Shown here piece after piece: positions 1 through 64,000 of a stretch of 64,000 bases of DNA. Both the position numbers and the translations under genes were made by a program. Within the stretch, counting starts at the first letter, position 1. Every line of letters begins with the position of its first letter. The DNA comes from Candidatus Entotheonellaceae bacterium (GTDB lineage: Bacteria; Tectomicrobia; Entotheonellia; Entotheonellales; Entotheonellaceae), in contig OZ250173.1 of assembly GCA_965238075.1 (NCBI GenBank), positions 2,432,001 through 2,496,000 on the forward strand, in the 5' to 3' direction. A model generated the notes under the pieces. It searched no databases. It was not told where the DNA came from and was given only the letters and a program-made list of their open reading frames with translations.

Positions 1-636
1 CCGCAGGCCGCTGAGGGCGCGCTCCACCGCCGGTTCTCCGGGGAAACCGCGTACCGAGAAAGCCTGCCGAAGATGCTGGTACATGGCCTCGCTTTCCGCC
101 ACGGAAGCGAGCGGCGGCGCGGGCGGCGTGGCGGGGGCATGGCGGGGCTGCGAGATTTCGTAACACACGACCGCCACCGCCTGGGCCAAGTTGAGCGACG
201 GCGCCTCGGGGGAAGTGGGGATTGCTACCAAGTCGTGACAAGCGTCGAGTTCCGCGGTGGTCAGCCCGGCGTCTTCCGGGCCGAATACCAGGCCGACCCG
301 ATACGGCTGGCACAGCGCCGGCAGTTTGTCGCCGAGTAGCCGAGGCGTCAGCGGCATGTTGCGGTGCTGGCGCTGGCGCGCCGACGTGCCGGCCAGCCAA
401 TGACACGTCGCGGTAGCGGCGGCCAGGGTGTCGTGAACCGCCGCCTCCTCCAGCAGGTCTCGCGCGCCGCTGGCCATCATGCGCGCTTCCGGGTGGGGGA
501 ATCGCTCGGGGGCCACGAGCACTAGGCGGCCGAAGCCCATATTGCGCATCACGCGCGCCACCGACCCGATATTACCCGGACTTTGTGGACGCACAAGAAT
601 GATGCTGACGTGGGCTTTATTGAGGGCGGGACTCAT
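1..636 (-). CDS. trmJ: SPOUT RNA methyltransferase, TrmJ/LasT family (3' end runs off the window)
   Basis: Not in the ORF track. Manual translation from ATG at 636 gives MSPALNKAHVSIILVRPQSPGNIGSVARVMRNMGF...VFGPEDAGLT...PSLNLAQAV, which are TrmJ motifs. Confidence 0.85.
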   Translation of the reverse strand, partial: MSPALNKAHVSIILVRPQSPGNIGSVARVMRNMGFGRLVLVAPERFPHPEARMMASGARDLLEEAAVHDTLAAATATCHWLAGTSARQRQHRNMPLTPRLLGDKLPALCQPYRVGLVFGPEDAGLTTAELDACHDLVAIPTSPEAPSLNLAQAVAVVCYEISQPRHAPATPPAPPLASVAESEAMYQHLRQAFSVRGFPGEPAVERALSGLR

Positions 637-684
637 TCGCGGCGTGCTCCCTACGAGCCGTTCCTGGCGTTGCCGGAAGCGCGG

Positions 685-2217
685 TTAGCCGATCAGGGTC
701 TTGGGTGCGATGCGGTACTTCTTCAACTTGTAGCCGAGTTGCCTGGGGGTGATGCCAAGTAGCATGGCGGCCCGCGTCTGCACACCGCCGCTCGTCTGCA
801 GGGCCTCGACGAGCCGTTCGCGCTCGATCTCGGCCACCGCCTTGGGAAGCGTCGATGAACGGGTTTCGGGAGAGGGCGCCGGGGTTTCGGCTACCGCAGC
901 CAGCGGAGGCGGGCTCAGGCTCATTGAAAGCGGCACGTCCTCGGGCGCCACGATATCCCGGCGGGTCATCACGACCATGCGCTCAACGCAATTTTCCAAC
1001 TCTCGAACGTTGCCGGGCCAGTCGTACTCGACGATCAGGTCCATGGCGGCGGACGAAATTTTCAGGTGCTTGCGATTCTCCGCGTTGAAGCGCACCAGGA
1101 AATAGCCCACCAGAGAGGGAATGTCTTCACGCCGCTCGCGCAATGAGGGCAGCACGATGGGCACGACGTGCAGGCGGTAGTAGAGGTCTTCGCGGAAGTG
1201 CCGGTGGCGCACGGCCTCTTCCAGATCGACGTTCGTGGCGGCGATGATGCGTACGTCGACCGAGATCGGGCGATGGCCGCCGACGCGCTCGAAGTTGCGC
1301 TCTTGCAGGACGCGCAGCAGCTTCACCTGCATCGCCAAGCTCATGTCGCCGATTTCGTCGAGGAACAAAGTGCCGTTATCCGCAAGCTCGAAACGGCCGC
1401 GCCGCGTTTTGATCGCCCCGGTGAAGGCGCCTTTTTCGTGCCCGAACAGTTCGCTCTCCAACAACGTTTCCGGCAACGCGGCGCAGTTGAGCTTGACGAA
1501 CGGCTGCTGGCGCCGCGCACTCAGCTTGTGCAACGCGCGGGCGACCAGTTCCTTGCCGGTGCCGCTCTCGCCGCGCAGCAGGATGGTCGAACGACTGCTG
1601 GCCGCCTGCTGAATCTCGTGCATGATGGCCTTCATACGGGCGCTGTGGCCGACGATCTGATCCGGGTTGTAGCTGGCGGAGAGCCCGGCAGCGGCGTCGC
1701 TGGTGACGTCGGGCTGCGCCTTGAGGCGTTCTTGCAGGCTGGCCGTTTGCAGGTGACAGCCAAGAACGGTGCCGACGACGTTCAGACACGTCAGAGCGGT
1801 TCCCAGCGGCACGGGCGGCTGTTTGAGGCAGAAAAAAACCATGACGCCGATGGCCTGCTGCACGCCCGTCAAAGGCGTGGACAGGACCATCCCCTCGGAC
1901 GTTCGGCCTGGCCGGGAGCCGGGAAGCACCGTGTGGCGGGCAGTGGCTTCGCCGTGGGCCTCAACGCCATCAACGAGTTCCCGCCCCATTTGAATGATTT
2001 GTCTCTGATCATCCCCGCAAGCCCACTCGTGCTGCCGTTTGGGCGAGGCGTCGGACAAGACGATGGCGCCGCCGCGGGCGCCCAGCACCTCGGTCAGCGT
2101 GTGCAGAGCGCGGTCGAGGGTGGTGAATGCGTTGCGGCTGCTGCGCACCAGATGCGCGATCTGTTCGAGTCGTTGCATGGGCCCGTTGAGCGGTTCAGAG
2201 CCAGCCGATTTTGCCAT
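685..2217 (-). CDS. Sigma-54-dependent enhancer-binding regulator (GAF-like + AAA+ + Fis HTH, NifA-like architecture)
   Basis: Walker A GESGTGKE, ESELFGHEKGAFTGA, LFLDEIG, WPGNVREL and a C-terminal HTH. GGGGAGG RBS before ATG 2217. Confidence 0.9.
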   Translation of the reverse strand: MAKSAGSEPLNGPMQRLEQIAHLVRSSRNAFTTLDRALHTLTEVLGARGGAIVLSDASPKRQHEWACGDDQRQIIQMGRELVDGVEAHGEATARHTVLPGSRPGRTSEGMVLSTPLTGVQQAIGVMVFFCLKQPPVPLGTALTCLNVVGTVLGCHLQTASLQERLKAQPDVTSDAAAGLSASYNPDQIVGHSARMKAIMHEIQQAASSRSTILLRGESGTGKELVARALHKLSARRQQPFVKLNCAALPETLLESELFGHEKGAFTGAIKTRRGRFELADNGTLFLDEIGDMSLAMQVKLLRVLQERNFERVGGHRPISVDVRIIAATNVDLEEAVRHRHFREDLYYRLHVVPIVLPSLRERREDIPSLVGYFLVRFNAENRKHLKISSAAMDLIVEYDWPGNVRELENCVERMVVMTRRDIVAPEDVPLSMSLSPPPLAAVAETPAPSPETRSSTLPKAVAEIERERLVEALQTSGGVQTRAAMLLGITPRQLGYKLKKYRIAPKTLIG

Positions 2218-2337
2218 TCTGTTAACCTCCCCCGGCAGAAGGTTCTTCAATACTGTACGCCCAATGGCATACACGTTGTTAGGGTGGAGGTCAAGCGCCG
2301 CGGGCGGTTTTCGCGTGTCGGCCCTTGTTGCATTTGC

Positions 2338-2352
2338 GCGGCAATCGTGCCA
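2338..2352 (-). promoter_or_regulatory. Possible sigma-54 (-24/-12) promoter upstream of the enhancer-binding protein gene
   Basis: Minus strand reads TGGCACGATTGCCGC, which has GG-N10-GC spacing and a TGGCAC -24 box. The -12 box is imperfect. Confidence 0.35.
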
Positions 2353-2398
2353 CGGTCGGTTCCGGCGAAATGATACCCCGTGAGTCTGTGGAGCGAGT

Positions 2399-3127
2399 AT
2401 GCGGAACTACGATGCGGTATTTTTCGATGCGGCGAATACCCTCCTGTATCCCTATCCATCCGTGGGCGCCGTCTACGCCGAGGTGGCCGCGCGGTATGGC
2501 GTAACGACGACGGCTGATGCCGTGCAGGCGGCCTTCCGCCGGTCGTGGGCCGAGGCCAACGCGGCCGCCGATAGCGACCCGGTGCGCTACGGTGTCGGCG
2601 AACCCGACGGGCGCCGTTTCTGGCACGCCTTGGTGCACGCTACTTTTGCGAAGATCGAGCTGCCCAAGGATTTCGAGGCGTTCTTCGATGAGTTGTACTG
2701 GCTCTTTTCGCAACCGACCGTCTGGCGGCTTTACCCGGAATGCCTCGCGGTGCTTCAAACCCTGCGCCAGCGGGGGTACACCGTCGGCGTTATTTCCAAC
2801 TGGGACATCCGGCTGCTAGACCTGTTGCATGGCCTGGGGCTGATGGCCTGTGTGCAGCACGTCAACATCTCCGCCGTGGTCGGTTGGGAGAAGCCGCACG
2901 GCAATATTTTCGCGCACGCCCTCGACGCCATTGGCGTGGCTCCCGTGCGCGCCGTGCATGTTGGGGATAGCCTGCACGCCGACGTGCACGGCGCGCGGCA
3001 AGCCGGCATGCAGCCGCTGTGGCTGCGACGGGACGACGATGCGCACCGCGATGGTGTGTCCGGAGATGATGAGGTGATTCACGACCTCAATGGCGTCCTC
3101 GATTGGCTGGCGAAGCATGACGCGTAG
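2399..3127 (+). CDS. HAD-IA family hydrolase (REG-2/HDHD3-like)
   Basis: Motifs FFDAANTL, VISNWD, EKP and HVGDS..D. Confidence 0.85.
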   Translation: MRNYDAVFFDAANTLLYPYPSVGAVYAEVAARYGVTTTADAVQAAFRRSWAEANAAADSDPVRYGVGEPDGRRFWHALVHATFAKIELPKDFEAFFDELYWLFSQPTVWRLYPECLAVLQTLRQRGYTVGVISNWDIRLLDLLHGLGLMACVQHVNISAVVGWEKPHGNIFAHALDAIGVAPVRAVHVGDSLHADVHGARQAGMQPLWLRRDDDAHRDGVSGDDEVIHDLNGVLDWLAKHDA

Positions 3128-3312
3128 CATGCGTTATCCACTGTCCACCGAACTTGCGGCCAGTTGCGCCGCCCAATGCCCCAAAGCGTGATTCCGGCAC
3201 GTTGCGCCATCCAGCGCCTGTTTGGTATTGTTACCGCACTTTCCGCATCCGCATTTGAACGCATCGGCAATGGGCTGTTTGGCTCGACGGACAGCACTGT
3301 TAGGAGTTACGT

Positions 3313-4503
3313 ATGGCTAAGACGCAGCAAGATTTTCTTGTCGCGGCGCGGCAGGAAATCCCGGAAGTGAGCGTGCAGGAGGTGCAGGAACGCGGCCAGC
3401 CCGGTGACGACTTTGTGCTCCTGGACGTACGCGAGAACGACGAGGTGCGCGCCGGCTACATCGACGGGGCGGTCGCCATTCCGCGCGGGTTTCTCGAATT
3501 TCAAGTGGCCAGCAAGGTGCCGCAGACCGACAAGGAAATAATCGTTTACTGTGCGGGTGGCGCTCGCTCGCTGCTGGCGGCTCAGGTGCTGCGCTCAATG
3601 GGGTATGAAAACGTGTCGTCGATGGCCGGCGGCGTTACCCGCTGGAAGGATGCCGGGTTTCCCGTTCAGCGGGACCGGCAGCTCAGTGCGGAGCAGCTCG
3701 AGCGCTACAGCCGGCATTTCCTATTGTCCCAGATCGGCGAAAAGGGACAGGGGAAACTCCTGGACGCCAAGGTCCTGCTGGTTGGCGCCGGCGGCCTCGG
3801 TTCGCCCGCCGCGCTGTATCTCGCCGCCGCGGGTGTCGGCACGCTCGGCCTGGTGGATGCCGACGTGGTGGATCTGTCCAACCTGCAGCGCCAGGTGCTG
3901 CACAGCAACGACCGCATCGGCATGCCCAAAACCGAGTCGGGCAAGATTGCCATCAACGCGATCAACCCGGACGTCAACGTGCAGGCCCACAACATGCGAC
4001 TGACGACCGATAACGTCCTGGACCTGTTCGCCGAGTACGACATCATCGTCGATGGCTGCGACAACTTCCCGACGCGGTATCTGGTCAACGACGCCGCGGT
4101 GTTGGCGCGCAAGCCCGTGGTGCACGGCAGTATTTTCCAGTTTGAGGGACAGGCGAGCGTGTTCAAGCCACCTGAAGGGCCGTGCTATCGTTGCCTGTTT
4201 CCCACGCCGCCGCCGCCGGGGCTGGTGCCCTCGTGAAGCGAGGCCGGCGTCCTGGGAGTTTTGCCCGGGGTCATTGGTGTGGTGCAGGCGACGGAAACCG
4301 TGAAGCTCATCGTCGGACAGGGAGAACCCCTGGTCGGCCGCCTGCTGATGTACGACTCGTTGGCTATGACGTTCCGCGAAATCCGCCTGCGGCGCGATCC
4401 GAATTGCCCGCTGTGCGGCGACAACCCTACCATCACGGAGTTGGTCAATTACGAGGAGCTTTGTGGTCTTGCCGCTCCGGAACCGGTGGGTGTGGGTGGT
4501 TAA
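3313..4503 (+). CDS. moeB: Rhodanese + ThiF/MoeB E1-like adenylyltransferase/sulfurtransferase (MoeZ-type), 396 aa with in-frame TGA at codon 308, probably selenocysteine
   Basis: Rhodanese loop CAGGARS, RYSRH, GAGGLG, SNLQRQ, PCYRC, then PS-[TGA 4234-4236]-SEAGVLGVLPG continuing in the same frame to CPLC and TAA at 4503. ORFs 3313..4236 and 4261..4503 are in the same frame. Confidence 0.88.
4249..4271 (+). promoter_or_regulatory. Bacterial SECIS-like hairpin downstream of the in-frame TGA
   Basis: CCUGGG (4251-4256) pairs with CCCGGG (4264-4269). An A-U closing pair gives an apical loop GUUU whose first G lies 21 nt after the UGA. Folded by eye. Confidence 0.55.
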
Positions 4504-4517
4504 GACGTACTGTTGAA

Positions 4518-4569
4518 CCAAAGGAAAGGGCCGGCGTGGGAAGTTACCCACGCCGGCCCTTTCCTTTGG
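4518..4569. terminator. Perfect 23-bp inverted repeat between convergent genes, likely a bidirectional terminator
   Basis: CCAAAGGAAAGGGCCGGCGTGGG-AAGTTA-CCCACGCCGGCCCTTTCCTTTGG. Confidence 0.75.
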
Positions 4570-4591
4570 CGCCGAGAACGTCCGTCTTCGG

Positions 4592-4942
4592 CTATTGCCA
4601 CGTTCCTTTCACGCAGCGCCCGCAGACCGCATTCGTCGATCCGTCCGGTTTGTGAATCGTCAGTCCGGTGGCGTCGCAGCCGATGCCGCAGAGGAAGCCG
4701 CCACCGAAGCCAACGCACATGAGGCACTCGGTGTCACCCTTGCCGAGTTCGTGGTTGTTGTCCAGCCACTCCTGGAAAATATCGCTCGTGTCGGGTTTCT
4801 GCTCTTTTTCCTGAGTCGCTGCCGGAACGGCCGCGGGTTCATCCTTCGGCGTCTCCTCAGCGTGGCCGCTGATCGCTAAAGCGCCGGCAATGGCAACGGC
4901 CAGGGCAACCTGCACCAAAACGGTGTACAGTTTCCTTTTCAT
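4592..4942 (-). CDS. Small secreted protein with a six-cysteine C-terminal domain
   Basis: Signal peptide MKRKLYTVLVQVALAVAIAGALAISGHA, an acidic linker, then CLMC...CGIGC...CGRC. Confidence 0.7.
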   Translation of the reverse strand: MKRKLYTVLVQVALAVAIAGALAISGHAEETPKDEPAAVPAATQEKEQKPDTSDIFQEWLDNNHELGKGDTECLMCVGFGGGFLCGIGCDATGLTIHKPDGSTNAVCGRCVKGTWQ

Positions 4943-5168
4943 CTTCACACCTGTTAACCAACGATTGTTCGTGTACCCGTAGGCGGTTGCCGAACGGGCG
5001 GTCCACCGCATTGTCCGCCATCCGAAACGCTCACGCCAACGATATTATTTCTCGCCGTCCGGTTGGCCCTTGACAGGCCGCGGGGCTTCTGGCTAGATGC
5101 GCCGCCGGTTCGCACGGCTGGGCGATTTGTTACCAACCCGTACCGATTTGCTTAAGGAGTTCGCACGC

Positions 5169-6272
5169 ATGCGCGCAAAGGCCGCCATTCTCTACGAAGC
5201 TGGTACGCCCTTACGGTTTGAAGAAGTCGAAGTCGCCCCGCCGCAAGCCGGTGAGGTGCTGGTGCGGTTGTACGCCGGTGGCGTGTGCCACAGCGACCTG
5301 CACGTCATGAAGGGCGATCTGCTGATGCCCATGCCGATCATCCTCGGGCACGAGGGGTCGGGCGTGATCGAGGACGTCGGCGCGGGCGTCAAATCGGTGC
5401 AGCCCGGCGACCACGTCATTCCCATCTGGCGGGTTTCCTGCGGCACGTGCGAGTACTGCACCGGCGGGCGACCGGCGCTGTGCGACGTGGGCACCGAGAT
5501 GCGCGTCACCGGGCTGATGGAAGACGGCACGACGCGCTTTTCCGCGGCGGGCCAGCCGGTGCGGCACTTCGCGGGAGTGTCGAGTTTTTCCGAGTTGTCC
5601 ACCATGCCAGAAGCCGCGGTGCTCAAGATTCCCAAGGATTTTCCGCTGGATAAGGCGGCATTGCTGGGTTGTGGCGTGATAACCGGGGTCGGGGCCGTGG
5701 CGAACGGCGCGCGAGTCAAGATGGGCAGCACAGTGGCGGTATTCGGCTGCGGCGGCATCGGGCTGAACGCCGTGCAGGGCGCCCGCATCGTCGGGGCCCG
5801 GCGTATCATCGCGGTCGACGTGGCCGAGCAGAAGCTGGAATACGCCCGCACCATGGGCGCGACGCACACCGTTAACGCTGCCGACGTGGACGCCGTCGCT
5901 GCCATCAAGGATCTCACCGACGGGCGCGGCGTGGATTATGCGTTCGAGGCCATCGGCATCACCAAAACGATCGAGCAAGCGTACGCGGCTACGAAGAAAA
6001 TGGGCACCTGTGTGGTCATCGGTGTCACCCGCGCCGATGTGCGGGTCAGCATCAACGCCAACGAGATGGTGTATGCCGAGAAGACACTGATGGGCTCGCT
6101 GTACGGCTCGGCGCGGCCCAAGATCGATCTGCTGCACCTGATGGAGATGTACCGCTCGGGCGACCTGTTGCTGGATGAGCTGCTCACCCGCACCTGGCCG
6201 CTGGCGGAAATCAACGACGCCTACGCGGCGCTCGAACGCGGCGAGGTGGCGCGCAGCCTGGTGCTGGCATGA
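5169..6272 (+). CDS. Zn-dependent alcohol dehydrogenase (MDR family)
   Basis: CHSD, GHEG, structural Zn motif CGTCEYC..C and GCGGIG. AAGGAG RBS. Confidence 0.9.
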   Translation: MRAKAAILYEAGTPLRFEEVEVAPPQAGEVLVRLYAGGVCHSDLHVMKGDLLMPMPIILGHEGSGVIEDVGAGVKSVQPGDHVIPIWRVSCGTCEYCTGGRPALCDVGTEMRVTGLMEDGTTRFSAAGQPVRHFAGVSSFSELSTMPEAAVLKIPKDFPLDKAALLGCGVITGVGAVANGARVKMGSTVAVFGCGGIGLNAVQGARIVGARRIIAVDVAEQKLEYARTMGATHTVNAADVDAVAAIKDLTDGRGVDYAFEAIGITKTIEQAYAATKKMGTCVVIGVTRADVRVSINANEMVYAEKTLMGSLYGSARPKIDLLHLMEMYRSGDLLLDELLTRTWPLAEINDAYAALERGEVARSLVLA

Positions 6273-7978
6273 ACCGCGCCACCATAGCCCGCCGAGGAAA
6301 CCCATCTGCCATGCCCGCCGAGATGCGACAAACGATGCGCCAACGCCTGCTGGCTGAACGCGGCGCGGTGGTGAAGGAAGCGGGCGCCGTGCGCCTGCGC
6401 TTCGCGTTGGCGTATCCGCACACCTACCATATCGGCATGTCAAACCTGGGCCTGCAGACGATCTACCGGCTGGTCAACCAGCGCCCGGACACCCTGTGCG
6501 AGCGTGTCTTTCTGCCTGATCCCGCCGACATCAGCCGCCACGGCTATGCCAACGTACCGTTGGTTTCCGTCGAATCGCAGCGGCCCGTCCGTGATTTTCA
6601 CCTGGTTGGTTTTTCGGTGTCGTACGAGAACGATTACCTGCATCTGCTGCACATGCTGGCGATGCTCCGCATTCCGCTGCTGGCCGCCGAGCGCGATGAG
6701 CGCCACCCACTGATCCTCCTCGGCGGCGCCGTCACCTACCTCAACCCGGAGCCCTTGGCGGATTTCGTCGATCTGATGATCATCGGAGATGGCGAGGACG
6801 CGCTCAACGAGTACCTGGACTTGGCGCACGACACCCTTGGCCAGCCGCGCCGCGCCCACCTGCGCCAGGCGGCGGAAATTCCCGGTGTCTACGTTCCGGC
6901 CCTGCACGACCGGTCCGGGGACGTCAGCCCCATACCGCCGCGCAAAATCGCCGATCTGGCCCAATGGCCGGCGTATTCCACCGTTCTCACCGACGAGACC
7001 GAATTCAGCGGCTCGCTGCTTATCGAGATTACGCGCGGATGCCCCTTCAAGTGCCGATTCTGCACGGTTGGCTACGTCTATCCCAAGTTTCGCCAACTGC
7101 CGGGTGAAATGGTTCTGGACATCGTGACCGCCCAGCAGCGGCGCGACCGCGATAACGGCCTGGCACCGGTCGGAAAGGTGGGTTTGATCAGTTCCGCCAC
7201 CGGTGATTACCGCGCCCTGCCTATGGTGGCGCAGGGGCTGGTGGACATGGGCGTAGGTATCGGCATCTCGTCACTGCGCATGGACCGCATGCCCGACGTG
7301 CTGATTGATTGCATGGTGCGCAGCGGCGTCCGCTCCTGCACCGTCGCCCCCGAGGCGGGTTCCGAGCGTCTGCGGCAGCTCATCCGCAAGGAAATGAGCG
7401 AGGCGGTCATTCTCGAGGGCGTGGAACGCCTGCTGGCCCACGGCGTGCGCGACCTCAAGCTCTATTCCATGATCGGCCTGCCCACCGAAACCGACGATGA
7501 CGTGCAGGAATTGCTGGCCCTGGTCTTGAAGATCTGGGCGCTCATGAAAAGCTACGGCCGTCCCCGCGGCGCCTTGGGAACCCTGACCCTGAGCGTCAAT
7601 CCGTTCATCCCCAAACCCGCCACGCCCCTGCAATGGTGCGCCATGGCCCCCCAGCGCGACGTCAAGGCGAAACTTCACACCCTGCGCCAGGCCCTGCGCC
7701 GTGAATCCTCCATCCGCCTCCAGCACGGCAGTCTCAAAGACGATTACCTCGAAGCCATCCTCGCCCGCGGCGACCGCCAGCTCGGCGCCTTCCTCCTCGA
7801 AACCCATCGTCAACGCGGCAACTGGCCCCGCGCCGCCAAGGTCCTCGGCTTCGACGCCATCGACTGGGTCTGCCAACCGTTGTCTCGTGACGCCATCCTG
7901 CCCTGGGATTTTCTGGAAACCGACCGCCAACGCCAGCGCCTGCACCGTGAGCACGACCGTGCCCTGGCCGTGCCGTAG
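6269..7978 (+). CDS. Radical SAM protein with N-terminal B12-binding-like region (start uncertain, 6269 or 6311)
   Basis: GMSNLG, TRGCPFKCRFC (CxxxCxxC), APEAGSERLR, MIGLPTET and PFIPKPATP. Confidence 0.85.
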   Translation: MNRATIARRGNPSAMPAEMRQTMRQRLLAERGAVVKEAGAVRLRFALAYPHTYHIGMSNLGLQTIYRLVNQRPDTLCERVFLPDPADISRHGYANVPLVSVESQRPVRDFHLVGFSVSYENDYLHLLHMLAMLRIPLLAAERDERHPLILLGGAVTYLNPEPLADFVDLMIIGDGEDALNEYLDLAHDTLGQPRRAHLRQAAEIPGVYVPALHDRSGDVSPIPPRKIADLAQWPAYSTVLTDETEFSGSLLIEITRGCPFKCRFCTVGYVYPKFRQLPGEMVLDIVTAQQRRDRDNGLAPVGKVGLISSATGDYRALPMVAQGLVDMGVGIGISSLRMDRMPDVLIDCMVRSGVRSCTVAPEAGSERLRQLIRKEMSEAVILEGVERLLAHGVRDLKLYSMIGLPTETDDDVQELLALVLKIWALMKSYGRPRGALGTLTLSVNPFIPKPATPLQWCAMAPQRDVKAKLHTLRQALRRESSIRLQHGSLKDDYLEAILARGDRQLGAFLLETHRQRGNWPRAAKVLGFDAIDWVCQPLSRDAILPWDFLETDRQRQRLHREHDRALAVP

Positions 7979-8062
7979 CAGGAGGGAGGCTGTAGCACAA
8001 GCTCCCTTACGTGGGTGCAATAAGGCTGCAAGCTGTCGTCGGACGGCTTCGGAGGGCTAAGG

Positions 8063-8845
8063 ATGAAGCACAGCGTGCTGAAGCCGCCCAAGTCGCTCGC
8101 GGCCACGATCGCATTCCTCACCTGTTTGACGATCGCGCATGTGCTCTCGGCGCCAAGCGCTGTCGGCACCGAATCGCTCCAGGCGGCGCGTAGCGCACAC
8201 GCCGAGGGCCGATTTACCGAAGCCGCCGAACTCGCCGTGGCGGTCGGCACTTCCGAAGGATTTGCGCTGGCAGCCGGGGCGCTGGCGATCCATAGCTACT
8301 ACATCGCCGAAGACGACGCCAAGCCGGCTTTGCTTGAGCGGGCCATGCGGTTGGCACAGGAAGCGGTCCGCCTCGACACCAACAATCCCGAGGCCCATCT
8401 CCAATCAGCACACGCCATGGGCCGATACGCGCAGACCATCGGATTGTTGAAAGCCTTCAGTCAAGGCTATGCGGGAAGGGCGCGAGAGGCAATCGACAAT
8501 GCCCTCCGGCTCGATCCGCACAGGGTGGCCGCGAACCTGATGTTGGCCATGTGGCATAAGGACATCGTCGCCAGCGGATTGGCGGCCAGATTGGCTTATG
8601 GGTCGACCAAAGAGAAGGCCGTCGAACACTACGAGCAGGCCCTTGAGATTGCGGCCGGCGCACCCGATGAGAAGGTGGTGCTCGTTGAATACGCCGAGTG
8701 CCTGTTGCGCTTGTATCGCAGCCGGCACCACAAGCGGGCACGTGAGTTGCTCGTGCGGGCGATCGGAGTACCGTCGAAGGACGCGTTCGAGCGTATTCTC
8801 CATCAAAGGGCCGTCGAACAGTTGGCGGCTCTGGAAGCGCCTTAA
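8063..8845 (+). CDS. Secreted helical-repeat (TPR-like) hypothetical protein
   Basis: N-terminal signal-like hydrophobic stretch and TPR-like segments AVRLDTNNPEAHL and ALRLDPHRVAANL. Confidence 0.65.
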   Translation: MKHSVLKPPKSLAATIAFLTCLTIAHVLSAPSAVGTESLQAARSAHAEGRFTEAAELAVAVGTSEGFALAAGALAIHSYYIAEDDAKPALLERAMRLAQEAVRLDTNNPEAHLQSAHAMGRYAQTIGLLKAFSQGYAGRAREAIDNALRLDPHRVAANLMLAMWHKDIVASGLAARLAYGSTKEKAVEHYEQALEIAAGAPDEKVVLVEYAECLLRLYRSRHHKRARELLVRAIGVPSKDAFERILHQRAVEQLAALEAP

Positions 8846-8919
8846 ATCAGGAGCCTTGGATCGTTCAAACCATGTGTTGCGTTGCTGTCAGTGTTCCATT
8901 AAGTTGCTTTGGCGTCTCG

Positions 8920-9012
8920 CATGAATGCCCGCCGGTCCAGCATAAGATCGCCATCAGGCTCGTAGACGTTTTCGGCAATGACACCGAGACAGTCGCGGAG
9001 GTGACAGCATGA
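8920..9012 (+). pseudogene. Remnant 3' end of a site-specific DNA methyltransferase gene (type III Mod-like C-terminus)
   Basis: Reads HECPPVQHKIAIRLVDVFGNDTETVAEVTA-TGA, resembling the KIAVKVVDIFGNDT tail I recall for such methyltransferases. The stop overlaps the next ATG (ATGA 9009-9012). Confidence 0.55.
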
Positions 9013-9902
9013 AATTTGACCTGCCGAAAAGAATCCGACACAGCAAGGATGGTTTCGAGGTCTTGGCGTGTCTCCATGCTCAGACTGAGCGCTGTTTTAT
9101 GGATGATGTCGAGATTGACATGGCATCAACGGATTGGTTTGACGCAGATATGTGCGCGGTACTTGGGGGCATTCTGTACCGCTTAGGGGGCAGGTCGAAC
9201 CTGAACACTGTGGCTCTCACAAATATCTGCTCAGAGGTAGAAACAATTCTGGCGAGAAACGGCTTTCTCAGTCACTACGGCCGGGAAAAGCTCCCCGACC
9301 GTTGGGGGACAACCATTTCATACAAGCGGTTCGATGTTGAAGACAGCAGCTATTTTGCCCGGTACGTTGAAGACGAGTTTATCCAGCAGCGTGAAATGCG
9401 TGAAATGCTGGACATGTCGCCGGGCCTCCAGAAAAAATTCCACGAGGCCATTTTCGAGATATTCAGCAATGCTGTGTCACATTCCCATACTGAGATGGGG
9501 ATCTTCAGTTGTGGACAATTCTATCCTGCGAGACACCAGCTTAATTTTACGGTGGCGGATATGGGGGTCGGCATGCGCCGCAAGATACAGGACCATTTAG
9601 GGCGTAACCTGTCACCGGAGGAGGCAATCGTCTGGGCAACGGAGCGCAACCACACGACCAGGAAAGGCGGTATTCCCGGGGGTTTGGGGCTGAAGTTGCT
9701 TCGCGAATTCATTGACCGGAATGATGACGGCTGTCTTCAGATCGTATCCGACGCCGGATATTGGCGCCGCGAAAAACACGGCACCTGTACCGAACGATTG
9801 AGTTATCCGTTCCCGGGTACGGTAGTGAATGTGGAGATCAATACTGCAGACCAGAACACCTACGGCCTTTCTTCCGAGGCCACGACCAACGATATTTTTT
9901 GA
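9009..9902 (+). CDS. GHKL/HATPase_c ATP-binding protein (anti-sigma-factor-kinase-like, no H-box)
   Basis: N box EIFSNAVSHS, G1 ADMGVG, G2 GGLGL and G3 FPGTVV. No transmembrane or HisKA segment. Confidence 0.8.
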   Translation: MKFDLPKRIRHSKDGFEVLACLHAQTERCFMDDVEIDMASTDWFDADMCAVLGGILYRLGGRSNLNTVALTNICSEVETILARNGFLSHYGREKLPDRWGTTISYKRFDVEDSSYFARYVEDEFIQQREMREMLDMSPGLQKKFHEAIFEIFSNAVSHSHTEMGIFSCGQFYPARHQLNFTVADMGVGMRRKIQDHLGRNLSPEEAIVWATERNHTTRKGGIPGGLGLKLLREFIDRNDDGCLQIVSDAGYWRREKHGTCTERLSYPFPGTVVNVEINTADQNTYGLSSEATTNDIF

Positions 9903-9913
9903 GATGCATCCCC

Positions 9914-10279
9914 ATGGAAAAGAGCCTTGTGATATCCATATTTCAGGTTGTCGGCAGTCCCTTGTGTGTCGCGTCTGACGATGGGCAGAAGGTATACGAC
10001 CGTCTAGCCGCCGCCTTGCACCAGGGACGATGCGTCTCGCTTTCATTTCGCAACGTCTCCGTGCTGACCTCAGCGTTTCTCAACGCGGCGGTCGGGCAGT
10101 TGTACGGAAAGTTCGACGAGCACCAAATTCGCGAATTATTGCAAGTGGAAGACATGCAGCCTGATGATGTGGCGCTGTTGGAACGCGTCGTAAAGACGGC
10201 TAAACAGTTCTTTCGAGACCCGGAGAGATTCAGCAACGTGGTGAAGGAGGTCCTGGAGGAGGAAGACGATGACGCATGA
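9914..10279 (+). CDS. STAS-like domain protein (DUF4325-like)
   Basis: CVASDDGQKVY...VSLSFRNVSVLTSAFLNAAVGQLY pattern; 121 aa. Confidence 0.75.
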   Translation: MEKSLVISIFQVVGSPLCVASDDGQKVYDRLAAALHQGRCVSLSFRNVSVLTSAFLNAAVGQLYGKFDEHQIRELLQVEDMQPDDVALLERVVKTAKQFFRDPERFSNVVKEVLEEEDDDA

Positions 10280-10769
10280 TGTCTCACATGTCGGGGACTA
10301 TCATTTCACCACCAACGACGCGTTATTTCTGGACGCCAACATCTGGCTATGTATGTATGGCTCAACGAGTGTAGGTAGGAATAACAGAAAAGAAACCTAC
10401 CTCTCAGCGTTTCGTCGCATTCTGGAAGCTAAGAGCCGCATCTATATTAACGTCCTCGTCGTCTCGGAGATTATCAACGTCTGGGCCAGAATCTCTTACC
10501 GGGATTGGGAATATTGGTCGCCTCAAAATTTCAAGGCATATCGTAGCAGTGATGCTTTCAAATCCGTTGCTTCGGATATTGCCGCCGACATCAAACGGAT
10601 CCTGAGTTATTGTTCACGAATCGAAAGCGGCTTTGAAACGGCAGAAATAGATACCTTGATTGACGAATACAAGGAAACTGGTTCCGACTTCAATGATCAA
10701 ATCATCCGAGAGTTGTGTAAAAGTAGAGACTTGAGGCTGATAACGGACGATGGTGACTTCTATGGTTAG
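10269..10769 (+). CDS. PIN-domain ribonuclease; possibly truncated by a premature TAG (frame continues to TGA 10809-10811)
   Basis: Acidic PIN residues in FLDANIW, VVSEIIN, DFNDQII and ITDDGDF. Overlaps the STAS gene. Confidence 0.8.
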   Translation: MTHDVSHVGDYHFTTNDALFLDANIWLCMYGSTSVGRNNRKETYLSAFRRILEAKSRIYINVLVVSEIINVWARISYRDWEYWSPQNFKAYRSSDAFKSVASDIAADIKRILSYCSRIESGFETAEIDTLIDEYKETGSDFNDQIIRELCKSRDLRLITDDGDFYG

Positions 10770-10990
10770 GGTATATCCATCTTAACGGCCAACAGGCGTT
10801 TATTGCGCTGATCTCAAGGTATTCCTCCTTCGCCTTCCTTTTCTTCTCCACACGCGACCTTGCCCCGCGCTTCGCGAGCTTCCAACTGCTGGCGCCTCGG
10901 CATTGCCCACCACCGCACGGTTGCTTTGTTTTGAACGACTAGGGTAGTATGTAGCGCCGAATTGATAACCCATGCGAGGAGGGCTCAGGG

Positions 10991-12121
10991 GTGGCGGATA
11001 ACGTTTTTCAGGCGGCGATTGACATACTTGAAAGAGGCGAGCAGGCGGCGCTGTCGACGATCATCTCGTCGAAGGGGTCGTTGCCGATGAGCGAAAAGAG
11101 CAAAATGCTGGTGACGCCGGAAGGGAAAATTATCGGCACGGTCGGCGGCGGCTGTCTGGAAGCGGATGTGTGGACGGAAGCCCGCGAAGTGATGGAGGCG
11201 GGCAAGAGCCGCATCCAGAAATTCATCCTGACGGAGAAATACGCCGGCGAGAGCGGCCTCAATTGCGGCGGCGTGGTGGAAATCCTGACGGAGCCGTTGC
11301 CAGAGCGCGGCCAGGACGTGTTCCGCACCATTCTCGACCTCAAGGAATCCGGGCACCGCGGCACGTTGGCGACGATTCTCACCGACCACCCCGATTTCCC
11401 GGAGGGACGCCGCAAGCTCCTGCTCACCGACGATGGCAGCACGGTTGGTTCCCTGGGCAACGCTGACCTCGAAAGCTTCGTGGTGCAGCGCGGCCAGGAT
11501 GTGTTGCGGGGCGAAAACTTCGCCATCGAGTCCTACGCCGCCGCTTCCGGCGACACCCTGCAGATTTTTCTGGAACCCGTTCTCCCCACCCCGACCGTGT
11601 GGGTATTCGGCGGTGGACACGTGTCGTTCTTCCTGGTACGCGCCGCCAAGCTGGCCGGTTTCAGGGCCAAGGTGATTGATGACCGCCCGGCCTTCGCCAA
11701 CAAGGAGCGCTTCCCGGAAGCCGACGCCACGATCGTCATGGAATTCGACAAGGTCCGCGAGGCGTTCGATTTTGGCCACGACGATTACGTGGTCCTCGTG
11801 ACGCGCGGCCACCAGCACGACCAGCATATTCTGGAGCAGATTTACGACTGCGACGCCCGCTACCTCGGCATGATCGGCAGCAAGAGCAAGATCGCCAAAA
11901 TGTGGCAGCGCTTGGAGGCCAAGGGCATCGACAGTGGCTATCTCGACCGCGTACACGCACCGGTCGGCCTGAACATCGGCGCCGATTCGCCGGAGGAAAT
12001 CTGCATCAGCGTCATGGCCGAGATCATCCGCGAGCGGCGTATCGGCAAGGTGCAGGCTACCCGCCACAAACGCAGCCATGACGAGCGCCGCGAGGCCGTT
12101 GCGGAGGCTGCGGCGTCGTAG
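10991..12121 (+). CDS. XdhC/CoxI family molybdenum-cofactor accessory protein
   Basis: [39 protein letters not shown] and [16 protein letters not shown]. Confidence 0.9.
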
Positions 12122-12138
12122 ACCATCGGGAGACATCC

Positions 12139-13041
12139 GTGCAATTGGTCCAGCTCGAAACCCGCCCGCAACCGCCGAAGCCCGCCTGGTTGCGCGTCAA
12201 ACTACCCACCGGCAAGACGTATTCGGACGTCAAAAGCCTGGTTCGCCAACACCGCCTGCACACCGTGTGCGAGGAGGCCATGTGCCCCAACATCGGCGAG
12301 TGCTGGGAGCAGAGAAGCGCGACCCTTATGTTGCTCGGCGATACCTGCACCCGCAGTTGCGGTTTTTGCGCCGTGCGCACGGGGCGGCCCGGCAGCGTGG
12401 ACGAGCAGGAACCGGAGCGCGTGGTCGAGACGATTGCCACGCTGGGGCTGCGATATGCGGTGGTGACGTCGGTGAACCGGGACGATTTGGCCGACGGCGG
12501 CAGCCACATTTTCGCGGCGGTCATTCGAGGCCTTCGGCAGCGGGTGCCGGGGTGCCGTATCGAGGTGCTGATTCCCGATTTCAAGGGCAATTGGGAGGCT
12601 TTGACCGAGGTGGTGGAAGCCGGTCCCGACGTCTTGAATCACAATATAGAAAGCATTGCCCGACTGTACGACACGGTAAGGCCGCAAGCCAAATACGAGC
12701 GGTCTCTGGAGCTTCTGCGGCGGGTCAAGGACATCGATGCCGCCATGCGCACCAAATCCGGCCTCATGGTCGGCCTCGGGGAGGAACCCGAGGAGATCGT
12801 CGACACGATGGGAGATTTACGGGACGCCTATTGCGATCTGCTGACCATCGGCCAGTACCTGCGTCCGTCGCTACAGCATCTGCCGGTACAGCGGTTCTAC
12901 CACCCCGACGAGTTTGTCGAGCTCAAACGCCAGGGCGAGGCGCTGGGCTTCGCGCACGTTGAGTCCGGTCCACTGGTGCGCAGTTCTTACCATGCATCGA
13001 ATCAGGAAGCGGCGGCTCAGACGCTGCATGTGACGGGATAA
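12139..13041 (+). CDS. lipA: Lipoyl synthase
   Basis: [26 protein letters not shown] and GPLVRSSY. Confidence 0.95.
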
Positions 13042-13088
13042 CTGGCGCTGGCTGCGACCCTGCCGAGCGGCCACATGTCTTCCCACAG

Positions 13089-13121
13089 CCCCTCCCTCAA
13101 GGGGAGGAGTTGGGGAGGGGA
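13089..13121 (+). repeat. CCCCTCCC..GGGAGG palindromic repeat, copy 1
   Basis: CCCCTCCCTCAAGGGGAGGAGTTGGGGAGGGGA; 26/33 identical to 41644-41676. Confidence 0.7.
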
Positions 13122-13127
13122 GTTCTT

Positions 13128-13961
13128 ATGAGCACGACCACGACCATCGAGGCGAAAGTCGACAAGTTGTTGGAGACGCTGCGCGACATGGAAAGCGTCA
13201 TCGTGGCGTTTTCAGGCGGGGTGGACAGCTCGCTGCTCGCCAAGGCCGCCTATGAGGCGTTGGGCGACAAGGCCATCGCCGTCACTGCGGTATCGCCGTC
13301 GTTGCCGCAGGCGGAGCTGGAAGAGGCGCAGGATGTGGCGAAACGTATCGGCATCGAGCACCGGCTGGTGAATACGGACGAAATGGACAACCCGCAGTAT
13401 GCCGCGAACCCTGAAAACCGCTGCTACTTCTGCAAGTCGGAATTGTTCGTCAAACTCAATCCCCTGGCCGAGTCCATGGGCTTCAAGCACGTGGTTTACG
13501 GCGCCATGATGGATGACCGCGGCGATCACCGGCCCGGCGCGCAGGCGGCGCGGGATTACGCCGTGCGGGCGCCGCTTGATGAAGCGGACCTCAGCAAGGA
13601 CGAAATCCGCACCCTTTCCAAGCGCTGGGACCTGCCGACCTGGAGCAAGCCGTCCTTTGCCTGCCTGGCCTCACGGGTACCTTACGGCCAACTGATCACG
13701 ATCGAGAAACTGAGCACGGTGGAGCAGGGGGAGGCGTTTCTGCGGCAGCACGATTTTCGGGTCTTCCGGGTGCGGCACCATGAGAACGTGGCGCGCATCG
13801 AGGTGTTGACGGAGGACATGCTCCGCCTCTGCTCGGAACCCCTGCGCAGCGAGCTAGTGGCGCATTTCAAGGCCATCGGATACACCTACGTCACGGTGGA
13901 CCTTGCGGGTTTCCGCTCGGGCAGCATGAATGAGACCCTGCGCCAGGCGCAGAACGACTGA
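13128..13961 (+). CDS. larE: ATP-dependent sulfur transferase LarE family
   Basis: PP-loop AFSGGVDS, RCYFCK, DHRPG, PSFACLASRVPYG and GFRSGSMN. Confidence 0.9.
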   Translation: MSTTTTIEAKVDKLLETLRDMESVIVAFSGGVDSSLLAKAAYEALGDKAIAVTAVSPSLPQAELEEAQDVAKRIGIEHRLVNTDEMDNPQYAANPENRCYFCKSELFVKLNPLAESMGFKHVVYGAMMDDRGDHRPGAQAARDYAVRAPLDEADLSKDEIRTLSKRWDLPTWSKPSFACLASRVPYGQLITIEKLSTVEQGEAFLRQHDFRVFRVRHHENVARIEVLTEDMLRLCSEPLRSELVAHFKAIGYTYVTVDLAGFRSGSMNETLRQAQND

Positions 13962-14012
13962 GGGCGTTTGATTGTCGGATTATGCTGCGCTAATCCGACC
14001 TACATCTGGAAT

Positions 14013-14321
14013 TTATTGAGGCAGTTCTTCTTCTGGGGCGGGAACGTTCTCGGGGGTGTCGTCAGGCGCCGGGTTCGGGGCGGCTTGCGGTGTTTCGGGC
14101 GCAGATGCCGGCATTGGGGTAGCCAAGTCGACTTCGGTTTCATCGTAGCGGTACTGCTGTGCCCCGCGCGGGTGACGGTATTGGGTAGCCGCCACAGACG
14201 GCGCACGTTCCAGGTCGACAGTCGTCTCGTCCGTCATGCTCCAGTCGCCGGGCTGCATGCCGGCAAGCAGCATCAGCATCCCTAAGCTGTGGACCAGACG
14301 ATGTAAATGGTTATGCAGCAC
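14013..14321 (-). CDS. Hypothetical small protein
   Basis: Fills the intergenic gap; hydrophobic N-terminus, repeated DET(T/E)VDL and a Pro-rich tail. Confidence 0.45.
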   Translation of the reverse strand: MLHNHLHRLVHSLGMLMLLAGMQPGDWSMTDETTVDLERAPSVAATQYRHPRGAQQYRYDETEVDLATPMPASAPETPQAAPNPAPDDTPENVPAPEEELPQ

Positions 14322-14472
14322 GTGTCTTAAGTCTCCCGGTAAAATTGATGTTCACCCCGCGGCCTGTGCTGGCGAAGGCCGGAGGACAGGCGGCGCAGTA
14401 TCCCATACCGTCCCGCCGGGACGCAAGGCGCGCCGCGCTCACTTTCCAGTCCTATTCCGGAACGCCATTGCC

Positions 14473-15108
14473 ATGAATCAACCAGCAAATCCGTGCCGCG
14501 GACTGCTGATCGTTTTCGAGGGCCTGGATGGTGCGGGCAAAACGACGCAATTGGGGCTCCTGTACGATCACATGCTCCAGCAAGGCCAGGACGTTGTGCG
14601 CCTCCGGGAGCCCACCGAGGGGCCGTGGGGGCAAAAGCTACGGCAACTCATGGTGCACGGGCGTGGCGGCGTAACGCCGGCCACGGAACTGGAATGGTTC
14701 CTGAACGACCGGCGGGAACACGTCGATCAATGTATCCGGCCCGCGTTGAATCGGAAACAAATCGTCCTGTTGGATCGTTACTATTTTTCGACGATGGCGT
14801 ATCAGGGCGCCCTGGGCTGTGACCCGCAAGACATTCAGGCGCGCAATGAGGCGTTTGCGCCGCCGCCCGATCTGTTGTTGCTGTTGGATTTACCGCCCGA
14901 GACGGGCTGGCGTCGCCTGAAGCAACGCGGCACGCCGTCGCATTTCGAACGGCTGGACTATCTGGAGCAGGTGGCCGGCCTTTTTGACGTCATGGACTTT
15001 CCGTATCTCAGGCGCATTCCGGCGAATCAGGAGCCGCAGGTGGTGCAGTTGCAGGTGCGCCGGGAAACACAGCAACTGCTGCAGCGCCACGCACAGACCG
15101 GGGGCTGA
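14473..15108 (+). CDS. tmk: Thymidylate kinase
   Basis: FEGLDGAGKTTQ, REP and LLDRYYFSTMAYQG. Confidence 0.93.
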   Translation: MNQPANPCRGLLIVFEGLDGAGKTTQLGLLYDHMLQQGQDVVRLREPTEGPWGQKLRQLMVHGRGGVTPATELEWFLNDRREHVDQCIRPALNRKQIVLLDRYYFSTMAYQGALGCDPQDIQARNEAFAPPPDLLLLLDLPPETGWRRLKQRGTPSHFERLDYLEQVAGLFDVMDFPYLRRIPANQEPQVVQLQVRRETQQLLQRHAQTGG

Positions 15109-15109
15109 C

Positions 15110-15988
15110 ATGATCGAGCGCGTCATCGGGCCGGCATCACACGTTTTCTATTCACAGCGGTTGAAGTTGCACTACGTGGATTGGGGAAACGTCAGCGCGC
15201 CGCCGATGGTCCTCATCCACGGTGGCCGGGACCACTGCCGCAACTGGGACTGGGTAGCGCAGGAGTTGCGCGAGCAATATCACATCATCGCCCCCGACCT
15301 GCGCGGCCACGGCGACTCGGAATGGTCGCGCGGCGGGCAGTATGCCCTCATCGACTACGTTCTCGACGTGGCGCAGTTGCTTGAGCACTTGCGGTTGTTC
15401 CCCATCACGCTCGTCGGCCACTCCCTGGGCGGCGGCATTGCCTGCCAGTACAGCGGTATTTATCCCGACCGCGTCAAGCAACTTGTCTCCATCGAGGGGC
15501 TCGGTCCGCCGCCCGAGCACATTCGTCAGGGCCCGGCGCACCAGCGCATGCACGACTGGATTGCCCAGATGCAGGCGTTCGCCGGTCGCCACGTGCGCCG
15601 CTACCCCAGCCTCGACGAAGCGGTGCAGCGTATGCAGGAGGCGAACAAGCACCTGAGCGCCGAGCAGGCGTATCACCTGACGCTGCACGGCACCTACCGC
15701 AACGAAGACGGCACCTACACTTGGAAGTTCGACAACTACGTGCGGTCGCAGTCGCCCTATTCCTTCAACCTGGAAGAGGCCAAGGGTATCTGGGGCCGGG
15801 TCACCTGCCCGACGCTGCTGCTGCGGGGTCTGGAGAGCTGGGCCAGCGACCCGATGCTGGACGGACGCGCCCAGGCATTCCCCAACGCCTGCTGCGTGAA
15901 CATCGCGCAGGCCGGTCACTGGGTGCATCACGATCAGTTGGACAAATTTCTGGAGGTGGTGGGGGGCTTCCTACGGGAAAATGCCTGA
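15110..15988 (+). CDS. Alpha/beta fold hydrolase
   Basis: LIHG, PDLRGHGDS, GHSLGG and AGHWVHHD. Confidence 0.9.
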   Translation: MIERVIGPASHVFYSQRLKLHYVDWGNVSAPPMVLIHGGRDHCRNWDWVAQELREQYHIIAPDLRGHGDSEWSRGGQYALIDYVLDVAQLLEHLRLFPITLVGHSLGGGIACQYSGIYPDRVKQLVSIEGLGPPPEHIRQGPAHQRMHDWIAQMQAFAGRHVRRYPSLDEAVQRMQEANKHLSAEQAYHLTLHGTYRNEDGTYTWKFDNYVRSQSPYSFNLEEAKGIWGRVTCPTLLLRGLESWASDPMLDGRAQAFPNACCVNIAQAGHWVHHDQLDKFLEVVGGFLRENA

Positions 15989-16026
15989 GCGCCGTTGGAG
16001 AGCCGCACGCACAAAGGAGGGTTGTC

Positions 16027-16917
16027 ATGGACGCGCTGAGAATTGAGGAAGACCTGTCAGGCTTGCGCCAGCCGCATCTGCTGTTGACCTTCTCGGGCTG
16101 GAGCGATGCCGCCGGGGTTGCCATCGCGGCGGGCCGTTTTCTGGTCGAGCACTTGGAAGCGGAGTGCATTGCCCAGATTGACCCGGAGGATTTCTACAGC
16201 TTTGCTGATCAACGGCCGCAGGCGCAGTACAATGATAACGATCAGCGAGAGATTATCTGGCCGGCGAACGAATTCTTTCTTAGCCGTCAGCCACAGCTTG
16301 AGCACGACGTGATTATCGGGGTCGGCGTCGAGCCGCACCTCAAGTGGCGCACATTTACCGACCTGATGATGGACCTGACGCAGCGTTGCAACGTGTTCCA
16401 GACCGTCACCCTGGGAGCGCTGTGGGCTGACGTGCTGTATTCGGCGCCGGTGCGGTTTTCCGGTTCGGCAACCGATCCCGAACTGTCGCGTACGCTGGGC
16501 CTGGGCAGCGGCTCGCGCTATGAAGGGCCCACGGGGATGATCGGCGTCTTGCACGACAAGCTGCGCCGCAACCAATTCACCTCGGCGAGCCTTTGGGCCA
16601 ACATGCCGTACTACATTTCCGTCACGCCGAATCCCAAGGGCATGCTCGCCCTGGTGCGGCGCGGCCTGGAAATCGTCGGGTTGCCGGCCGACTTTCCGGA
16701 GCTGGAAGAGGAAACGCGGGAGTTTGAAGAGCGGGTTGCCGAGGCGATTGCCCAGGACCCCAAGATCGCCGCCCACGTGAAGAAGCTCGAGCGCCAGCAG
16801 GCGCGCGCCGATTCGGGGCCTCTGCTGCTGCCGGAGGACGTTGTCAGCGGCGACGACCTGGCCGCCGAGCTACAGCGCTACCTGCGCGAGCAGCGCGGCG
16901 AGCCGGAGGGAGAATAG
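16027..16917 (+). CDS. PAC2 family (proteasome assembly chaperone-like) protein, copy 1
   Basis: FSGWSDAAG, DPEDFY, GVEPHLKW, YEGPTG, WANMPYY and SGDDLAAELQRYLREQ. AAGGAGG RBS. Confidence 0.85.
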   Translation: MDALRIEEDLSGLRQPHLLLTFSGWSDAAGVAIAAGRFLVEHLEAECIAQIDPEDFYSFADQRPQAQYNDNDQREIIWPANEFFLSRQPQLEHDVIIGVGVEPHLKWRTFTDLMMDLTQRCNVFQTVTLGALWADVLYSAPVRFSGSATDPELSRTLGLGSGSRYEGPTGMIGVLHDKLRRNQFTSASLWANMPYYISVTPNPKGMLALVRRGLEIVGLPADFPELEEETREFEERVAEAIAQDPKIAAHVKKLERQQARADSGPLLLPEDVVSGDDLAAELQRYLREQRGEPEGE

Positions 16918-16926
16918 GCGCGCGGC

Positions 16927-18027
16927 CTATCTGACGACTTGCACCTTTTCCCGTTCCACCAAAGCCCAGTCGATCTCATACCCCAAGCCCGGCTTCTCGG
17001 GCGCATAGACGTATCCCTGATCATCTACCTCGATGTCCTCCACCAGCGCGAACTTGTTGGCGCCGCTGGACGGGAACACCTCGTAATAGTCGCAGTTGGG
17101 GATGGCCATGGTGACGTGCAGGTTGGCGACGTTGTTGAGCGAATTGCCGCCGTGGTGAATCTCGCACTTCATGCGGAACGCCTCCGCCATGTGGGCGATT
17201 TTGACCAGCGGGGTGATGCCGCCCGTCACCGCCACGTCGCCGCGCAGAATGTCGGTGGCCATTTGCTGCACCCATTGCGCCATGCCGTACAGGCGACCGG
17301 GGGCGTATTCGGTGGACATGATGGGGATGTCCAGTTTGTTGTGCAGCTTGACGTAGTTGTAGATGTCCTCCTCGACGAGCGGATCTTCGTACCAGAAATA
17401 ATTCAGCGCCTCGATGGCGCGGCCCACCCGCATGGCGTCTTCATAGCAGTAGGCCCACATGGAATCCAACATCAACACCATGTCGTCGCCGACGGCGCGA
17501 CGGACTGCCTGGCAGATTTTGATGTCGTTTTGGGGCACGCCGTGGGGGTGAATCTTGTAGGCGGGCCATCCCAGAGACTGAAAGTGGCAGGCCTCCTCGC
17601 CGTAGGCTTCGGGGGTCGGCAGCCAGCCCGAGCTGGCATAGGCCGGCACGCGGTCGCGGCAGGTTCCCAACAGGCGGTGGATGGGCAGACCGGCCACCTT
17701 GCCGGCGATGTCCCACAGGGCAACGTCCACCGCGCCGATGGAATTGGTGGACACGGAGCGGTTCATCTTCCACATGCGCTGCCAGATGGCGCCGCTGTCC
17801 AGGGGATTGGCGCCCACGATGGCCGGCTTGATGAATTCCATCAGCGGCCCCGCGTGCGCGTCGGCACCCTGCCGCGAGGAGCCGAGAAAGGCATGCCCCT
17901 CCACGCCCTCGTCGGTATGTACCGTCAACACGCCCAAAAGCCTGGTGCCCCCGAAAGAGCCGCTTCCCGTCCGCCACTGGGGACTGTTCCAGTTAAACAT
18001 GGTGACGCTTACATCGGTAATCTTCAC
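16927..18027 (-). CDS. Mandelate racemase/muconate lactonising enzyme family (enolase superfamily)
   Basis: DVALWDIAGK..GLP, KIH, LMLD, WYEDP and GGIT. Confidence 0.88.
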   Translation of the reverse strand: MKITDVSVTMFNWNSPQWRTGSGSFGGTRLLGVLTVHTDEGVEGHAFLGSSRQGADAHAGPLMEFIKPAIVGANPLDSGAIWQRMWKMNRSVSTNSIGAVDVALWDIAGKVAGLPIHRLLGTCRDRVPAYASSGWLPTPEAYGEEACHFQSLGWPAYKIHPHGVPQNDIKICQAVRRAVGDDMVLMLDSMWAYCYEDAMRVGRAIEALNYFWYEDPLVEEDIYNYVKLHNKLDIPIMSTEYAPGRLYGMAQWVQQMATDILRGDVAVTGGITPLVKIAHMAEAFRMKCEIHHGGNSLNNVANLHVTMAIPNCDYYEVFPSSGANKFALVEDIEVDDQGYVYAPEKPGLGYEIDWALVEREKVQVVR

Positions 18028-18158
18028 GCCTCGCCTCCTTGTGACGCACGGTTCGCATCCGTGCCTGAAATAAGGGCCTTGAGAAGTGCGGACATCATAG
18101 CCGAAGGGTCCGCCGCTTGCCAGACGGCGGCCTTGCCCGGCGCCAGCGAAAGGCAGCC

Positions 18159-19130
18159 ATGATGGATCAACCGGAGGCCCCTGTTTCTCCCATTCGCGTC
18201 GGCGTTTCCGCCTGCCTGCTGGGGCAGCGGGTGCGCTACGACGGCGGCCACAAGGCCGACCCTTTCATTATCGACACGCTGGGGCGGTATTTCTGCTGGG
18301 TGCCCGTCTGCCCGGAGATGGAGGTCGGCCTCGGCACGCCGCGGGAGCCGATGCGCCTGCAGGGCGACGTGACGGCGCCGAAACTGGTCGCCACGGTGTC
18401 GGGACATGATCTCACGGCGCGCATGCAACGTTTTGCAACGCAACGTTTGTCCCAACTCACCGAACTGGGGCTGCACGGCTACATCCTGAAGAAGAATTCG
18501 CCGTCGTGTGGCATGAGGGGGGTAAGGGTGTACGGCTCGTCGGGAAGGCCACGACGCAGCGGGCGGGGCGTGTTCGCCCAGGCTCTGATGGCGCGTTGGC
18601 CGTTACTGCCTGTGGAGGAGGAAGGCCGCTTGCAGGACCCGGGACTGCGGGAGCATTTCATCGAGCGAGTGTATGCCTGCCATCGCTGGCGTCGGTTTTT
18701 GGCGTCGAATCCGGCGCCGCAGGACATGGTGCAGTTCCACGCGCGGAATAAGCTGTCGCTGATGGCGCACAGCCGGTCGCATTATCAAACGCTCGGACGC
18801 ATGGTGGCGCGGTGCGGCGAGGGGCTGGGCGAGGAATTTCTGGACGCTTACGGCGATCTGTTCATGGCTGGGTTGAAGGTCAGGGCGACCCGCAGGAAGC
18901 ACGCCAACGTTCTGTCCCACGTCCAGGGGTATCTCAAGCAGCACCTCAGCAAGCCCGAAAAAGCTGCCTTGACGGCGTGCATCGATGATTACCGGCGGGG
19001 GCTCGTGCCGCTGACCGCACCGCTGGACTTGTTGCGCGATCACGTCCGCCGCCACCCGTGTCCCTACGTGGAAGCGCAGACCTACCTGAATCCTTATCCC
19101 GACGACCTGATGCGGTTGCTGCACGCCTGA
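18159..19130 (+). CDS. DUF523 + DUF1722 protein (TudS-like domain fused to YbgA)
   Basis: GVSACLLG..VRYDGGH, PVCPE, KKNSPSCG, EEEGRL and YLNPYP. Confidence 0.88.
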   Translation: MMDQPEAPVSPIRVGVSACLLGQRVRYDGGHKADPFIIDTLGRYFCWVPVCPEMEVGLGTPREPMRLQGDVTAPKLVATVSGHDLTARMQRFATQRLSQLTELGLHGYILKKNSPSCGMRGVRVYGSSGRPRRSGRGVFAQALMARWPLLPVEEEGRLQDPGLREHFIERVYACHRWRRFLASNPAPQDMVQFHARNKLSLMAHSRSHYQTLGRMVARCGEGLGEEFLDAYGDLFMAGLKVRATRRKHANVLSHVQGYLKQHLSKPEKAALTACIDDYRRGLVPLTAPLDLLRDHVRRHPCPYVEAQTYLNPYPDDLMRLLHA

Positions 19131-20018
19131 TCAGAGAAAAGACCCGTGGGCGATCATCTTCACCCCACCGCCGACCGATACGGTGATGCCGTCGGCGTCA
19201 TCGCTCGCCTTCAGGTAAAGCAGGGAAGGACGGCCCACGGCGTGGCCCTGCTCGACACGAATGTCGATGCGGTCCGAACTGAAATAACGGTGGCGCGTCA
19301 GATACGCCGCCAGACAGCCGTTGGCGCTCCCGGTGGCCGGGTCCTCCGGCACCCCATAATAGTCCGCAAACACCCGCACGCTGAGATCGTTGCGGCGTTG
19401 ATGCGTTTCGGGGCTGAAGACCAGCAGCGCCTTGGCCTGCTCGTCCGCCAGCAGGGCCAGGCAGCGGTCTCGGTCCACCTTGACCTGTTTCAGGGCCGCC
19501 AGGTTCTGCAGCGGCACCACGACGAACGGCAGGCCGGTGGACACCTCCTGCGCCGGGAAGCGCGTATCCAGCGCCGCAACGTCGAGACCGAGCACCGGCG
19601 CCAGGGACTCGGGGGCGAACGTTGCGCCAAACACCGGCGCCGGCTGCCGCATCCACAGGATGTCCGGGTCGTCGATCAGATACGTAAAAGTGACCGGAAT
19701 CGGGCCGACCGGCAGATTCAGGGTGACGGTGTCCACGGGCGTCTTGACAATCTCCTGTTGAATCACGAACGCCGTGCCCAGCGTTGGGTGGCCGGCAAAA
19801 GGGACCTCCGCCTCCGGGGTGAAAATGCGCACGTCGTAACCGCCGTCGCGCGGCTCGCGGGACAGCAGAAAGGTGCTCTCGGAGAAGTGCATTTCCTTGG
19901 CGAGCCGCTGCATGTCCGCACCGGAAAGCGCAGCGGCCTCGGTGAACACCGCAAGCTGGTTGCCGGCGTATTTCTCCTCCGCGAATACGTCCACGATGAA
20001 GAACGGGATGGTTGGCAT
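19131..20018 (-). CDS. PhzF family epimerase/isomerase
   Basis: VDVF..GNQLAV, SESTF, RIFTP.AEVPFAGHPTLG and EDPATGSA. Confidence 0.9.
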   Translation of the reverse strand: MPTIPFFIVDVFAEEKYAGNQLAVFTEAAALSGADMQRLAKEMHFSESTFLLSREPRDGGYDVRIFTPEAEVPFAGHPTLGTAFVIQQEIVKTPVDTVTLNLPVGPIPVTFTYLIDDPDILWMRQPAPVFGATFAPESLAPVLGLDVAALDTRFPAQEVSTGLPFVVVPLQNLAALKQVKVDRDRCLALLADEQAKALLVFSPETHQRRNDLSVRVFADYYGVPEDPATGSANGCLAAYLTRHRYFSSDRIDIRVEQGHAVGRPSLLYLKASDDADGITVSVGGGVKMIAHGSFL

Positions 20019-20068
20019 GTGTGGAACTCCCGGAGAACCAGCAGTCGAAAGGTTCGGTGCTGGTTCTA

Positions 20069-20461
20069 TCATCTGTGCAAAGGAAGCACGAGGTGCATAT
20101 TGAGGCTAGGTAAGTATACATATGGAGGGTACACATAGGGCGTGTGGTGATGCCAGGGCCGATGATGGCGGCGGGACCTGTGACCACGCACGTGGTGCTC
20201 ATTCCGGCGAGGGCCTTGCCGGTGATGTCTACGTCTATCAGGCCCGGCCCAATGACGTCGGTGCCCTTGATGTCTACGCCAGCGAGGGCCGCGTCCATGG
20301 TGTCCGTGCCGCTGATGCCCACGCCAGTGCGGTCCGTGTCCATGATGCACGTGCCTGTATTGTGCGGCCTGTTTTCGCGGGCTTGCGGGTGCCGTCATGG
20401 GTATCGTGAGGAGGAACGCCAGGCAGGCAATGACCAGTCCGTAGAGTCGTTTCCGTGACAT
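20069..20461 (-). CDS. Secreted His/Arg-rich low-complexity protein
   Basis: AAGGAG RBS, a signal peptide, about 24 His in 130 aa and a PYVYPPYVY tail. Confidence 0.7.
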   Translation of the reverse strand: MSRKRLYGLVIACLAFLLTIPMTAPASPRKQAAQYRHVHHGHGPHWRGHQRHGHHGRGPRWRRHQGHRRHWAGPDRRRHHRQGPRRNEHHVRGHRSRRHHRPWHHHTPYVYPPYVYLPSLNMHLVLPLHR

Positions 20462-20645
20462 GTCTGTCTCCTTCTTGGATGATGAGGCCGAGCGGCTTGG
20501 CTGCCGTGTCTGAAAAGGGAGTTCCCCACGTCACAAGAGGCGTCGCTGAAAACCTGGAGAATTTTTTTCTTCAATAAAAATAGCCGGTTAGAGCATTATA
20601 TTTTTTCTCTATGACGTTTCTGGATATCTCGGGGGACTACGTCGT

Positions 20646-21215
20646 ATGGATTGGAACGCGCAGCAGGCTTGTGATAGCGACGTGCGGCGCGCCATGGCAT
20701 CCGGAGCATTTCATCAAGCCCTGGAAACACTCGTGCAAGGGTATCAGCGAGCGGTTGTTGGCTTCTGCGTCAACATGGTCGGCGACATCCACCACGGTGA
20801 GGATATCGCGCAGGATGTGTTTCTGGCTGTGTACAAAGCCATGCCTCGCTTCCGTCAGCAGGCTTCTGTTCGTACCTGGCTATTTGCCATTGCGCGTCGC
20901 CAGTGTCTCAAGGCCATGCGAGATCGACGCCGCCGAAACCGTCTGGCACAGGAACGACAAGAAACGATCGCTGCGACGGCGCACCGCAACGTTCCGGAAA
21001 CGCCCGAGGATGATCCGGAACGGCAACTCCAGCTTGTCAAGCAGGGACTCGCACGCCTCGGCAAACACGAGCGGGCTCTCCTCCTGATGCGTTATGATAC
21101 CGGACTCCTGCTTACCGACGTGGCCCATATTCTCGGGATATCCGAGGCGAGCGTACGGCGGCGCCTGGCACGGGCGCTGCAACATTTGCGGGAGGTCATG
21201 AACGATGCGGCATGA
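20646..21215 (+). CDS. ECF sigma-70 factor
   Basis: Region 2 EDIAQDVFL...TWLFAIARRQC; region 4 DVAHILGISEASVRRRLARA. Confidence 0.88.
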   Translation: MDWNAQQACDSDVRRAMASGAFHQALETLVQGYQRAVVGFCVNMVGDIHHGEDIAQDVFLAVYKAMPRFRQQASVRTWLFAIARRQCLKAMRDRRRRNRLAQERQETIAATAHRNVPETPEDDPERQLQLVKQGLARLGKHERALLLMRYDTGLLLTDVAHILGISEASVRRRLARALQHLREVMNDAA

Positions 21216-21957
21216 TGAATTTGAGCAGCATGAGCGGGCGGCCCGCGACGTCATACACGCCATAGGCCGCGCATCGGATGACATCCAGGTGCCGCCCCAT
21301 TTTGCGGCACAGGTGATGGCCAAGGCGAAGTCCTTGTCGTCTCGTTCCGTCTATTTCCATTGGCGCAGCGTGGCGTTGACCTGGATGTCGTCCAGGCGGT
21401 TCAGAGTCGCCATGGCGCTGGTCTTCGTCCTCGCTCTGAGCGGTGCGATCCCGCAGTATGCCACGTGGTTCAGGGCCTTTACCGCCGGAGTTCCCTCGAC
21501 GGCGCTGCACACGGCGCTTGAGCAGGAACGGTTGTGGGAAAAGAACTTCACTTGCGCCACCAAACTCGACCAGAATTCCAAGGATTACGCGGCCATCACG
21601 GGTGACAACGTGCACGTCGTGGTATGGGCCTGTCCTTCGGGCGACGTGCTCATCACCACGGAGTCGCCGCAGGAAACCGCCTCACCACGCAGCGTCTGGG
21701 TACCGCTGGCCCCTTCGCCGAGCGGGGCAAGTCCCTGGCCGCCGCTGGTTCGGCAGGCCCTTGCCGCTGCCCAGCGCTCGCCCGCAGGCTGGCGGGTGGC
21801 CCGTATCACCCAGGTTCTGTGTCAGAAATGGCTTAGCAACAAACGCATCTTGCGCCGGGTCAGACTCACGGATGGTAGTTGCCGGGACGAGGTCATCAAC
21901 ACGCGAACAGGCAGGGTGGTGCGAAGTCGTCCGGCGCCTTGCAACCCGCAGTGCTAG
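21205..21957 (+). CDS. Putative membrane-bound anti-sigma factor
   Basis: Overlaps the ECF gene. Short cytoplasmic N-terminus, one TM helix and a six-Cys extracytoplasmic region. Confidence 0.65.
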   Translation: MRHDEFEQHERAARDVIHAIGRASDDIQVPPHFAAQVMAKAKSLSSRSVYFHWRSVALTWMSSRRFRVAMALVFVLALSGAIPQYATWFRAFTAGVPSTALHTALEQERLWEKNFTCATKLDQNSKDYAAITGDNVHVVVWACPSGDVLITTESPQETASPRSVWVPLAPSPSGASPWPPLVRQALAAAQRSPAGWRVARITQVLCQKWLSNKRILRRVRLTDGSCRDEVINTRTGRVVRSRPAPCNPQC

Positions 21958-22013
21958 GCGCTGGTAGCGCGAGCGCCTGACCGCCGTTTTCTTTGTCAAA
22001 GACGGGAGCACGT

Positions 22014-22898
22014 ATGGAGTCAGCAGAACGACAGCAGCGCATTCTCGGTGAGACCGACGCCGCGGCTTGGGTGGAGAGCGGCATGACGATTGCCGTCGGC
22101 TCGCCACCTCCCATGGCGCTGGTGCGGCAACTCATCCGGCGTGGCGTCAGCGACCTCACGGTCATCGACAGCGGCCTGTCGCTCGACTTGCTCATCGCCG
22201 GCGGCTGTGTCCGCAAAGCGGTGAGCTATTACGCGGGCGGCGGATTCGGCGTGGCGGTGGCGCCGTCGTTTCGGCGCGCCGTGGAGCAGGGCGAGATCGA
22301 GGTGTGGGAATGCGAAGAGGGCATCCTGGCAACGGCCCTTCAGGCCGCCGCGCAGGCGCTGCCGTTCCTGCCCTGGCGCGGCGGCGTGGGCACATCGATG
22401 CCGCAGGTCAATCCCGACCTGAAGCTCATGACCGACCCCATCGGCGGCGAAACCCTGATCGCTGTGCCGCCGGTCAAGCCCGACGTCACCCTGTTGCACG
22501 CCGCCACCGCCGACCCGTACGGCAACGTGCAGCACATCGGCGGACCGGGCTGGCTCGACCTGTTTCTGCACCGCGCCGCCGACCGTACGATTGTGCAGGT
22601 GGAGCGCATCATCGCCAACGAGGACACCCGCGCCAATCCGTGGGCCACCACCATCCCGAGCGCCGACGCCGTCGTTCGCGCTCCCTACGGCGCGCATCCC
22701 TATTACAGCCGCGGCTTCTACGTGCAGGACCAAGCCCATCTGCAAGCCTACGTAGCGGCTGCCAACGCGGCGGCGCGCGACAACCGCCCCGACGACCTGG
22801 TGCACTATCTGGCCACCTACTGCCGCGCGCCGACAACCCACGCCGACTACCTGGAACGCGTCGGCATCAAGCGCCTACTCTCCCTGTATGAGTACTGA
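22014..22898 (+). CDS. CoA-transferase fold alpha subunit (GctA/IpdA-like)
   Basis: SGMTIAVG, PMALVRQLIR, EEG..ALQAAAQALPFLP, ADPYGN and APYGAHP. Confidence 0.85.
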   Translation: MESAERQQRILGETDAAAWVESGMTIAVGSPPPMALVRQLIRRGVSDLTVIDSGLSLDLLIAGGCVRKAVSYYAGGGFGVAVAPSFRRAVEQGEIEVWECEEGILATALQAAAQALPFLPWRGGVGTSMPQVNPDLKLMTDPIGGETLIAVPPVKPDVTLLHAATADPYGNVQHIGGPGWLDLFLHRAADRTIVQVERIIANEDTRANPWATTIPSADAVVRAPYGAHPYYSRGFYVQDQAHLQAYVAAANAAARDNRPDDLVHYLATYCRAPTTHADYLERVGIKRLLSLYEY

Positions 22899-22912
22899 AA
22901 CGTGAGGAAGCC

Positions 22913-23716
22913 ATGTCACAAGACTATACGCCGCAAGAGCTGATGGCTGTGTTTCTGGCGCGCGATTTGCGCGACGGCGAGGTGTTGCGCGTGGGGGTGG
23001 CGATGCCGGTGGTGGAGGCCGCGGTGCGTCTGGCGCACGTGATGCACGGGCCGAACATGGAGTTGATCTTTCTCGGCACGCGCATGAACGTGGCGCATTT
23101 GCACAACCTGCCGATGCCGGCTTTCGGCTGGGACCGCCGCGTGGTGCGCTGGGCGGAATCCTACAGCGATACGGGGCATCGCTTCGACAGGGTAAAGGAC
23201 TGGCACAGCCACGTGTTCTTCATCGGCGGGGTTCAGGTGGATCGGTTTGGCAACAGCAATCTGATCGGCGTCGGCCCGGACTATCGACGGCTGCGGTTTC
23301 GCGGGCCGGGACCGGTAGGCACGGCGACGCTGACGACACACGTCGGGCGTTACTACATCGTGCTCAATTCCCATACGCCGCGCACGCTGGTGGAGCGTTG
23401 CGATTACGTCAGCGCCTTCGGATGGGGGACGGGCGGCGCGGATGCGCGCCGGCAACTCGGCCTGCCGGGCGGCGGCCCGAAGTACTGCGTGACGCCGTTG
23501 TGCGTGATGGATTTCGCCGAGGACGACAAGCACATGCGCTTGCACACCTTGCATCCCGGTGTTTCGCAGGCCGACGTGCAGGCCCGGACCGGCTTTGATC
23601 TCACGACGCCGGAACCCGTTCCCGCCACTCCGCAGCCCACGCTAGAGGAACTGCACGTGCTGCGCACACGGGTCGACCTCGCCGGCCTGTTGCGCCGCTC
23701 AACCAAGGGAGAGTGA
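22913..23716 (+). CDS. CoA-transferase fold beta subunit (GctB/IpdB-like)
   Basis: QVDRFGNSN, GPG, CDYVSA.G, TPLCVMDF and LHPGVS...TGF. Confidence 0.85.
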   Translation: MSQDYTPQELMAVFLARDLRDGEVLRVGVAMPVVEAAVRLAHVMHGPNMELIFLGTRMNVAHLHNLPMPAFGWDRRVVRWAESYSDTGHRFDRVKDWHSHVFFIGGVQVDRFGNSNLIGVGPDYRRLRFRGPGPVGTATLTTHVGRYYIVLNSHTPRTLVERCDYVSAFGWGTGGADARRQLGLPGGGPKYCVTPLCVMDFAEDDKHMRLHTLHPGVSQADVQARTGFDLTTPEPVPATPQPTLEELHVLRTRVDLAGLLRRSTKGE

Positions 23717-23717
23717 C

Positions 23718-24101
23718 ATGGCGGAAGAATTTGTCCGTAGGGAGCAGTTCGAGGAATACACAGTTCGCATGGATGAGCGCTTCTTGAGTGTCGAGAAACG
23801 TATGGAACAGGGCTTTGCCCACGCTGAGAAAGCGCGAGAGCAGAATGTTGTTCACCTCAATCAGCGTTTCGACGATCTGAAGGAGCACTTCAATCAACGC
23901 TTCGATGATCTGAAGGAGAGCTTCAACCAGCGCTTCGATGGTCTGAAGGAGAGCATTGATCAGCGCTTTGACAGCGTTAACCAGCGTATTGATGATCTGC
24001 GGGCAGACATTCGCAGTCTGCGAACGTTGATTTTGGGACTGCACACCCCTGTTGTCCTTGCCATTTTGGGGGCGGCGGTGAAGTACCTGTTTTTTCAGTA
24101 G
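23718..24101 (+). CDS. Coiled-coil protein with 11-aa repeats and a C-terminal membrane anchor
   Basis: NQRFDDLKEHF/NQRFDDLKESF/NQRFDGLKESI repeats followed by a hydrophobic tail. Confidence 0.8.
   Translation: MAEEFVRREQFEEYTVRMDERFLSVEKRMEQGFAHAEKAREQNVVHLNQRFDDLKEHFNQRFDDLKESFNQRFDGLKESIDQRFDSVNQRIDDLRADIRSLRTLILGLHTPVVLAILGAAVKYLFFQ
23859..23972 (+). repeat. Coding 33-bp tandem repeat (about 3.5 units)
   Basis: aatcagcgtttcgacgatctgaaggagcacttc / aatcaacgcttcgatgatctgaaggagagcttc / aaccagcgcttcgatggtctgaaggagagcatt. Confidence 0.8.
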
Positions 24102-24158
24102 CCGCCGTAGACCATCCGCCGCTGACGTTCTCCTCAGTTCACATGGTCCGACGTGCCT

Positions 24159-25028
24159 TCAAGCCACCGGCTGCAAGCCGAAATCGTAGGTCACCAGGGC
24201 ATATCCCTCCGTCACCCCGTACGCCGTCGCCTCTTTGGCGGATTCGATGCGCCGGAAATCAACGAGCAGCGGTTCCCTGACGCCAAACACCGCGTCGGCG
24301 TCGATGTGGGCGTCGTCCGCGACGAACAGCTCGGTGACCAGTGGCTGATACCCCGCCGCGCTGATCCTGAAATGGATGTGCGCGGGCCGCCAGGCGTGCC
24401 GCCCGAGAGCCTGCAGCATCGTGCCGACGGGGCCGTCGTACGGCACCGTGTAGGCAATCGGCTTGATGGTGGTGAAGCGGTAACGCCCCTCGTCGTCGGT
24501 GAGCATTTTGCCGCGCAGATTACCGGGTGCGTGCTCCGGGTCCTCGCTCTCATACAGCCCGTTGGCGGCGTTCTGCCAGATTTCCAGGCAAGCGCCGGCA
24601 ATGGGCGCGCCCTGCGGCGTGGTCACACGCCCCGCCACCACCACCGGCTCACCGTCGTTGTCCCCGATGAGGTCACCCCCGACCTCAAGGGGTTGCATGC
24701 GTTCTCCATTGATGTAGAACGGCCCCAGCAGGCTCGAGGTCGTGGCGCCGCCGCCGGCGCGGTTGTGCGACAGATCGACCAGTGCCGAAATCCCCAGCGT
24801 GTCCGAAGCCAGGATGAACTCGTTGCGGTCGGTCTTGGTGGCCTCCCCCACGCGTGCCAGGAACTCTATGGCCGCCATCCACTCGTCCGGCGTCAGCTCC
24901 ACCTCGCGCGCGAAGGCGTGCAGGTGGCTGATCAGGCTCGTGGTAATCTGCCTGAGGCGCGGCTCGGTGGTGTCGGCGATCGTCTGTAACACCGCCTCGG
25001 TGATCGTATCTGCAGTGACGTTGCGCAT
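24159..25028 (-). CDS. Intradiol ring-cleavage dioxygenase (hydroxyquinol/catechol 1,2-dioxygenase-like)
   Basis: EFILASDTLG, LGPFY, WQNAANGLY, AYTVPYDGPVG and WRPAHIHF (Tyr/Tyr/His/His iron ligands). Confidence 0.9.
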   Translation of the reverse strand: MRNVTADTITEAVLQTIADTTEPRLRQITTSLISHLHAFAREVELTPDEWMAAIEFLARVGEATKTDRNEFILASDTLGISALVDLSHNRAGGGATTSSLLGPFYINGERMQPLEVGGDLIGDNDGEPVVVAGRVTTPQGAPIAGACLEIWQNAANGLYESEDPEHAPGNLRGKMLTDDEGRYRFTTIKPIAYTVPYDGPVGTMLQALGRHAWRPAHIHFRISAAGYQPLVTELFVADDAHIDADAVFGVREPLLVDFRRIESAKEATAYGVTEGYALVTYDFGLQPVA

Positions 25029-25042
25029 GCCTGCGGTCCTCC

Positions 25043-25330
25043 CTATCCCTGGGTCTCGCCGTGCTCGTGCAGCCAGCCGTCGCCCTCGGCCTGGTCCAGC
25101 GTGGCGAGGATTTTGTGGGCCAGTTGCCGTGCTGATTCCGGCGTCAACTCGACCGCCACACGGGCGCCCGGCCCCGCCGCCTCGTTGACGAAATCGATAT
25201 TGAGCGCGTGCTCCAACCGGATATGAAACGGGTGATCGTAGGTGACATTGGCGGCGCTCAGCTCGAACCAGCCCCCGGTGCCTTTGCCGCTGCCGAAAAT
25301 CCTCGCCTGATGGGAAATCATCGTACACAT
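25043..25330 (-). CDS. DUF6295-like small protein
   Basis: MCTMI..GSGKG..GWF...YDHPFH..LEHALNIDF..ARVAVEL. Confidence 0.7.
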   Translation of the reverse strand: MCTMISHQARIFGSGKGTGGWFELSAANVTYDHPFHIRLEHALNIDFVNEAAGPGARVAVELTPESARQLAHKILATLDQAEGDGWLHEHGETQG

Positions 25331-25352
25331 CGTTGCGCTCCTTGCCGGGTGC

Positions 25353-26111
25353 CTACGTGCTGAGGTGGGTTGCGAGAAAGGTGAAGACCTTCTGCCAGCC
25401 GTCGACCGCCTGCTCCTGCCGATAGGCGGGCCGGTCGTAGTAGAAGAAGCCGTGGCCGGCGCCGGCGTAGCGGTGAAACTCGTATGCTTTGCCGTGTGCC
25501 TTCAGCGCTGCCTCGTGCTCGTCCACCTGCGCCAGTGTGGGCGCCTGATCTTCCTCGCCGAACAGGCCGAGAAGCGGACACATCAAGTCTTTCGTATAGT
25601 CGATCGGCGCCACCGGCTGCTTGGCCGTCAACTCTTCCTGACCCATGACCACACGGCCGCCCCAGCAGTCGATGGCGGCGTCGAAGCCCGCTACTCGGCT
25701 GGCCACCAGCACCGTCTGGCGTCCGCCCGAACAGGTGCCGAAGACGCCAACCTTGCCGTTGCACGTGGGCAGCGAGCGCAGGTACTGCATGGCGCCCCCA
25801 ACGTCGCCCATGGCCTGCTCGTCTGCTACGCCCCCGGCGGCGCGCACCTTGGCCGCCACGTCTTCCGGGCTGCCGTGTCCTTCGCGGGAGTAGAGGTTGG
25901 GGGACAGCGCCAGATAGCCGTGGTGGGCGAATTTGCGGGTCGCCTCCCGGTACCACTCGTCCCAGCCGGGTAAGTGATGGATCAGCACGATGCCGGGGAA
26001 CGGTCCAGCTCCCAGCGGTCGGGCGAAGTAGGCGTTGATGACGTCCCCGTTGGCCCCGTGCATGGTGATGGTTTCCGCCACCATGCCCTCGTACATGTCT
26101 GTCTGATACAT
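25353..26111 (-). CDS. Dienelactone hydrolase family protein
   Basis: Nucleophile motif GTCSGG, FGEED and YAGAGHGF. CAGGAGG RBS. Confidence 0.88.
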   Translation of the reverse strand: MYQTDMYEGMVAETITMHGANGDVINAYFARPLGAGPFPGIVLIHHLPGWDEWYREATRKFAHHGYLALSPNLYSREGHGSPEDVAAKVRAAGGVADEQAMGDVGGAMQYLRSLPTCNGKVGVFGTCSGGRQTVLVASRVAGFDAAIDCWGGRVVMGQEELTAKQPVAPIDYTKDLMCPLLGLFGEEDQAPTLAQVDEHEAALKAHGKAYEFHRYAGAGHGFFYYDRPAYRQEQAVDGWQKVFTFLATHLST

Positions 26112-26246
26112 AAAGGCACCTCCTGCGTGAGCGCGCTTTCGGATGGGGTAAAGAGGCGGGTACCTTGTCACAAATCACCCCTGGAAGCAAAGCCGGAATG
26201 GCGCCCCGATCCGCTCCCGCGGCCGCCGGGTGAGGGAATTGCTGCT

Positions 26247-26285
26247 CCCTCTCCCCCGGCGGGAGAAGGTTGGGGCGAGGGGGGG
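26247..26285 (+). repeat. CCCTCTCCC..GGGAGA palindromic repeat, copy 2
   Basis: CCCTCTCCCCCGGCGGGAGAAGGTTGGGGCGAGGGGG; same layout as the copies at 13089 and 41644. Confidence 0.6.
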
Positions 26286-26426
26286 AAATCTGGGGTGAGA
26301 CACGACCGGTTGACGGCATGACTTTCAGGGGCTTATCCAGTATAGTCAGCCGCGCACGCCAGCGAGCCGCCAGCGTGTCTATCGTTCAATAAAGACGCCG
26401 ATTACTTGTGAGCTAGGAGAGCCGGT

Positions 26427-27608
26427 ATGAAGGAAGCCGTTATCGTGTCGACCGCCCGCACGGGGCTGGCCAAATCCTATCGCGGATCGTTCAACAACCT
26501 CGAGGTGCCCAGCATGGTTGCGCCGGTTATCCAGGCGGTCATCGAGCGTGCCGGGGTCGAGCCTGGGGAGGTCGAGGACGTGGTCATGGGGGCGGCCATT
26601 CAGCAGGGAACGCAGGGGTACAACTATGCCCGGCAGTGCGCCATTGCCGCCGGCCTGCCGGTGACCACCGCGGGCATGAGCGTCGACCGCCAGTGCTCCT
26701 CCGGCATGATGGCGATCGCCACGGCTGCCAAGAGCGTTATGGTCGATGACGTGCCCATCGCCGTGGCCGGCGGCGCCGAGTCCATCAGCCTCGTGCAGAA
26801 TGAGCATGCTAATGCCTATCGTCGGAAAGACCCGCTGGTCATGCAACTCCGTCCCGAGACCTACATGAGCATGATCGACACCGCCGAGGTAGTGGCCGAC
26901 CGCTACCGGGTGAGCCGCGAGGTGCAGGACGAATACGCCCTGGAAAGCCAGAACCGTACCGTCGCGGCTCAGGCGGCGGGGAAATTCGACGATGAGATCA
27001 TCCCCATCAATACCAGTATGGCGGTGGTCGACAGGGAAACCAAGGAAATCTCCTACAAGGACGTGACGGTTACCCAGGATGAATGTAATCGCCCCGGCAC
27101 CACGTTGGAAGGGCTGTCGAGCCTCAAGTCGGTGCGCGACGGCGGTACCGTGACGGCCGGCAACGCCAGTCAGCTATCAGACGGCGCCTCGGCGGTGCTG
27201 GTGATGGACGCCAAGCTGGCCGAGAAGCGCGGCCTGCAGCCCCTGGGCATCTATCACGGCGTGGCGGTGTCCGGTTGCGAGCCGGATGAGATGGGCATTG
27301 GCCCGGTTTTCGCGGTGCCGCGCCTGCTGGAACGCAAAGGGCTGAAGATGGATGACATCGATCTGTGGGAACTCAACGAGGCGTTCGCGGTGCAGACCGT
27401 GTATTGCCGCGACCGGCTGGGCATTCCCATGGAACGCCTTAACGTCAACGGCGGGTCGATTTCCATCGGCCATCCCTACGGCATGACTGGCGCCCGCCTT
27501 GTTGGCCATGCGCTCATTGAAGGCAAGCGGCGCGGCGCCAAATATGTGGTCGTGACCATGTGCATCGGTGGCGGCATGGGCGCAGCCGGCCTGTTCGAGA
27601 TCGCCTGA
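26427..27608 (+). CDS. Acetyl-CoA C-acyltransferase (thiolase)
   Basis: [30 protein letters not shown] and MCIGGGMG. Confidence 0.95.
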
Positions 27609-27717
27609 GAAGCATCGCAACCGGGGCGAGCGTCACGGAACGGCCTCGCCCTGCAACCCGATTGCAGCCGACCTTGCCGTCTGTATGCGCCCGCAAGCTG
27701 TGGCGAAGGAGAAAAAC

Positions 27718-28143
27718 ATGCTCAAGAAATGGGTCTTCGTCTTGCTGCCGTTGTTGGCATTTGGATGTGCCGGCTCTCCAGGCCGGGTGTTGCTTACGAA
27801 GTCCGATAAGCTGCAAGCCGTTTCCACGCTCGACCTCTGCAAATCCTACTTCCTGCGGCCTGCCGCCAAGTTGAAGCTCGAGTTGAAGGAACGGAACGAA
27901 TTCACATCCGAGGAGTGGTCTTTCATTGACCAGCAGAAGATTTACATCGACATGCGAGAGGTGGCGCTGGTGTGCGCGTGGGGGCATCCGGGGTTGTTCG
28001 GTTCGGTATCCGAGTCCGTGAGCGACGAGGTCGTTCATAAACAGTGGGTGTACCGCGCTTGCCCAGGGTGCAAGGCGCTGTACGTGTACACGGAGAACGG
28101 CAAGGTAACGAGTTGGCAGAACGTCAAGGCGCAGTCGCAGTGA
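27718..28143 (+). CDS. Lipoprotein, hypothetical
   Basis: AAGGAG RBS; lipobox MLKKWVFVLLPLLAFGC. Confidence 0.7.
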   Translation: MLKKWVFVLLPLLAFGCAGSPGRVLLTKSDKLQAVSTLDLCKSYFLRPAAKLKLELKERNEFTSEEWSFIDQQKIYIDMREVALVCAWGHPGLFGSVSESVSDEVVHKQWVYRACPGCKALYVYTENGKVTSWQNVKAQSQ

Positions 28144-28157
28144 CGGCACTTGGCGTC

Positions 28158-28420
28158 CTAAAACGACACGCATGCCGCCGTGATGACACGCAGAACGGAC
28201 TCCTGGCCCAACGCACGTTTGTACGCCTCCGTAATCTCCTCCGTCCGCCGCGTCCCGTCGGCCTCCGGCTTGGCCAGAATGAGCACCAGCTTCGTTCGCT
28301 CCCGTACGATCGTGCCCGACCCGTCGCGCCATTGTCTCGCAGCGTCCAGGACGGTCAGGCCGTCGGAGAAACGCGGCGTGATCTCGTCAGCCAGAAACGC
28401 CAGCCAAGCCGCAAGGTCTC
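28158..28420 (-). pseudogene. 5'-truncated DUF3574-like gene
   Basis: W.AFLADEITPRFSDGLTVLDA..QWR...YKR..GQESVLRV...CVSF. No plausible start or signal peptide; the 5' boundary is approximate. Confidence 0.6.
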
Positions 28421-28429
28421 CTGCAAGTC

Positions 28430-28681
28430 TCACGGGGCCTGTTTTGCGTCGGCGTTGTAGACCGTCAGGGCTTCCATGGCCAGTTCGGCGGGGTGCTTGA
28501 TGACTTCGAGTTCCGTATCGGGCGATACCGCGACGCCGCCTCGGGTGGCGAAGGTCACCCGGCAACCGCCGCCTTGCTTGGTGAGAACCCCGACTTGGCC
28601 GTCAGGCAAGCGCACGAGAGTCCAATCGCTCAGGTACTTGGCGGTTACCAGTCGGTCTTTTCGCGGTGCCATGATTTGCAT
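28430..28681 (-). CDS. Hypothetical protein (about 80 aa)
   Basis: MQIMAPRKDRLVTAKYLSDWTLVRLPDG...; operon-like spacing with the upstream gene. Confidence 0.55.
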   Translation of the reverse strand: MQIMAPRKDRLVTAKYLSDWTLVRLPDGQVGVLTKQGGGCRVTFATRGGVAVSPDTELEVIKHPAELAMEALTVYNADAKQAP

Positions 28682-28719
28682 CCCACCTGTTTCGATACCA
28701 TTTCCAGGTCGCCGTTCCG

Positions 28720-29175
28720 TTACGATTCCGTCGTCGTGTGCGGCCAAGTAATCCGGTCCGTCAGCGGCGGCGCCCCGGCCTGCTGCTGGGCTTGGGCAAT
28801 GGCCGTCAGCCAGGTGGTCAGGCGTTGGCAGCGGTTGCGCAGATCGTTGGGGGTATCGACATAGAGCCGGATCACCGCCCGCAGGCGGCTGGGGATATCC
28901 AGGTCGGGGTTGGCCACCATCTCCGGGTCCGCGGCCTGTTGTAGCACCAGGGCCAGGGCCTCCCGCCCACTGCTCAGCACGTTGCGGGCGTCTTCGATGG
29001 TCCGCTCGATCGCCAAGCGGGGCGTGCCGACGAGGTGCCCTTCGCGCCCCAACGCCTGCCAATCCACGGCGGCCAGTTCCGCCAAGGCCGGCCCGTACGT
29101 TTCGTGCAGCGCGTCGAGCTGGCGCAAGAGCGCTTCCACATTTCCCACCAAGTCGCTGAATTCATCTGAAGGCAT
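28720..29175 (-). CDS. Hypothetical helical protein
   Basis: GGGGAGGA RBS; follows uppP. Confidence 0.6.
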   Translation of the reverse strand: MPSDEFSDLVGNVEALLRQLDALHETYGPALAELAAVDWQALGREGHLVGTPRLAIERTIEDARNVLSSGREALALVLQQAADPEMVANPDLDIPSRLRAVIRLYVDTPNDLRNRCQRLTTWLTAIAQAQQQAGAPPLTDRITWPHTTTES

Positions 29176-29204
29176 GCGTTGCCATCCTCCCCGGGGTTGC
29201 CGGC

Positions 29205-29999
29205 TCAGCGCCACAGTAGCAAGACCGCGCCGGCTACGACGAGGCGATACCAGCCGAACGGCGCCAGGGTGTAACTGCCGAGCAGGCGAAGGAAAAACTT
29301 GACCGCCAGCCGCGCCGACAACCAGGCGACGGCAAAGCCGACGGCGAAGACCGGCAGGCTTTCGAGTTCCAGGTGTTGCCAGCTTTTCAGCAGGTCGTAC
29401 CCAATGGCGGCGAACATTACCGGCACGGCGGCGAGGAAGGAGTATTCGGTGGCCGTGCGGCGTTCAAGGCCGGCGATGCGCCCGCCGATGATGGTGGCCG
29501 CGGCGCGTGATACGCCGGGCCACAGCGACAGGCACTGGAACAGCCCGATCAGCAGCGCATCATGCCATTGCAAGGTGCCCAGACCTTCACGCCCGGGCCG
29601 CACCCACAGACGCTCGATCAACAGAATGGCCACTCCGCCGACGCCGAGCCCCAGGGCGACGGTGACGGGGTTGAACAGGTGCTGTTTGATGAAGCCATGT
29701 GCTGCGGCGCCGCATACCAGGGCGGGTAGGGTGGTGAGGCCGAGTAGCAGAAGCCCGCGGCTCCCCCCGAATTCGCTTTCCCGGCGTCCCGTCAGCAGGC
29801 TGCGGAAGCGGTCCCTGTAAAGTCCTACCACCGCCAGGATGGCGCCTGACTGAATGAATATCTGAAACGTTGCCGCCTGCGGTCCGCGCCAGTCGATCAG
29901 GTGCCCGACCACGATCATGTGTCCGGTGGACGAGACCGGGAGAAACTCCGTCAGCCCCTCAACGACGCCCAGGAGGACGGCCGACAGCACCATGAACAT
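29205..29999 (-). CDS. uppP: Undecaprenyl-diphosphate phosphatase
   Basis: GVVEGLTEFLPVSSTGH, PGVSR, EYSFLAAVP and FGWYR. Confidence 0.93.
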   Translation of the reverse strand: MFMVLSAVLLGVVEGLTEFLPVSSTGHMIVVGHLIDWRGPQAATFQIFIQSGAILAVVGLYRDRFRSLLTGRRESEFGGSRGLLLLGLTTLPALVCGAAAHGFIKQHLFNPVTVALGLGVGGVAILLIERLWVRPGREGLGTLQWHDALLIGLFQCLSLWPGVSRAAATIIGGRIAGLERRTATEYSFLAAVPVMFAAIGYDLLKSWQHLELESLPVFAVGFAVAWLSARLAVKFFLRLLGSYTLAPFGWYRLVVAGAVLLLWR

Positions 30000-30202
30000 G
30001 GACGGTTCTCCCAAACCCATTCCCGCGGCCTGCACCGCTGCCGAAAGCGGCATCCTAGCACAGCCCGCGATATGAGCAAAAGCCGCTCAGCCGCCAGCGA
30101 ACGGGCGCCCAGGGCGAAATATGCTACTATGCAAATGGTGTTCTCACCGTCTGAACTCAAGTCCTTATGCGGGGCGGAATCCCGCGTCGACGGAGCGTCG
30201 GC

Positions 30203-30757
30203 ATGACTCGAAACTTCATCCTGCTGCTTAGCGTTGCGTGTCTGGTCGTGGTGGCCGTCCTGTCTGGCGAACACGTCCTGTCCGGTACCTCCGAGGAGGG
30301 CGCGCTGGCCGCCGACGCGCAGACCATCATGCAGACCTTGCCGCATCTCAACGGCCCGCCGGTGACGCACGCCACGTTCGACGACAAGGTGCTCATCGTC
30401 ACCTTTTTCGCCAGTTGGTGCCCGCCCTGTCGCCAGGAGTTCGCGGACCTGAGCGACATCTACCTGCAACACCGCGAGGCCGGGCTGGAGGTCGTGGCTA
30501 TCAACCTATTCGAAGACTTCGACAACTTCTCCGACGATGAACGGCTGGCGACCTTTCTCGAACTGACCCAACCCCCCTTCACGGTGGTCAAAGGCAACGA
30601 CGCCATCTCGCAACAGTTCGGCACCATCCGGCGTATCCCCAGCCTGTTTGTTTTCGACCGTCAGGGCCGCCGGGTCCTGACATTCGCCCACGAGCGCGGC
30701 GCGCAAGCTACCCTCGACGCCGCGGCGCTGCGGCAAGTCATTTCACCGCTGCTGTAA
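30203..30757 (+). CDS. TlpA-family thiol:disulfide oxidoreductase, exported
   Basis: Signal/anchor sequence, FFASWCPPC and the cis-Pro motif IPS. Confidence 0.85.
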   Translation: MTRNFILLLSVACLVVVAVLSGEHVLSGTSEEGALAADAQTIMQTLPHLNGPPVTHATFDDKVLIVTFFASWCPPCRQEFADLSDIYLQHREAGLEVVAINLFEDFDNFSDDERLATFLELTQPPFTVVKGNDAISQQFGTIRRIPSLFVFDRQGRRVLTFAHERGAQATLDAAALRQVISPLL

Positions 30758-30795
30758 AGCGGATTCTCCCCAGCACACAAAAAGGAAGGTGAGCC

Positions 30796-31509
30796 ATGAG
30801 TCTTGCAGGCGTGCAGGCGCTGACGTTTGACGTGTTCGGCACGGTGGTTGATTGGCGCGGCAGCATCATTCGCGAGGGCGAGGCGTTGGGGGCAACGCAC
30901 GGCCTCGAGGTGGACTGGGCGGCGTTTGCCGACGCCTGGCGGGGCGACTACCGGCCGTCCATGGCGCGGGTGCGCAGCGGCGAGTTGCCGTGGACGAAAC
31001 TCGACGCCCTGCACCGGATGATCCTGGACGATCTACTCGAGAAACACGGCATCAGCACCCTGAACGAGGCCGACAAGCAGCACTGGAACCGCGTCTGGCA
31101 CCGTCTGACGCCGTGGCCGGATGCGGTGCCGGGGCTGACCCGCCTGCGGCAGCATTACGTGCTGGCGACGCTGTCGAACGGCAACGTGGCGCTGCTGACC
31201 AACATGGCCAAGCACGGCGGCCTGCCGTGGGATTGCATCCTGTCGGCGGAGATCGTGCGGCATTACAAGCCGGACCCGGAGACCTATCTGGGCGCTGCCG
31301 AGCTGCTGGGCCTGCAGCCCTCGGAGGTGATGATGGTGGCGGCGCACAAGTCGGACCTGAAAGCGGCCCAGGCCGTCGGCTTGCGCGCCGCCTTCGTGAC
31401 GCGTCCGCTCGAATACGGCCCCGGCGTCGAGGTGGACGTGGAGCCGGAACCGGCTTTCGATGTCCATGCTCATGATTTCAATGATCTCGCGGACCAGTTG
31501 GCGCGCTGA
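30796..31509 (+). CDS. Haloacid dehalogenase type II family
   Basis: FDVFGTVVDWR, LSNGN, YKP and MMVAAH..D. Confidence 0.9.
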   Translation: MSLAGVQALTFDVFGTVVDWRGSIIREGEALGATHGLEVDWAAFADAWRGDYRPSMARVRSGELPWTKLDALHRMILDDLLEKHGISTLNEADKQHWNRVWHRLTPWPDAVPGLTRLRQHYVLATLSNGNVALLTNMAKHGGLPWDCILSAEIVRHYKPDPETYLGAAELLGLQPSEVMMVAAHKSDLKAAQAVGLRAAFVTRPLEYGPGVEVDVEPEPAFDVHAHDFNDLADQLAR

Positions 31510-31525
31510 GACGGGGAGGTGAGCA

Positions 31526-32347
31526 TTGGTGCTGAGCGGGCAGATCGAAAAGATGGGGTCGCGGCTGGCGGAGCCGGTGGAATACCATCTGCCCATCGGT
31601 GACGAGCAGGTGGCGCTCAATCCCTTCCTGGGCCGCCGCCTGACCCTGAGCTACGCGGGCGTCATCACCTGCATTGCCTGCGGCGCCAAAACCAAGCGGA
31701 GCTTTTCGCAGGGGTATTGCTATCCCTGCTGCATGCGCCTGGCGCAGTGCGACCTGTGCATCGTCAAGCCCGAGACGTGCCACTACCACCTGGGCACGTG
31801 TCGCGAGCCGGAGTGGGGCGAGCAGCACTGCATGATTCCCCATTTCGTTTATCTGGCCAATGCCTCGGGGCTCAAGGTGGGCATTACCCGCACCTCGCAG
31901 GTGCCGACCCGCTGGATCGATCAGGGGGCGACGCAGGCGCTGGCCATTCTCAAGGTGCGGACGCGCCGCCAATCCGGCCTCATGGAGGCGGCGTTGAAAC
32001 AATACGTTGCCGACAAGACCAATTGGCAGGCGATGCTCAAGGGGCAAGCGGCCACTGTGGACTTGGCGCAGCAGCGCGATGGGCTGCTTGAACAGGTGGG
32101 CGGCGCGATTCAGGCCGTCAACGAACAGTTTGGCGGGTCCGTCGTCGAGGTGCTGGAGCGGCAGGCCGTGGACATCGCCTACCCGGTGCTCGAATACCCC
32201 GTCAAGGTGCGCTCGTTCAACCTCGACAAGAACCCCCAGGCCGAGGGGGTTCTGCAGGGCATCAAGGGCCAGTACCTCATCTTCGATACGGGCGTCATCA
32301 ACGTGCGTAAGTACACCGGTTATCACCTCACGCTTCAAGTCGATTGA
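31526..32347 (+). CDS. DUF2797 family protein
   Basis: CIACG..TKRSFSQGYCYPC, CH...GTCREPEWG, KVGITR, RWIDQGA and GIKGQYL. Confidence 0.85.
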   Translation: MVLSGQIEKMGSRLAEPVEYHLPIGDEQVALNPFLGRRLTLSYAGVITCIACGAKTKRSFSQGYCYPCCMRLAQCDLCIVKPETCHYHLGTCREPEWGEQHCMIPHFVYLANASGLKVGITRTSQVPTRWIDQGATQALAILKVRTRRQSGLMEAALKQYVADKTNWQAMLKGQAATVDLAQQRDGLLEQVGGAIQAVNEQFGGSVVEVLERQAVDIAYPVLEYPVKVRSFNLDKNPQAEGVLQGIKGQYLIFDTGVINVRKYTGYHLTLQVD

Positions 32348-32372
32348 TACGCAGCGCAACGGGGAGTGATTC

Positions 32373-33296
32373 ATGTCGGATATCGTGTTTGGAACGGCCT
32401 TGCAGACGGTAACGGACGTGGCGGGGTTTGCTCGTCGTGCCGAGGACCTCGGGTTTGATCTTCTGGGGTGTGGTGAGCACGTGATGTTTCACGGCCCGGT
32501 GGGCAATACGTTCATTTCCCTGTCGGTGGCGGCGGGCGCGACGCAGCGCATCCGGCTGCTGAGCTCGATTGTCCTGCTGCCGTTGTATCCTGCTGCTTTG
32601 GCCGCCAAGCTGGGCGCCGCGCTGGACGTGGCGTCGAACGGCAGATACAACTTCGGGGTGGGCGTCGGCGGCGAATTTCCCAAGGAGTTCGAGGCTTGCG
32701 GCGTGCCGGTCAATCAGCGCGGCGCCCGCACCAACGAGGCGCTTGAGGTTATTACCCGGCTGTGGACCGAACAAAACGTTACCTTTCAGGGCCGCTTCAC
32801 CACCACCAACGAGGTGACGATTTCCCCCGCGCCGCTGCAAAAGCCGCACCCGCCCATCTGGGTGGCGGGCCGCCGCGACGCCGCCATGAAACGCGCCGCG
32901 CGCTACGCCAACGGCTGGCTGCCGTATATGTACACACCGGAACAACTGCACGACAGCATCGAGACGATTACCCGCTACCGCCGCGAATTCGGCCGCGACA
33001 TGGCGGACTTCAACCCCGGCGTGTTCGTCTTCACCACGGTGCACCGCGACGGCGCCAAGGCCCGCCAGATGTGCAACGACAAGCTCAGCACCCAGTACGC
33101 GCAGGACTTCACCAAGCTGGTACCGCGCTACGGCCTGGCCGGTACCCCGGAAGAATGCCGCAAACGCCTGCAGGAATATATCGACGCCGGGGCGCGCACG
33201 ATCATCCTGCCCGCCGCCGGCCCGGCCGATTACAACGACGAGAACCTCGCCATGATCGCGCAGGAAGTCATCCCGGCGTTTCGCGGCGGGCGTTAG
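32373..33296 (+). CDS. Luciferase-like (LLM) flavin-dependent oxidoreductase
   Basis: AEDLGFD...GEH, LDVASNGR, EF..CGV, PPIWVAG and RAARYANGW. Confidence 0.88.
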   Translation: MSDIVFGTALQTVTDVAGFARRAEDLGFDLLGCGEHVMFHGPVGNTFISLSVAAGATQRIRLLSSIVLLPLYPAALAAKLGAALDVASNGRYNFGVGVGGEFPKEFEACGVPVNQRGARTNEALEVITRLWTEQNVTFQGRFTTTNEVTISPAPLQKPHPPIWVAGRRDAAMKRAARYANGWLPYMYTPEQLHDSIETITRYRREFGRDMADFNPGVFVFTTVHRDGAKARQMCNDKLSTQYAQDFTKLVPRYGLAGTPEECRKRLQEYIDAGARTIILPAAGPADYNDENLAMIAQEVIPAFRGGR

Positions 33297-33346
33297 AGCC
33301 TTTGCCAAACCAAGACATTACGATGGCCGTTAAACAAGACCTCAAG

Positions 33347-33371
33347 GTGGAGCAGACATTCTTGTCTGCTC
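33347..33371 (+). repeat. REP palindrome 1
   Basis: GTG-GAGCAGACA-TTCT-TGTCTGCTC (GTGG start, 9-bp stem). Confidence 0.8.
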
Positions 33372-34004
33372 ACGACCTGTCTACTCATAAACATCAGACC
33401 GAAACGCCTGCGAGGCCGTCTTCATCATCCGCGCTCACCACAACCCGCCGCCGTCTTCCCCACTGGAAAAAGGACGGCTCCATCTACTGGATCACCTTCC
33501 GCCTTGCCGACGCCATCCCGCAAGACAAACGCCGCGCCTGGAAACGGGAGCGCGACATTTGGCTCGGACTTCATCCCGAACCGCGGAGCGAAGCGGATTG
33601 GAAGGAACACGACCAACGTTTCGGCGAAAAGATCGAAGCCTGGCTCGACGCCGGCATGGGTTCACACGCCCTGGCAAGGCCCGACATCCGTGAAGCCGTC
33701 AAAAAATGCCTGTTGCGTTTCAACGGAGAAAGGCTACTTCTGCACGCTGCCGTCATCATGCCAACACACGTTCACCTCCTGCTGGAACCGCTTAATGGCC
33801 ACGACCTCTCCCGGCTCTTGCAAGGCACCAAAGGGGCCAGCGCCCGTGAGGCGAACAAACTGCGCGCCGCCGCCGGAACCTTCTGGCTCGACGAATCTTT
33901 CGACCACATCGTGCGCAGCGAAAAACAGTACCAGCGCTTCGTCCGCTACATCGCCGACAACCCCGTGAAAGCGGAATTGAAAAACGACGAATACTGGCTC
34001 TATC

Positions 34005-34070
34005 AGGGTGGCGCAGACATTCCTGTCCGCGCGTTGGGAGAAAGGCAGACAGGAATGTCTGCCTCACCCT
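34005..34070. repeat. Inverted REP doublet (REPIN-like)
   Basis: GTGGCGCAGACATTCCTGTCCGCGC (34008-34032), followed by the inverted copy AGGCAGACAGGAATGTCTGCCTCAC (34043-34067). Confidence 0.8.
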
Positions 34071-34119
34071 CTCTTTCTCAACGTCTTGACAGACTCACCA
34101 ACTCATAAAGGAACCGCAC

Positions 34120-35268
34120 ATGGCTGAGTCGTACGATCTGCTCCTCAAGAATGGTGACCTCCTCGATCCGTCACAGGACATGCGGCGGCACGGCGACATC
34201 GCCTTTCGCGACGGCCGGGTGGCCGCCATCGAGGCCGACATTCCGGTCACCGAGGCGTCCGAGGTGATCGACGTGAGAGGCCACCTGGTGACGCCGGGGC
34301 TCATCGACATCCACGGTCATTTCTACTACCGCGGCTGGCCCGGCGCGGTGGACCCGGACGTTGCCTGCCTGCCGTCGGGGGTGACCACCGCGGTGGACGC
34401 CGGCAGCACCGGGTGGGGCAACTACGCGGCCTTACGCGACTACGTGATGCGCGATTCGCACACGCGGCTGTATGCCTTCGTGCACCTGTGCGCCACCGGC
34501 CTGACGTCGCTTACGGCGCGCGTCGGCGAGTTACAGAATCTGGCCTTTGCGCAGACCGACCAAGCTATTCGCTGCATCGGAGACAACCCGGATCAGACGC
34601 TGGGCGTCAAGGTGCGCATCGATCACCGCGCTACCGGCGAGGCCAACGCCCTGCCGGCCTTGCAAATGGCGCGCGAGGTGGCGGACGCGACGCAATCGCA
34701 GATGATGGTGCACGTCAGCGGCACGCCCGTGCCCCTGGTGCGACTCTTCGATTTCATGCGTCCCGGCGACGTCGCCACGCACATCCTCAACGGTCACGCG
34801 CATAACGTTCTGGACGGCAACGGACGGATTCGTGACGGGGTGCGGGAGGCTCGGGAGCGGGGGGTCGTGCTGGACGTGGGGCACGCCGGGGTGCATTTCG
34901 ACCTCAACGTGGCGCGCGCCGCGGTGGCGCAGGAGTTCTGGCCGGACACGCTGAGCACCGACATCCACACACCGCCGCCCGACCGCGTGGTCTACGACCT
35001 GCTCGGCGTCATGTCCACATTTCTGGCGCTGGAGATGCCTTTGGAAGCGGTGGTTGCCAGCGTCACCAGCAAGGCCGCCGTGGCCATCGGCAAGCCGGAA
35101 TTGGGCAGCCTGAGGGTCGGCAGTCCCGGCGACGCCGCGGTTCTGGAACTCCAGGAGGGCGAGTTCAGTTTCGTGGACGCGGCGGGCAACGAGGTGCCCG
35201 CCGGTCAGCGGCTGCATGCGGTGCTGACGGTCAAGGGCGGGCGCCGCTGGCGCGCGCAGGCGGCCTGA
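34120..35268 (+). CDS. Amidohydrolase/deacetylase family metallohydrolase (dihydroorotase-like)
   Basis: PGLIDIHGH, GVTTAVDAGS, GVKVR, DVGH and LSTD. Confidence 0.85.
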   Translation: MAESYDLLLKNGDLLDPSQDMRRHGDIAFRDGRVAAIEADIPVTEASEVIDVRGHLVTPGLIDIHGHFYYRGWPGAVDPDVACLPSGVTTAVDAGSTGWGNYAALRDYVMRDSHTRLYAFVHLCATGLTSLTARVGELQNLAFAQTDQAIRCIGDNPDQTLGVKVRIDHRATGEANALPALQMAREVADATQSQMMVHVSGTPVPLVRLFDFMRPGDVATHILNGHAHNVLDGNGRIRDGVREARERGVVLDVGHAGVHFDLNVARAAVAQEFWPDTLSTDIHTPPPDRVVYDLLGVMSTFLALEMPLEAVVASVTSKAAVAIGKPELGSLRVGSPGDAAVLELQEGEFSFVDAAGNEVPAGQRLHAVLTVKGGRRWRAQAA

Positions 35269-35281
35269 CCCGCGCCGCGTT

Positions 35282-37186
35282 TCAGGCTTGCAGGTCCGCT
35301 TTCATCTCCTGCCACGCCTGCCGGGCGTCCTCGACCGAGCCTTCCTCTTCAATCGTGGTGATGTCGCCCGGATCCTGGTCCAGAACGACCGATTTCAGCA
35401 CCCGCCGCATGATTTTGCCGCTGCGTGTCTTGGGCAGCGTGTTGACGAAATTCAACTCGCCGATGACGGCCACGGGCCCCAACTCCCGGCGCACCGTGGC
35501 CAGCAATTCCTGCCGGATTTCCTCCGACGGCTGATAATCCGCCTTGAGTGCCACGAACGCCGAGATCACCTCGCTGCGCAGCGCGTCGGGCCGACCGGTA
35601 ACGCCGACCTCGGCGACGCCGGGATGCCTGAGAAAGGCGGTCTCCACCTCAATGGTGCCCAGCCGGTGGGCGGCGATCTTGATGATCTCGTCGGCACGGC
35701 CGGCGAACCAGACGTAGCCGTCCTCGTCGATGTGGGCCGAGTCGCCCGTGTAGTAGACGCCCGAAATGCGTTCCCAATAATCGGCGCCGTAGCGCTCCGG
35801 CTCGCCCCACAGCATCGGGGTCAGGCCGGGGAAGGGCCGCTTGATACCCATGATGCCCTTCTCGCCCGGCGCGCACGGCTCGCCTTCGGGGGTCATGACC
35901 ACCGCCTCGACGCCCGGCATGGGGATGCCCGACGAGCCGGGCTTGATGGGCAACATCCCCAGCCCGTACGGATTGCCGAACACCGGGCCGCCCGTTTCGG
36001 TCTGCCACATGTGGTCCATCACCGGCACCCGGTCGCCCAGGGCTTCCTTCTGCAGCCATTCCCAGACCGGCGCGTTGAGCACCTCGCCGGCGCAGAACAC
36101 ACGCTCCAGCAGCGACAGGTCGTAGCGCTTCACCGGCTCGCTGCCGTAGCGCATCAGCAGCCGCACCGCGGTGGGCGAGGTGAACACGCCGGTGACGCCG
36201 AATTCCTCCATCACCTGCCACAGGACCTCCGGGCTGGGGTGGTCCAGCGCGCCCTCGTAGACGATGGTCGTGCAGCCGCGCAGCAGGGGCGCGTACACGA
36301 TGTAGCTGTGGCCGACCACCCAGCCGATGTCGGAGGTGGACCACCAGACGTCGGTCGGCTTCATGCCGAAGCACCAGTTCCCCATGCTGTGGACGTGAAC
36401 CTGGTAGCCGCCGTGCATGGAGACGACCAGCTTCGGCTTGGCGGTGGTGCCGGAGGTGGCGAGGATGTAGGCCGGTTCGTTGGATTCCATGGCCACGTGG
36501 CCGCCGTCGTGGCCTTCGCCGCGTTGCAGGAAATCGTCCCAATCGAGGTCGCGGTCGGAGGCCGGGGCTTGGCTGTCGGCGCTGCGGCGCAGGACCACGA
36601 CGTGCTCCACGCCGTCGCCGCCGGTTTGCATCGCAGCGTCAACGATGCCCTTCAGCGGCACGTCGTTGCCCTTGCGGAACGTGATGTCGGTGGTGAACAG
36701 CAGCCGCGAGCCGCTGGCCTGCACGCGCTCGGCCAGGGCGCCGGCGCCGAATCCGGCGAAGACCACCGAGTGGATGGCGCCGATGCGCACGGTGGCCAGC
36801 ATCAGCATGATGGCTTCCGGGCAGGTGGGCATGTAGATGGTGACGCGGTCGCCCTTGCCGATGCCCAGCCCGCGCAGGGCGGCGGCGATGCGGGCCACCT
36901 GGCGCGTCAGCTGGGTGTAGGTGAACACGCGCCGCTCCAGCCGTTCGTTGGCGTAGATCATGGCGGTGTGGCCGCCCCAGCCCTGCGCCACGTGGTGGTC
37001 CAGGCAGTTGTAGGCCAGGTTGGTCTCGGCGTTCAGGAACCAGCGGAAGTTGGGGTAATTCCACTCGAAGACGCGGTCCCATTTGCGGAACCAGGGCAAC
37101 TGCTCGGCGGCGGCGGCCCAGAACGCCTCGGGGTCCGCCTGTGCCCGTTCCAACCATTGCCGCACGATCGGATTGATCAGGTCCAT
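35282..37186 (-). CDS. acs: Acetate/propionate-CoA ligase
   Basis: TSGTTAKPK, DIGWVVGH, WQTETG, GRADE and PKTRSGKIMRR. Confidence 0.85.
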   Translation of the reverse strand: MDLINPIVRQWLERAQADPEAFWAAAAEQLPWFRKWDRVFEWNYPNFRWFLNAETNLAYNCLDHHVAQGWGGHTAMIYANERLERRVFTYTQLTRQVARIAAALRGLGIGKGDRVTIYMPTCPEAIMLMLATVRIGAIHSVVFAGFGAGALAERVQASGSRLLFTTDITFRKGNDVPLKGIVDAAMQTGGDGVEHVVVLRRSADSQAPASDRDLDWDDFLQRGEGHDGGHVAMESNEPAYILATSGTTAKPKLVVSMHGGYQVHVHSMGNWCFGMKPTDVWWSTSDIGWVVGHSYIVYAPLLRGCTTIVYEGALDHPSPEVLWQVMEEFGVTGVFTSPTAVRLLMRYGSEPVKRYDLSLLERVFCAGEVLNAPVWEWLQKEALGDRVPVMDHMWQTETGGPVFGNPYGLGMLPIKPGSSGIPMPGVEAVVMTPEGEPCAPGEKGIMGIKRPFPGLTPMLWGEPERYGADYWERISGVYYTGDSAHIDEDGYVWFAGRADEIIKIAAHRLGTIEVETAFLRHPGVAEVGVTGRPDALRSEVISAFVALKADYQPSEEIRQELLATVRRELGPVAVIGELNFVNTLPKTRSGKIMRRVLKSVVLDQDPGDITTIEEEGSVEDARQAWQEMKADLQA

Positions 37187-37196
37187 TGCCGCTTCC

Positions 37197-37460
37197 TTAT
37201 GAGGTTGGAGGTGTGAGGCCGTCGAACACCGTGCTGCGCAGGGCCATGCGGGCGCTCAGGAGGCCGGCCAGCAGGCCGTCTTCAAAGTTGAACGTGGCAT
37301 CGTCCGACACCTCGGGGTGATCCTGCGGGTCCTGCAGCTCGTCCGGGCTGATATGCGGCAGGATGTCCAGCGCCACGTCCCGCACCTTGTCGCGCTGCTG
37401 GCTGATCATGCGCTCGAGAACCTCTTCGACGTCGGCGAAGAGTTGTTGCAATTCGGGCAT
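37197..37460 (-). CDS. Hypothetical protein
   Basis: GAGGAG RBS; lies directly upstream of acs. Confidence 0.65.
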   Translation of the reverse strand: MPELQQLFADVEEVLERMISQQRDKVRDVALDILPHISPDELQDPQDHPEVSDDATFNFEDGLLAGLLSARMALRSTVFDGLTPPTS

Positions 37461-37619
37461 GGTGTCTCCTCGTTTCAATCCTCACCGGTCTGCGAAGGCC
37501 GGTGCTGCGAGCGACCGCGGCGGGGGCAGGCGAGGGCTGTCGGGGAATTCCTGTTATATGTTGCAGAGCGAAGCATCATAGCATATCCGCTCGCCGCCAA
37601 GGCCGCCGCGGGTTTTCCT

Positions 37620-37648
37620 TTGAAAGCGGCGGGGCGATACTCTAGGAT
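37620..37648 (+). promoter_or_regulatory. Sigma-70-like promoter
   Basis: TTGAAA-N17-TAGGAT upstream of the gene at 37705. Confidence 0.45.
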
Positions 37649-37704
37649 AGTCGCCCGGCCAAAGAGCCTGGCCGAGAGCGTCCACCGTGTACGGGAGATT
37701 TGCT

Positions 37705-39315
37705 ATGGTGCAGACAGCGGTCAATTACACCCCGCTCACCCCCCTGAGTTTCCTCGCCCGCACTGCGAGCGTCTATCCTGACAAAACAGCCGTTGTCTAC
37801 AACGATACGCGCTACACATACCGGCAACTGCGCCATCGGGTGAACCGGCTGGCGACCGCTTTGCATGGCATCGGCGTGGTCAAGGGCGACCGCGTCGCCT
37901 TCCTGTGTCCCAACATTCCGCCTATGTTGGAGGCGCACTTCGGCGTGCCCCTGGCCGCGGCGATTCTGGTGGGCATCAATACCCGGTTGTCGTCGCCGGA
38001 AATCGCCTACATTATCAACCATTCCGGTTGCAAGGTGCTGTGCGTCGACGCGGAATTGGCGGCGTTGATCCGCCCGGTGCGGGGCCAGTTGACCAGCGTC
38101 GAGACGGTCGTGAATATCCGGGACGGCGATATCGGCGAGCCCCTGGATGAGGGGACGGATTACGAGTCGTTTCTGGCGACCGGCACGGACGCGTTGCTGG
38201 AAAGCCCGGTGCAGGACGAAAACGAGCCGATCAGCATCAATTACACCAGCGGCACCACCGGCAACCCCAAAGGGGTGCTGTACACGCACCGCAGCGGCTA
38301 CCTGAACGCCATGACCGCGGCGCTGGAGGTCGGCATGAGTTACCGCTCGACCTACCTGTGGACGCTGCCCATGTTTCACTGCAACGGCTGGTGCTTCCCG
38401 TGGGGCGTGACTGCGGTGGGCGCGACGCACGTCTGCCTGCGGCGGCTGGAACCGGCCAGGGTGTTCGACCTCATCGAAGCGGAGAAGGTGTCCCATCTGT
38501 GCGGCGCGCCTGTGGTGCTGATTTCCCTGGTCAACCATCCGCGCGCCAAAACTGCCGTCTTCCCCCGCAAGCTGCACGTTGTTACCGCCGCGGCGCCGCC
38601 GTCCCCGACGATTATCGCCAACATGGAAGCGCTCGGCGCCGAGATTTTCCACGTCTACGGACTCACCGAGACCTACGGCCCGCACAGCATCTGCGCCTGG
38701 CACGAGGAGTGGGACGACCTGCCGGTTGACGAGCGAGCGCGCAAGAAGGCGCGGCAGGGCGTGCCCTATATTACCGCCGGCGAGATGCGCGTGGTGGATG
38801 ACAACATGCACGACGTGCCCGCCGATGCCGAAACCCTCGGCGAGGTGGTGATGCGCGGCAACAACGTCATGCTCGGCTACCACCAGCAGCCCGAGGTGAC
38901 CGCCGAAGCCTTCCGCGGCGGCTGGTTCCACAGTGGCGACCTGGCCGTCATGCACCTGGACGGCTACGTCGAGCTGCGCGACCGCAAGAAGGACATCATC
39001 ATCAGCGGCGGCGAGAATATCTCGACCATCGAGGTGGAGAACACCATCTACCGTCATCCGGACGTGCAGGAGGTGTCGGTCATCGCCATCCCGGACGAAG
39101 AATGGGGCGAGGTGCCCAAGGCGTTCGTGGTGCCCAAGCCGGGCACGCAGCCGACGGAGGCCGACATCATCCAGTTCTGCCGCGACCACATAGCGCACTT
39201 CAAGTGCCCGAAGGCGGTGGAATTCGGCGACCTGCCGAAGACCTCGACCGGCAAGGTGAAAAAGTTCGCGCTGCGGGAGAAAGAGTGGAAGGGGCTTGAG
39301 ACCCGCATCAACTAG
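37705..39315 (+). CDS. Acyl-CoA synthetase (AMP-binding)
   Basis: YTSGTTGNPKG, PMFHCNGW, YGLTE, DRKKDIIISGGENIS and PKTSTGK. Confidence 0.92.
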   Translation: MVQTAVNYTPLTPLSFLARTASVYPDKTAVVYNDTRYTYRQLRHRVNRLATALHGIGVVKGDRVAFLCPNIPPMLEAHFGVPLAAAILVGINTRLSSPEIAYIINHSGCKVLCVDAELAALIRPVRGQLTSVETVVNIRDGDIGEPLDEGTDYESFLATGTDALLESPVQDENEPISINYTSGTTGNPKGVLYTHRSGYLNAMTAALEVGMSYRSTYLWTLPMFHCNGWCFPWGVTAVGATHVCLRRLEPARVFDLIEAEKVSHLCGAPVVLISLVNHPRAKTAVFPRKLHVVTAAAPPSPTIIANMEALGAEIFHVYGLTETYGPHSICAWHEEWDDLPVDERARKKARQGVPYITAGEMRVVDDNMHDVPADAETLGEVVMRGNNVMLGYHQQPEVTAEAFRGGWFHSGDLAVMHLDGYVELRDRKKDIIISGGENISTIEVENTIYRHPDVQEVSVIAIPDEEWGEVPKAFVVPKPGTQPTEADIIQFCRDHIAHFKCPKAVEFGDLPKTSTGKVKKFALREKEWKGLETRIN

Positions 39316-39365
39316 ACCGAACCGGCGCGCGGCATCTTGCCGCTACGTGTCAGGAGGAGCCTGCT

Positions 39366-40253
39366 ATGGACGTTCTGTCGTTTTCGAAGGTGCCGACGCT
39401 GAAGCGTCCCATCCTCCTGCTCGCCTTTGCCGGATGGAACGACGCCGGGAACGCCGCGACCTTTGCCGCCAAGTTCCTTTTACAACGCCTGCAGGGTCAG
39501 AAATTCGCTACCCTGGATCCGGAGATTTTCTACAACTTCTCCGAGCAGCGTCCGCACGTGCGCTTTAGCGGCGGTGAGCGGGAAATCATCTGGCCGGCGA
39601 ATGAGTTCGCCTACGCCAGCGACCCGCAACTGGCGCAGGACGTCATCATCGCGCTGGGTGTCGAGCCCCACCTGCAATGGCGTCGCTACATCGATTCGGT
39701 GCTGCACGTGATTGAGGAATACGGGGTGGAGTTGGTCGTCACCCTTGGCGCCCTGCTCGCCGACGTGGCCTATGCCAAGCCAGTTCGGCTGACCGGTTCC
39801 GCCAGCGACGCGGAACTGGCGCAGCGCCTGCGTCTGTCGCCGTCCCGCTACGAAGGCCCGACTGGCATCGTCGGCGTCCTGCACGACACCTGCCGCCGGC
39901 GCGGCTTCCCTGCCCTCAGCATCTGGGCCAACGTGCCCCACTACATCGCCGCCACGCCCAACGTCAAGGCCGCCCTGGCCATCGTCCAGCGGGTGCTCCG
40001 GCTGCTCGATTTCAGCACGGATTTAAGCGATCTCGAGCGCGCTGCCGGTGAGTTCGACCGCCGCGTCAGCGACGTTTTGGCCAGTGATCCCAAGGTTGCC
40101 GAATACGTCCGCCGCCTCGAAGAACGCGATGAGGACGAGGACGACGAAGACGACGACATCGGCAATACCAACGACCTGCCCAGCGGCGACGAACTCGCCC
40201 GCGAGCTCGAAGCCTTCCTCCGCGAGCAGCGCCGCGAGCCGGATGAGGAGTAG
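39366..40253 (+). CDS. PAC2 family protein, copy 2
   Basis: FAGWNDAG, GVEPHLQW, YEGPTG, WANVPHY and SGDELARELEAFLREQ. Confidence 0.85.
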   Translation: MDVLSFSKVPTLKRPILLLAFAGWNDAGNAATFAAKFLLQRLQGQKFATLDPEIFYNFSEQRPHVRFSGGEREIIWPANEFAYASDPQLAQDVIIALGVEPHLQWRRYIDSVLHVIEEYGVELVVTLGALLADVAYAKPVRLTGSASDAELAQRLRLSPSRYEGPTGIVGVLHDTCRRRGFPALSIWANVPHYIAATPNVKAALAIVQRVLRLLDFSTDLSDLERAAGEFDRRVSDVLASDPKVAEYVRRLEERDEDEDDEDDDIGNTNDLPSGDELARELEAFLREQRREPDEE

Positions 40254-40284
40254 GGCAGGGTAGCGGCAAGCGGGTCGGCGCCCG

Positions 40285-41694
40285 TCAGACGCCGGCGATC
40301 ACGGGCATGTCCGCTCTCGATGATGCCCTTTCACCCGCCAAGGCGTAGAGACCGGCTTGGGTTACGCGCACGGGCACCAACTGGCCGATGCAGGAGGGAT
40401 CGGCGGGGAAGTTGATGATCTTGTTGGTGCGGGTGCGCCCGGTCAGTTTGGCGGGGTCTTTCTTGCTGGGTCCTTCCACCAGAACCTCGTAGATTTCCCC
40501 TTCGTAAACCAGATTCGCGGCCAGGGAGATGCGCTTCTGCATGTTCAGGAGGCCCTCGAAGCGGCGTTGCTTATCCGCGTGCGGCACCTGATCGGGCAGG
40601 CCGGGGGCGATGGTACCGGGGCGTTCGGAGTAGTTGAACAGGTAGATGGCGTCGAAGCGCACCAACTCCAGCATGCGGCGCGTTTCCAGAAACTCCACTT
40701 CGGTCTCGCCTGGGAATCCCACGATGACGTCGGTGGAAAGCGCGATATCGGGTACCGCCTCGCGGATACGGGCGATGAGATCGCGGTAGCCCTCGGCGGT
40801 GTAGCCGCGGCGCATCAGTTTGAGGATGCGGTCGGCGCCGGCCTGGAAGGGCAGGTGGAGGAACTCGCAGACTTTGTCCAGCCCGGCCATGGCATCGATG
40901 AGGCGCTGGGTGAAATCCAGTGGGTGGGAGGTGACGAACCGGATGCGCTCGATGCCCGCTACCTCCTGCATGGCTTCGAGCAGGGCGGCAAAATCGGAAC
41001 GATGCGGCCGGAAGTCGCTGCCGTAGGCGTTGACGTTCTGCCCGACCAAGGTGACCTCGCGGTAGCCGGCGTCCGCCAATCCGCGTACTTCGTCCAGAAG
41101 GACGGACATGGAGCGGCTGACCTGCGGCCCGCGGGTATTCGGCACGACGCAGAAGGAACAGCGCTTGTTGCAGCCGTGCATGACGCTGACGAATGCCGTC
41201 ACCCGGCTGTCGCGCTGCACGGGCAGGGCGCCGAGGTCGCCGTCGAGCACCTTGTCGGTAATCTCCAGAACGGGTTCGCCCGCCGTCTCGACCTGTTGCA
41301 CCAAGTCCAGCACGCGGCTGACGTTCAAGGTGCCGAACACCAGGTCGACGTACGGCGCCCGCTCCAGAATTTCCCCCCTGGCGCGCTGCGCGATGCAGCC
41401 GCAAACGCCGATCATCATGCCCGGGCGCTGCTGCTTGAGGCGCCGGAGACGGCCCAATTCACTGTAAAACTTCTGCTCCGCCTTCTCGCGGATGCTGCAC
41501 GTGTTCATCAGCACCAGATCGGCCTGTTGCGCGTCCGGCGTGAGTTCGTAGCCGCCCTGTCTGAGCACCCCGGCCATGCGCTCGGAATCGTACACGTTCA
41601 TCTGGCAGCCGTAGGTGATGATGGAAAGTTTCTTCGTCGAATGCCCCTCCCCTTGAGGGAGGGGTCGGGGAGGGGAAATGGTCTTCGTTGTCAT
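40285..41694 (-). CDS. miaB: tRNA-2-methylthio-N6-dimethylallyladenosine synthase
   Basis: TYGCQMNVYDSE, NTCSIREKAE, GCNKRCSFCVVP and a TRAM domain. Confidence 0.95.
   Translation of the reverse strand: MTTKTISPPRPLPQGEGHSTKKLSIITYGCQMNVYDSERMAGVLRQGGYELTPDAQQADLVLMNTCSIREKAEQKFYSELGRLRRLKQQRPGMMIGVCGCIAQRARGEILERAPYVDLVFGTLNVSRVLDLVQQVETAGEPVLEITDKVLDGDLGALPVQRDSRVTAFVSVMHGCNKRCSFCVVPNTRGPQVSRSMSVLLDEVRGLADAGYREVTLVGQNVNAYGSDFRPHRSDFAALLEAMQEVAGIERIRFVTSHPLDFTQRLIDAMAGLDKVCEFLHLPFQAGADRILKLMRRGYTAEGYRDLIARIREAVPDIALSTDVIVGFPGETEVEFLETRRMLELVRFDAIYLFNYSERPGTIAPGLPDQVPHADKQRRFEGLLNMQKRISLAANLVYEGEIYEVLVEGPSKKDPAKLTGRTRTNKIINFPADPSCIGQLVPVRVTQAGLYALAGERASSRADMPVIAGV
41644..41676 (+). repeat. 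CCCCTCCC..GGGAGG palindromic repeat, copy 3, inside the miaB 5' coding region
   Basis: CCCCTCCCCTTGAGGGAGGGGTCGGGGAGGGGA; translated as SPPRPLPQGEG. Confidence 0.7.
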
Positions 41695-41766
41695 GCGGTA
41701 TCCTCAGAGGGGTTGATGATTCTGCTCCCGCTTTGAGTTGAACATTACGCAAATCGAAGCGACGGC

Positions 41767-41997
41767 TCAAGGCATCTCGACCGAATGTTGTCGGCAGACA
41801 TTGTTGGAATCACGTCCATTAAAAGTCAACATCGGCGCAATGGCAACGTTCGTATCTTCAATCGTACGGAGACAGCATCGACAAGGCTGATCCGGCGGCG
41901 CGCATTCCTTGCCATCGCCTAGCACCTCGACTCGATAGGACGGACCATTGAGCAACTCCGTGTTGTCGGACCTGGCGATGGCATCGGACCGCGCCAT
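41767..41997 (-). CDS. Hypothetical protein or gene remnant
   Basis: GGAG RBS-like sequence before ATG; AT-richer than flanks; no recognised motif. Confidence 0.3.
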   Translation of the reverse strand: MARSDAIARSDNTELLNGPSYRVEVLGDGKECAPPDQPCRCCLRTIEDTNVAIAPMLTFNGRDSNNVCRQHSVEMP

Positions 41998-42025
41998 GTT
42001 CCGGCGTCTCCGGGGCCAGGGCTCA

Positions 42026-42052
42026 ATTTCCGATTAGGTGGTTATGTCAAAT
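42026..42052 (+). other. dif-like Xer site A
   Basis: ATTTCCGATTA-GGTGG-TTATGTCAAAT (near-canonical XerD arm, 5-bp spacer). Confidence 0.6.
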
Positions 42053-42165
42053 CGGCGCGGCAACGTTGTGGTTGCAAGCGGAAAAGAAGTGCCTCGCCAA
42101 GCATCTGGGCTTGTCAGGGCATCCTTGCATGGGGAGGCGTGCCAGAATGACGAGCTCCCTGGTCA

Positions 42166-42194
42166 ACTTCTGATAACCCTGGGTTATGGTGCCT
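42166..42194 (+). other. dif-like Xer site B
   Basis: ACTTCTGATAA-CCCTGGG-TTATGGTGCCT (good XerC arm, degenerate XerD arm, 7-bp spacer). Confidence 0.5.
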
Positions 42195-42201
42195 TTGGCG
42201 T

Positions 42202-42700
42202 TCAAGTAAGCTCCGCTTCGTTGAAACCACGCTTATCGAGAAGCTCCTTGAGTTCCTCACGCGACAGGGACGCGATCATCTTGCTGGTCTCGTTTATTCT
42301 TCGTTGTCGCTCTCTGTCTTCGTCCGAGTATGGGATGGAGGCAATTCGCTTCAGTACGACGGCAGGTGCCTGATCACATTGCATGAGATCTCCCCTCATT
42401 GGTATGCTCCAGTCGTCTTGGCTCAATAAAGCTCGTCTTTTGAACTAAGTCGGCTCAACGGTGCCACGAACACCACAATACTTGTGAGTTTTTCTCTGCT
42501 ATGACGAGCTTTCCTTCGAGCTGCGCTTGCTTTGCGTCCTCCATCATTTCTTCCGGTATGCCACGCCAGTCTTCTACTCCACCCAGAACCCACCCGTCTC
42601 TATCTGATTCGTCTCGTAGCCATATGTCTCGTTGCCTCACTTTGTTAAGTTTGACGCCGCAGTGCTCTTGAACCGCATCTACAACGCACTTCCGATCCAA
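42202..42700 (-). pseudogene. Fragmented hypothetical gene (ORFs 42455-42700 and 42202-42426)
   Basis: Two adjacent same-strand AT-richer ORFs with weak TTG starts, bounded by dif-like sites B and C. Confidence 0.4.
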
Positions 42701-42729
42701 GGTGTCGAACTTTCCCGCGTGTCTTCTTC

Positions 42730-42757
42730 CTATCTGTAAAGCCCTTTTATGTCGCCT
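42730..42757 (+). other. dif-like Xer site C (degenerate)
   Basis: CTATCTGTAAA-GCCCTT-TTATGTCGCCT; the right arm resembles that of site B. Confidence 0.35.
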
Positions 42758-42813
42758 TCGGACGCAAAAAACGCCTCCTTTTCCGCTTACATCACGTCAG
42801 GGAGTTACCGGCT

Positions 42814-43890
42814 CTAAAGGTTCCAGCGCAGCGCTACATGAAAGCCCACATCTGGCGCTGCCCGCCGCGAGCCGTCATCTTCCGTCACTGCAATTTCGAG
42901 TGTCGCGTGTTCCGAGATTCTCAATGCACCGCCCATGCCGAGAATGACAGCCGTGTCGGCCAACGGTGCGACCGTCGCGTCACTGTAGGGCGATGTGTGG
43001 ACATCAATCTGCGTTGTTAGTGTGAGTCGATCGAAGGGCCGCCAAGTGATACCGAATCTTGCGAAGGTCATCACCCGGTTGCCAAGCTCCGGAAGACCTT
43101 GGGGAGTCTGCGCGGCCAATACACCCAGCGTCGCCGCGTAGAGCCAGGCGCGCGCCTCGTCCGCTCCGGGGAGGACGCCCGACGTTTCAGCCCAGAGAGA
43201 CCCTGAGAAGCTGCCAGAACCCGCAAGGGAGTTGTCATTACCGGTGGGAAGCTTGAGGCTTGCCCGGAACGCAAGACCGTCATTAGCCAGCGGCGACGCC
43301 GGTAGGGCATAACCAATCCCGATGCTGATGTCACCAAGAGACGCCGTATTTTGGCGGATATCGATATGGGTCGAGGCCTCATCGGCGTAAAACAGTACGA
43401 GGCGGTCCCGTGGCGCCCGGTCCCGGCTGCCCTGCGGTAGGCCAAAGACGTTGTGCCAGTTCTCGATGAATCCATCGAATAGACCGGAGCGGTGCGCAAC
43501 GGAGGAGACGTCGACGAAGTACTCCCAGCGTTCCGCAAAGCCCTGCCGTATGGAAAGCCCCAGCCTGTATGTCTCGCCGTCGAGCAGGACCCGCTCTGCA
43601 CCTGCCTTGGCTGCAAGCAAGTGCGAGGCGATATCGAGCGACAGGATCGCTTCCGTTTCCTGCGGCGTTGTAACGCGGGTCCCGAAGGATCCGGGGACGC
43701 CGTGAACAAGCTGAAACGGGTTGAGGTTCACCATGCGCAACGGCGTGGCAACCGCGCCCCATTCGGTTTCACCTGACACCGCTGACACTGACGATCCTGA
43801 GAGCACGACAGCCAGAAGTACGGCGAGAACGACATCCCTTGCGAGAAGGACACGCCCCGGTGACAGTCGAAAGGGTGCATCACCTGACAT
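42814..43890 (-). CDS. DUF3187-like outer-membrane beta-barrel protein
   Basis: Signal peptide, N.NPF, LDGE, D.FIENWH..FGLPQG.R, LKLPTG and an aromatic C-terminus. Confidence 0.75.
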   Translation of the reverse strand: MSGDAPFRLSPGRVLLARDVVLAVLLAVVLSGSSVSAVSGETEWGAVATPLRMVNLNPFQLVHGVPGSFGTRVTTPQETEAILSLDIASHLLAAKAGAERVLLDGETYRLGLSIRQGFAERWEYFVDVSSVAHRSGLFDGFIENWHNVFGLPQGSRDRAPRDRLVLFYADEASTHIDIRQNTASLGDISIGIGYALPASPLANDGLAFRASLKLPTGNDNSLAGSGSFSGSLWAETSGVLPGADEARAWLYAATLGVLAAQTPQGLPELGNRVMTFARFGITWRPFDRLTLTTQIDVHTSPYSDATVAPLADTAVILGMGGALRISEHATLEIAVTEDDGSRRAAPDVGFHVALRWNL

Positions 43891-44059
43891 GGGCGAAAGA
43901 CCTTTCATTGAACGTGGGGAGCGCCTTCCTGATCATGATCCATCTGCCTACTACAGTGACCATCGGGCGCCAAAGCAGTCGCCGAATCTCCGGCAACCGA
44001 ACACCATCAGCCATCAAGAGCCGCTCGCTACGCCACGCGGATCCGCACCCAAAACCATA

Positions 44060-44087
44060 ACTTCCGATAAAGCGTTATATGTTAACT
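44060..44087 (+). other. dif-like Xer site D (best match, candidate chromosomal dif)
   Basis: ACTTCCGATAA-AGCGTT-ATATGTTAACT: 11-6-11 layout, very AT-rich in GC-rich DNA. Compare B. subtilis ACTTCCTAGAA-N6-TTATGTAAACT and the E. coli XerD arm TTATGTTAAAT. Confidence 0.65.
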
Positions 44088-44364
44088 TTCTCAGGCGCTG
44101 AAACCCATGCCGTTATTGGACTTGCGCGATTTGGCGCCGCAGGCCCCCAGAACGCCCCACCGCGGGCAGCGAATCGGGGGATTTCGCCCGGATTCGGTGC
44201 GGAGAGAGCCGCGGAAAATAGCGCCTTTTGGTGCCCAGGTGGGGAATATCGAGCGGCCGCTCGCCGTCGAAGTCGCCGAACCCGCGCCCATGTCCCCGCG
44301 GACGCGGCGCGAGACTAGGTTCAGGCTCTTGGCGTGCCGCTAACACGCCGGTGCCAAAAACTCG

Positions 44365-44653
44365 TTATTCGGCGTTTTCGGGGCCAATACCGGCTTTTTC
44401 TTCGAGGCGCGTAACCCGTCCCCTCGAAGACGCGCAGCGCCTCAAATATCTGATCCAACCGTTCGTCAACGCGATCGAATCGCCGGTTCATCTCCGCCTG
44501 CATCTCGTCGAACCGACGATTGGTCTCAGCCTGCATCCGGTCCATGCGCTCGTTCATGGTGTCCAGCCGCCCGTTGACTTGGTTGAACATGGTCACCATC
44601 GCTACGAACAAACCCACCAGAAGCACATTGTTACTGATCGTCTTCCAGTCTAT
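44365..44653 (-). pseudogene. Degraded small membrane-anchored coiled-coil repeat gene
   Basis: AGGAGG RBS followed by ATA (lost ATG?) and DWKTI. Repeats NRRFDEMQAEM/NRRFDRV. An extra base in the run 44420-44423 breaks FEG-RVTRLEEKAGIGPENAE*. Confidence 0.6.
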
Positions 44654-44824
44654 ATCCCCTCCTGCCTCAATCCGACCAGCCCCGACTCATTGGGTGTCGC
44701 CCAGGTCTTCTTCGGTTTCCTCCTTGTCGCCGAAACCCTGCCAAGGGGCACCCTTGCGGCGTCCGATCGCCGTCATTCAATCCTTCGCCCCGACTGTCGG
44801 CCTTCCCGTCAGCAGGGGTTGAAC

Positions 44825-45481
44825 TCATCGCGAGCGCTGCACGCCGACGCGCTTGCAGAATGACACCACCGGGCACTGGCTGCACATTGGTGAGGTCGGC
44901 TTGCAGCAGTGTTGGCCCAACGCCACAAGCATGGGGTTGTAGGTGATCCACAGGTCGCGCGGCAGCTTCTTGCGCAACGCCATCTCGGTGCCCAGCGGGT
45001 CCTTCGTCTTGACGTAGCCCCAGCGGTTGGAAATGCGGTGCACGTGCGTGTCGACGCAAATGGCCGGGATGTTGTAGCCCTCGGCGAGAACCAGGTTTGC
45101 CGTCTTGCGCCCCACGCCGTGGAAGGACGTCAGGGTGTCGATGTCGTCGGGAACCTGGCCGTCGAATTCATCCATCAGCCGCTGCGAGATGGTCAGCACC
45201 TGCTCGGACTTGTTGCGATAAAAGCCGACGGGGTAAATCGCGCGCTCGATGGTTTTCTGGTCCAGTTTCAGCATGGCCTCCGGCGTGTCTGCCAGGGCGA
45301 ACAGGCGCTGCGCCGCCGGCCCGGTCGTCTGGTCCAGGGTCCGCAGGCTGAGCAGCGTGGCGATCAGCACCCGGTACGGGTCGCGGTGCTCCTGCGCCAT
45401 CAGGGTAATCACCGGCGCATCCCAGTGCGGCACTTCACGCTGCAAAACGGCCAATGCTTCGCGCACTTGTTGACGTGTCAT
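44825..45481 (-). CDS. nth: Endonuclease III
   Basis: HhH motif GVGRKTANLV, VDTHVHR and the C-x6-C-x2-C-x5-C 4Fe-4S motif. Confidence 0.93.
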   Translation of the reverse strand: MTRQQVREALAVLQREVPHWDAPVITLMAQEHRDPYRVLIATLLSLRTLDQTTGPAAQRLFALADTPEAMLKLDQKTIERAIYPVGFYRNKSEQVLTISQRLMDEFDGQVPDDIDTLTSFHGVGRKTANLVLAEGYNIPAICVDTHVHRISNRWGYVKTKDPLGTEMALRKKLPRDLWITYNPMLVALGQHCCKPTSPMCSQCPVVSFCKRVGVQRSR

Positions 45482-45561
45482 GGCATTCCAATCGGCGGGG
45501 GGATGTTGAGAGGCGGGATTATAGGTTAGACGGCAAGCGGCCTACAAGAACAAACGCCCGC

Positions 45562-48307
<2,746 letters not shown>

Positions 48308-48311
<4 letters not shown>

Positions 48312-49486
48312 ACCTTCTCCTGGAAGATGCCGATGCTCGCCGTGAAGCCGTGCAGAAAATTGCTGGTGCCGATGGGGCCAATTTCGCCGTTGCAAAAGAA
48401 CCCGGCGCTTGGGATGTCGCCGGTGGCGGCGGCAATCATCTCGCTGTCGTGGTTCGGCTTGCCGTACAGGTGGGCGCCGCGCCCGTTGCAGGAAAAAACC
48501 AGCGCCGCCTGCGCTGGCCGGTCGGCCAGCTTGGGCGTGAGGGCCCCCATCATCTTGGTCAGATCTTCCCGCGCGGTGTCGGCGTCGCGTACGTGCAGTT
48601 GCACCGTCTGACCGGGCCGGGTCGTTTCCCCAACCGCAATGGCGCCGCTTTTGGGGTCGGCGCCGAGCAGGGTGCGAATGAGAAAATCGCCGCGCTCGAA
48701 GGTCTCCTTATACTCGTCCACCACGCGCCCGATGAGCAGCGCCGTGCGCGCCAGTTCCTGGTCCTCGGGGGACAGCTCGCCGACCGTCTCGCGCGCCACT
48801 TCCAGGGCCGGGCGGCCGCTCAACTCGTAGATGATCTGGTCCTCGCAGCGCGTCACGAACTGCGGCCGGCCGATGGGCTTGCAGCCCTGCGATACCACGG
48901 TGTGCATCACGAAGTCCCCTTGCAGGGCAATCCCGACGGCGCCGTGTAGCACCTCGCCGTCCAGAAACAGCGCGCAACTGCTCTGCGACTGGCCGCCGCT
49001 GGCCAGGCCGCCCAGCACCGGGCGCAGGGGATAGGCGCTGTTGAACACGTCGAGCAGCTTGCGGGGGTCGATGACGTAGGGATCGGGCAGCAGGATGAAG
49101 GTCGGCTTGTCGTCGGGCGGCAGCCCCAGCCGGTCGTGCCAGTAGCTATCCGACGTTTCCTGCTCCAGCTCGGGCTGCTCGATATGAAACGGCGTGATGG
49201 TGACGCCCGGCAGGTGGGCCGCCATCAGGGACAGGCCGGGCCGTTGCTCCACCTCCTGCTGATCGCCGATCACGCCGCCGCCGGTGCAGCCAATCAGCGT
49301 GTGGCTGGACAACTGCTCTTGCATGACCTGCAACTGGTTTGGGAAATCTTTCAGGTGGTGGGGGGAAGCGAAGACAAGGCTCAGGTGGGCAGACTGTTCG
49401 GATAACTGGCTGGTTACGCTGTCCAATACCTCCGCAACCGCCGCTGCGGTTTGCACCTCGCGTGACATGGCACTGGCAAACTGCAT
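48308..49486 (-). CDS. FIST N/C domain signal-transduction protein
   Basis: IGCTGGGVIG, GGLASG, VSQGCKPIG, FSCNGRG and GFFCNGEIGP. Confidence 0.9.
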
Positions 49487-49509
49487 GACATGGCTCCTCT
49501 GTTACGTCG

Positions 49510-50448
49510 CTATTCTTGCGGTTGCCACAGGTGAGTGCTGGCGTAGCGCTCGCCCAGATCGTTGAACAAGGTGACGATGCGGCCCCGTCGCACGCGCGCG
49601 GCAACCCTGGCCACCCCCTGCATGTAACCGCCCGAAGACTGGCCGACGAAAAACCCCTCGCGCGCCAGGCGCCAGCACATGTCGTACGCTTCTTCGATGG
49701 TGACGTCCACGCGCTCGTCAATGACGCTCTGATCGAGAATGGCCGGCACAATGGCGTCGGGCGCGCTGAGCGGCTTCAGCCCTTCGATGCCGGGAAACTC
49801 TTCGGGGATGATGGCGATGACCTTGATGGAGGGGTTGTACTCTTTCAGCCGCCGGCCGATGCCGGTGATGGCGCCGCCGGTGCCGATACCGCCAACGAAG
49901 TGTGTTAGTTGGCCACCGGTTTGCTCCAGGATTTCCAGGGCGGTGCCGTGATAATGCGCCTGCCAGTTACTCGCGTTGCCGTACTGGTCGGCAAAGAAAT
50001 ACCGCTCCGGCTCCTGGTCGGCCAGGTGATGCACCTCGCGCAGTGCCTCGTCGTAGCCCTTCAGTGCGTCGGTGGTGATGAGGTTTGCGCCGTGCGCCAC
50101 GATGCGTTTGCGGCGCTCCAGACTGGCGTTTTCGGGAACCACCAGGGCCACGGGATAGCCGAGGGCGGCACCGAGCATGGCGTAAGCAATGCCGGCGTTG
50201 CCGGAGCTCGAATCCAGAATCGTTTTGCCGGGACACAAGGCGCCGTTGGTCAACGCATCCAGCAGAATCTGCCGTACCGGGCGATCCTTCAGCGACCCTC
50301 CGGGGTTGAAATACTCGAGCTTGGCAAACACGTCGATGTCCGGCAAGGTGTCGCGCAGGACGTTCACCTGAACCAGAGGGGTGTTACCGATCGTTCCCAA
50401 GAGGGGGTACTGCTCGATCAGTTGTTTGTGATCACTCGGGGTTGGCAT
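49510..50448 (-). CDS. PLP-dependent cysteine synthase family (CysM-like)
   Basis: IGNTPL, KLEYFNPGGSLKDR, SSGNAG, GTGG and IEG. Confidence 0.88.
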   Translation of the reverse strand: MPTPSDHKQLIEQYPLLGTIGNTPLVQVNVLRDTLPDIDVFAKLEYFNPGGSLKDRPVRQILLDALTNGALCPGKTILDSSSGNAGIAYAMLGAALGYPVALVVPENASLERRKRIVAHGANLITTDALKGYDEALREVHHLADQEPERYFFADQYGNASNWQAHYHGTALEILEQTGGQLTHFVGGIGTGGAITGIGRRLKEYNPSIKVIAIIPEEFPGIEGLKPLSAPDAIVPAILDQSVIDERVDVTIEEAYDMCWRLAREGFFVGQSSGGYMQGVARVAARVRRGRIVTLFNDLGERYASTHLWQPQE

Positions 50449-50610
50449 GATGCTGTCTCATTTCGTGCGTGTACGGCGCTGTGTTGAGGGTGAGGATATC
50501 TTTTGCGAGCTCTGAGCGTCTTGCGCCTCGGGGCTGTGCGTTAACATGCTTGGTTGCCGATGCTACGTTGCCCGGCCATTGACGGAGCCCGTTTCAGCGA
50601 AAGCTGCCCC

Positions 50611-51178
50611 ATGCCCATACCCCCACAGTCCCAGATCGTTGGTTGTTACCTTTCTGGCTTTGTTGATGCTGTCTGGCCGCGCCTCCGAACGTTGCGGCGC
50701 AAGCCCAGCCGGCTGGCGGAGACCCTGGGCAAGTCTATGTGTTTGGCACGCACCTGTTTCGGCTTGGGGACTACTACCGCGCCATCACCGAGTTGAAGCG
50801 GTTTACGCTGCTGTTTCCCCGGCACCGACAGCACGACGCGGCGCAAGTCCTCATCGGCTTGGCCCTGCAAGGCGACGCGGCCTACGGCGACGCCCGCGCT
50901 CATTTTCAGAGGCTGAGCCAGTTTAATGGGGAGATAAGTGGCGCGCAAGTGGCGTCTTCAAGCTCGGCGAGCTCCCCTTCGAGCAGGGCCAGTACCAGCT
51001 CTCCGCACGCAATTGGCAACGCTTTCTGAACGACGCCCCGCAGAGTCCCCTCGCCCGGCGGACAGCGTATCTCCTGGACCCGGCGCGCCATAAGTCACCT
51101 ACCGCGGCTGGTGTCCTTTCCGGCGTTCTGCCAGGGGCCGGGCATCTGTACATCGGCAAGCCGCCATTCTCCTTATGA
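50611..51178 (+). pseudogene. Frameshifted, truncated TPR lipoprotein-like gene
   Basis: Fragments in different frames: LF..GDYYRAITELKRF...; FKLGE..FEQGQYQ...HKSPTAAGVLSGVLPGAGHLYIGK followed by an early stop. Confidence 0.6.
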
Positions 51179-51200
51179 TTCGACCGGACACGGAAGCATT

Positions 51201-52295
51201 CTAAAACTCCGGCACCGTGAGTTCGTCGAGGTTGCCCAGGCGAATGGCCTCGCGTATCCGGCTCATGAGGCGCAGGTAATACGTCACGTTGTGCACCGTG
51301 TTGAGGTGCAGAGCCAGGATTTCGCCCGCCATGAACAAATGGCGCAGGTAGGCGCGCGAATGGTGCTGGCAGGTAAAACAATCGCAGTCGGGATCCAGCG
51401 GGCGCTCATCGGCGCGGTGGCGAGCGTTCTTGATCACCACCTTGCCGGTGGAGGTGAACAGGAATCCGTTGCGGGCGTTACGGGTCGGCAGAACGCAATC
51501 GAACATGTCGATGCCCAGGCGCACGGCGTGCAGGATGTCCTGCGGCTTGCCGACGCCCATCAGATAGCGCGGCTGCCGCTCAGGCAGTCGCTGAGCGGTG
51601 TGGGCCACCATGTCGTACATGACCGAACGGGCCTCGCCGACGCTGAGTCCGCCGATGGCATAGCCGTCGAAGCCGATGTCTTGCAGCTCCTTCGCGCTGG
51701 CGTCCCGCAGTGCCTTGTAGACGCTGCCCTGCACGATGCCGAAAAGCCCCCCGGCGCGCTTGCGTCCTGCCGCGTGGCAGCGTTGCGCCCAGCGCCCGGT
51801 CAGTTCCATGGACAGCCGCGCGCCGTCGTAGGTGACGGGGTAGGGCGTGCATTCGTCGAAGGCCATCATGATGTCGGAGCCCAGGGCCAGTTGGATGTCG
51901 ATGGCGCGCTCCGGCGTGAGCAGGTGCCGGGAGCCGTCAACGTGGGACTGGAAGGTCACGCCGTTTTCGGAAACGCGCGCCAGGCTGCTCAGGCTGAAAA
52001 CCTGAAAGCCGCCGCTGTCGGTGAGGATGGGCAGGCGCCAGCCCATGAATTCGTGCAGCCCGCCGAGGCTGCGGATGAGCTCGTGGCCGGGACGCAGGTA
52101 GAGGTGATAGGTGTTGCCGAGGATGATCGAGGCGCCGCAGGCGAGCAAGTCGCTGCTGCGCAGGGCTTTTACGGTTGCCTGCGTGCCCACCGGCATGAAC
52201 ACGGGCGTGTCGATCATGCCGTGCGGGGTTTCCAGGCGCCCGAGGCGGGCCTGGCTGCGTGGGTCGTGGGCGACGACATCGAACGTCAGTGGCAC
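51201..52295 (-). CDS. tgt: tRNA-guanine transglycosylase
   Basis: TPVFMPVGT, NTYHL, LTDSGGFQVFSL, DMFDCVLPTR and CDC..C. Confidence 0.95.
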   Translation of the reverse strand: MPLTFDVVAHDPRSQARLGRLETPHGMIDTPVFMPVGTQATVKALRSSDLLACGASIILGNTYHLYLRPGHELIRSLGGLHEFMGWRLPILTDSGGFQVFSLSSLARVSENGVTFQSHVDGSRHLLTPERAIDIQLALGSDIMMAFDECTPYPVTYDGARLSMELTGRWAQRCHAAGRKRAGGLFGIVQGSVYKALRDASAKELQDIGFDGYAIGGLSVGEARSVMYDMVAHTAQRLPERQPRYLMGVGKPQDILHAVRLGIDMFDCVLPTRNARNGFLFTSTGKVVIKNARHRADERPLDPDCDCFTCQHHSRAYLRHLFMAGEILALHLNTVHNVTYYLRLMSRIREAIRLGNLDELTVPEF

Positions 52296-52297
52296 GG

Positions 52298-53488
52298 TCA
52301 GGCCTCCGATCCGACGTAGCGTCTCGGCACCTGCTGGCCGACGGCGCACAGCACTTCGTAGGGGATACGATCGCATCGTTCCGCCATGTCGTCCACCGTC
52401 AGGCGGTCTCGCTCCTGGGCACCGATCAGAACGACCACATCTCCCACCTGCGCCTGCGGTACATCGGTGAGATCAATTACGCATAGGCCCATGCAGACGC
52501 GACCCACGATGGGCGCCCGCCGGCCGCGAATCAGCACCTCGCCGACGTTCGACAAGCCGCGGTCCAACCCGTCAGCATAGCCCACCGGCAACGTTCCGAG
52601 ACGGCTGGGGCGCTGCGTAACGAAGCTGTGGCCGTAACTCACGCCGATGCCGGCCGGCACGCCCTGAATGCGGATCAGGCGGGTCGCCCACCGCATGACC
52701 GGGCGCAACCCGCAGGCCCGACGGGAAGGGAAGGGGTGCGACCCGTACAGGGAAATGCCCGGACGCACGAGGTTCCCGTGGCTCTCGGGGTACCGGAATA
52801 TGCCGGCGCTCCCGGCGGCGTGAACGTAGCGCGGCTTGACGCCCCGGGCCGCAGCCGCCTGCAGCACGCCGCGGAAGTCGTCCAGTTGACGCCGCACCCC
52901 GCTGTCGCCATCAGACGCATCGGCGGTAGCCAAGTGCGTCATCACGCCTTGCAGGTGGAGATGCGGCCGTTTGCCGAGCTTGCTGAAAAAGGCCGCGCAG
53001 TCCTGCGGCAGCAGCCCGTAGCGGCTCATGCCGGTGTCGACTTTCAGGTGCATGGGATAGGTGAGTCGGCGGCGGGCGGCTTCGCGGTTCAGCCGGTCGG
53101 CGTCCTCGCAGCGTCCGACGGTGGGCGTCAGGCGGTGCTGAACGAGGGCGTCGATCTCCTCCGGCCAGGTAGGCCCCAGCACCAGGATCGGCGCCCGGAT
53201 GCCTTGCTGGCGCAGCGAGACGCCCTCCAGGCAGCGGGCCACGCCGAGCCATGTGGCGCCGTTTGCCAAGGCAGCCTCGGCCAGGACGGCGGCGCCGTGT
53301 CCGTAGGCGTCGGCCTTGACCACGGCCATGATTTCGCAATCAGGTTGCAAACAGTCCCGAACGGTGCGGAGGTTGTGGGCAAAGGCATCGACGTCGATCT
53401 CGGCCACCGCCGGGGGGGCGCCTGCCGGGAGGCAGGGTGTTGCGGTCAGGGAGTCGCCGCTATCCCCTATCCACGCTTCAGCCGTCAC
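52298..53488 (-). CDS. alr: Alanine racemase (start approximate)
   Basis: AVVKADAYGHG, HLKVDTGMSRYG, VRPGI.LYG, VSYG and GYADG. Confidence 0.92.
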   Translation of the reverse strand: MTAEAWIGDSGDSLTATPCLPAGAPPAVAEIDVDAFAHNLRTVRDCLQPDCEIMAVVKADAYGHGAAVLAEAALANGATWLGVARCLEGVSLRQQGIRAPILVLGPTWPEEIDALVQHRLTPTVGRCEDADRLNREAARRRLTYPMHLKVDTGMSRYGLLPQDCAAFFSKLGKRPHLHLQGVMTHLATADASDGDSGVRRQLDDFRGVLQAAAARGVKPRYVHAAGSAGIFRYPESHGNLVRPGISLYGSHPFPSRRACGLRPVMRWATRLIRIQGVPAGIGVSYGHSFVTQRPSRLGTLPVGYADGLDRGLSNVGEVLIRGRRAPIVGRVCMGLCVIDLTDVPQAQVGDVVVLIGAQERDRLTVDDMAERCDRIPYEVLCAVGQQVPRRYVGSEA

Positions 53489-53489
53489 G

Positions 53490-54845
53490 TTAATAATCGC
53501 CCTGCCGCGCGAGATTATCGAAGCGCGTGAACTCGCCGCGAAACGCCAGGCGTAGCGTTCCGGTCGGCCCATTGCGGTGCTTGGCGATGTTGACCTCCGC
53601 CACGCCGCGTTCGTCGCTGTCTTCGTTGTAGAGCTCGTCCCGATACAGCAGCGCCACCACGTCGGCGTCCTGCTCGATGGCGCCAGATTCTCGCAGATCG
53701 GACAGTTGCGGTTTGGGAGGCTTTCTCTGTTCTACGGCGCGGCTGAGCTGAGACAGAGCGATCACGGGCACATGGAGCTCGCGGGCCAGAGCTTTGAGGG
53801 CGCGGGTGATGTCGGAGATTTCCTGTTGGCGGTTTTCAGCGCGGGAACGGCCTTGCATGAGTTGCAGATAATCGACGATGACGAGTCCGAGGTCTCCCTG
53901 TTCGGCACGCAGTCGGCGGGCCTTGGCGCGGATGTCCAGCGCCGTTTGCATGGGGGTGTCGTCGATGTAGATGTTGGCCTGGCCGGAGAGATCCCCGGCC
54001 GCCGTGGTCAGCAGGCTCCAATCGCTGCCGGCCAGAAACCCGGTGCGCAGCTTGGCGGAATCCACCTTCGCCTCGGCGCACAGCATACGCAGGGCCAGTT
54101 GTTCCTTCGACATTTCGAGGCTGAAAACGGCGATTGGTTTGCCCGTCCGCATGCCTGCATAGGCGGCGATGTTCAGGGCGAGGGTGGTTTTGCCCATGCT
54201 GGGCCGCCCGGCGATGACGATCAGGTCGGAGGACTGCAGGCCGGCTGTCTGCCGGTCGAGATCGCTGAAACCGGTGGGCAGACCGGTAATCGGTTCCTTG
54301 CGCGCTGACAGGCTTTCCAACTGCCGGAAGCTGTCTTTCAGGACGCTCTGGAGATCAACGAAGCCGGAGGTGGCCTTGCCTTGGCTGATTTCGAGGATCG
54401 ACCGTTCGGCGCGATCGAGCAGCACGGCCACGTCCTCGTCCGCCTCGTAGCTGTCCGCCACGATGGTGGTGGCTGTGCGGATGAGGGCGCGCAGGACGCT
54501 CTTTTCCCGCACCACGCGGGCGTGGTAATCGATGTGTGCAGCGGTCGGCACCAATTCGACGAGTTCCGCCAAGTAGGCGGGGCCACCGATCGCGTCGAGG
54601 CGGTTTTTCTTTTTCAGCCACTCGTTGACGGTGAGAACGTCAATGGGAACATTTTCCTGGAAGAGGTCGAGCATGGCGCGGAACAGCCAGCGGTGGGCGT
54701 CGTGGTAGAAGTCCTCTTCCTGCAGCGTGTCCGCAAGCCGGACGATCGCGTCGTTATTTTGCAGGATCGCGCCCAGAATGCTCTGTTCCATCTCCACATT
54801 CTGGGGCGGCAGTTTTTGGAGAGCGATGGACTGTCCGTTGTCCAT
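53490..54845 (-). CDS. dnaB: Replicative DNA helicase
   Basis: GRPSMGKT, FSLEM, VDYLQL, LSQLSR, DLRESGAIEQDAD and KHRNGPTG. Confidence 0.96.
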   Translation of the reverse strand: MDNGQSIALQKLPPQNVEMEQSILGAILQNNDAIVRLADTLQEEDFYHDAHRWLFRAMLDLFQENVPIDVLTVNEWLKKKNRLDAIGGPAYLAELVELVPTAAHIDYHARVVREKSVLRALIRTATTIVADSYEADEDVAVLLDRAERSILEISQGKATSGFVDLQSVLKDSFRQLESLSARKEPITGLPTGFSDLDRQTAGLQSSDLIVIAGRPSMGKTTLALNIAAYAGMRTGKPIAVFSLEMSKEQLALRMLCAEAKVDSAKLRTGFLAGSDWSLLTTAAGDLSGQANIYIDDTPMQTALDIRAKARRLRAEQGDLGLVIVDYLQLMQGRSRAENRQQEISDITRALKALARELHVPVIALSQLSRAVEQRKPPKPQLSDLRESGAIEQDADVVALLYRDELYNEDSDERGVAEVNIAKHRNGPTGTLRLAFRGEFTRFDNLARQGDY

Positions 54846-54856
54846 GACGGCACGCC

Positions 54857-55303
54857 TCACGCTTCTGCAACGACGGTTACCTTCAGGTCGGCTGACACCG
54901 ACGCCGGCAGACGAACGGGTACGGCGAATTCGCCGAGGCTCTTCAGCGGCTGGTCGAGTTCAATGTTGCGGCGATCAATAGTGAAGCCGGCTTCCTTGAG
55001 TTGCTCGGCGATATCCATCGTCGTCACCGAGCCGAACAACTTGCCCTCCTCGCCGGCCTTGCGGGTGAAGCTGAATTGCAAGGCTCGCAATTGTTCGGCC
55101 AGCGTGGCCGCTTCCAGCCGGACACGGGCGATGTGGTTTTCGCGCAGATGCTGTTCATGGGCCAGTTGGCGTGCATTTCTGGCCGTGGCCGCGATGGCCA
55201 GGCCGCGCGGCAGGAGATAGTTGCGGCCGTAGCCTTCGGCCACCTCGACGACATCGCCGATCTCGCCCAGATGTTCCACTTCATGCAGCAGAATGACTTT
55301 CAT
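54857..55303 (-). CDS. rplI: 50S ribosomal protein L9
   Basis: MKVIL..GYGRNYLLP and KLFGSVT. Confidence 0.95.
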   Translation of the reverse strand: MKVILLHEVEHLGEIGDVVEVAEGYGRNYLLPRGLAIAATARNARQLAHEQHLRENHIARVRLEAATLAEQLRALQFSFTRKAGEEGKLFGSVTTMDIAEQLKEAGFTIDRRNIELDQPLKSLGEFAVPVRLPASVSADLKVTVVAEA

Positions 55304-55378
55304 GATTATGCCTCCTTACGATTCAGGGATTCGGACATTATAGCAACAGTCGAGTCGTTGTCTGCCGGACTGTCAGGG

Positions 55379-56317
55379 TCAATGCTCCGGTAGTTGACGG
55401 CGTTGGCGCCGGAAATCGACCCACAGATCGAACAAGCCCGCAGCGGTGCACGCCAGCATGCAAAGCGGGGCCGCCAGTAGGAAAGCCAGGATGGCCAGCA
55501 GCCAGCACGCCGCGGAAGGGAGCGGCAGGCGGCGCCCCCAGTAAACCAAAATGGCCAGACCTTGTATGAAATAGAGCGCCAGGGTGACGAGAAAGACGTT
55601 CAGGCCGATGTAGTTGAGCACCGGCGCCGGCAGGAACAGGGCGACGCCGCTGGCCAGAAATACCCATACCAGGTAATCCGTTGCGCGCCAATCGGCGATG
55701 TCCGCCGGTGCGAAGGGTATCGGCGGCTCTTGGTGCTGCAAGTAGCGCCGTGCGAGGAGATAGTTCAACACGTTGGGAAAGAGGAAGTTGACGGCGCACA
55801 CGGCAGGCAGCACGGCAGCCATGGTGCGCAGGAACGCCTCGAGCGCGGCGGCCATGGCCTCCTCGTTCCGCAGGCCCTCCATCTGCCGCAACTGCTCGTA
55901 CAGCCCGTCCGCCATTTGTTCGAACATGTGGATCAGATAGGCGTGCGGCGTTTGCTGGGCCATGGCGCTTACGAACAGCAGCACCACGGCGCCAATGCCG
56001 ATTGGCAGGGCGACGCTCCAGGAAATGGTGCGCGAAGCCGTGTAGCCCATCCGCATGGCCGCGCCGAGCGTCAGCCCCACCACGCTGTACTGTGCCAAGA
56101 GCAACAGGCTTGGCAGCGCCGTGATGACGAGCAGAACGCCCGCCTGCAGGCCGATGAGCCACAGCACGTGACGCCACGGATACTTCACCGCCAGAATGGT
56201 GATGGGGAACGGGCCTAACAGGGTCGGAAACAACCATTCAAGCGGCGCAAATGTCGGGAGCAAGACCAGGACCAGAGACAGCCCGGCCAGCACTGGCAAC
56301 TCCGTGTTGCGGCTCAC
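55379..56317 (-). CDS. DUF2232/YybS family membrane protein
   Basis: Multi-TM protein with YFIQGLA and GLFDLWVDFR; lies between rpsR and rplI. Confidence 0.85.
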   Translation of the reverse strand: MSRNTELPVLAGLSLVLVLLPTFAPLEWLFPTLLGPFPITILAVKYPWRHVLWLIGLQAGVLLVITALPSLLLLAQYSVVGLTLGAAMRMGYTASRTISWSVALPIGIGAVVLLFVSAMAQQTPHAYLIHMFEQMADGLYEQLRQMEGLRNEEAMAAALEAFLRTMAAVLPAVCAVNFLFPNVLNYLLARRYLQHQEPPIPFAPADIADWRATDYLVWVFLASGVALFLPAPVLNYIGLNVFLVTLALYFIQGLAILVYWGRRLPLPSAACWLLAILAFLLAAPLCMLACTAAGLFDLWVDFRRQRRQLPEH

Positions 56318-56378
56318 TGCGTGTTCCTTTCCTGCCCGACCGCCGCGTCACCAGGATGTCCCGCGTGTGCGCGGCGGA

Positions 56379-56639
56379 TTATTCGGCTGTAAAGGGGATC
56401 AGGGCAATATGGCGTGAACGCTTGATTGCTACCGTGAGCTGGCGTTGATGTCCCGCGCAGTTGCCGGAAATGCGCCGCGGGATGATTTTGCCTCGCTCGG
56501 TCACCAAGTTGCGCAGCCGCCGTATGTCCTTGTAATCGATGAACGTTACCTTGTCGGCGCAGAAACGGCATATTTTTTTGCGCAGGAAGCGCCGCCGCTT
56601 GCGTGCTGTCGCTTTCTTTCTCGAAGTGTTGACTGCCAT
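56379..56639 (-). CDS. rpsR: 30S ribosomal protein S18
   Basis: CRFC, IDYKD and [14 protein letters not shown]. Confidence 0.95.
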
Positions 56640-56691
56640 GCTTGCCCTCTCTCGTAGGGGGTGGCCCCAAAAGGCCAGTATTTCCTGATAC

Positions 56692-57117
56692 TCAGAATGG
56701 AATGTCGTCGTCCTGCGGCGGTGCGATGTCGTCATCCCGGTTTGGAGGTGGTGCGCCACCCGCACTCTGACGACTGCCACCGTCCTGGCTGGCGCGCGGC
56801 ATGAGATTGACCCGTTCGGCGACGACGTCGAGCTTGCTGCGTCGTTGCCCGTTCTGGTCTTCCCAACTGCGAAACTGTAAACGACCTTCGATCAATACCG
56901 GACTGCCTTTGCTGAGGTACTGCCCGACGATCTCCGCCGATCTCGCGAAAGTGCTGATATCAACGAAACACACCTCTTCCTTTTGCTCGTCGCCCTGGCG
57001 ATAACGCCGGTTGACCGCCATACCAAAGGAGGCGACTGGAGTGCCGTTTGGGGTGTAGCGCATCTCGGGATCCCGGGTGAGATTTCCCAGCAGGATGACT
57101 TTATTGAAGCTCGTCAT
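56692..57117 (-). CDS. ssb: Single-stranded DNA-binding protein
   Basis: [14 protein letters not shown] and C-terminal DDIPF. Confidence 0.96.
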
Positions 57118-57161
57118 GTCTCTGCCTCCATAGCTCGCCCCGGAGCTGATCCGGGGTTGAC

Positions 57162-57734
57162 CTAGCCGGTTGCTTCCTCGACCTCTTCGTCATCCGCCAC
57201 CGCATCCTCAGCCGCTTCCAGGCTGGCTTCCGGCTCTTCATCTCCCGCCGCCGTCACTTTGGGCGTCTCCGGCTCCTCGTCTGCCTCCGCTTTCATGTCG
57301 GGGGTCGGCTCATCGTCTTGAGCCGCGCGGCGGTCATCAAGAGTACCGCGGTACGAATCCGCGCGCCGTCCCATGCGTCGCCGATCTTCCCGACCATCGT
57401 CGTCGGGAAGGCGGGTGAAGCCGGTCATCTGTTCTTCTTTGTCGTAGCGTATGGAAATGTACCGCAAGACGCGGTCACTCAGGCGGTAGATACGCTCCAG
57501 TTCGAGGAGTGCGTTGGGAAGGGCGCGGAAATGGATGAGGTTGTAATAACCGTAGCGCTGCTTGCGGATAGGGTAGGCGAGGCGGCGCTTGCCGCCGCGT
57601 TCGATGCGGATCGTCTCCGATCCCCTGTCTTCGAGGATCTTATTGAGGCTCTGGACAGCCTCTTCCGCTTCCTCCTCCGTCAGTTCGGGGTGCAGGACGA
57701 AGATGGTCTCGTAGAGCACGGTTCGTGCGTTCAT
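57162..57734 (-). CDS. rpsF: 30S ribosomal protein S6 with acidic tail
   Basis: YETIFVLHP and GKRRLAYPI. Confidence 0.93.
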   Translation of the reverse strand: MNARTVLYETIFVLHPELTEEEAEEAVQSLNKILEDRGSETIRIERGGKRRLAYPIRKQRYGYYNLIHFRALPNALLELERIYRLSDRVLRYISIRYDKEEQMTGFTRLPDDDGREDRRRMGRRADSYRGTLDDRRAAQDDEPTPDMKAEADEEPETPKVTAAGDEEPEASLEAAEDAVADDEEVEEATG

Positions 57735-57795
57735 CAAATCTCCTTGTGGCTTGTAGCCCGCCATGGCGAGCAAGGAGTGGACCCTTTGTGGGGGC

Positions 57796-58359
57796 CTACG
57801 TTGTCGTGATATTCTCTCCCATGAGCGTCTCTGTCCGGTTGAGAAGATCTTCCAGCTTTTCTACCGCCTCGTCAATCATCACCTGACGAGCGTCTGCTTC
57901 CTCCGAGGAAAACGGGGACAGTACGTAGTCGATGACCTCTTCCTTGCGGGACGGCCGCCCGATACCCAGTCGCAAGCGGAGGTACTTGTCGCTCTGCAGG
58001 CATTGGGTAATGGAGCGAATGCCCCGGTGCCCGGCATCGCCCCCCTGTTCCTTGAGGCGCAATTTGCCTAAAGGCAGATCGATGTCGTCGTGAACAACGA
58101 CGAGCAACTCGTGGCGCCGCAGGTAGCGGCGCATCAGCGGCACGACCGCTTCGCCGCTGGCGTTCATAAAAGTTTGCGGCTTGGCCAGCAAGACCGCATG
58201 AGCGCCGACCCGGCCCACGCCGCAGACCGCCTCGAATTCCTGGCGCCGTACTGAAATGCCATGACGGTTGGCAAGGGCGTCGACGACGTCGTAGCCGATG
58301 TTATGACGGTGGTACCGGTAGCGCTGTCCGGGGTTGCCCAGGCCGACGATGACGTCCAC
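57796..58359 (-). CDS. pth: Peptidyl-tRNA hydrolase
   Basis: IVGLGNPG, RHNIG, KPQTFMNASG, VHDDID and GHRG. Confidence 0.94.
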   Translation of the reverse strand: MDVIVGLGNPGQRYRYHRHNIGYDVVDALANRHGISVRRQEFEAVCGVGRVGAHAVLLAKPQTFMNASGEAVVPLMRRYLRRHELLVVVHDDIDLPLGKLRLKEQGGDAGHRGIRSITQCLQSDKYLRLRLGIGRPSRKEEVIDYVLSPFSSEEADARQVMIDEAVEKLEDLLNRTETLMGENITTT

Positions 58360-58375
58360 GTGTGCGAGACAATCC

Positions 58376-59008
58376 CTACGCTTCAGCCGTGTCCTCGGCG
58401 GCCGATGTTTCCGTTTCGCCCTCTTCAGGAGCCTCACGACCCCCGCCGGTGGTATTCAGGGTAACGATGGCCGTTTCGGAATCCGTGATCAAGGTAACAC
58501 CATCGGGCAAGTCCAGGTTGCTGGCGTGGAGCGCTTGGTTGTCGGTCAGGGCGGCGAGGTCTATGCGGATGCTTTCGGGAATATCGCCCGGCAGACACTC
58601 GATTTCCACCTCGCGCAGAACCAGTGACGCTATCCTGTTGGCGGCCTTGAACTCGTCCGGTAGTTCGTTGATCGTTTCTAGACTGACTGTCACGCGAATG
58701 GGTTCGTTGGGATCAACGCGAAAAAAGTCGACGTGCAACGGCTCGCGCGTGACAGGATCAATTTGCACCTCGCGCAGGATGGCGTGGCACTGCTCCTCTT
58801 GCTCGCCGAGAAGATTCATGTCGAGGACGGCGTTGCCTCCGACCGCCGAGTGCCGGATTTCGCCCAGGGTGTCCGCTCCGATTGTCAGCGACGTGCTGTC
58901 GCCCTTGCCGTAAATGATAGCTGGCAGGCGTCCTTCGCGCCGAATCTGACGCGCTGACGACTTGCCGGTGCTTTGTCGTACGTGGGCCGTAACCCGTACC
59001 CTGTCCAT
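58376..59008 (-). CDS. rplY: 50S ribosomal protein L25/Ctc
   Basis: RREGRLPAIIYG and HVDF. Confidence 0.93.
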   Translation of the reverse strand: MDRVRVTAHVRQSTGKSSARQIRREGRLPAIIYGKGDSTSLTIGADTLGEIRHSAVGGNAVLDMNLLGEQEEQCHAILREVQIDPVTREPLHVDFFRVDPNEPIRVTVSLETINELPDEFKAANRIASLVLREVEIECLPGDIPESIRIDLAALTDNQALHASNLDLPDGVTLITDSETAIVTLNTTGGGREAPEEGETETSAAEDTAEA

Positions 59009-59086
59009 ACACAACCTCCTCTGGCTAGCAAGCTTTGTCCCGCCCACCCATGTACCGGCACTTGCGCCGCGTCGGCATCCATCTAT

Positions 59087-60031
59087 CTAATTGAACAACG
59101 AACTCACCGAATCGTCCGAATGGATTCGTTTAATGGCTTCGCCCAACAGGGGCGCAACCGACAAGACGTGCACGCGGGCCTCCTTATCGGCCTTGGCACC
59201 GAGCGGAATCGTATCCGTCACGGCAAGCTGCTGCAGGCCGGAAGATCCAAGGCGTTGCATAGCCGGGCCCGACAAAACCGCGTGAGCAGCGCCGGCAAAC
59301 ACCCGCCGCGCTCCAGCACGCAACAAGGCGGCCGTGGCCTCGACCAGCGTTCCCGCCGTGTCCACGATGTCGTCGGCGATCAGCACGTCGCGGTCCTTCA
59401 CCTCGCCGACGATGTGCATCACCTTGGCGATGTTCTTTTTGTCGCGGTCGCGGCGCTTGTCGATGATGGCGAGGGAGGCGTCCAGTCGCTTGGCGAATGC
59501 CGTGGCGCGTTCCACGCCGCCGGCGTCCGGCGCAATGATCGTCAAATTCTGGAATTGCTGCTGCTTGAAATGTTCGACGAGGACGGGGGCGGCGAAGAGG
59601 TGGTCGACCGGCATGTCGAAGTAGCCCTGGAGCTGGCCGGCGTGCAGATCAAGCGCCAATACCCGGTTTACCCCCGCAGCGGCGATCAGGTCGGCCACGA
59701 GCTTGGCGGTGATGGGTACTCGTGGGCGGTCCTTGCGATCCTGCCGTCCGTAGCCGAAATAGGGGATAACGGCCGTGATGCGCGCTGCTGAGGCCCGTCG
59801 GCAGGCATCAGCCATGATTAGCAACTCCATGAGGTGCTGGTTGACGGGCTGACACGTCGACTGCACCAAGAAAACGTCCTGTCCGCGGATGTTCTCCTGG
59901 ATTTGCACGAAGACTTCGCCGTCGCTGAAGTCGGACACCTCAATGCGACCGGGCTCGATCTGCAGATACTCACAAATTCCACAGGCCAATCGTGGATTGG
60001 CGCGTCCCGTGAAAAGCCGCAAATCTTTCAA
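59087..60031 (-). CDS. prs: Ribose-phosphate pyrophosphokinase (TTG start)
   Basis: FSDGE, PYFGYGRQDR, DLHA, PDAGG and DDIVDTAGT. Confidence 0.96.
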   Translation of the reverse strand: MKDLRLFTGRANPRLACGICEYLQIEPGRIEVSDFSDGEVFVQIQENIRGQDVFLVQSTCQPVNQHLMELLIMADACRRASAARITAVIPYFGYGRQDRKDRPRVPITAKLVADLIAAAGVNRVLALDLHAGQLQGYFDMPVDHLFAAPVLVEHFKQQQFQNLTIIAPDAGGVERATAFAKRLDASLAIIDKRRDRDKKNIAKVMHIVGEVKDRDVLIADDIVDTAGTLVEATAALLRAGARRVFAGAAHAVLSGPAMQRLGSSGLQQLAVTDTIPLGAKADKEARVHVLSVAPLLGEAIKRIHSDDSVSSLFN

Positions 60032-60117
60032 CTCTTTTCACCTTAAAGAGATAGCCGTAGGGCTATTACCTTGGAAACATGGGTTGTTCAGGAAGCAGGG
60101 AAGGAAGGAAAAACAGA

Positions 60118-60189
60118 CTGGGGCGGGAGGATTCGAACCTCCGAATGCAGGTTCCAAAGACCTGTGTCTTACCGCTTGACGACGCCCCA
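60118..60189 (-). tRNA. tRNA-Gln (TTG), CCA not encoded
   Basis: TGGGGCG acceptor stem, anticodon arm CAGGT-CTTTGGA-ACCTG and T-loop GGTTCGAATCC; canonical position between ispE and prs. Confidence 0.95.
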
Positions 60190-60244
60190 TTTGACAGGAG
60201 ACACGCCGCGAAGCTGAACGCGCCGTCCTTCTCGCTTTACGCTA

Positions 60245-61123
60245 CTAATGCTGTTCAGGATCACCCGCACTGTCGCTGCGCCATGTCTGGCATGCCCACA
60301 CCTGCCAGCCCTGATTCCGTACCGTTTGAGCCACTTCCTGCGCAACGTCGTATGAACGGCATAATGCGTACATTGTTGGCCCACTCCCCGACATACTTAC
60401 ACCATACACGCCTGGTTGGGTCAAGGCTCTTTTGATGGTGCGGAGGACAGGAAAGTGCATCAGCATAACGGGTTCGAAATCGTTAAAGCATCCCTTTCCC
60501 AGACTCTCAATGTCGCCCGATTCGAGATGGTGAGCGAGAATGGTAGTCGCGTCGGCGTTGTCTGTCAACGCCAAATCAAGTTGACGGTAGGCCCAGGCGG
60601 TGGACACCGTCACGGGTGGCTTGACGAGTACGAGAGACAACACCGCCGGGCAGGAGAGGGGTTCGACCTCGTCGCCCCGGCCGCGTCCGAGGGCCGCCAC
60701 GTCCGGCAGAAGGAAGAACGGCACGTCAGCGCCGATTGCGGCAGCGTGTCGGGCCAGCTCAGCCGGGGCCAACTGGAGATTCCACAGGGCGTTGAGGCCG
60801 CTGAGGGCCGTCGCCGCGTCGCTGCTGCCGCCACCGAGACCGGCGGCAACGGGAATGAATTTGCGCAGGCTGAAACGAGCGCCGCGCCCCGGCGCTGCTT
60901 GTTGCAGAGCCGTGGCCGCTCGGTGCACGAGATTGCGCGAATCGTTCGGAATGTTGGGGTCGTCGCAGTGAACGGTGATATCCGGCCTGTTCGTGTCGTC
61001 GATGCCTAGCTTGTCGGCGAGGGATATCTTGAGGAAGATAGTGGAGATGTCGTGGTAGCCATCGGGCCGGCGTCTACGCACGGCCAAGCCAAGGTTGATT
61101 TTAGCCGGCGCGGAAAAAATCAC
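60245..61123 (-). CDS. ispE: 4-diphosphocytidyl-2-C-methyl-D-erythritol kinase
   Basis: APAKINLGL, DGYH, GLGGGSSDAA, GADVPFF and MSGSGPT. Confidence 0.95.
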   Translation of the reverse strand: MIFSAPAKINLGLAVRRRRPDGYHDISTIFLKISLADKLGIDDTNRPDITVHCDDPNIPNDSRNLVHRAATALQQAAPGRGARFSLRKFIPVAAGLGGGSSDAATALSGLNALWNLQLAPAELARHAAAIGADVPFFLLPDVAALGRGRGDEVEPLSCPAVLSLVLVKPPVTVSTAWAYRQLDLALTDNADATTILAHHLESGDIESLGKGCFNDFEPVMLMHFPVLRTIKRALTQPGVYGVSMSGSGPTMYALCRSYDVAQEVAQTVRNQGWQVWACQTWRSDSAGDPEQH

Positions 61124-61163
61124 GATACCTGTATCATTTCTGCGTCAGTGGCGTGGCCGGGTT

Positions 61164-61994
61164 TCAGGCGGGGTCCTCTTTGAGCACCCGGATTTCGGTT
61201 TGCGGCGGCGGTTGCACGCGAAACAGGTCCGCCGACACCTCGGTGTTCAATTGCACGTCCGTGTAGCGCCAGACCGCCTGGCGCTGGGTTTCGGGTTCGG
61301 CAACATCAATGCGCGTCGGGAGCAGGATGTCTCCGTGTCGCTCGAAGTCGCCGTAGTTGACCCGTATCACGACTGATCCGGCTGCGTCCTCCATCTCAAA
61401 CCGTACCGGCTGCAAGCTCTGGGGATCGAACCATACGCGATAGCTTGGGTCTGGTCCCGGCTTCGTGCTCTCCCACATATACAGCCGTTCGTCTTCCCGG
61501 TATGCCAAGTCTCCGTTCGCGGGCAGCGGGTTCAGCGGAATGTCACCCAGCAGCAGGTGCAACAGGGATTGGGGCGCCACGGCGATGCCGAACAGCCGCT
61601 CAAGGTTCCGTGCCGATGCGGGCCCGACGACGAGACGGTTGTCCCGGATCATGTGCAAGGCCAGCCATTCCCCGTCGGTAATAAACAGGAACAACGGCTG
61701 CCCGAACGGCCCGATGCCTTCGAGCCGCAGCGCCTCGGCGTGCCGCACGACCACCACAACGTCATCCAGCGCCGCGCTCCCCTTGTCGGTACGGACCTGC
61801 ACCCGCGCAAGCCCTTTCAGATTCTCCAGGACGTTTCGACGTTCCGTCAAATGCTTCCAGAACGGTTCGGCGGAAACGGAGGCGGGCACCGGAGGGGGGG
61901 GCTCGGGGGGCGAAAACAGCCGCAGGCCGCTACAGCCCCCAAGGAGAAACAGGGATACGGCAAGGCTAATGGCGTTGCGGCTCAGGCGTCCCAT
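61164..61994 (-). CDS. LolB-like (DUF4292-like) lipoprotein
   Basis: Lipobox LGGC and LRLE..GPFG; TPR-lolB-ispE gene order. Confidence 0.7.
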   Translation of the reverse strand: MGRLSRNAISLAVSLFLLGGCSGLRLFSPPEPPPPVPASVSAEPFWKHLTERRNVLENLKGLARVQVRTDKGSAALDDVVVVVRHAEALRLEGIGPFGQPLFLFITDGEWLALHMIRDNRLVVGPASARNLERLFGIAVAPQSLLHLLLGDIPLNPLPANGDLAYREDERLYMWESTKPGPDPSYRVWFDPQSLQPVRFEMEDAAGSVVIRVNYGDFERHGDILLPTRIDVAEPETQRQAVWRYTDVQLNTEVSADLFRVQPPPQTEIRVLKEDPA

Positions 61995-63780
61995 GCGCTG
62001 CTTCCTCTATCATGTGTCGAATCTGTTGCAGCTTGCGCTCAACCGCTGGGTCGGCCTTGAGCTCCAGGGATTTTTCCCAGGCTGCCTCGGCCTCATGTAT
62101 TCGGCTCAGCCGGAAGTAGATATCCCCCAAGTGTTCCTGAATAACGGGGTCGTCCGGTACCTCCTCGATGGCCTTGTTCAGTTCCGCCAAGGCTTTCGCG
62201 TACAACCCTTTCTGGAAATAGGCCCAGCCGAGGCTGTCGAGAAAGTAGCCGTTGGTCGGTTCGATTGCCAGGGCGCGCTGAATCACGGTAACCGATTCGT
62301 CGAGCTTGATGCCGCGCTCGGCGTACATGTAGCCGAGGTAATTCAAGGCATTTGCGTGCTTGGGGTCCAGCGTGATGGTGTGCTCCATATGCTGCACGGA
62401 AGAATCGAAGTCCCCCAGCTTTTCGTACACGGCGCCTAGGTTGAAATGGTAGGTGGTGTTGCCGCCGTCCAGGTCCACGGCCTTTTTCAGGCTGACAACG
62501 GCATCGTTGTAGCCCTCGCTCTTGGCCAGTAAGAGGCCGAGGTAGAAATGCGACCCGGCCCGCTTCGGCTTCAGCGAGACGGCCTGGGTCAGGGCGTCGA
62601 CCGCCTGCGGGAGATCTTCCATTTGTTCGTAGATATACCCAATATGTAAATAGACCTCGGGAGACTTCGGGCGCAATCTCGCGGCTTCTTTCAACTCCGT
62701 CAGCGCTTCCTCGTAGCGTTCCAGCTCCTCGTAGGTTTGCGCCAGATAGAAACGCATGTCGACGTTGCCCGGTTCCATCCGCACCACTTCCTGGAGGGCT
62801 TCGAGGGCTTCGAGGTATCTCTCCATTTGCAAACGGAGCATACCGATGCGGCTCAGGTACAAGTTCTGCGGCTCCAGTTGCTGAAGCTCCTCATAAATCC
62901 ACAGTGCTTCATCGAGCCGTTTCTGCTGGGTGTAAAGCTCGGCCAGGCGCTGCTGCAGCCTGAGGTTGTAAGGATTGATCTCGACGGCTTTTTGATACAT
63001 CTCGGTCGCTTCGTCATAGCGCTTCTGCTTGTCATAGATGTTGCCCAGAAAACGCAGCGCCGGCTCGAAGTGCGGTTGCTCCGCGATGGCGCGTTTCAGA
63101 TAGCGTTCGGCGAGGTCGTGGTCGCCCGCTTCGGCGTGGATGCGGGCGAGGGAGTACAAGCCGCGAGTGGAGTTCGGCATCACTTGCATCAATTCCTCAA
63201 AGACAGCGATGGCCTCATCCCGTTGCCCCGCTTCAGCAAAAAGGGAGCCGAGGTGGAGGTACGCCGATTCCTGTTGAGGTTGCAGGGTGATGGACTTGCG
63301 GAAAGCGACTTGTGCTGCCCGGTTATCGCGTCTGAAGGTATGGATTCTGCCGAGGAGGGAATAGGCCTCGTGGGACTCGGGGGCCAATTGAATGGCGCGC
63401 TCGCAGGCTTGTAGGGCCGCATCCAGATTACCTTGCTTGACGTGCAGCCGAGCCAGTTCCAGATGCAGAAATCCGGAGTACGACTGGGTGTTCAGGGCCC
63501 GGTGCATCTCGTCAACAGCACGGTTCAGATAATTCTGCTCCTTGTTGCTGCTGAACTGTAGCAGGTGGCTCAAGAGGTAGTGGAAATCGGACTCGGCGCG
63601 TTGTTGCAACGTCATGTAACGCCGGGCGGAGGCGTTCGGGGGACTTATCGGAGCGGAGTAGGGCGCTTGCGCGATGGCGCCGCCGCTGAAAAACAGCAGC
63701 AAGGCCACAACCGCCCGGAACAAAGTCCGCCTGCTTCTGCAACCTGTCACGCGCCACGCTGAGCCCGTTGTGTTCTGCAT
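61966..63780 (-). CDS. Exported tetratricopeptide repeat protein
   Basis: Many TPRs, including NALNYLGY, FLDSLGWAY and EHLGD. Confidence 0.9.
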   Translation of the reverse strand: MQNTTGSAWRVTGCRSRRTLFRAVVALLLFFSGGAIAQAPYSAPISPPNASARRYMTLQQRAESDFHYLLSHLLQFSSNKEQNYLNRAVDEMHRALNTQSYSGFLHLELARLHVKQGNLDAALQACERAIQLAPESHEAYSLLGRIHTFRRDNRAAQVAFRKSITLQPQQESAYLHLGSLFAEAGQRDEAIAVFEELMQVMPNSTRGLYSLARIHAEAGDHDLAERYLKRAIAEQPHFEPALRFLGNIYDKQKRYDEATEMYQKAVEINPYNLRLQQRLAELYTQQKRLDEALWIYEELQQLEPQNLYLSRIGMLRLQMERYLEALEALQEVVRMEPGNVDMRFYLAQTYEELERYEEALTELKEAARLRPKSPEVYLHIGYIYEQMEDLPQAVDALTQAVSLKPKRAGSHFYLGLLLAKSEGYNDAVVSLKKAVDLDGGNTTYHFNLGAVYEKLGDFDSSVQHMEHTITLDPKHANALNYLGYMYAERGIKLDESVTVIQRALAIEPTNGYFLDSLGWAYFQKGLYAKALAELNKAIEEVPDDPVIQEHLGDIYFRLSRIHEAEAAWEKSLELKADPAVERKLQQIRHMIEEAAHGTPEPQRH

Positions 63781-63785
63781 TGTTC

Positions 63786-64000
63786 CTACCTTTTTGCTAG
63801 CAAATCTTGCCGCCATGCCCGTCTTGCCGCCTCTCGCAATTCTGCGTCAGCAATGCAGGCCGTGCCTTCCCGCACCCGGCGTTCCTCGTCCGCCGTTAGC
63901 AGTGCCGGTTGTTGCGTCGGCCCCTCAGGCGAGGTTCGCGGCCTTGACGGCTGGTCGGAAGCATAGGCCAGTACGAATCGCAGGTTCGAGACCTTTACGT
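63786..64000 (-). CDS. 3' end of a probable DUF721/DciA family gene (5' end off the window)
   Basis: Manual translation gives VKVSNLRFVL...LTADEERRV...IADAELREAARRAWRQDLLAKR*. Confidence 0.5.
   Translation of the reverse strand, partial: VKVSNLRFVLAYASDQPSRPRTSPEGPTQQPALLTADEERRVREGTACIADAELREAARRAWRQDLLAKR

What the first reader, a model, noticed from the sequence alone, without database searches (positions are those of the whole stretch)
3313..4503. Probable selenocysteine at the catalytic cysteine of a rhodanese-MoeB (E1-like) enzyme
Seen: an in-frame TGA at PS*SEAGVLG, with the frame continuing for 88 more residues including the second Zn-binding CxxC, and a hairpin whose G-starting loop lies 21 nt downstream. 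Established: this position corresponds to the conserved Cys of the xCxEAG motif (E. coli MoeB Cys187, ThiF Cys184, yeast Uba4 Cys225), implicated in covalent linkage to the ubiquitin-like sulfur carrier. Inference: a selenoenzyme E1 in sulfur (or selenium) relay that standard gene callers split. I recall Sec-MoeB being predicted in metagenome surveys, but I know of no biochemical characterisation.
Basis: partly seen in the sequence, partly recalled or inferred. Interest (0 to 1): 0.75.

Follow-up and report, generated by a model that had tools for sequence, protein, structure and literature searches.

The report
Selenocysteine in a rhodanese-MoeB sulfur-carrier activating enzyme
An apparent stop codon inside a sulfur-carrier activating enzyme almost certainly encodes selenocysteine, placing it in a selenoprotein family first predicted in 2005 but never studied at the bench, and in this bacterium it looks like the only enzyme of its type.

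Summary
Window 3313-4503 (+) is one 396-codon gene: an N-terminal rhodanese domain fused to a MoeB/ThiF adenylation domain. It has an in-frame TGA at 4234-4236, where E. coli MoeB has Cys187 and ThiF has Cys184.

Evidence for selenocysteine:
- The genome carries selA, selB, selD and tRNA-Sec(TCA).
- TGA is kept in all 13 closest orthologues among 41 related genomes, and in at least 119 more DNA stretches (Poribacteria, Rokubacteria/Methylomirabilota, Syntrophaceae and others).
- Full-length orthologues at 76-81% identity have Cys at this position.
- The 88 codons after TGA evolve like coding sequence.
- Independent DNA and RNA-library contigs read TGA.

A SECIS-like hairpin follows the TGA. 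Its stability and covariation are not above chance. Only the fixed synonymous codons, compared with Cys controls, argue for an RNA constraint.

Sec-MoeB was predicted in the Sargasso Sea (2005) and GOS (2008) surveys and is listed in reviews from 2022 and 2026. This is therefore a new member of a known, uncharacterised kind.

What this work adds: it is the only ThiF-family gene in this single-contig genome, alongside six GG-ended carriers (ThiS, MoaD, four paralogues). Thiamin and molybdenum/tungsten cofactor synthesis therefore probably depend on selenium. The proposed selenoester/selenosulfide relay is inferred by analogy with Uba4.

The parts
3313..4503 (+). Whole gene: 396 codons plus TAA, encoding a rhodanese-MoeB/ThiF E1-like selenoprotein
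   Evidence: Pfam finds Rhodanese at residues 26-113 and ThiF at 132-366. NCBIfam NF006444 MoeB scores 574 bits against a cut-off of 449.
3302..3306 (+). AGGAG Shine-Dalgarno-like motif, 6 nt before the ATG
   Evidence: Read directly from the sequence.
3388..3651 (+). Rhodanese domain (residues 26-113)
   Evidence: PF00581, E = 4.6e-17.
3550..3552 (+). Cys80 codon in the rhodanese active-site loop (YCAGGARS)
   Evidence: Cys in 156 of 156 aligned Sec and Cys orthologues.
3706..4410 (+). ThiF/MoeB adenylation domain (residues 132-366)
   Evidence: PF00899, E = 7.1e-86. 1jw9_B MoeB matches at E = 5.1e-60.
4183..4194 (+). First CxxC (Cys291, Cys294). It aligns with MoeB Cys172/Cys175.
   Evidence: alignment. 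Conserved in 156 of 156 sequences.
4234..4236 (+). TGA, read as selenocysteine 308
   Evidence: Aligned with MoeB Cys187 and ThiF Cys184. TGA is kept in 13 of 13 closest orthologues and in at least 119 further stretches. Contigs of 4 runs show no other letter here.
4243..4278 (+). SECIS-like hairpin: lower stem 4243-4247 with 4274-4278, upper stem 4249-4256 with 4264-4272, loop AGUUUUG at 4257-4263
   Evidence: Folds. In Sec forms the stem codons are fixed (Val GTC 73/77, Leu CTG 75/77), against 12/64 and 23/64 in Cys controls. Stability and covariation are not above chance.
4405..4416 (+). Second CxxC (Cys365, Cys368), downstream of the TGA
   Evidence: Conserved in 155 of 156 sequences.
4518..4570 (.). 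Long perfect inverted repeat just after the stop codon, terminator-like, lying between convergent ORFs
   Evidence: Fold of 4507-4580 gives -52.6 kcal/mol. Function not tested.

Best explanation
The gene encodes one 396-residue protein in which UGA at codon 308 is read as selenocysteine by the organism's SelA/SelB/SelD/tRNA-Sec system. The hairpin that starts about 10 nt after the UGA probably helps.

The protein is an E1-like adenylyltransferase/sulfurtransferase: an N-terminal rhodanese domain with catalytic Cys80, and a MoeB/ThiF adenylation domain with a P-loop and a four-Cys zinc site. Sec replaces the conserved Cys of the flexible loop next to the adenylation site.

It is the only ThiF-family enzyme in this genome. 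It most likely activates all six GG-ended ThiS/MoaD-type carriers: ThiS, MoaD, two beside xanthine-dehydrogenase-type enzymes, one beside an aldehyde:ferredoxin oxidoreductase, and one orphan.

Proposed cycle, inferred by analogy with Uba4 and not shown here:
1. The carrier's C-terminal Gly is adenylated.
2. Sec308 attacks the adenylate and forms a selenoester.
3. The persulfide on Cys80 attacks the selenoester, giving an acyl-disulfide.
4. The carrier thiocarboxylate is released, possibly by Sec308 attacking to leave a Cys80-Sec308 selenosulfide that is easily re-reduced.
For: Shown:
- In-frame TGA with an open frame beyond it.
- selA, the selB wing domain (next to selA), selD, and tRNA-Sec with anticodon TCA.
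- TGA is the commonest stop of long ORFs (691 of 1438), so the code is not reassigned.
- All 13 closest orthologues among the 41 genomes searched carry exactly one TGA, at this codon wherever checked (12 of the 13; L026 not checked). The shorter homologues have TGC/TGT.
- A pattern scan that did not constrain the hairpin found at least 119 stretches with TGA here. By my hand count of record titles, the 80 fetched are 36 Poribacteria, 21 Rokubacteria/Methylomirabilota, 10 Syntrophaceae/Thermodesulfobacteriota/'Deltaproteobacteria', 3 'Entotheonella'-labelled, 1 Acidoferrum and 9 unnamed.
- 79 full-length orthologues have Cys at this position, the closest at 76-81% identity.
- On a tree of 77 Sec and 79 Cys rows, the label needs at least 4 changes.
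- After the TGA, differences from family-level orthologues fall mainly on third codon positions (for example 13/3/36). Protein identity is similar before and after U (medians 0.61 and 0.59).
- Strong SelA matches occur in 12 of 13 genomes with the TGA form. None of the 15 genomes without SelA has it.
- Contigs from two RNA libraries (two studies) and two other runs cross the codon with no other letters.
- Cys80 and the four zinc cysteines are conserved in 155-156 of 156 sequences.
- PF00899 matches only this gene above cut-off in G000. The genome also has six PF02597 ORFs that all carry GG, one MoaE and one ThiG.

Basis for the mechanism: Uba4 Cys225 forms a thioester that is essential for transfer to the rhodanese domain (PMC6007339, abstract). 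The acyl-disulfide is resolved by a second, still unidentified cysteine (PMC11662940, sections 30 and 32).
Against: - No protein-level evidence exists, so Sec insertion itself is inferred.
- The hairpin is no more stable than dinucleotide shuffles (z = 0.09) or synonymous recodings (16-19% fold at least as well). The motif VLGVLPG tends to encode such a hairpin anyway, and the loop GU is simply a Val codon.
- There is no covariation: the stems are nearly invariant, and shuffles match the observed values.
- My generic hairpin criterion did not separate Sec forms from Cys forms.
- For E. coli MoeB and ThiF, the equivalent Cys is reported not to form a thioester (PMC13139853 passage). The selenoester step may therefore not apply.
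- The sole-E1 claim rests on one Pfam model. The marker-based completeness estimate is 93%, although the genome is one contig.
- Two of the six genomes in the genus have an extra, distant ThiF-family gene.
- Gene neighbourhood gives no conserved partner.
Confidence: 0.85

Rival explanations
1. Sec is inserted but never carries the acyl group. It serves only as the resolving or redox partner of the rhodanese Cys80 (selenosulfide formation, easy re-reduction, resistance to irreversible over-oxidation). The persulfide attacks the adenylate directly, as proposed for bacterial MoeB.
For: Bacterial MoeB/MoaD is described as forming an acyl-persulfide without a thioester (PMC6007339 passage; PMC13139853 passage). 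In Uba4, a second cysteine is needed to cleave the acyl-disulfide (PMC11662940, section 32). In the Sargasso paper's abstract, most of the predicted selenoproteins are redox proteins with catalytic Sec.
Against: The nearest mechanistic analogue with a fused rhodanese domain, Uba4, does use this residue for a thioester. Nothing in the sequence tells the two roles apart.
Confidence: 0.3
2. UGA is decoded mostly by near-cognate read-through (Trp, Cys or Arg) or terminates. The organism then lives on a small amount of full-length non-Sec protein, or on a 307-residue fragment plus a separately started 80-residue C-terminal piece (TTG 4261).
For: Gene callers produce exactly these pieces. The hairpin has no statistical support of its own.
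Against: TGA is conserved across several phylum labels while Cys is a single base change away. It co-occurs with SelA. Stem codons are fixed in Sec forms only. The fragment would lack half of the zinc site, which is conserved in 155 of 156 sequences. Two other ORFs in this genome put TGA at or beside the rhodanese active-site position and have similar loops 21-24 nt downstream.
Confidence: 0.05
3. The gene is a pseudogene with a nonsense mutation, or the TGA is an assembly error.
For: None beyond the stop codon itself.
Against: All 13 closest orthologues carry one in-frame TGA, plus at least 119 further stretches. The substitution pattern after the stop is that of coding sequence. Four runs agree on TGA. 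It is the only ThiF-family gene in a genome that keeps ThiS/ThiG and MoaD/MoaE.
Confidence: 0.01
4. The enzyme moves selenium rather than sulfur, making selenocarboxylate carriers, for instance for a labile selenium cofactor in the neighbouring xanthine-dehydrogenase-type enzymes.
For: Two GG-carrier paralogues lie beside xanthine-dehydrogenase-family genes. The organism makes selenophosphate, since selD is present.
Against: The marker genes of the selenium-cofactor trait, yqeB and yqeC, were not found (their marker role is recalled from memory). Orthologues with Cys in place of Sec are common. ThiS and MoaD need sulfur.
Confidence: 0.03

Closest known systems
Sec-containing 'molybdopterin biosynthesis MoeB' selenoprotein family, predicted in the Sargasso Sea (2005; 11 sequences) and GOS (2008; 19 sequences) surveys and listed in the 2022 and 2026 prokaryotic selenoproteome reviews
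   Same: A MoeB/ThiF-family protein (COG0476/PF00899) with an in-frame TGA paired with Cys in homologues and a stem-loop after the TGA (PMC1088965, PMC2398784, PMC9312934 and PMC13188914; passages and tables seen).
   Different: I could not see the published alignments. Figures are not held and supplements are closed. It is therefore untested whether the published members have Sec at this same residue or share the N-terminal rhodanese architecture. The published sets are marine, whereas the members found here come largely from Poribacteria, Rokubacteria/Methylomirabilota and Syntrophaceae genomes.
NCBIfam NF006444 (PRK08762): MoeB with an N-terminal rhodanese domain, Cys form
   Same: Full-length match at 574 bits (cut-off 449), covering residues 5-386 of the protein against positions 3-385 of the 387-position model. 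Same domain order. Cys orthologues reach 76-81% identity.
   Different: Sec instead of Cys at residue 308, followed by a hairpin with fixed codons.
Uba4 / MOCS3 / MoeZ-type adenylyltransferase-sulfurtransferases
   Same: An E1 adenylation domain and a rhodanese domain in one chain. The same loop Cys, in SCGEAG of Chaetomium Uba4 (6yub), aligns with residue 308. A thioester on that Cys, followed by persulfide attack, is documented (PMC6007339, PMC11662940).
   Different: In those enzymes the rhodanese domain is C-terminal, here it is N-terminal. NF005902 MoeZ scores 431 bits, below its cut-off of 647. This protein probably works like them but is not a member.
E. coli MoeB (1jw9) and ThiF (1zud/1zfn)
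   Same: Adenylation domain matches at E = 5e-60 and 4e-58. The zinc cysteines align, and Cys187/Cys184 align with residue 308.
   Different: They have no rhodanese domain and each serves one dedicated carrier. Their loop Cys is reported not to form a thioester.
Single shared E1s serving several sulfur carriers (Thermus TtuC, archaeal UbaA). Recalled from memory, not tested here.
   Same: One ThiF-family enzyme in a genome with several GG carriers.
   Different: Those enzymes use Cys and lack a fused rhodanese domain. NF047750 UbaA scores 370 bits, below its cut-off of 450.

Membership tests
Bacterial selenoprotein (Sec-MoeB family) | In-frame TGA aligned with a conserved Cys in homologues | tested here: met
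   TGA in the 12 of the 13 closest orthologues checked at the codon (all 13 carry one in-frame TGA) and in at least 119 further stretches. 79 Cys orthologues. Aligns with MoeB Cys187.
Bacterial selenoprotein (Sec-MoeB family) | Sec-insertion machinery in the same genome (selA, selB, selD, tRNA-Sec) | tested here: met
   All four are present, and the tRNA anticodon is TCA.
Bacterial selenoprotein (Sec-MoeB family) | Bacterial SECIS: a stem-loop just after the UGA with a small apical loop containing G | tested here: inconclusive
   The form and position fit: 76 of 77 sequences form at least 6 bp in one of two registers, and the loop starts NGU 20-21 nt after the UGA. Stability and covariation are not above chance. 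The only independent support is the fixed stem codons compared with Cys controls.
Bacterial selenoprotein (Sec-MoeB family) | Selenium shown in the protein | not testable with these tools
   Needs 75Se labelling or mass spectrometry.
MoeB/ThiF E1-like adenylyltransferase (PF00899; NF006444) | Adenylation domain with a Gly-rich nucleotide loop and two CxxC zinc motifs, scoring over the curated cut-off | tested here: met
MoeB/ThiF E1-like adenylyltransferase (PF00899; NF006444) | Adenylates the C-terminal Gly-Gly of ThiS/MoaD-type carriers | not testable with these tools
   Six GG-carrier ORFs exist in the genome. Activity is inferred.
Rhodanese (PF00581), catalytically active | Active-site Cys at the start of the CxxGxR(S/T) loop | tested here: met
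   Cys80 in YCAGGARS, conserved in 156 of 156 sequences.
MoeZ / MOCS3 / Uba4 type | Rhodanese domain C-terminal to the adenylation domain, scoring over the family cut-off | tested here: not met
   The rhodanese domain is N-terminal. NF005902 scores 431 bits against a cut-off of 647.

The most novel reading that the evidence does not exclude
In this lineage a selenoenzyme is the single gateway for all ubiquitin-like sulfur carriers. Thiamin and every molybdenum/tungsten-pterin enzyme of the cell would then be strictly selenium-dependent. The E1 would work through a carrier-selenoester and a Cys80-Sec308 selenosulfide. That would be the first selenoester-forming E1, and it would show that the loop cysteine, held to be non-catalytic in E. 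coli MoeB, is rate-limiting in rhodanese-fused bacterial E1s.
Probability: 0.3. Interest if true: 0.65.

Novelty: new member of a known kind. Interest (0 to 1): 0.4.

Why it matters
The family is catalogued, but my two literature searches found only table entries and no experiment.

This case offers a clean system for testing what the E1 loop cysteine does in bacterial sulfur-carrier activation:
- natural Sec and Cys orthologues at 76-81% identity with the same architecture;
- a fused rhodanese partner cysteine;
- a genome in which this enzyme appears to be the only E1 for six carriers.

If that is so, selenium supply would limit thiamin and molybdenum/tungsten cofactor synthesis in these bacteria. 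Closely related records and the runs that hold the stretch are labelled as sponge-associated.

It also matters for annotation. The nearest database entries are all cut to 307 residues, so metabolic reconstructions of Poribacteria, Rokubacteria and their relatives may wrongly score MoeB/ThiF as broken.

Tried and rejected
- **Thermodynamic support for the hairpin.** The dinucleotide shuffle and the synonymous-recoding null were both not significant.
- **Covariation** in two stem registers: none, because the stems are nearly invariant.
- **Generic SECIS rule.** A rule of at least 5-6 bp with G in the first two loop positions did not separate Sec from Cys forms.
- **Conserved gene neighbourhood** across 91 loci. 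No partner is shared across phyla. There were only lineage-specific neighbours: an HtrA-like protease in 19 loci and a MoaB/Mog-like gene in 9 loci, both in Rokubacteria-type loci, and a small Cys-rich ORF in 17 Poribacteria loci. I named these by eye, not by a search.
- **Other selenium traits.** yqeB and yqeC gave no match, and selU gave none over cut-off.
- **Earlier notes of this scan.** Nothing to show.
- **PMC37467** (ThiF-ThiS acyl-disulfide paper): not held. That point rests on how later papers cite it.
- **Read depth and expression.** One search used contigs only, so it cannot rank expression or prove transcription.
- **Not attempted.** Structure and complex prediction were not run. 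The tools return no coordinates, so the Cys80-Sec308 distance could not be measured, and an E1-carrier pair would pass by likeness to solved structures. The tree was not rooted, so the direction of the Sec/Cys changes is open.

Full report
**1. The observation.** The + strand of window 3313-4503 holds one reading frame of 396 codons. It begins at ATG 3313 (AGGAG at 3302-3306) and ends at TAA 4501-4503. A single TGA interrupts it at 4234-4236, in the context PPPPGLVPS-TGA-SEAGVLG. Under table 11 the ORF list splits it into a 307-residue ORF and an 80-residue TTG-started ORF. The 88 residues after the TGA contain the second CxxC (Cys365, Cys368). A hairpin follows the TGA, with upper stem 4249-4256/4264-4272 and loop AGUUUUG at 4257-4263. 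The loop G lies 21 nt after the UGA.

**2. What the protein is.** Pfam finds a rhodanese domain (residues 26-113) and a ThiF domain (132-366). NCBIfam NF006444, the MoeB type with an N-terminal rhodanese domain, matches end to end at 574 bits against a cut-off of 449. The MoeZ, UbaA and plain MoeB/ThiF equivalogs fall below their cut-offs. Against solved structures, the adenylation domain matches E. coli MoeB (1jw9, E = 5e-60), Chaetomium Uba4 (6yub) and E. coli ThiF (1zud/1zfn). Counting along the printed alignments, residue 308 falls on MoeB Cys187, on ThiF Cys184 and on the Cys of SCGEAG in Uba4. Cys291/Cys294 fall on MoeB Cys172/Cys175. The rhodanese loop YCAGGARS keeps its catalytic Cys80.

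**3. Is the TGA selenocysteine?** The genome is one 3.35-Mb contig, 62% G+C, with an estimated completeness of 93%. It carries selA, an adjacent selB, selD, and a tRNA-Sec with anticodon TCA. TGA is the commonest stop of long ORFs (691 of 1438), so it is not reassigned genome-wide.

- Among 41 related genomes, the 13 best matches each carry exactly one TGA. These are 6 genomes of the genus, 5 of the family, 1 of the class and 1 more distant. In the 12 I checked at nucleotide level the TGA is at this codon. Seven shorter homologues without the rhodanese domain have TGC or TGT.
- A pattern scan of 185,579 species' genomes asked only for PPGxVPx-TGA-xE(A/G)G and left the hairpin unconstrained. 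By my count of record titles, the 80 fetched are 36 Poribacteria, 21 Rokubacteria/Rokuibacteriota/Methylomirabilota, 10 Syntrophaceae/Thermodesulfobacteriota/'Deltaproteobacteria', 3 labelled Candidatus Entotheonella (identical to the window in the 66-nt segment), 1 Acidoferrum and 9 unnamed.
- Wherever the locus held enough sequence, the frame was open for at least 300 codons before the TGA and 76-107 after it.
- After the TGA, differences from family-level orthologues fall mainly on third codon positions (13/3/36, 12/4/37, 20/6/37, 13/6/31 and 13/7/35 over 84 codons). Protein identity to the window is alike before and after U, with medians of 0.61 and 0.59 over 76 sequences.
- Strong SelA matches occur in 12 of the 13 genomes with the TGA form. 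The exception is 62% complete. None of the 15 genomes without a SelA match has the TGA form.
- Contigs from four public runs cross 4234-4236 with no other letters. Two are RNA libraries from two studies, and two come from other studies with no library type on record. One RNA contig has only 30 letters on the left side. RNA-library contigs do not prove transcription.

**4. Cys/Sec alternation.** A protein search listed 120 hits. Of these, 38 are 307-residue proteins at 85-99% identity that end ...VPS, which are the truncations produced by gene callers. The full-length ones have Cys at the aligned position, the closest at 76-81% identity with the same architecture (PSCSEVG). I built a FastTree tree of 77 Sec rows and 79 Cys rows, with the Sec/Cys column masked. 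Rows shorter than 300 residues before the site, incomplete at the 3' end, or duplicated were dropped. The label needs at least 4 changes, 2 of them forced by well-supported branches. The window's clade (support 99) holds 11 Sec and 62 Cys rows. The tree is unrooted, and the two groups came from different searches, so direction and rates are open.

**5. The hairpin, told fairly.** All 77 distinct Sec sequences can form the stem CCUGGG/CCCRGG.
- 19 sequences, including the window, use the register with loop AGUUUUG or AGUUGUR.
- 58 use a register shifted by one base, with loop CGUGCU.
- 76 of 77 reach at least 6 uninterrupted pairs, and one reaches 5.
- The loop always begins NGU, about 20-21 nt after the UGA. 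[quoted passage not shown]
- Two other ORFs in this genome have TGA at or beside the rhodanese active-site position. They have GGC and GUU loops 22-24 nt after their UGA.

The evidence against is as follows.
- Stability is not above dinucleotide shuffles (z = 0.09) or synonymous recodings (16-19% are at least as stable).
- There is no covariation. Two cells show a C-G to G-C swap, and shuffles match the observed values.
- The peptide VLGVLPG tends to encode such a hairpin by itself, and the loop GU is a Val codon.

The one independent signal is codon choice. In Sec forms Val is GTC in 73 of 77 and Leu is CTG in 75 of 77, while neighbouring third positions are saturated. In 64 Cys controls with the same VLGxxPG peptide, taken from a matched TGY scan of metagenomes, these figures are 12 of 64 and 23 of 64. 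The local fold energy is more uniform in Sec forms (median -10.5, all at or below -7.1) than in the controls (median -7.0, ranging up to -1.4), with Mann-Whitney p = 1e-8. The sequences are related, so this p-value overstates the case.

**6. Role in the cell.** PF00899 matches only this gene above its cut-off in the window's genome. The same holds in 3 of the 5 other genomes of the genus. The other two have one extra, distant ThiF-family gene. The genome has six PF02597 (ThiS/MoaD) ORFs, all with a C-terminal GG:
- ThiS beside ThiG, ending GG;
- MoaD beside MoaE, with GG followed by 10 more residues;
- two beside xanthine-dehydrogenase-family molybdoenzymes, ending GGA and GGV;
- one beside an aldehyde:ferredoxin oxidoreductase and a flavin oxidoreductase, ending GG;
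- one beside a SurA-like gene, ending GGRR.

The inference is that one selenoenzyme activates all of them. No yqeB or yqeC match was found, and no selU match over cut-off. Sec insertion therefore seems to be the only selenium trait.

**7. Mechanism (inferred).** In Uba4, the Cys equivalent to residue 308 forms a thioester with Urm1 that is essential for hand-over to the rhodanese domain (PMC6007339, abstract). The rhodanese persulfide then makes an acyl-disulfide, which a second, unidentified cysteine resolves to give an intramolecular disulfide (PMC11662940, sections 30 and 32). For E. coli MoeB and ThiF, the same Cys is said not to form a thioester (PMC6007339 and PMC13139853 passages). The present enzyme has a fused rhodanese domain like Uba4, though at the other end of the chain. 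I therefore favour adenylation, then a selenoester on Sec308, then attack by the Cys80 persulfide, then release with a Cys80-Sec308 selenosulfide. The main rival is that Sec acts only as the resolving or redox residue.

**8. Novelty.** 'Molybdopterin biosynthesis MoeB' was reported as a new selenoprotein family from the Sargasso Sea (11 sequences) and seen again in GOS (19 sequences). It was scored as not detected in the Olavius symbiont selenoproteome, and it is listed in the 2022 and 2026 reviews (passages and tables only). My two literature searches (MoeB + selenoprotein, and selenocysteine/MoeB/ThiF/rhodanese/selenoproteome) returned only these catalogue entries and no experimental study. 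Figures and supplements were not available, so I cannot say whether the published members share this Sec position and architecture. Verdict: a genuine selenoprotein gene and a new member of a known, uncharacterised kind. The useful additions are its taxonomic spread, the natural Cys twins, the sole-E1 setting, and an honest limit on the SECIS evidence.

Noticed in passing
G000:C1:1342538-1342894 (-) and G000:C1:2660932-2661252 (-), both outside the window: Two small rhodanese-like ORFs with an in-frame TGA at or next to the active-site position (IVTH-U-GGENR and VVLY-U-TCPHH). Each is followed by a hairpin whose GGC or GUU loop lies 22-24 nt after the UGA. They are probably further selenoproteins of this genome.
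   Followed up: partly
L179 (G000:C1:464525-464800, + strand): The MoaD ORF beside MoaE runs on for 10 residues after its Gly-Gly (…VSGG-YGCSASRQNP) and overlaps the MoaE start. Three other carrier paralogues end GGA, GGV and GGRR. These tails would have to be trimmed before activation. I did not look for a JAMM-type peptidase.
   Followed up: no
L176, L177, L178 (G000:C1:486822-489380, 1591227-1594001, 2104922-2108365): Extra MoaD-like GG carriers sit directly beside two xanthine-dehydrogenase-family genes and one aldehyde:ferredoxin oxidoreductase with a flavin oxidoreductase. This suggests enzyme-dedicated pterin-cofactor carriers.
   Followed up: partly
window 4518-4570: A perfect inverted repeat of about 23 bp lies right after the stop codon (fold of 4507-4580 gives -52.6 kcal/mol), between this gene and a convergent ORF on the minus strand (4592-5011). 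It is terminator-like and was not tested.
   Followed up: no
Alignment A1, columns 27-45 (window 4251-4269): The hairpin exists in two registers that differ by one base. In 19 sequences CCUGGG pairs with CCCGGG around a 7-nt loop. In 58 it pairs with CCCAGG around a 6-nt loop. The stem is therefore kept without strictly homologous base pairs.
   Followed up: yes
G001:C1:3098909-3099589 and G003:C163:3711-4391: Two of the six genomes in the genus have an additional, distant ThiF-family gene (about 110 bits, 470-codon open frame) that the window's genome lacks.
   Followed up: no
window 4235 and 4059-4104 (loose ends): In the same public runs, contigs of other organisms' Cys-type MoeB genes partly overlie this gene and diverge just after the TG of the TGA (…TGCGCCGAAGGC…). 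Sec and Cys forms therefore coexist in those communities.
   Followed up: no
L052-L121 (17 Poribacteria loci), about 320-340 nt after the TGA, same strand: A conserved ORF of about 80 residues with CxxC…CxxC lies immediately downstream of the Sec-MoeB gene in 17 Poribacteria loci. Its function is unknown, and it is absent from the window.
   Followed up: no

Follow-up and report, generated by a model that had tools for sequence, protein, structure and literature searches.

A three-gene system in which a GHKL kinase and a STAS-like protein control a PIN nuclease has already been named vapKSC (Chambers, Rani, Min, Villa and Corbett, EMBO J 2026; PMC13373217; PDB 9z7o). As described there, Escherichia VapC is toxic and is neutralised by VapS, a phosphomimic (S48E) in VapS abolishes both neutralisation and co-purification, the crystal structure of the VapS2VapC2 complex has been solved, and the Escherichia operon gives ~2-log protection against phage Bas42. 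The model proposed there has VapC, presumably an RNA-cutting PIN nuclease, silenced by VapS in a 2:2 complex, in which the STAS domain of VapS would lie on VapC and the C-terminal helix of VapS beside the active site (Chambers et al., 2026). VapK, taken to be a SpoIIAB-like GHKL Ser/Thr kinase with an N-terminal STAS-like domain of its own, is thought to be activated by ssDNA from DNA damage or phage attack; it would then phosphorylate a conserved VapS serine (S53 in the locus described below), so that the VapS-VapC interface breaks and the nuclease is freed (Chambers et al., 2026). According to the same source, Escherichia VapK was insoluble and hence not assayed, and phosphorylation of VapS by VapK was not shown directly. 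The term “vapKSC” itself was found in the literature only in this paper and its bioRxiv preprint, and searches for defence or toxin-antitoxin systems combining STAS or STAS-like, PIN and GHKL proteins returned only unrelated papers. The PIN systems DS-3 and DS-5 of DefensePredictor were considered and set aside as different architectures.

Several better-known systems share parts of this design. CapK/CapS likewise pairs a GHKL kinase bearing a STAS domain with a STAS substrate phosphorylated on a conserved serine, and ssDNA activation of CapK has been shown in vitro; however, CapK carries an N-terminal HTH and CapS a wHTH through which it represses transcription of a downstream operon (Chambers et al., 2026), whereas the cassette studied here has no DNA-binding domain detectable with Pfam and its output would be release of a nuclease. 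Type II VapBC modules and the PIN.4 subfamily (Matelska et al., 2017; PMC5499597) have the same VapC-like PIN fold in the toxin, but the antitoxin of the present type lacks an RHH, AbrB or HTH DNA-binding domain, VapS leaves the active-site Mg2+ in place (Chambers et al., 2026), and the toxin would be released by phosphorylation rather than by antitoxin proteolysis. With SpoIIAB-SpoIIAA and RsbW-RsbV the cassette shares the kinase fold (Foldseek) and a scheme in which the kinase phosphorylates its STAS partner, yet it has no sigma factor or phosphatase nearby, and its STAS protein would act as an enzyme inhibitor and not, as in classical partner switching, as an antagonist of an anti-sigma factor. 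The PrrC anticodon nuclease sits inside the EcoprrI Type I restriction-modification (R-M) locus, and is thus also a latent RNase toxin within an R-M operon serving as a second line of defence, although nuclease family, R-M type and trigger all differ from those considered here.

The locus analysed here lies in a 64,000-nucleotide stretch of DNA (the window), with the following features:

8846..10904, + strand: inserted block of ~2.06 kb with low GC, missing at the same site in a same-genus genome (comparison with G005)
8899..9012, + strand: 3'-terminal stub of a Type III mod gene, last 35-38 codons (tblastn)
9009..9902, + strand: vapK, stand-alone kinase-type GHKL ATPase with an N-terminal alpha/beta domain called STAS-like, 297 aa (Pfam, homologues, AlphaFold)
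9390..9407, + strand: 9-bp tandem duplication in vapK (CGTGAAATG twice, REM-REM)
9914..10279, + strand: vapS, STAS-like (DUF4325) antitoxin, 121 aa, with candidate phospho-acceptor S53 and C-terminal helix region (Pfam, PDB match)
10269..10769, + strand: vapC, toxin gene with a PIN domain and an early stop, 166 aa against ~176-182 in the family (Pfam, profile match)
10767..10769, + strand: premature TAG stop in vapC, codon 167 (alignment and run contigs)
10770..10811, + strand: former 3' end of vapC, 13 codons plus the family's TGA stop, now untranslated
10812..10880, + strand: degenerate 5'-terminal stub of a Type III res gene, right limit approximate (blastn against G003)

A previous reading made from the sequence only had missed the premature stop in vapC and the Type III R-M remnants around the cassette. 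It had proposed three tightly coupled genes in DNA richer in AT than its surroundings, and both points hold: the three ORFs lie on the same strand, vapK and vapS (the latter starting at an ATG inside ORF 9761-10279) are separated by an 11-bp gap (9903-9913), vapS and vapC overlap by 11 bp (10269-10279), and GC is 0.49-0.53 over positions 9001-11000 vs. 0.59-0.66 in both flanks. Its extent for the cassette, 9009..10811, is right at the start but not at the end, as the third frame closes at 10769 and 10811 is reached only via in-frame read-through of the TAG. Across 80 related loci, a vapS gene adjoins vapK in every case and a PIN gene is found in 79 (the sole exception, L035, runs off its contig), so that the association of the trio, which the earlier reading had suggested verifying, is far above chance; the order K-S-C is held in 78. 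PADLOC, another of its suggested checks, was uninformative, as none of the three cassette proteins is covered by a model in v2.0.0, and NCBIfam gave no usable match among them. A promoter scan found no sigma-70-like promoter upstream of vapK, with an overall number of sites not above that in shuffled sequence. RNA-library contigs (X11) span nearly the whole cassette, but such libraries may contain DNA and these contigs continue into the flanks, and hence do not imply transcription.

The window VapS matched Escherichia VapS (PDB 9z7o_A) with an e-value of 1.8e-16 over residues 3-118, and 8.8e-22 when a profile of 72 VapS sequences was used. As predicted from sequence, this is a small STAS-like protein with a TSAF motif: DUF4325 “STAS-like” (5.6e-16) is the only Pfam match above the curated cut-off in its 121 aa, with no DNA-binding domain (RHH, AbrB, HTH or similar) in Pfam, and the motif corresponds to T52-S53-A54-F55. 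Across the 72 sequences T52 never varies, and S53, which is conserved to at least 90%, is aligned with S48 of Escherichia VapS (residue 66 of a 134-residue chain, minus an inferred 18-residue tag; the paper names native residues 94-116; Chambers et al., 2026).

For the PIN protein (Pfam PIN, 2.5e-8), a profile of 74 sequences retrieved 9z7o_C, “Escherichia VapC,” as its sole PDB match (7.2e-12, positions 4-177 of 178), whereas the single window sequence matched this chain only weakly (e-value 0.014); the assignment to the vapC family thus rests on the profile and on gene context. D22 is aligned with the catalytic D28 of Escherichia VapC, and the acidic residues D22, E67, D140, D143, D161 and D163 are all present, in columns that are invariant or nearly invariant among the 74 homologues, in line with the earlier claim that the PIN domain retains its catalytic acids. 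References containing stop codons were left out of this alignment and of that of the 72 VapS sequences. Foldseek returned the VapC toxins of Shigella, Rickettsia and M. tuberculosis (TM on target 0.65-0.72), a comparison with classical VapCs only, as the library ran to 2026-04-08 and was without 9z7o.

VapK is, as had been proposed, a stand-alone GHKL ATPase lacking an H-box: Pfam detected HATPase_c only (e-value 3.7e-6, 27.8 bits for a cut-off of 26.4), with no HisKA match and no HTH domain, and the N-box and G-boxes, i.e., the ATP-binding motifs, fall in invariant alignment columns. Among 120 listed homologues (287-297 aa), full-length identity was 61-68% for all but one (P0001, 99% identical). 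These included homologues of N. nitrosa Nm90, Ca. Nitrotoga AM1P and DeMMO2_3, whose genomes are listed in Dataset EV3 of the vapKSC paper, at 63-66% identity (65% for the Nm90 locus, L003; 63% for the AM1P homologue, P0097). Against PDB sequences the window VapK had no match at e-values up to 1, and the family profile matched only the ETR1 kinase domain (0.0016). In the AlphaFold model (pTM 0.79), the best solved folds for the GHKL domain include SpoIIAB (1til, 1l0o, 1tid; TM on target 0.60-0.66 by Foldseek), and residues 2-125 alternate strand and helix four times, as in the STAS fold. Pfam and whole-chain Foldseek gave no STAS match, and this N-terminal domain is called STAS-like purely from the alternating topology of the model. 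In Escherichia VapK, F54 is the conserved aromatic of a proposed ssDNA site (Chambers et al., 2026), for which W43 (invariant) and F44 (nearly invariant) are the counterpart candidates in the window protein. We infer that VapK would phosphorylate VapS and that ssDNA would be its trigger. The 9-bp duplication adds three residues to the interdomain linker of VapK, which are missing from the 25 aligned homologues.

Taken by sequence, the window proteins are members of the published vapKSC family: gene order and domain make-up are the same, VapS and VapC are homologous to the crystallised pair, and the phospho-acceptor serine and catalytic aspartate align. The cassette, which the sequence-only reading did not recognise as a named system, therefore matches a described one, through the PDB matches of VapS and VapC and the VapK genomes in Dataset EV3. 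It differs in coming from a clade far removed from the Escherichia prototype, as the single-sequence e-values given above indicate, and in having a vapC that ends at a premature TAG and lies between stubs of Type III mod and res. That vapC is not open over its full length in the window bears on function, not on family membership.

The predicted complex of window VapC and VapS, whose modelling had been suggested as a check, reached a score of 0.80, vs. 0.00 for the best of three controls; in the benchmark, 116 of 157 solved complexes and 2 of 215 mismatched pairs attained this mark. Contacts agreed at 89% or more between runs, with partner pLDDT of at least 89, and linked VapS 52-55 to VapC 28-34 and the VapS C-terminal region (106-117) to VapC 67-75, with S53 central in the predicted interface. 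Both contact regions match the description of the crystal structure (Chambers et al., 2026). Since a similar complex had already been solved, the prediction shows likeness to that complex and is no proof of binding by the window copy.

Relatives of the window vapC continue for 13-14 codons beyond the position of its TAG, where 44 of 78 aligned homologues have Gln and none a stop. The now untranslated stretch 10770-10811 still encodes the conserved tail G-I-x-I-L-T-A-N-x-R-L-L, whose T-A-N triplet is conserved to at least 90% and is shared by Escherichia VapC. A model of the full-length L009 VapC (pLDDT 93) folds this tail into the last beta-strand and a C-terminal helix, and the segment lost in the window would thus include the last strand of the central sheet. 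Because these core elements are lost, we infer that the truncated VapC of the window strain is probably inactive. Position 10767 is C (CAG) in contigs from runs X11 and X17 and T (TAG) in contigs from X5 and X7 (word depths 49.5 and 14.3); with TAG in contigs of two further studies and CAG in two others, this is a real mutation and a polymorphic one. Since the X5 contigs match the window exactly, the TAG allele persists there beside otherwise whole genes, whereas X7 differs from the window at seven other positions and has an extra C after 10018, just past vapS codon 35. The combination of TAG and a broken vapS in X7 suggests that the toxin is harmless there, since a broken antitoxin should be tolerated only then. 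A non-standard reading of TAG was ruled out by the CAG alleles and by the ordinary use of TAG as a stop in the source genome, where 8 of 30 long non-overlapping ORFs in the window end with it. Other copies have decayed as well: in G003 (same genus, same site), vapK is reduced to its last 46 codons and vapS and vapC are frameshifted, while L007 has a nonsense codon, L022 a deletion, and L037 and L075 split genes.

The cassette lies within an inserted block, as the same-genus genome G005 matches window positions 7805-8845 and 10905-12200 at 93-95% identity with only 40 bp between the two matches. Just inside this block, the mod stub is 58-60% identical to the Mod C-termini of G001 and G003 (tblastn e-values 1.5e-11 and 2e-10), whose Mod ORFs match the PADLOC model MTase_III. 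Its TGA (9010-9012) overlaps the vapK ATG (9009-9011), which suggests co-transcription and translational coupling, and the stretch, together with its GGAGGTG ribosome-binding motif, is also kept at other loci with such remnants. On the other side, window 9807-10870 aligns with G003 (blastn) to ~54 bp into its res ORF, the start codon of which has been lost in the window (AAG where relatives have ATG). Intact mod and res are thus absent at this site, with 35-38 mod codons and ~60 bp of the res 5' end left. Among the 80 related loci, 40 have a Mod C-terminus no more than 9 bp from the vapK start, full Mod and full downstream Res are found in 13, and 34 have no trace of this Mod family; about nine others (L009, L017, L021, L030, L033, L040, L045, L064, L067) have remnant flanks like those of the window. 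Embedding in this R-M operon is therefore common in this clade, but not universal.

Overall, we consider it quite likely that the window cassette is a kinase-controlled toxin-antitoxin and anti-phage system of the vapKSC family, surviving here as a relic with a probably inactive toxin. The central idea of the sequence-only reading, a kinase/STAS switch gating an RNase in a three-component toxin-antitoxin or anti-phage system, is supported and corresponds to the model published for vapKSC (Chambers et al., 2026). The cassette would have arrived as cargo in a Type III R-M operon with the order mod-vapK-vapS-vapC-res, mod and res would later have been deleted down to stubs, and a C-to-T change would have turned vapC codon 167 into TAG, removing the final beta-strand of the core together with the C-terminal helix. 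Partner switching of the classical SpoIIAB/SpoIIAA or RsbW/RsbV kind, acting on a sigma factor or other regulator with the PIN gene as an unrelated neighbour, could account for the SpoIIAB-like fold of the GHKL domain and for a STAS-like partner with a conserved Ser/Thr, but is contradicted by the conservation of the trio and by the solved VapS-VapC complex, and appears extremely improbable: the PIN gene accompanies the pair in 79 of 80 loci and overlaps vapS in the window, a homologous STAS protein has been crystallised with a PIN protein (PDB 9z7o; Chambers et al., 2026), and no sigma factor or PP2C phosphatase was found among the flanking genes checked, which encode TPR, XdhC-like and radical-SAM proteins and lipoyl synthase.

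What remains to be weighed is the state of the toxin gene. An assembly or sequencing error that would leave vapC intact in the organism is very hard to credit, even though the TAG is one base from the family's commonest codon and two of the four runs compared read CAG, as T in X5 and X7 and C in X11 and X17 is the pattern of segregating alleles; X5 may share its source with the assembly, whereas X7 has the seven other differences from the window noted above. It also seems unlikely, to a lesser degree, that the cassette still works, either because the 166-aa VapC is active enough or because read-through of the TAG gives the full-length protein. All the conserved acidic residues of VapC are upstream of the TAG, VapC residues 27-110, its predicted contact surface for VapS, are all retained, vapK and vapS are open with their conserved motifs intact, and the same TAG allele recurs in the contigs of two further studies; these points have to be set against the loss of the last central-sheet strand and of a T-A-N triplet kept in at least 90% of homologues, the +1 insertion in vapS that accompanies the TAG in the X7 lineage, the like decay in L007, L022, L037, L075 and G003, and the ordinary use of TAG as a stop in the source genome. 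The window, the contigs of the four runs and G003 make up a natural knock-out series (intact, toxin-nonsense, toxin-nonsense plus antitoxin frameshift, heavily decayed), in the order of decay expected of a toxin-antitoxin module.

The mechanism of vapKSC thus proved derivable from raw sequence alone, without a new system being added: the cassette is an ordinary, already described one, of which the R-M embedding is the one possibly new point. The main text of the vapKSC paper has no occurrence of “type III” and its Dataset EV3 none of “RM_type_III” (Chambers et al., 2026), and a literature search found no description of PIN or toxin-antitoxin genes embedded between Type III mod and res. The frequent end of mod at the vapK start (40 of 80 species-level loci) fits the suggestion that ssDNA-sensing kinases coordinate restriction with later abortive defence (Chambers et al., 2026), for which natural intact mod-vapKSC-res operons, such as those in L003, L006 and L008, would offer test cases. 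In a metagenome sample anchored on Res (best 80 of 579 relatives), vapKSC occupied none of the 69 resolvable mod-res gaps; as the ranking was by similarity to a single Res protein, this is no guide to overall frequency. Other occupants of the slot included KilA-N proteins, MNT-HepT pairs, AAA_15/21 ATPase pairs, Schlafen-like proteins and an M78 peptidase with DUF4411, and these varied small modules may provide a list of candidate defence genes. It is tempting to speculate, as a tentative idea that we hold somewhat doubtful, that vapKSC is one of many interchangeable toxin-antitoxin or abortive-infection cargoes in a dedicated mod-res slot of a widespread Type III family, with a functional pairing in which ssDNA from restriction or failed restriction would activate VapK. 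We know of no physical link between VapKSC and a Type III enzyme. If the idea is correct, these operons would provide a two-layer defence, restriction and then VapKSC, and the toxin-antitoxin part, because it is addictive, would outlive the restriction genes, as in the window and the loci with similar remnant flanks. One contig of the Res-anchored sample (L095) begins inside a vapC directly upstream of res.

The cassette (window 9009-10769) comprises three genes on the forward strand, preceded by the 3' stub of a Type III restriction-modification (R-M) methyltransferase gene, mod:

8899-9012, forward strand: mod 3' stub, last 35-38 Mod residues (58-60% identity, E-values 1.5e-11 and 2e-10)
9009-9902, forward strand: vapK, ORF of 297 aa, Pfam HATPase_c (E-value 3.7e-6, barely above the curated cut-off)
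9914-10279, forward strand: vapS, ORF of 121 aa, Pfam DUF4325 "STAS-like domain" (5.6e-16)
10269-10769, forward strand: vapC, ORF of 166 aa, Pfam PIN (2.5e-8)

The tight coupling reported in the sequence-only reading was recovered (11-bp gap between vapK and vapS, 11-bp overlap between vapS and vapC), as were the AT-richer DNA (GC of 0.49-0.53 across 9001-11000 vs. 0.59-0.66 on either side) and the proposed content of a GHKL ATPase (no HisKA domain found in VapK by Pfam), a STAS-like protein with a TSAF motif (VapS residues 52-55) and a PIN protein. Its end point at 10811 has to be moved, as an in-frame TAG at 10767-10769 closes vapC and 10811 is attainable solely via read-through; TAG is an ordinary stop in this genome, closing eight of the 30 long ORFs of the window. 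The AlphaFold model of VapK (pLDDT 74, pTM 0.79) combines an N-terminal domain of alternating strands and helices (residues 2-125) with a following GHKL domain, and the solved folds nearest to it include SpoIIAB (TM on target 0.60-0.66). A 9-bp tandem duplication in vapK (9390-9407) adds an extra REM to the inter-domain linker and, like three further small in-frame insertions in this protein, is missing from 25 aligned homologues.

Broadly, VapK has 1338 relatives at E ≤ 0.001 among 1936 candidates, and its best 120 homologues are full length (287-297 aa) and 61-68% identical, save one (P0001, 99% identical). Sampling one genome per prokaryote species yielded 218 stretches encoding a VapK relative, and the best 80 of these 218 span many phyla by record titles (Nitrosomonas, Nitrospira, Binatia, Caldilineaceae, Poribacteria, Latescibacterota and Thermodesulfobacteriota among them). 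As the sequence-only reading had proposed to check, the trio is conserved among homologues: local tblastn located the STAS gene in every locus (80 of 80) and the PIN gene in all but L035, which stops at a contig edge (79 of 80). In 78 loci the genes run kinase-STAS-PIN, and in two they run STAS-PIN-kinase (L041:467-2463 and L071:4880-6876, with a ~200-bp gap ahead of vapK). The kinase-STAS-PIN cassette is thus a conserved unit, present in one copy in the window's own genome.

This unit is vapKSC, an already published system (Chambers et al., EMBO J 2026, PMC13373217), although the sequence-only reading did not recognise it as a named one and neither the PADLOC search it suggested (v2.0.0) nor NCBIfam returned a usable match for the cassette proteins. 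[quoted passage not shown] VapC of Escherichia sp. E4736 is toxic and its D28A mutant is not; toxicity is neutralised by VapS, but neither by VapS lacking its C-terminal region nor by VapS S48E, which no longer co-purifies with VapC, and a VapS2VapC2 crystal structure was solved at 3.4 Å. The E4736 operon gives ~2-log protection against phage Bas42, lost with D28A, S48A or VapK F54A singly. The paper reports E4736 VapK as insoluble, so that its phosphorylation activity was not assayed, and gives in vitro evidence of ssDNA activation for the related CapK only. The earlier proposal of a kinase/STAS switch gating a PIN RNase was essentially right, in that it matches this published model and VapS and VapC are homologous to the chains of the deposited structure (PDB 9z7o). 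The window VapS matched 9z7o_A ("Escherichia VapS") at an E-value of 1.8e-16, and a profile built from 72 clade VapS at 8.8e-22 (residues 3-118). The window PIN protein as a single sequence matched 9z7o_C ("Escherichia VapC") weakly (E-value 0.014), and a profile from 74 clade PIN proteins at 7.2e-12 over positions 4-177 of 178, its sole PDB match at E ≤ 1. S53 of the window VapS aligns with Escherichia S48 (the deposited chain has 134 residues vs. 116 in the native protein, an apparent 18-residue tag), and D22 of VapC aligns with D28. Dataset EV3, the genome list of the paper, names Nitrosomonas nitrosa Nm90, Ca. Nitrotoga AM1P, DeMMO2_3 and Thiosymbion; L003, P0097 and L013 belong to genomes bearing the first three names and L040 to a Thiosymbion oneisti genome from another isolate, all four with kinases 62-66% identical to the window VapK.

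A full-length VapC from the clade, modelled with pLDDT 93, resembles classical VapC toxins. The window VapC and VapS were predicted as a complex with a score of 0.80, a mark that 116 of 157 solved complexes attained, as did 2 of 215 mismatched pairs; the highest of three controls scored 0.00. The prediction has at least 89% of contacts common to runs and partner pLDDT of at least 89. The predicted interface places the TSAF residues centrally and the VapS C-terminus beside VapC E67-R74. Since a like complex has already been solved, this predicted complex shows likeness only.

Within the genus, the flanks of the cassette (7805-8845 and 10905-12200) match genome G005 at 93-95% identity with only 40 bp between them, which makes 8846-10904 an insertion, with a TPR-protein gene on one side and an xdhC-like gene on the other. 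In G001 the same site is taken up by a 12-kb defence island that includes a NucC-like gene as well as a Type III R-M system, the latter with a gene for an AAA_15/21 ATPase and one small gene between mod and the restriction gene res. In G003 it carries a Type III R-M system with res, vapC and vapS both frameshifted, the last 46 vapK codons and a split mod. The site is variable across the window, G001, G003, G004 and G005 (L090-L094), being empty in G005; G004 also lacks the TPR gene.

The window copy is a decaying remnant, its restriction genes gone and its toxin truncated, with kinase and antitoxin whole. Homologues extend 13-14 codons beyond the vapC TAG; at its position, 44 of 78 carry Gln and none a stop, so that a CAG-to-TAG change is the likeliest origin of this stop. 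In the model, the missing tail (G-I-x-I-L-T-A-N-x-R-L-L) supplies the final beta-strand of the PIN sheet together with a short helix; its T-A-N motif is retained by at least 90% of clade members and can also be made out in Escherichia VapC. Against reading this toxin as dead, its catalytic residues all lie upstream of the stop, and vapK and vapS are whole in the window. Decay is also seen beyond this assembly. Among contigs covering the cassette in four public runs from four different studies, position 10767 is T in X5 and X7, as in the window, and C (CAG) in X11 and X17, which shows the TAG allele to be real and polymorphic. The sole X7 contig spanning 10018 and a minor X11 contig have an additional C behind that position, right after vapS codon 35. 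One TAG lineage, that of X7, has therefore since broken its antitoxin too, and the several short alternative contigs surrounding the insertion suggest that 10018 is a polymorphic site in natural populations. Elsewhere, vapC has a nonsense codon in L007 and is reduced to its last part in L022, and the copies in L037 and L075 are split, the latter also with a stop in vapK.

The sole possibly new element is that vapKSC of this clade rides in a Type III mod-res slot. In the window, the mod stub stop codon overlaps the vapK start codon, and a res 5' remnant (~60 bp alike, start codon lost) lies downstream of vapC. A Mod C-terminus ends at most 9 bp from the vapK start in 40 of the 80 loci, and any trace of the same Mod family is found in 46, with a full-length Mod in 22 and a full Mod plus full downstream Res in 13; Res starts at most 10 bp after vapC in 20 loci and lies upstream of mod instead in seven. 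About nine loci with ample flanks keep stubs only (L009, L017, L021, L030, L033, L040, L045, L064 and L067), and the differing stub lengths suggest separate deletions. Even in stubs, the last ~90 bp of mod are conserved, including a GGAGGTG motif ahead of the vapK start codon. The 34 loci without Mod trace have varied contexts, some between housekeeping genes, others adjoining Type I or Type ISP restriction genes, Shedu, AbiEii or DUF4238. In three loci without this Mod family, an ORF of 122-131 aa, unmatched in Pfam, runs exactly up to the vapK start (L015:5636-6001, L074:5612-6001 and L077:5609-6001); it may be the tail of another upstream gene family coupled to vapK. The term "type III" is absent from the main text of the vapKSC paper, and "RM_type_III" from Dataset EV3 (32 other "RM_type" and 20 "DMS_other" occurrences).

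As gene order, it is solid that this slot is shared with many other small defence-type cargoes; functional cooperation of vapKSC with Type III R-M is one possibility. A metagenome sample anchored on the Res protein keeps the best 80 of 579 relatives by similarity to that single protein (L095-L174), so that the counts are no measure of frequency. The Mod C-terminus was located upstream of Res in 69 of these, with gaps to the res start of 25 bp or less (34 loci), 26-499 bp (3), 500-1199 bp (18), 1200-2099 bp (9) and 2100 bp or more (5). Inserted genes of 0.5-3.8 kb occupy 32 of the 69 resolvable gaps, none of which holds vapKSC. Scanning 50 of the 56 ORFs in the larger gaps revealed KilA-N proteins (9 loci), MNT-HepT pairs (4), Schlafen AlbA_2 with HATPase_c_4 proteins (4), DUF488 (4), AAA_15/21 ATPases (2), M78 peptidase with DUF4411 (2), and single cases of AAA with subtilase, a Zeta-toxin fragment, PDDEXK_3, Bro-N and DUF3800. 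The mod-res gap of this Type III family also acts as a cargo slot in L091:5387-12215 (G001) and L032, and the AAA_15/21 ATPase in the slot comes with a small partner.
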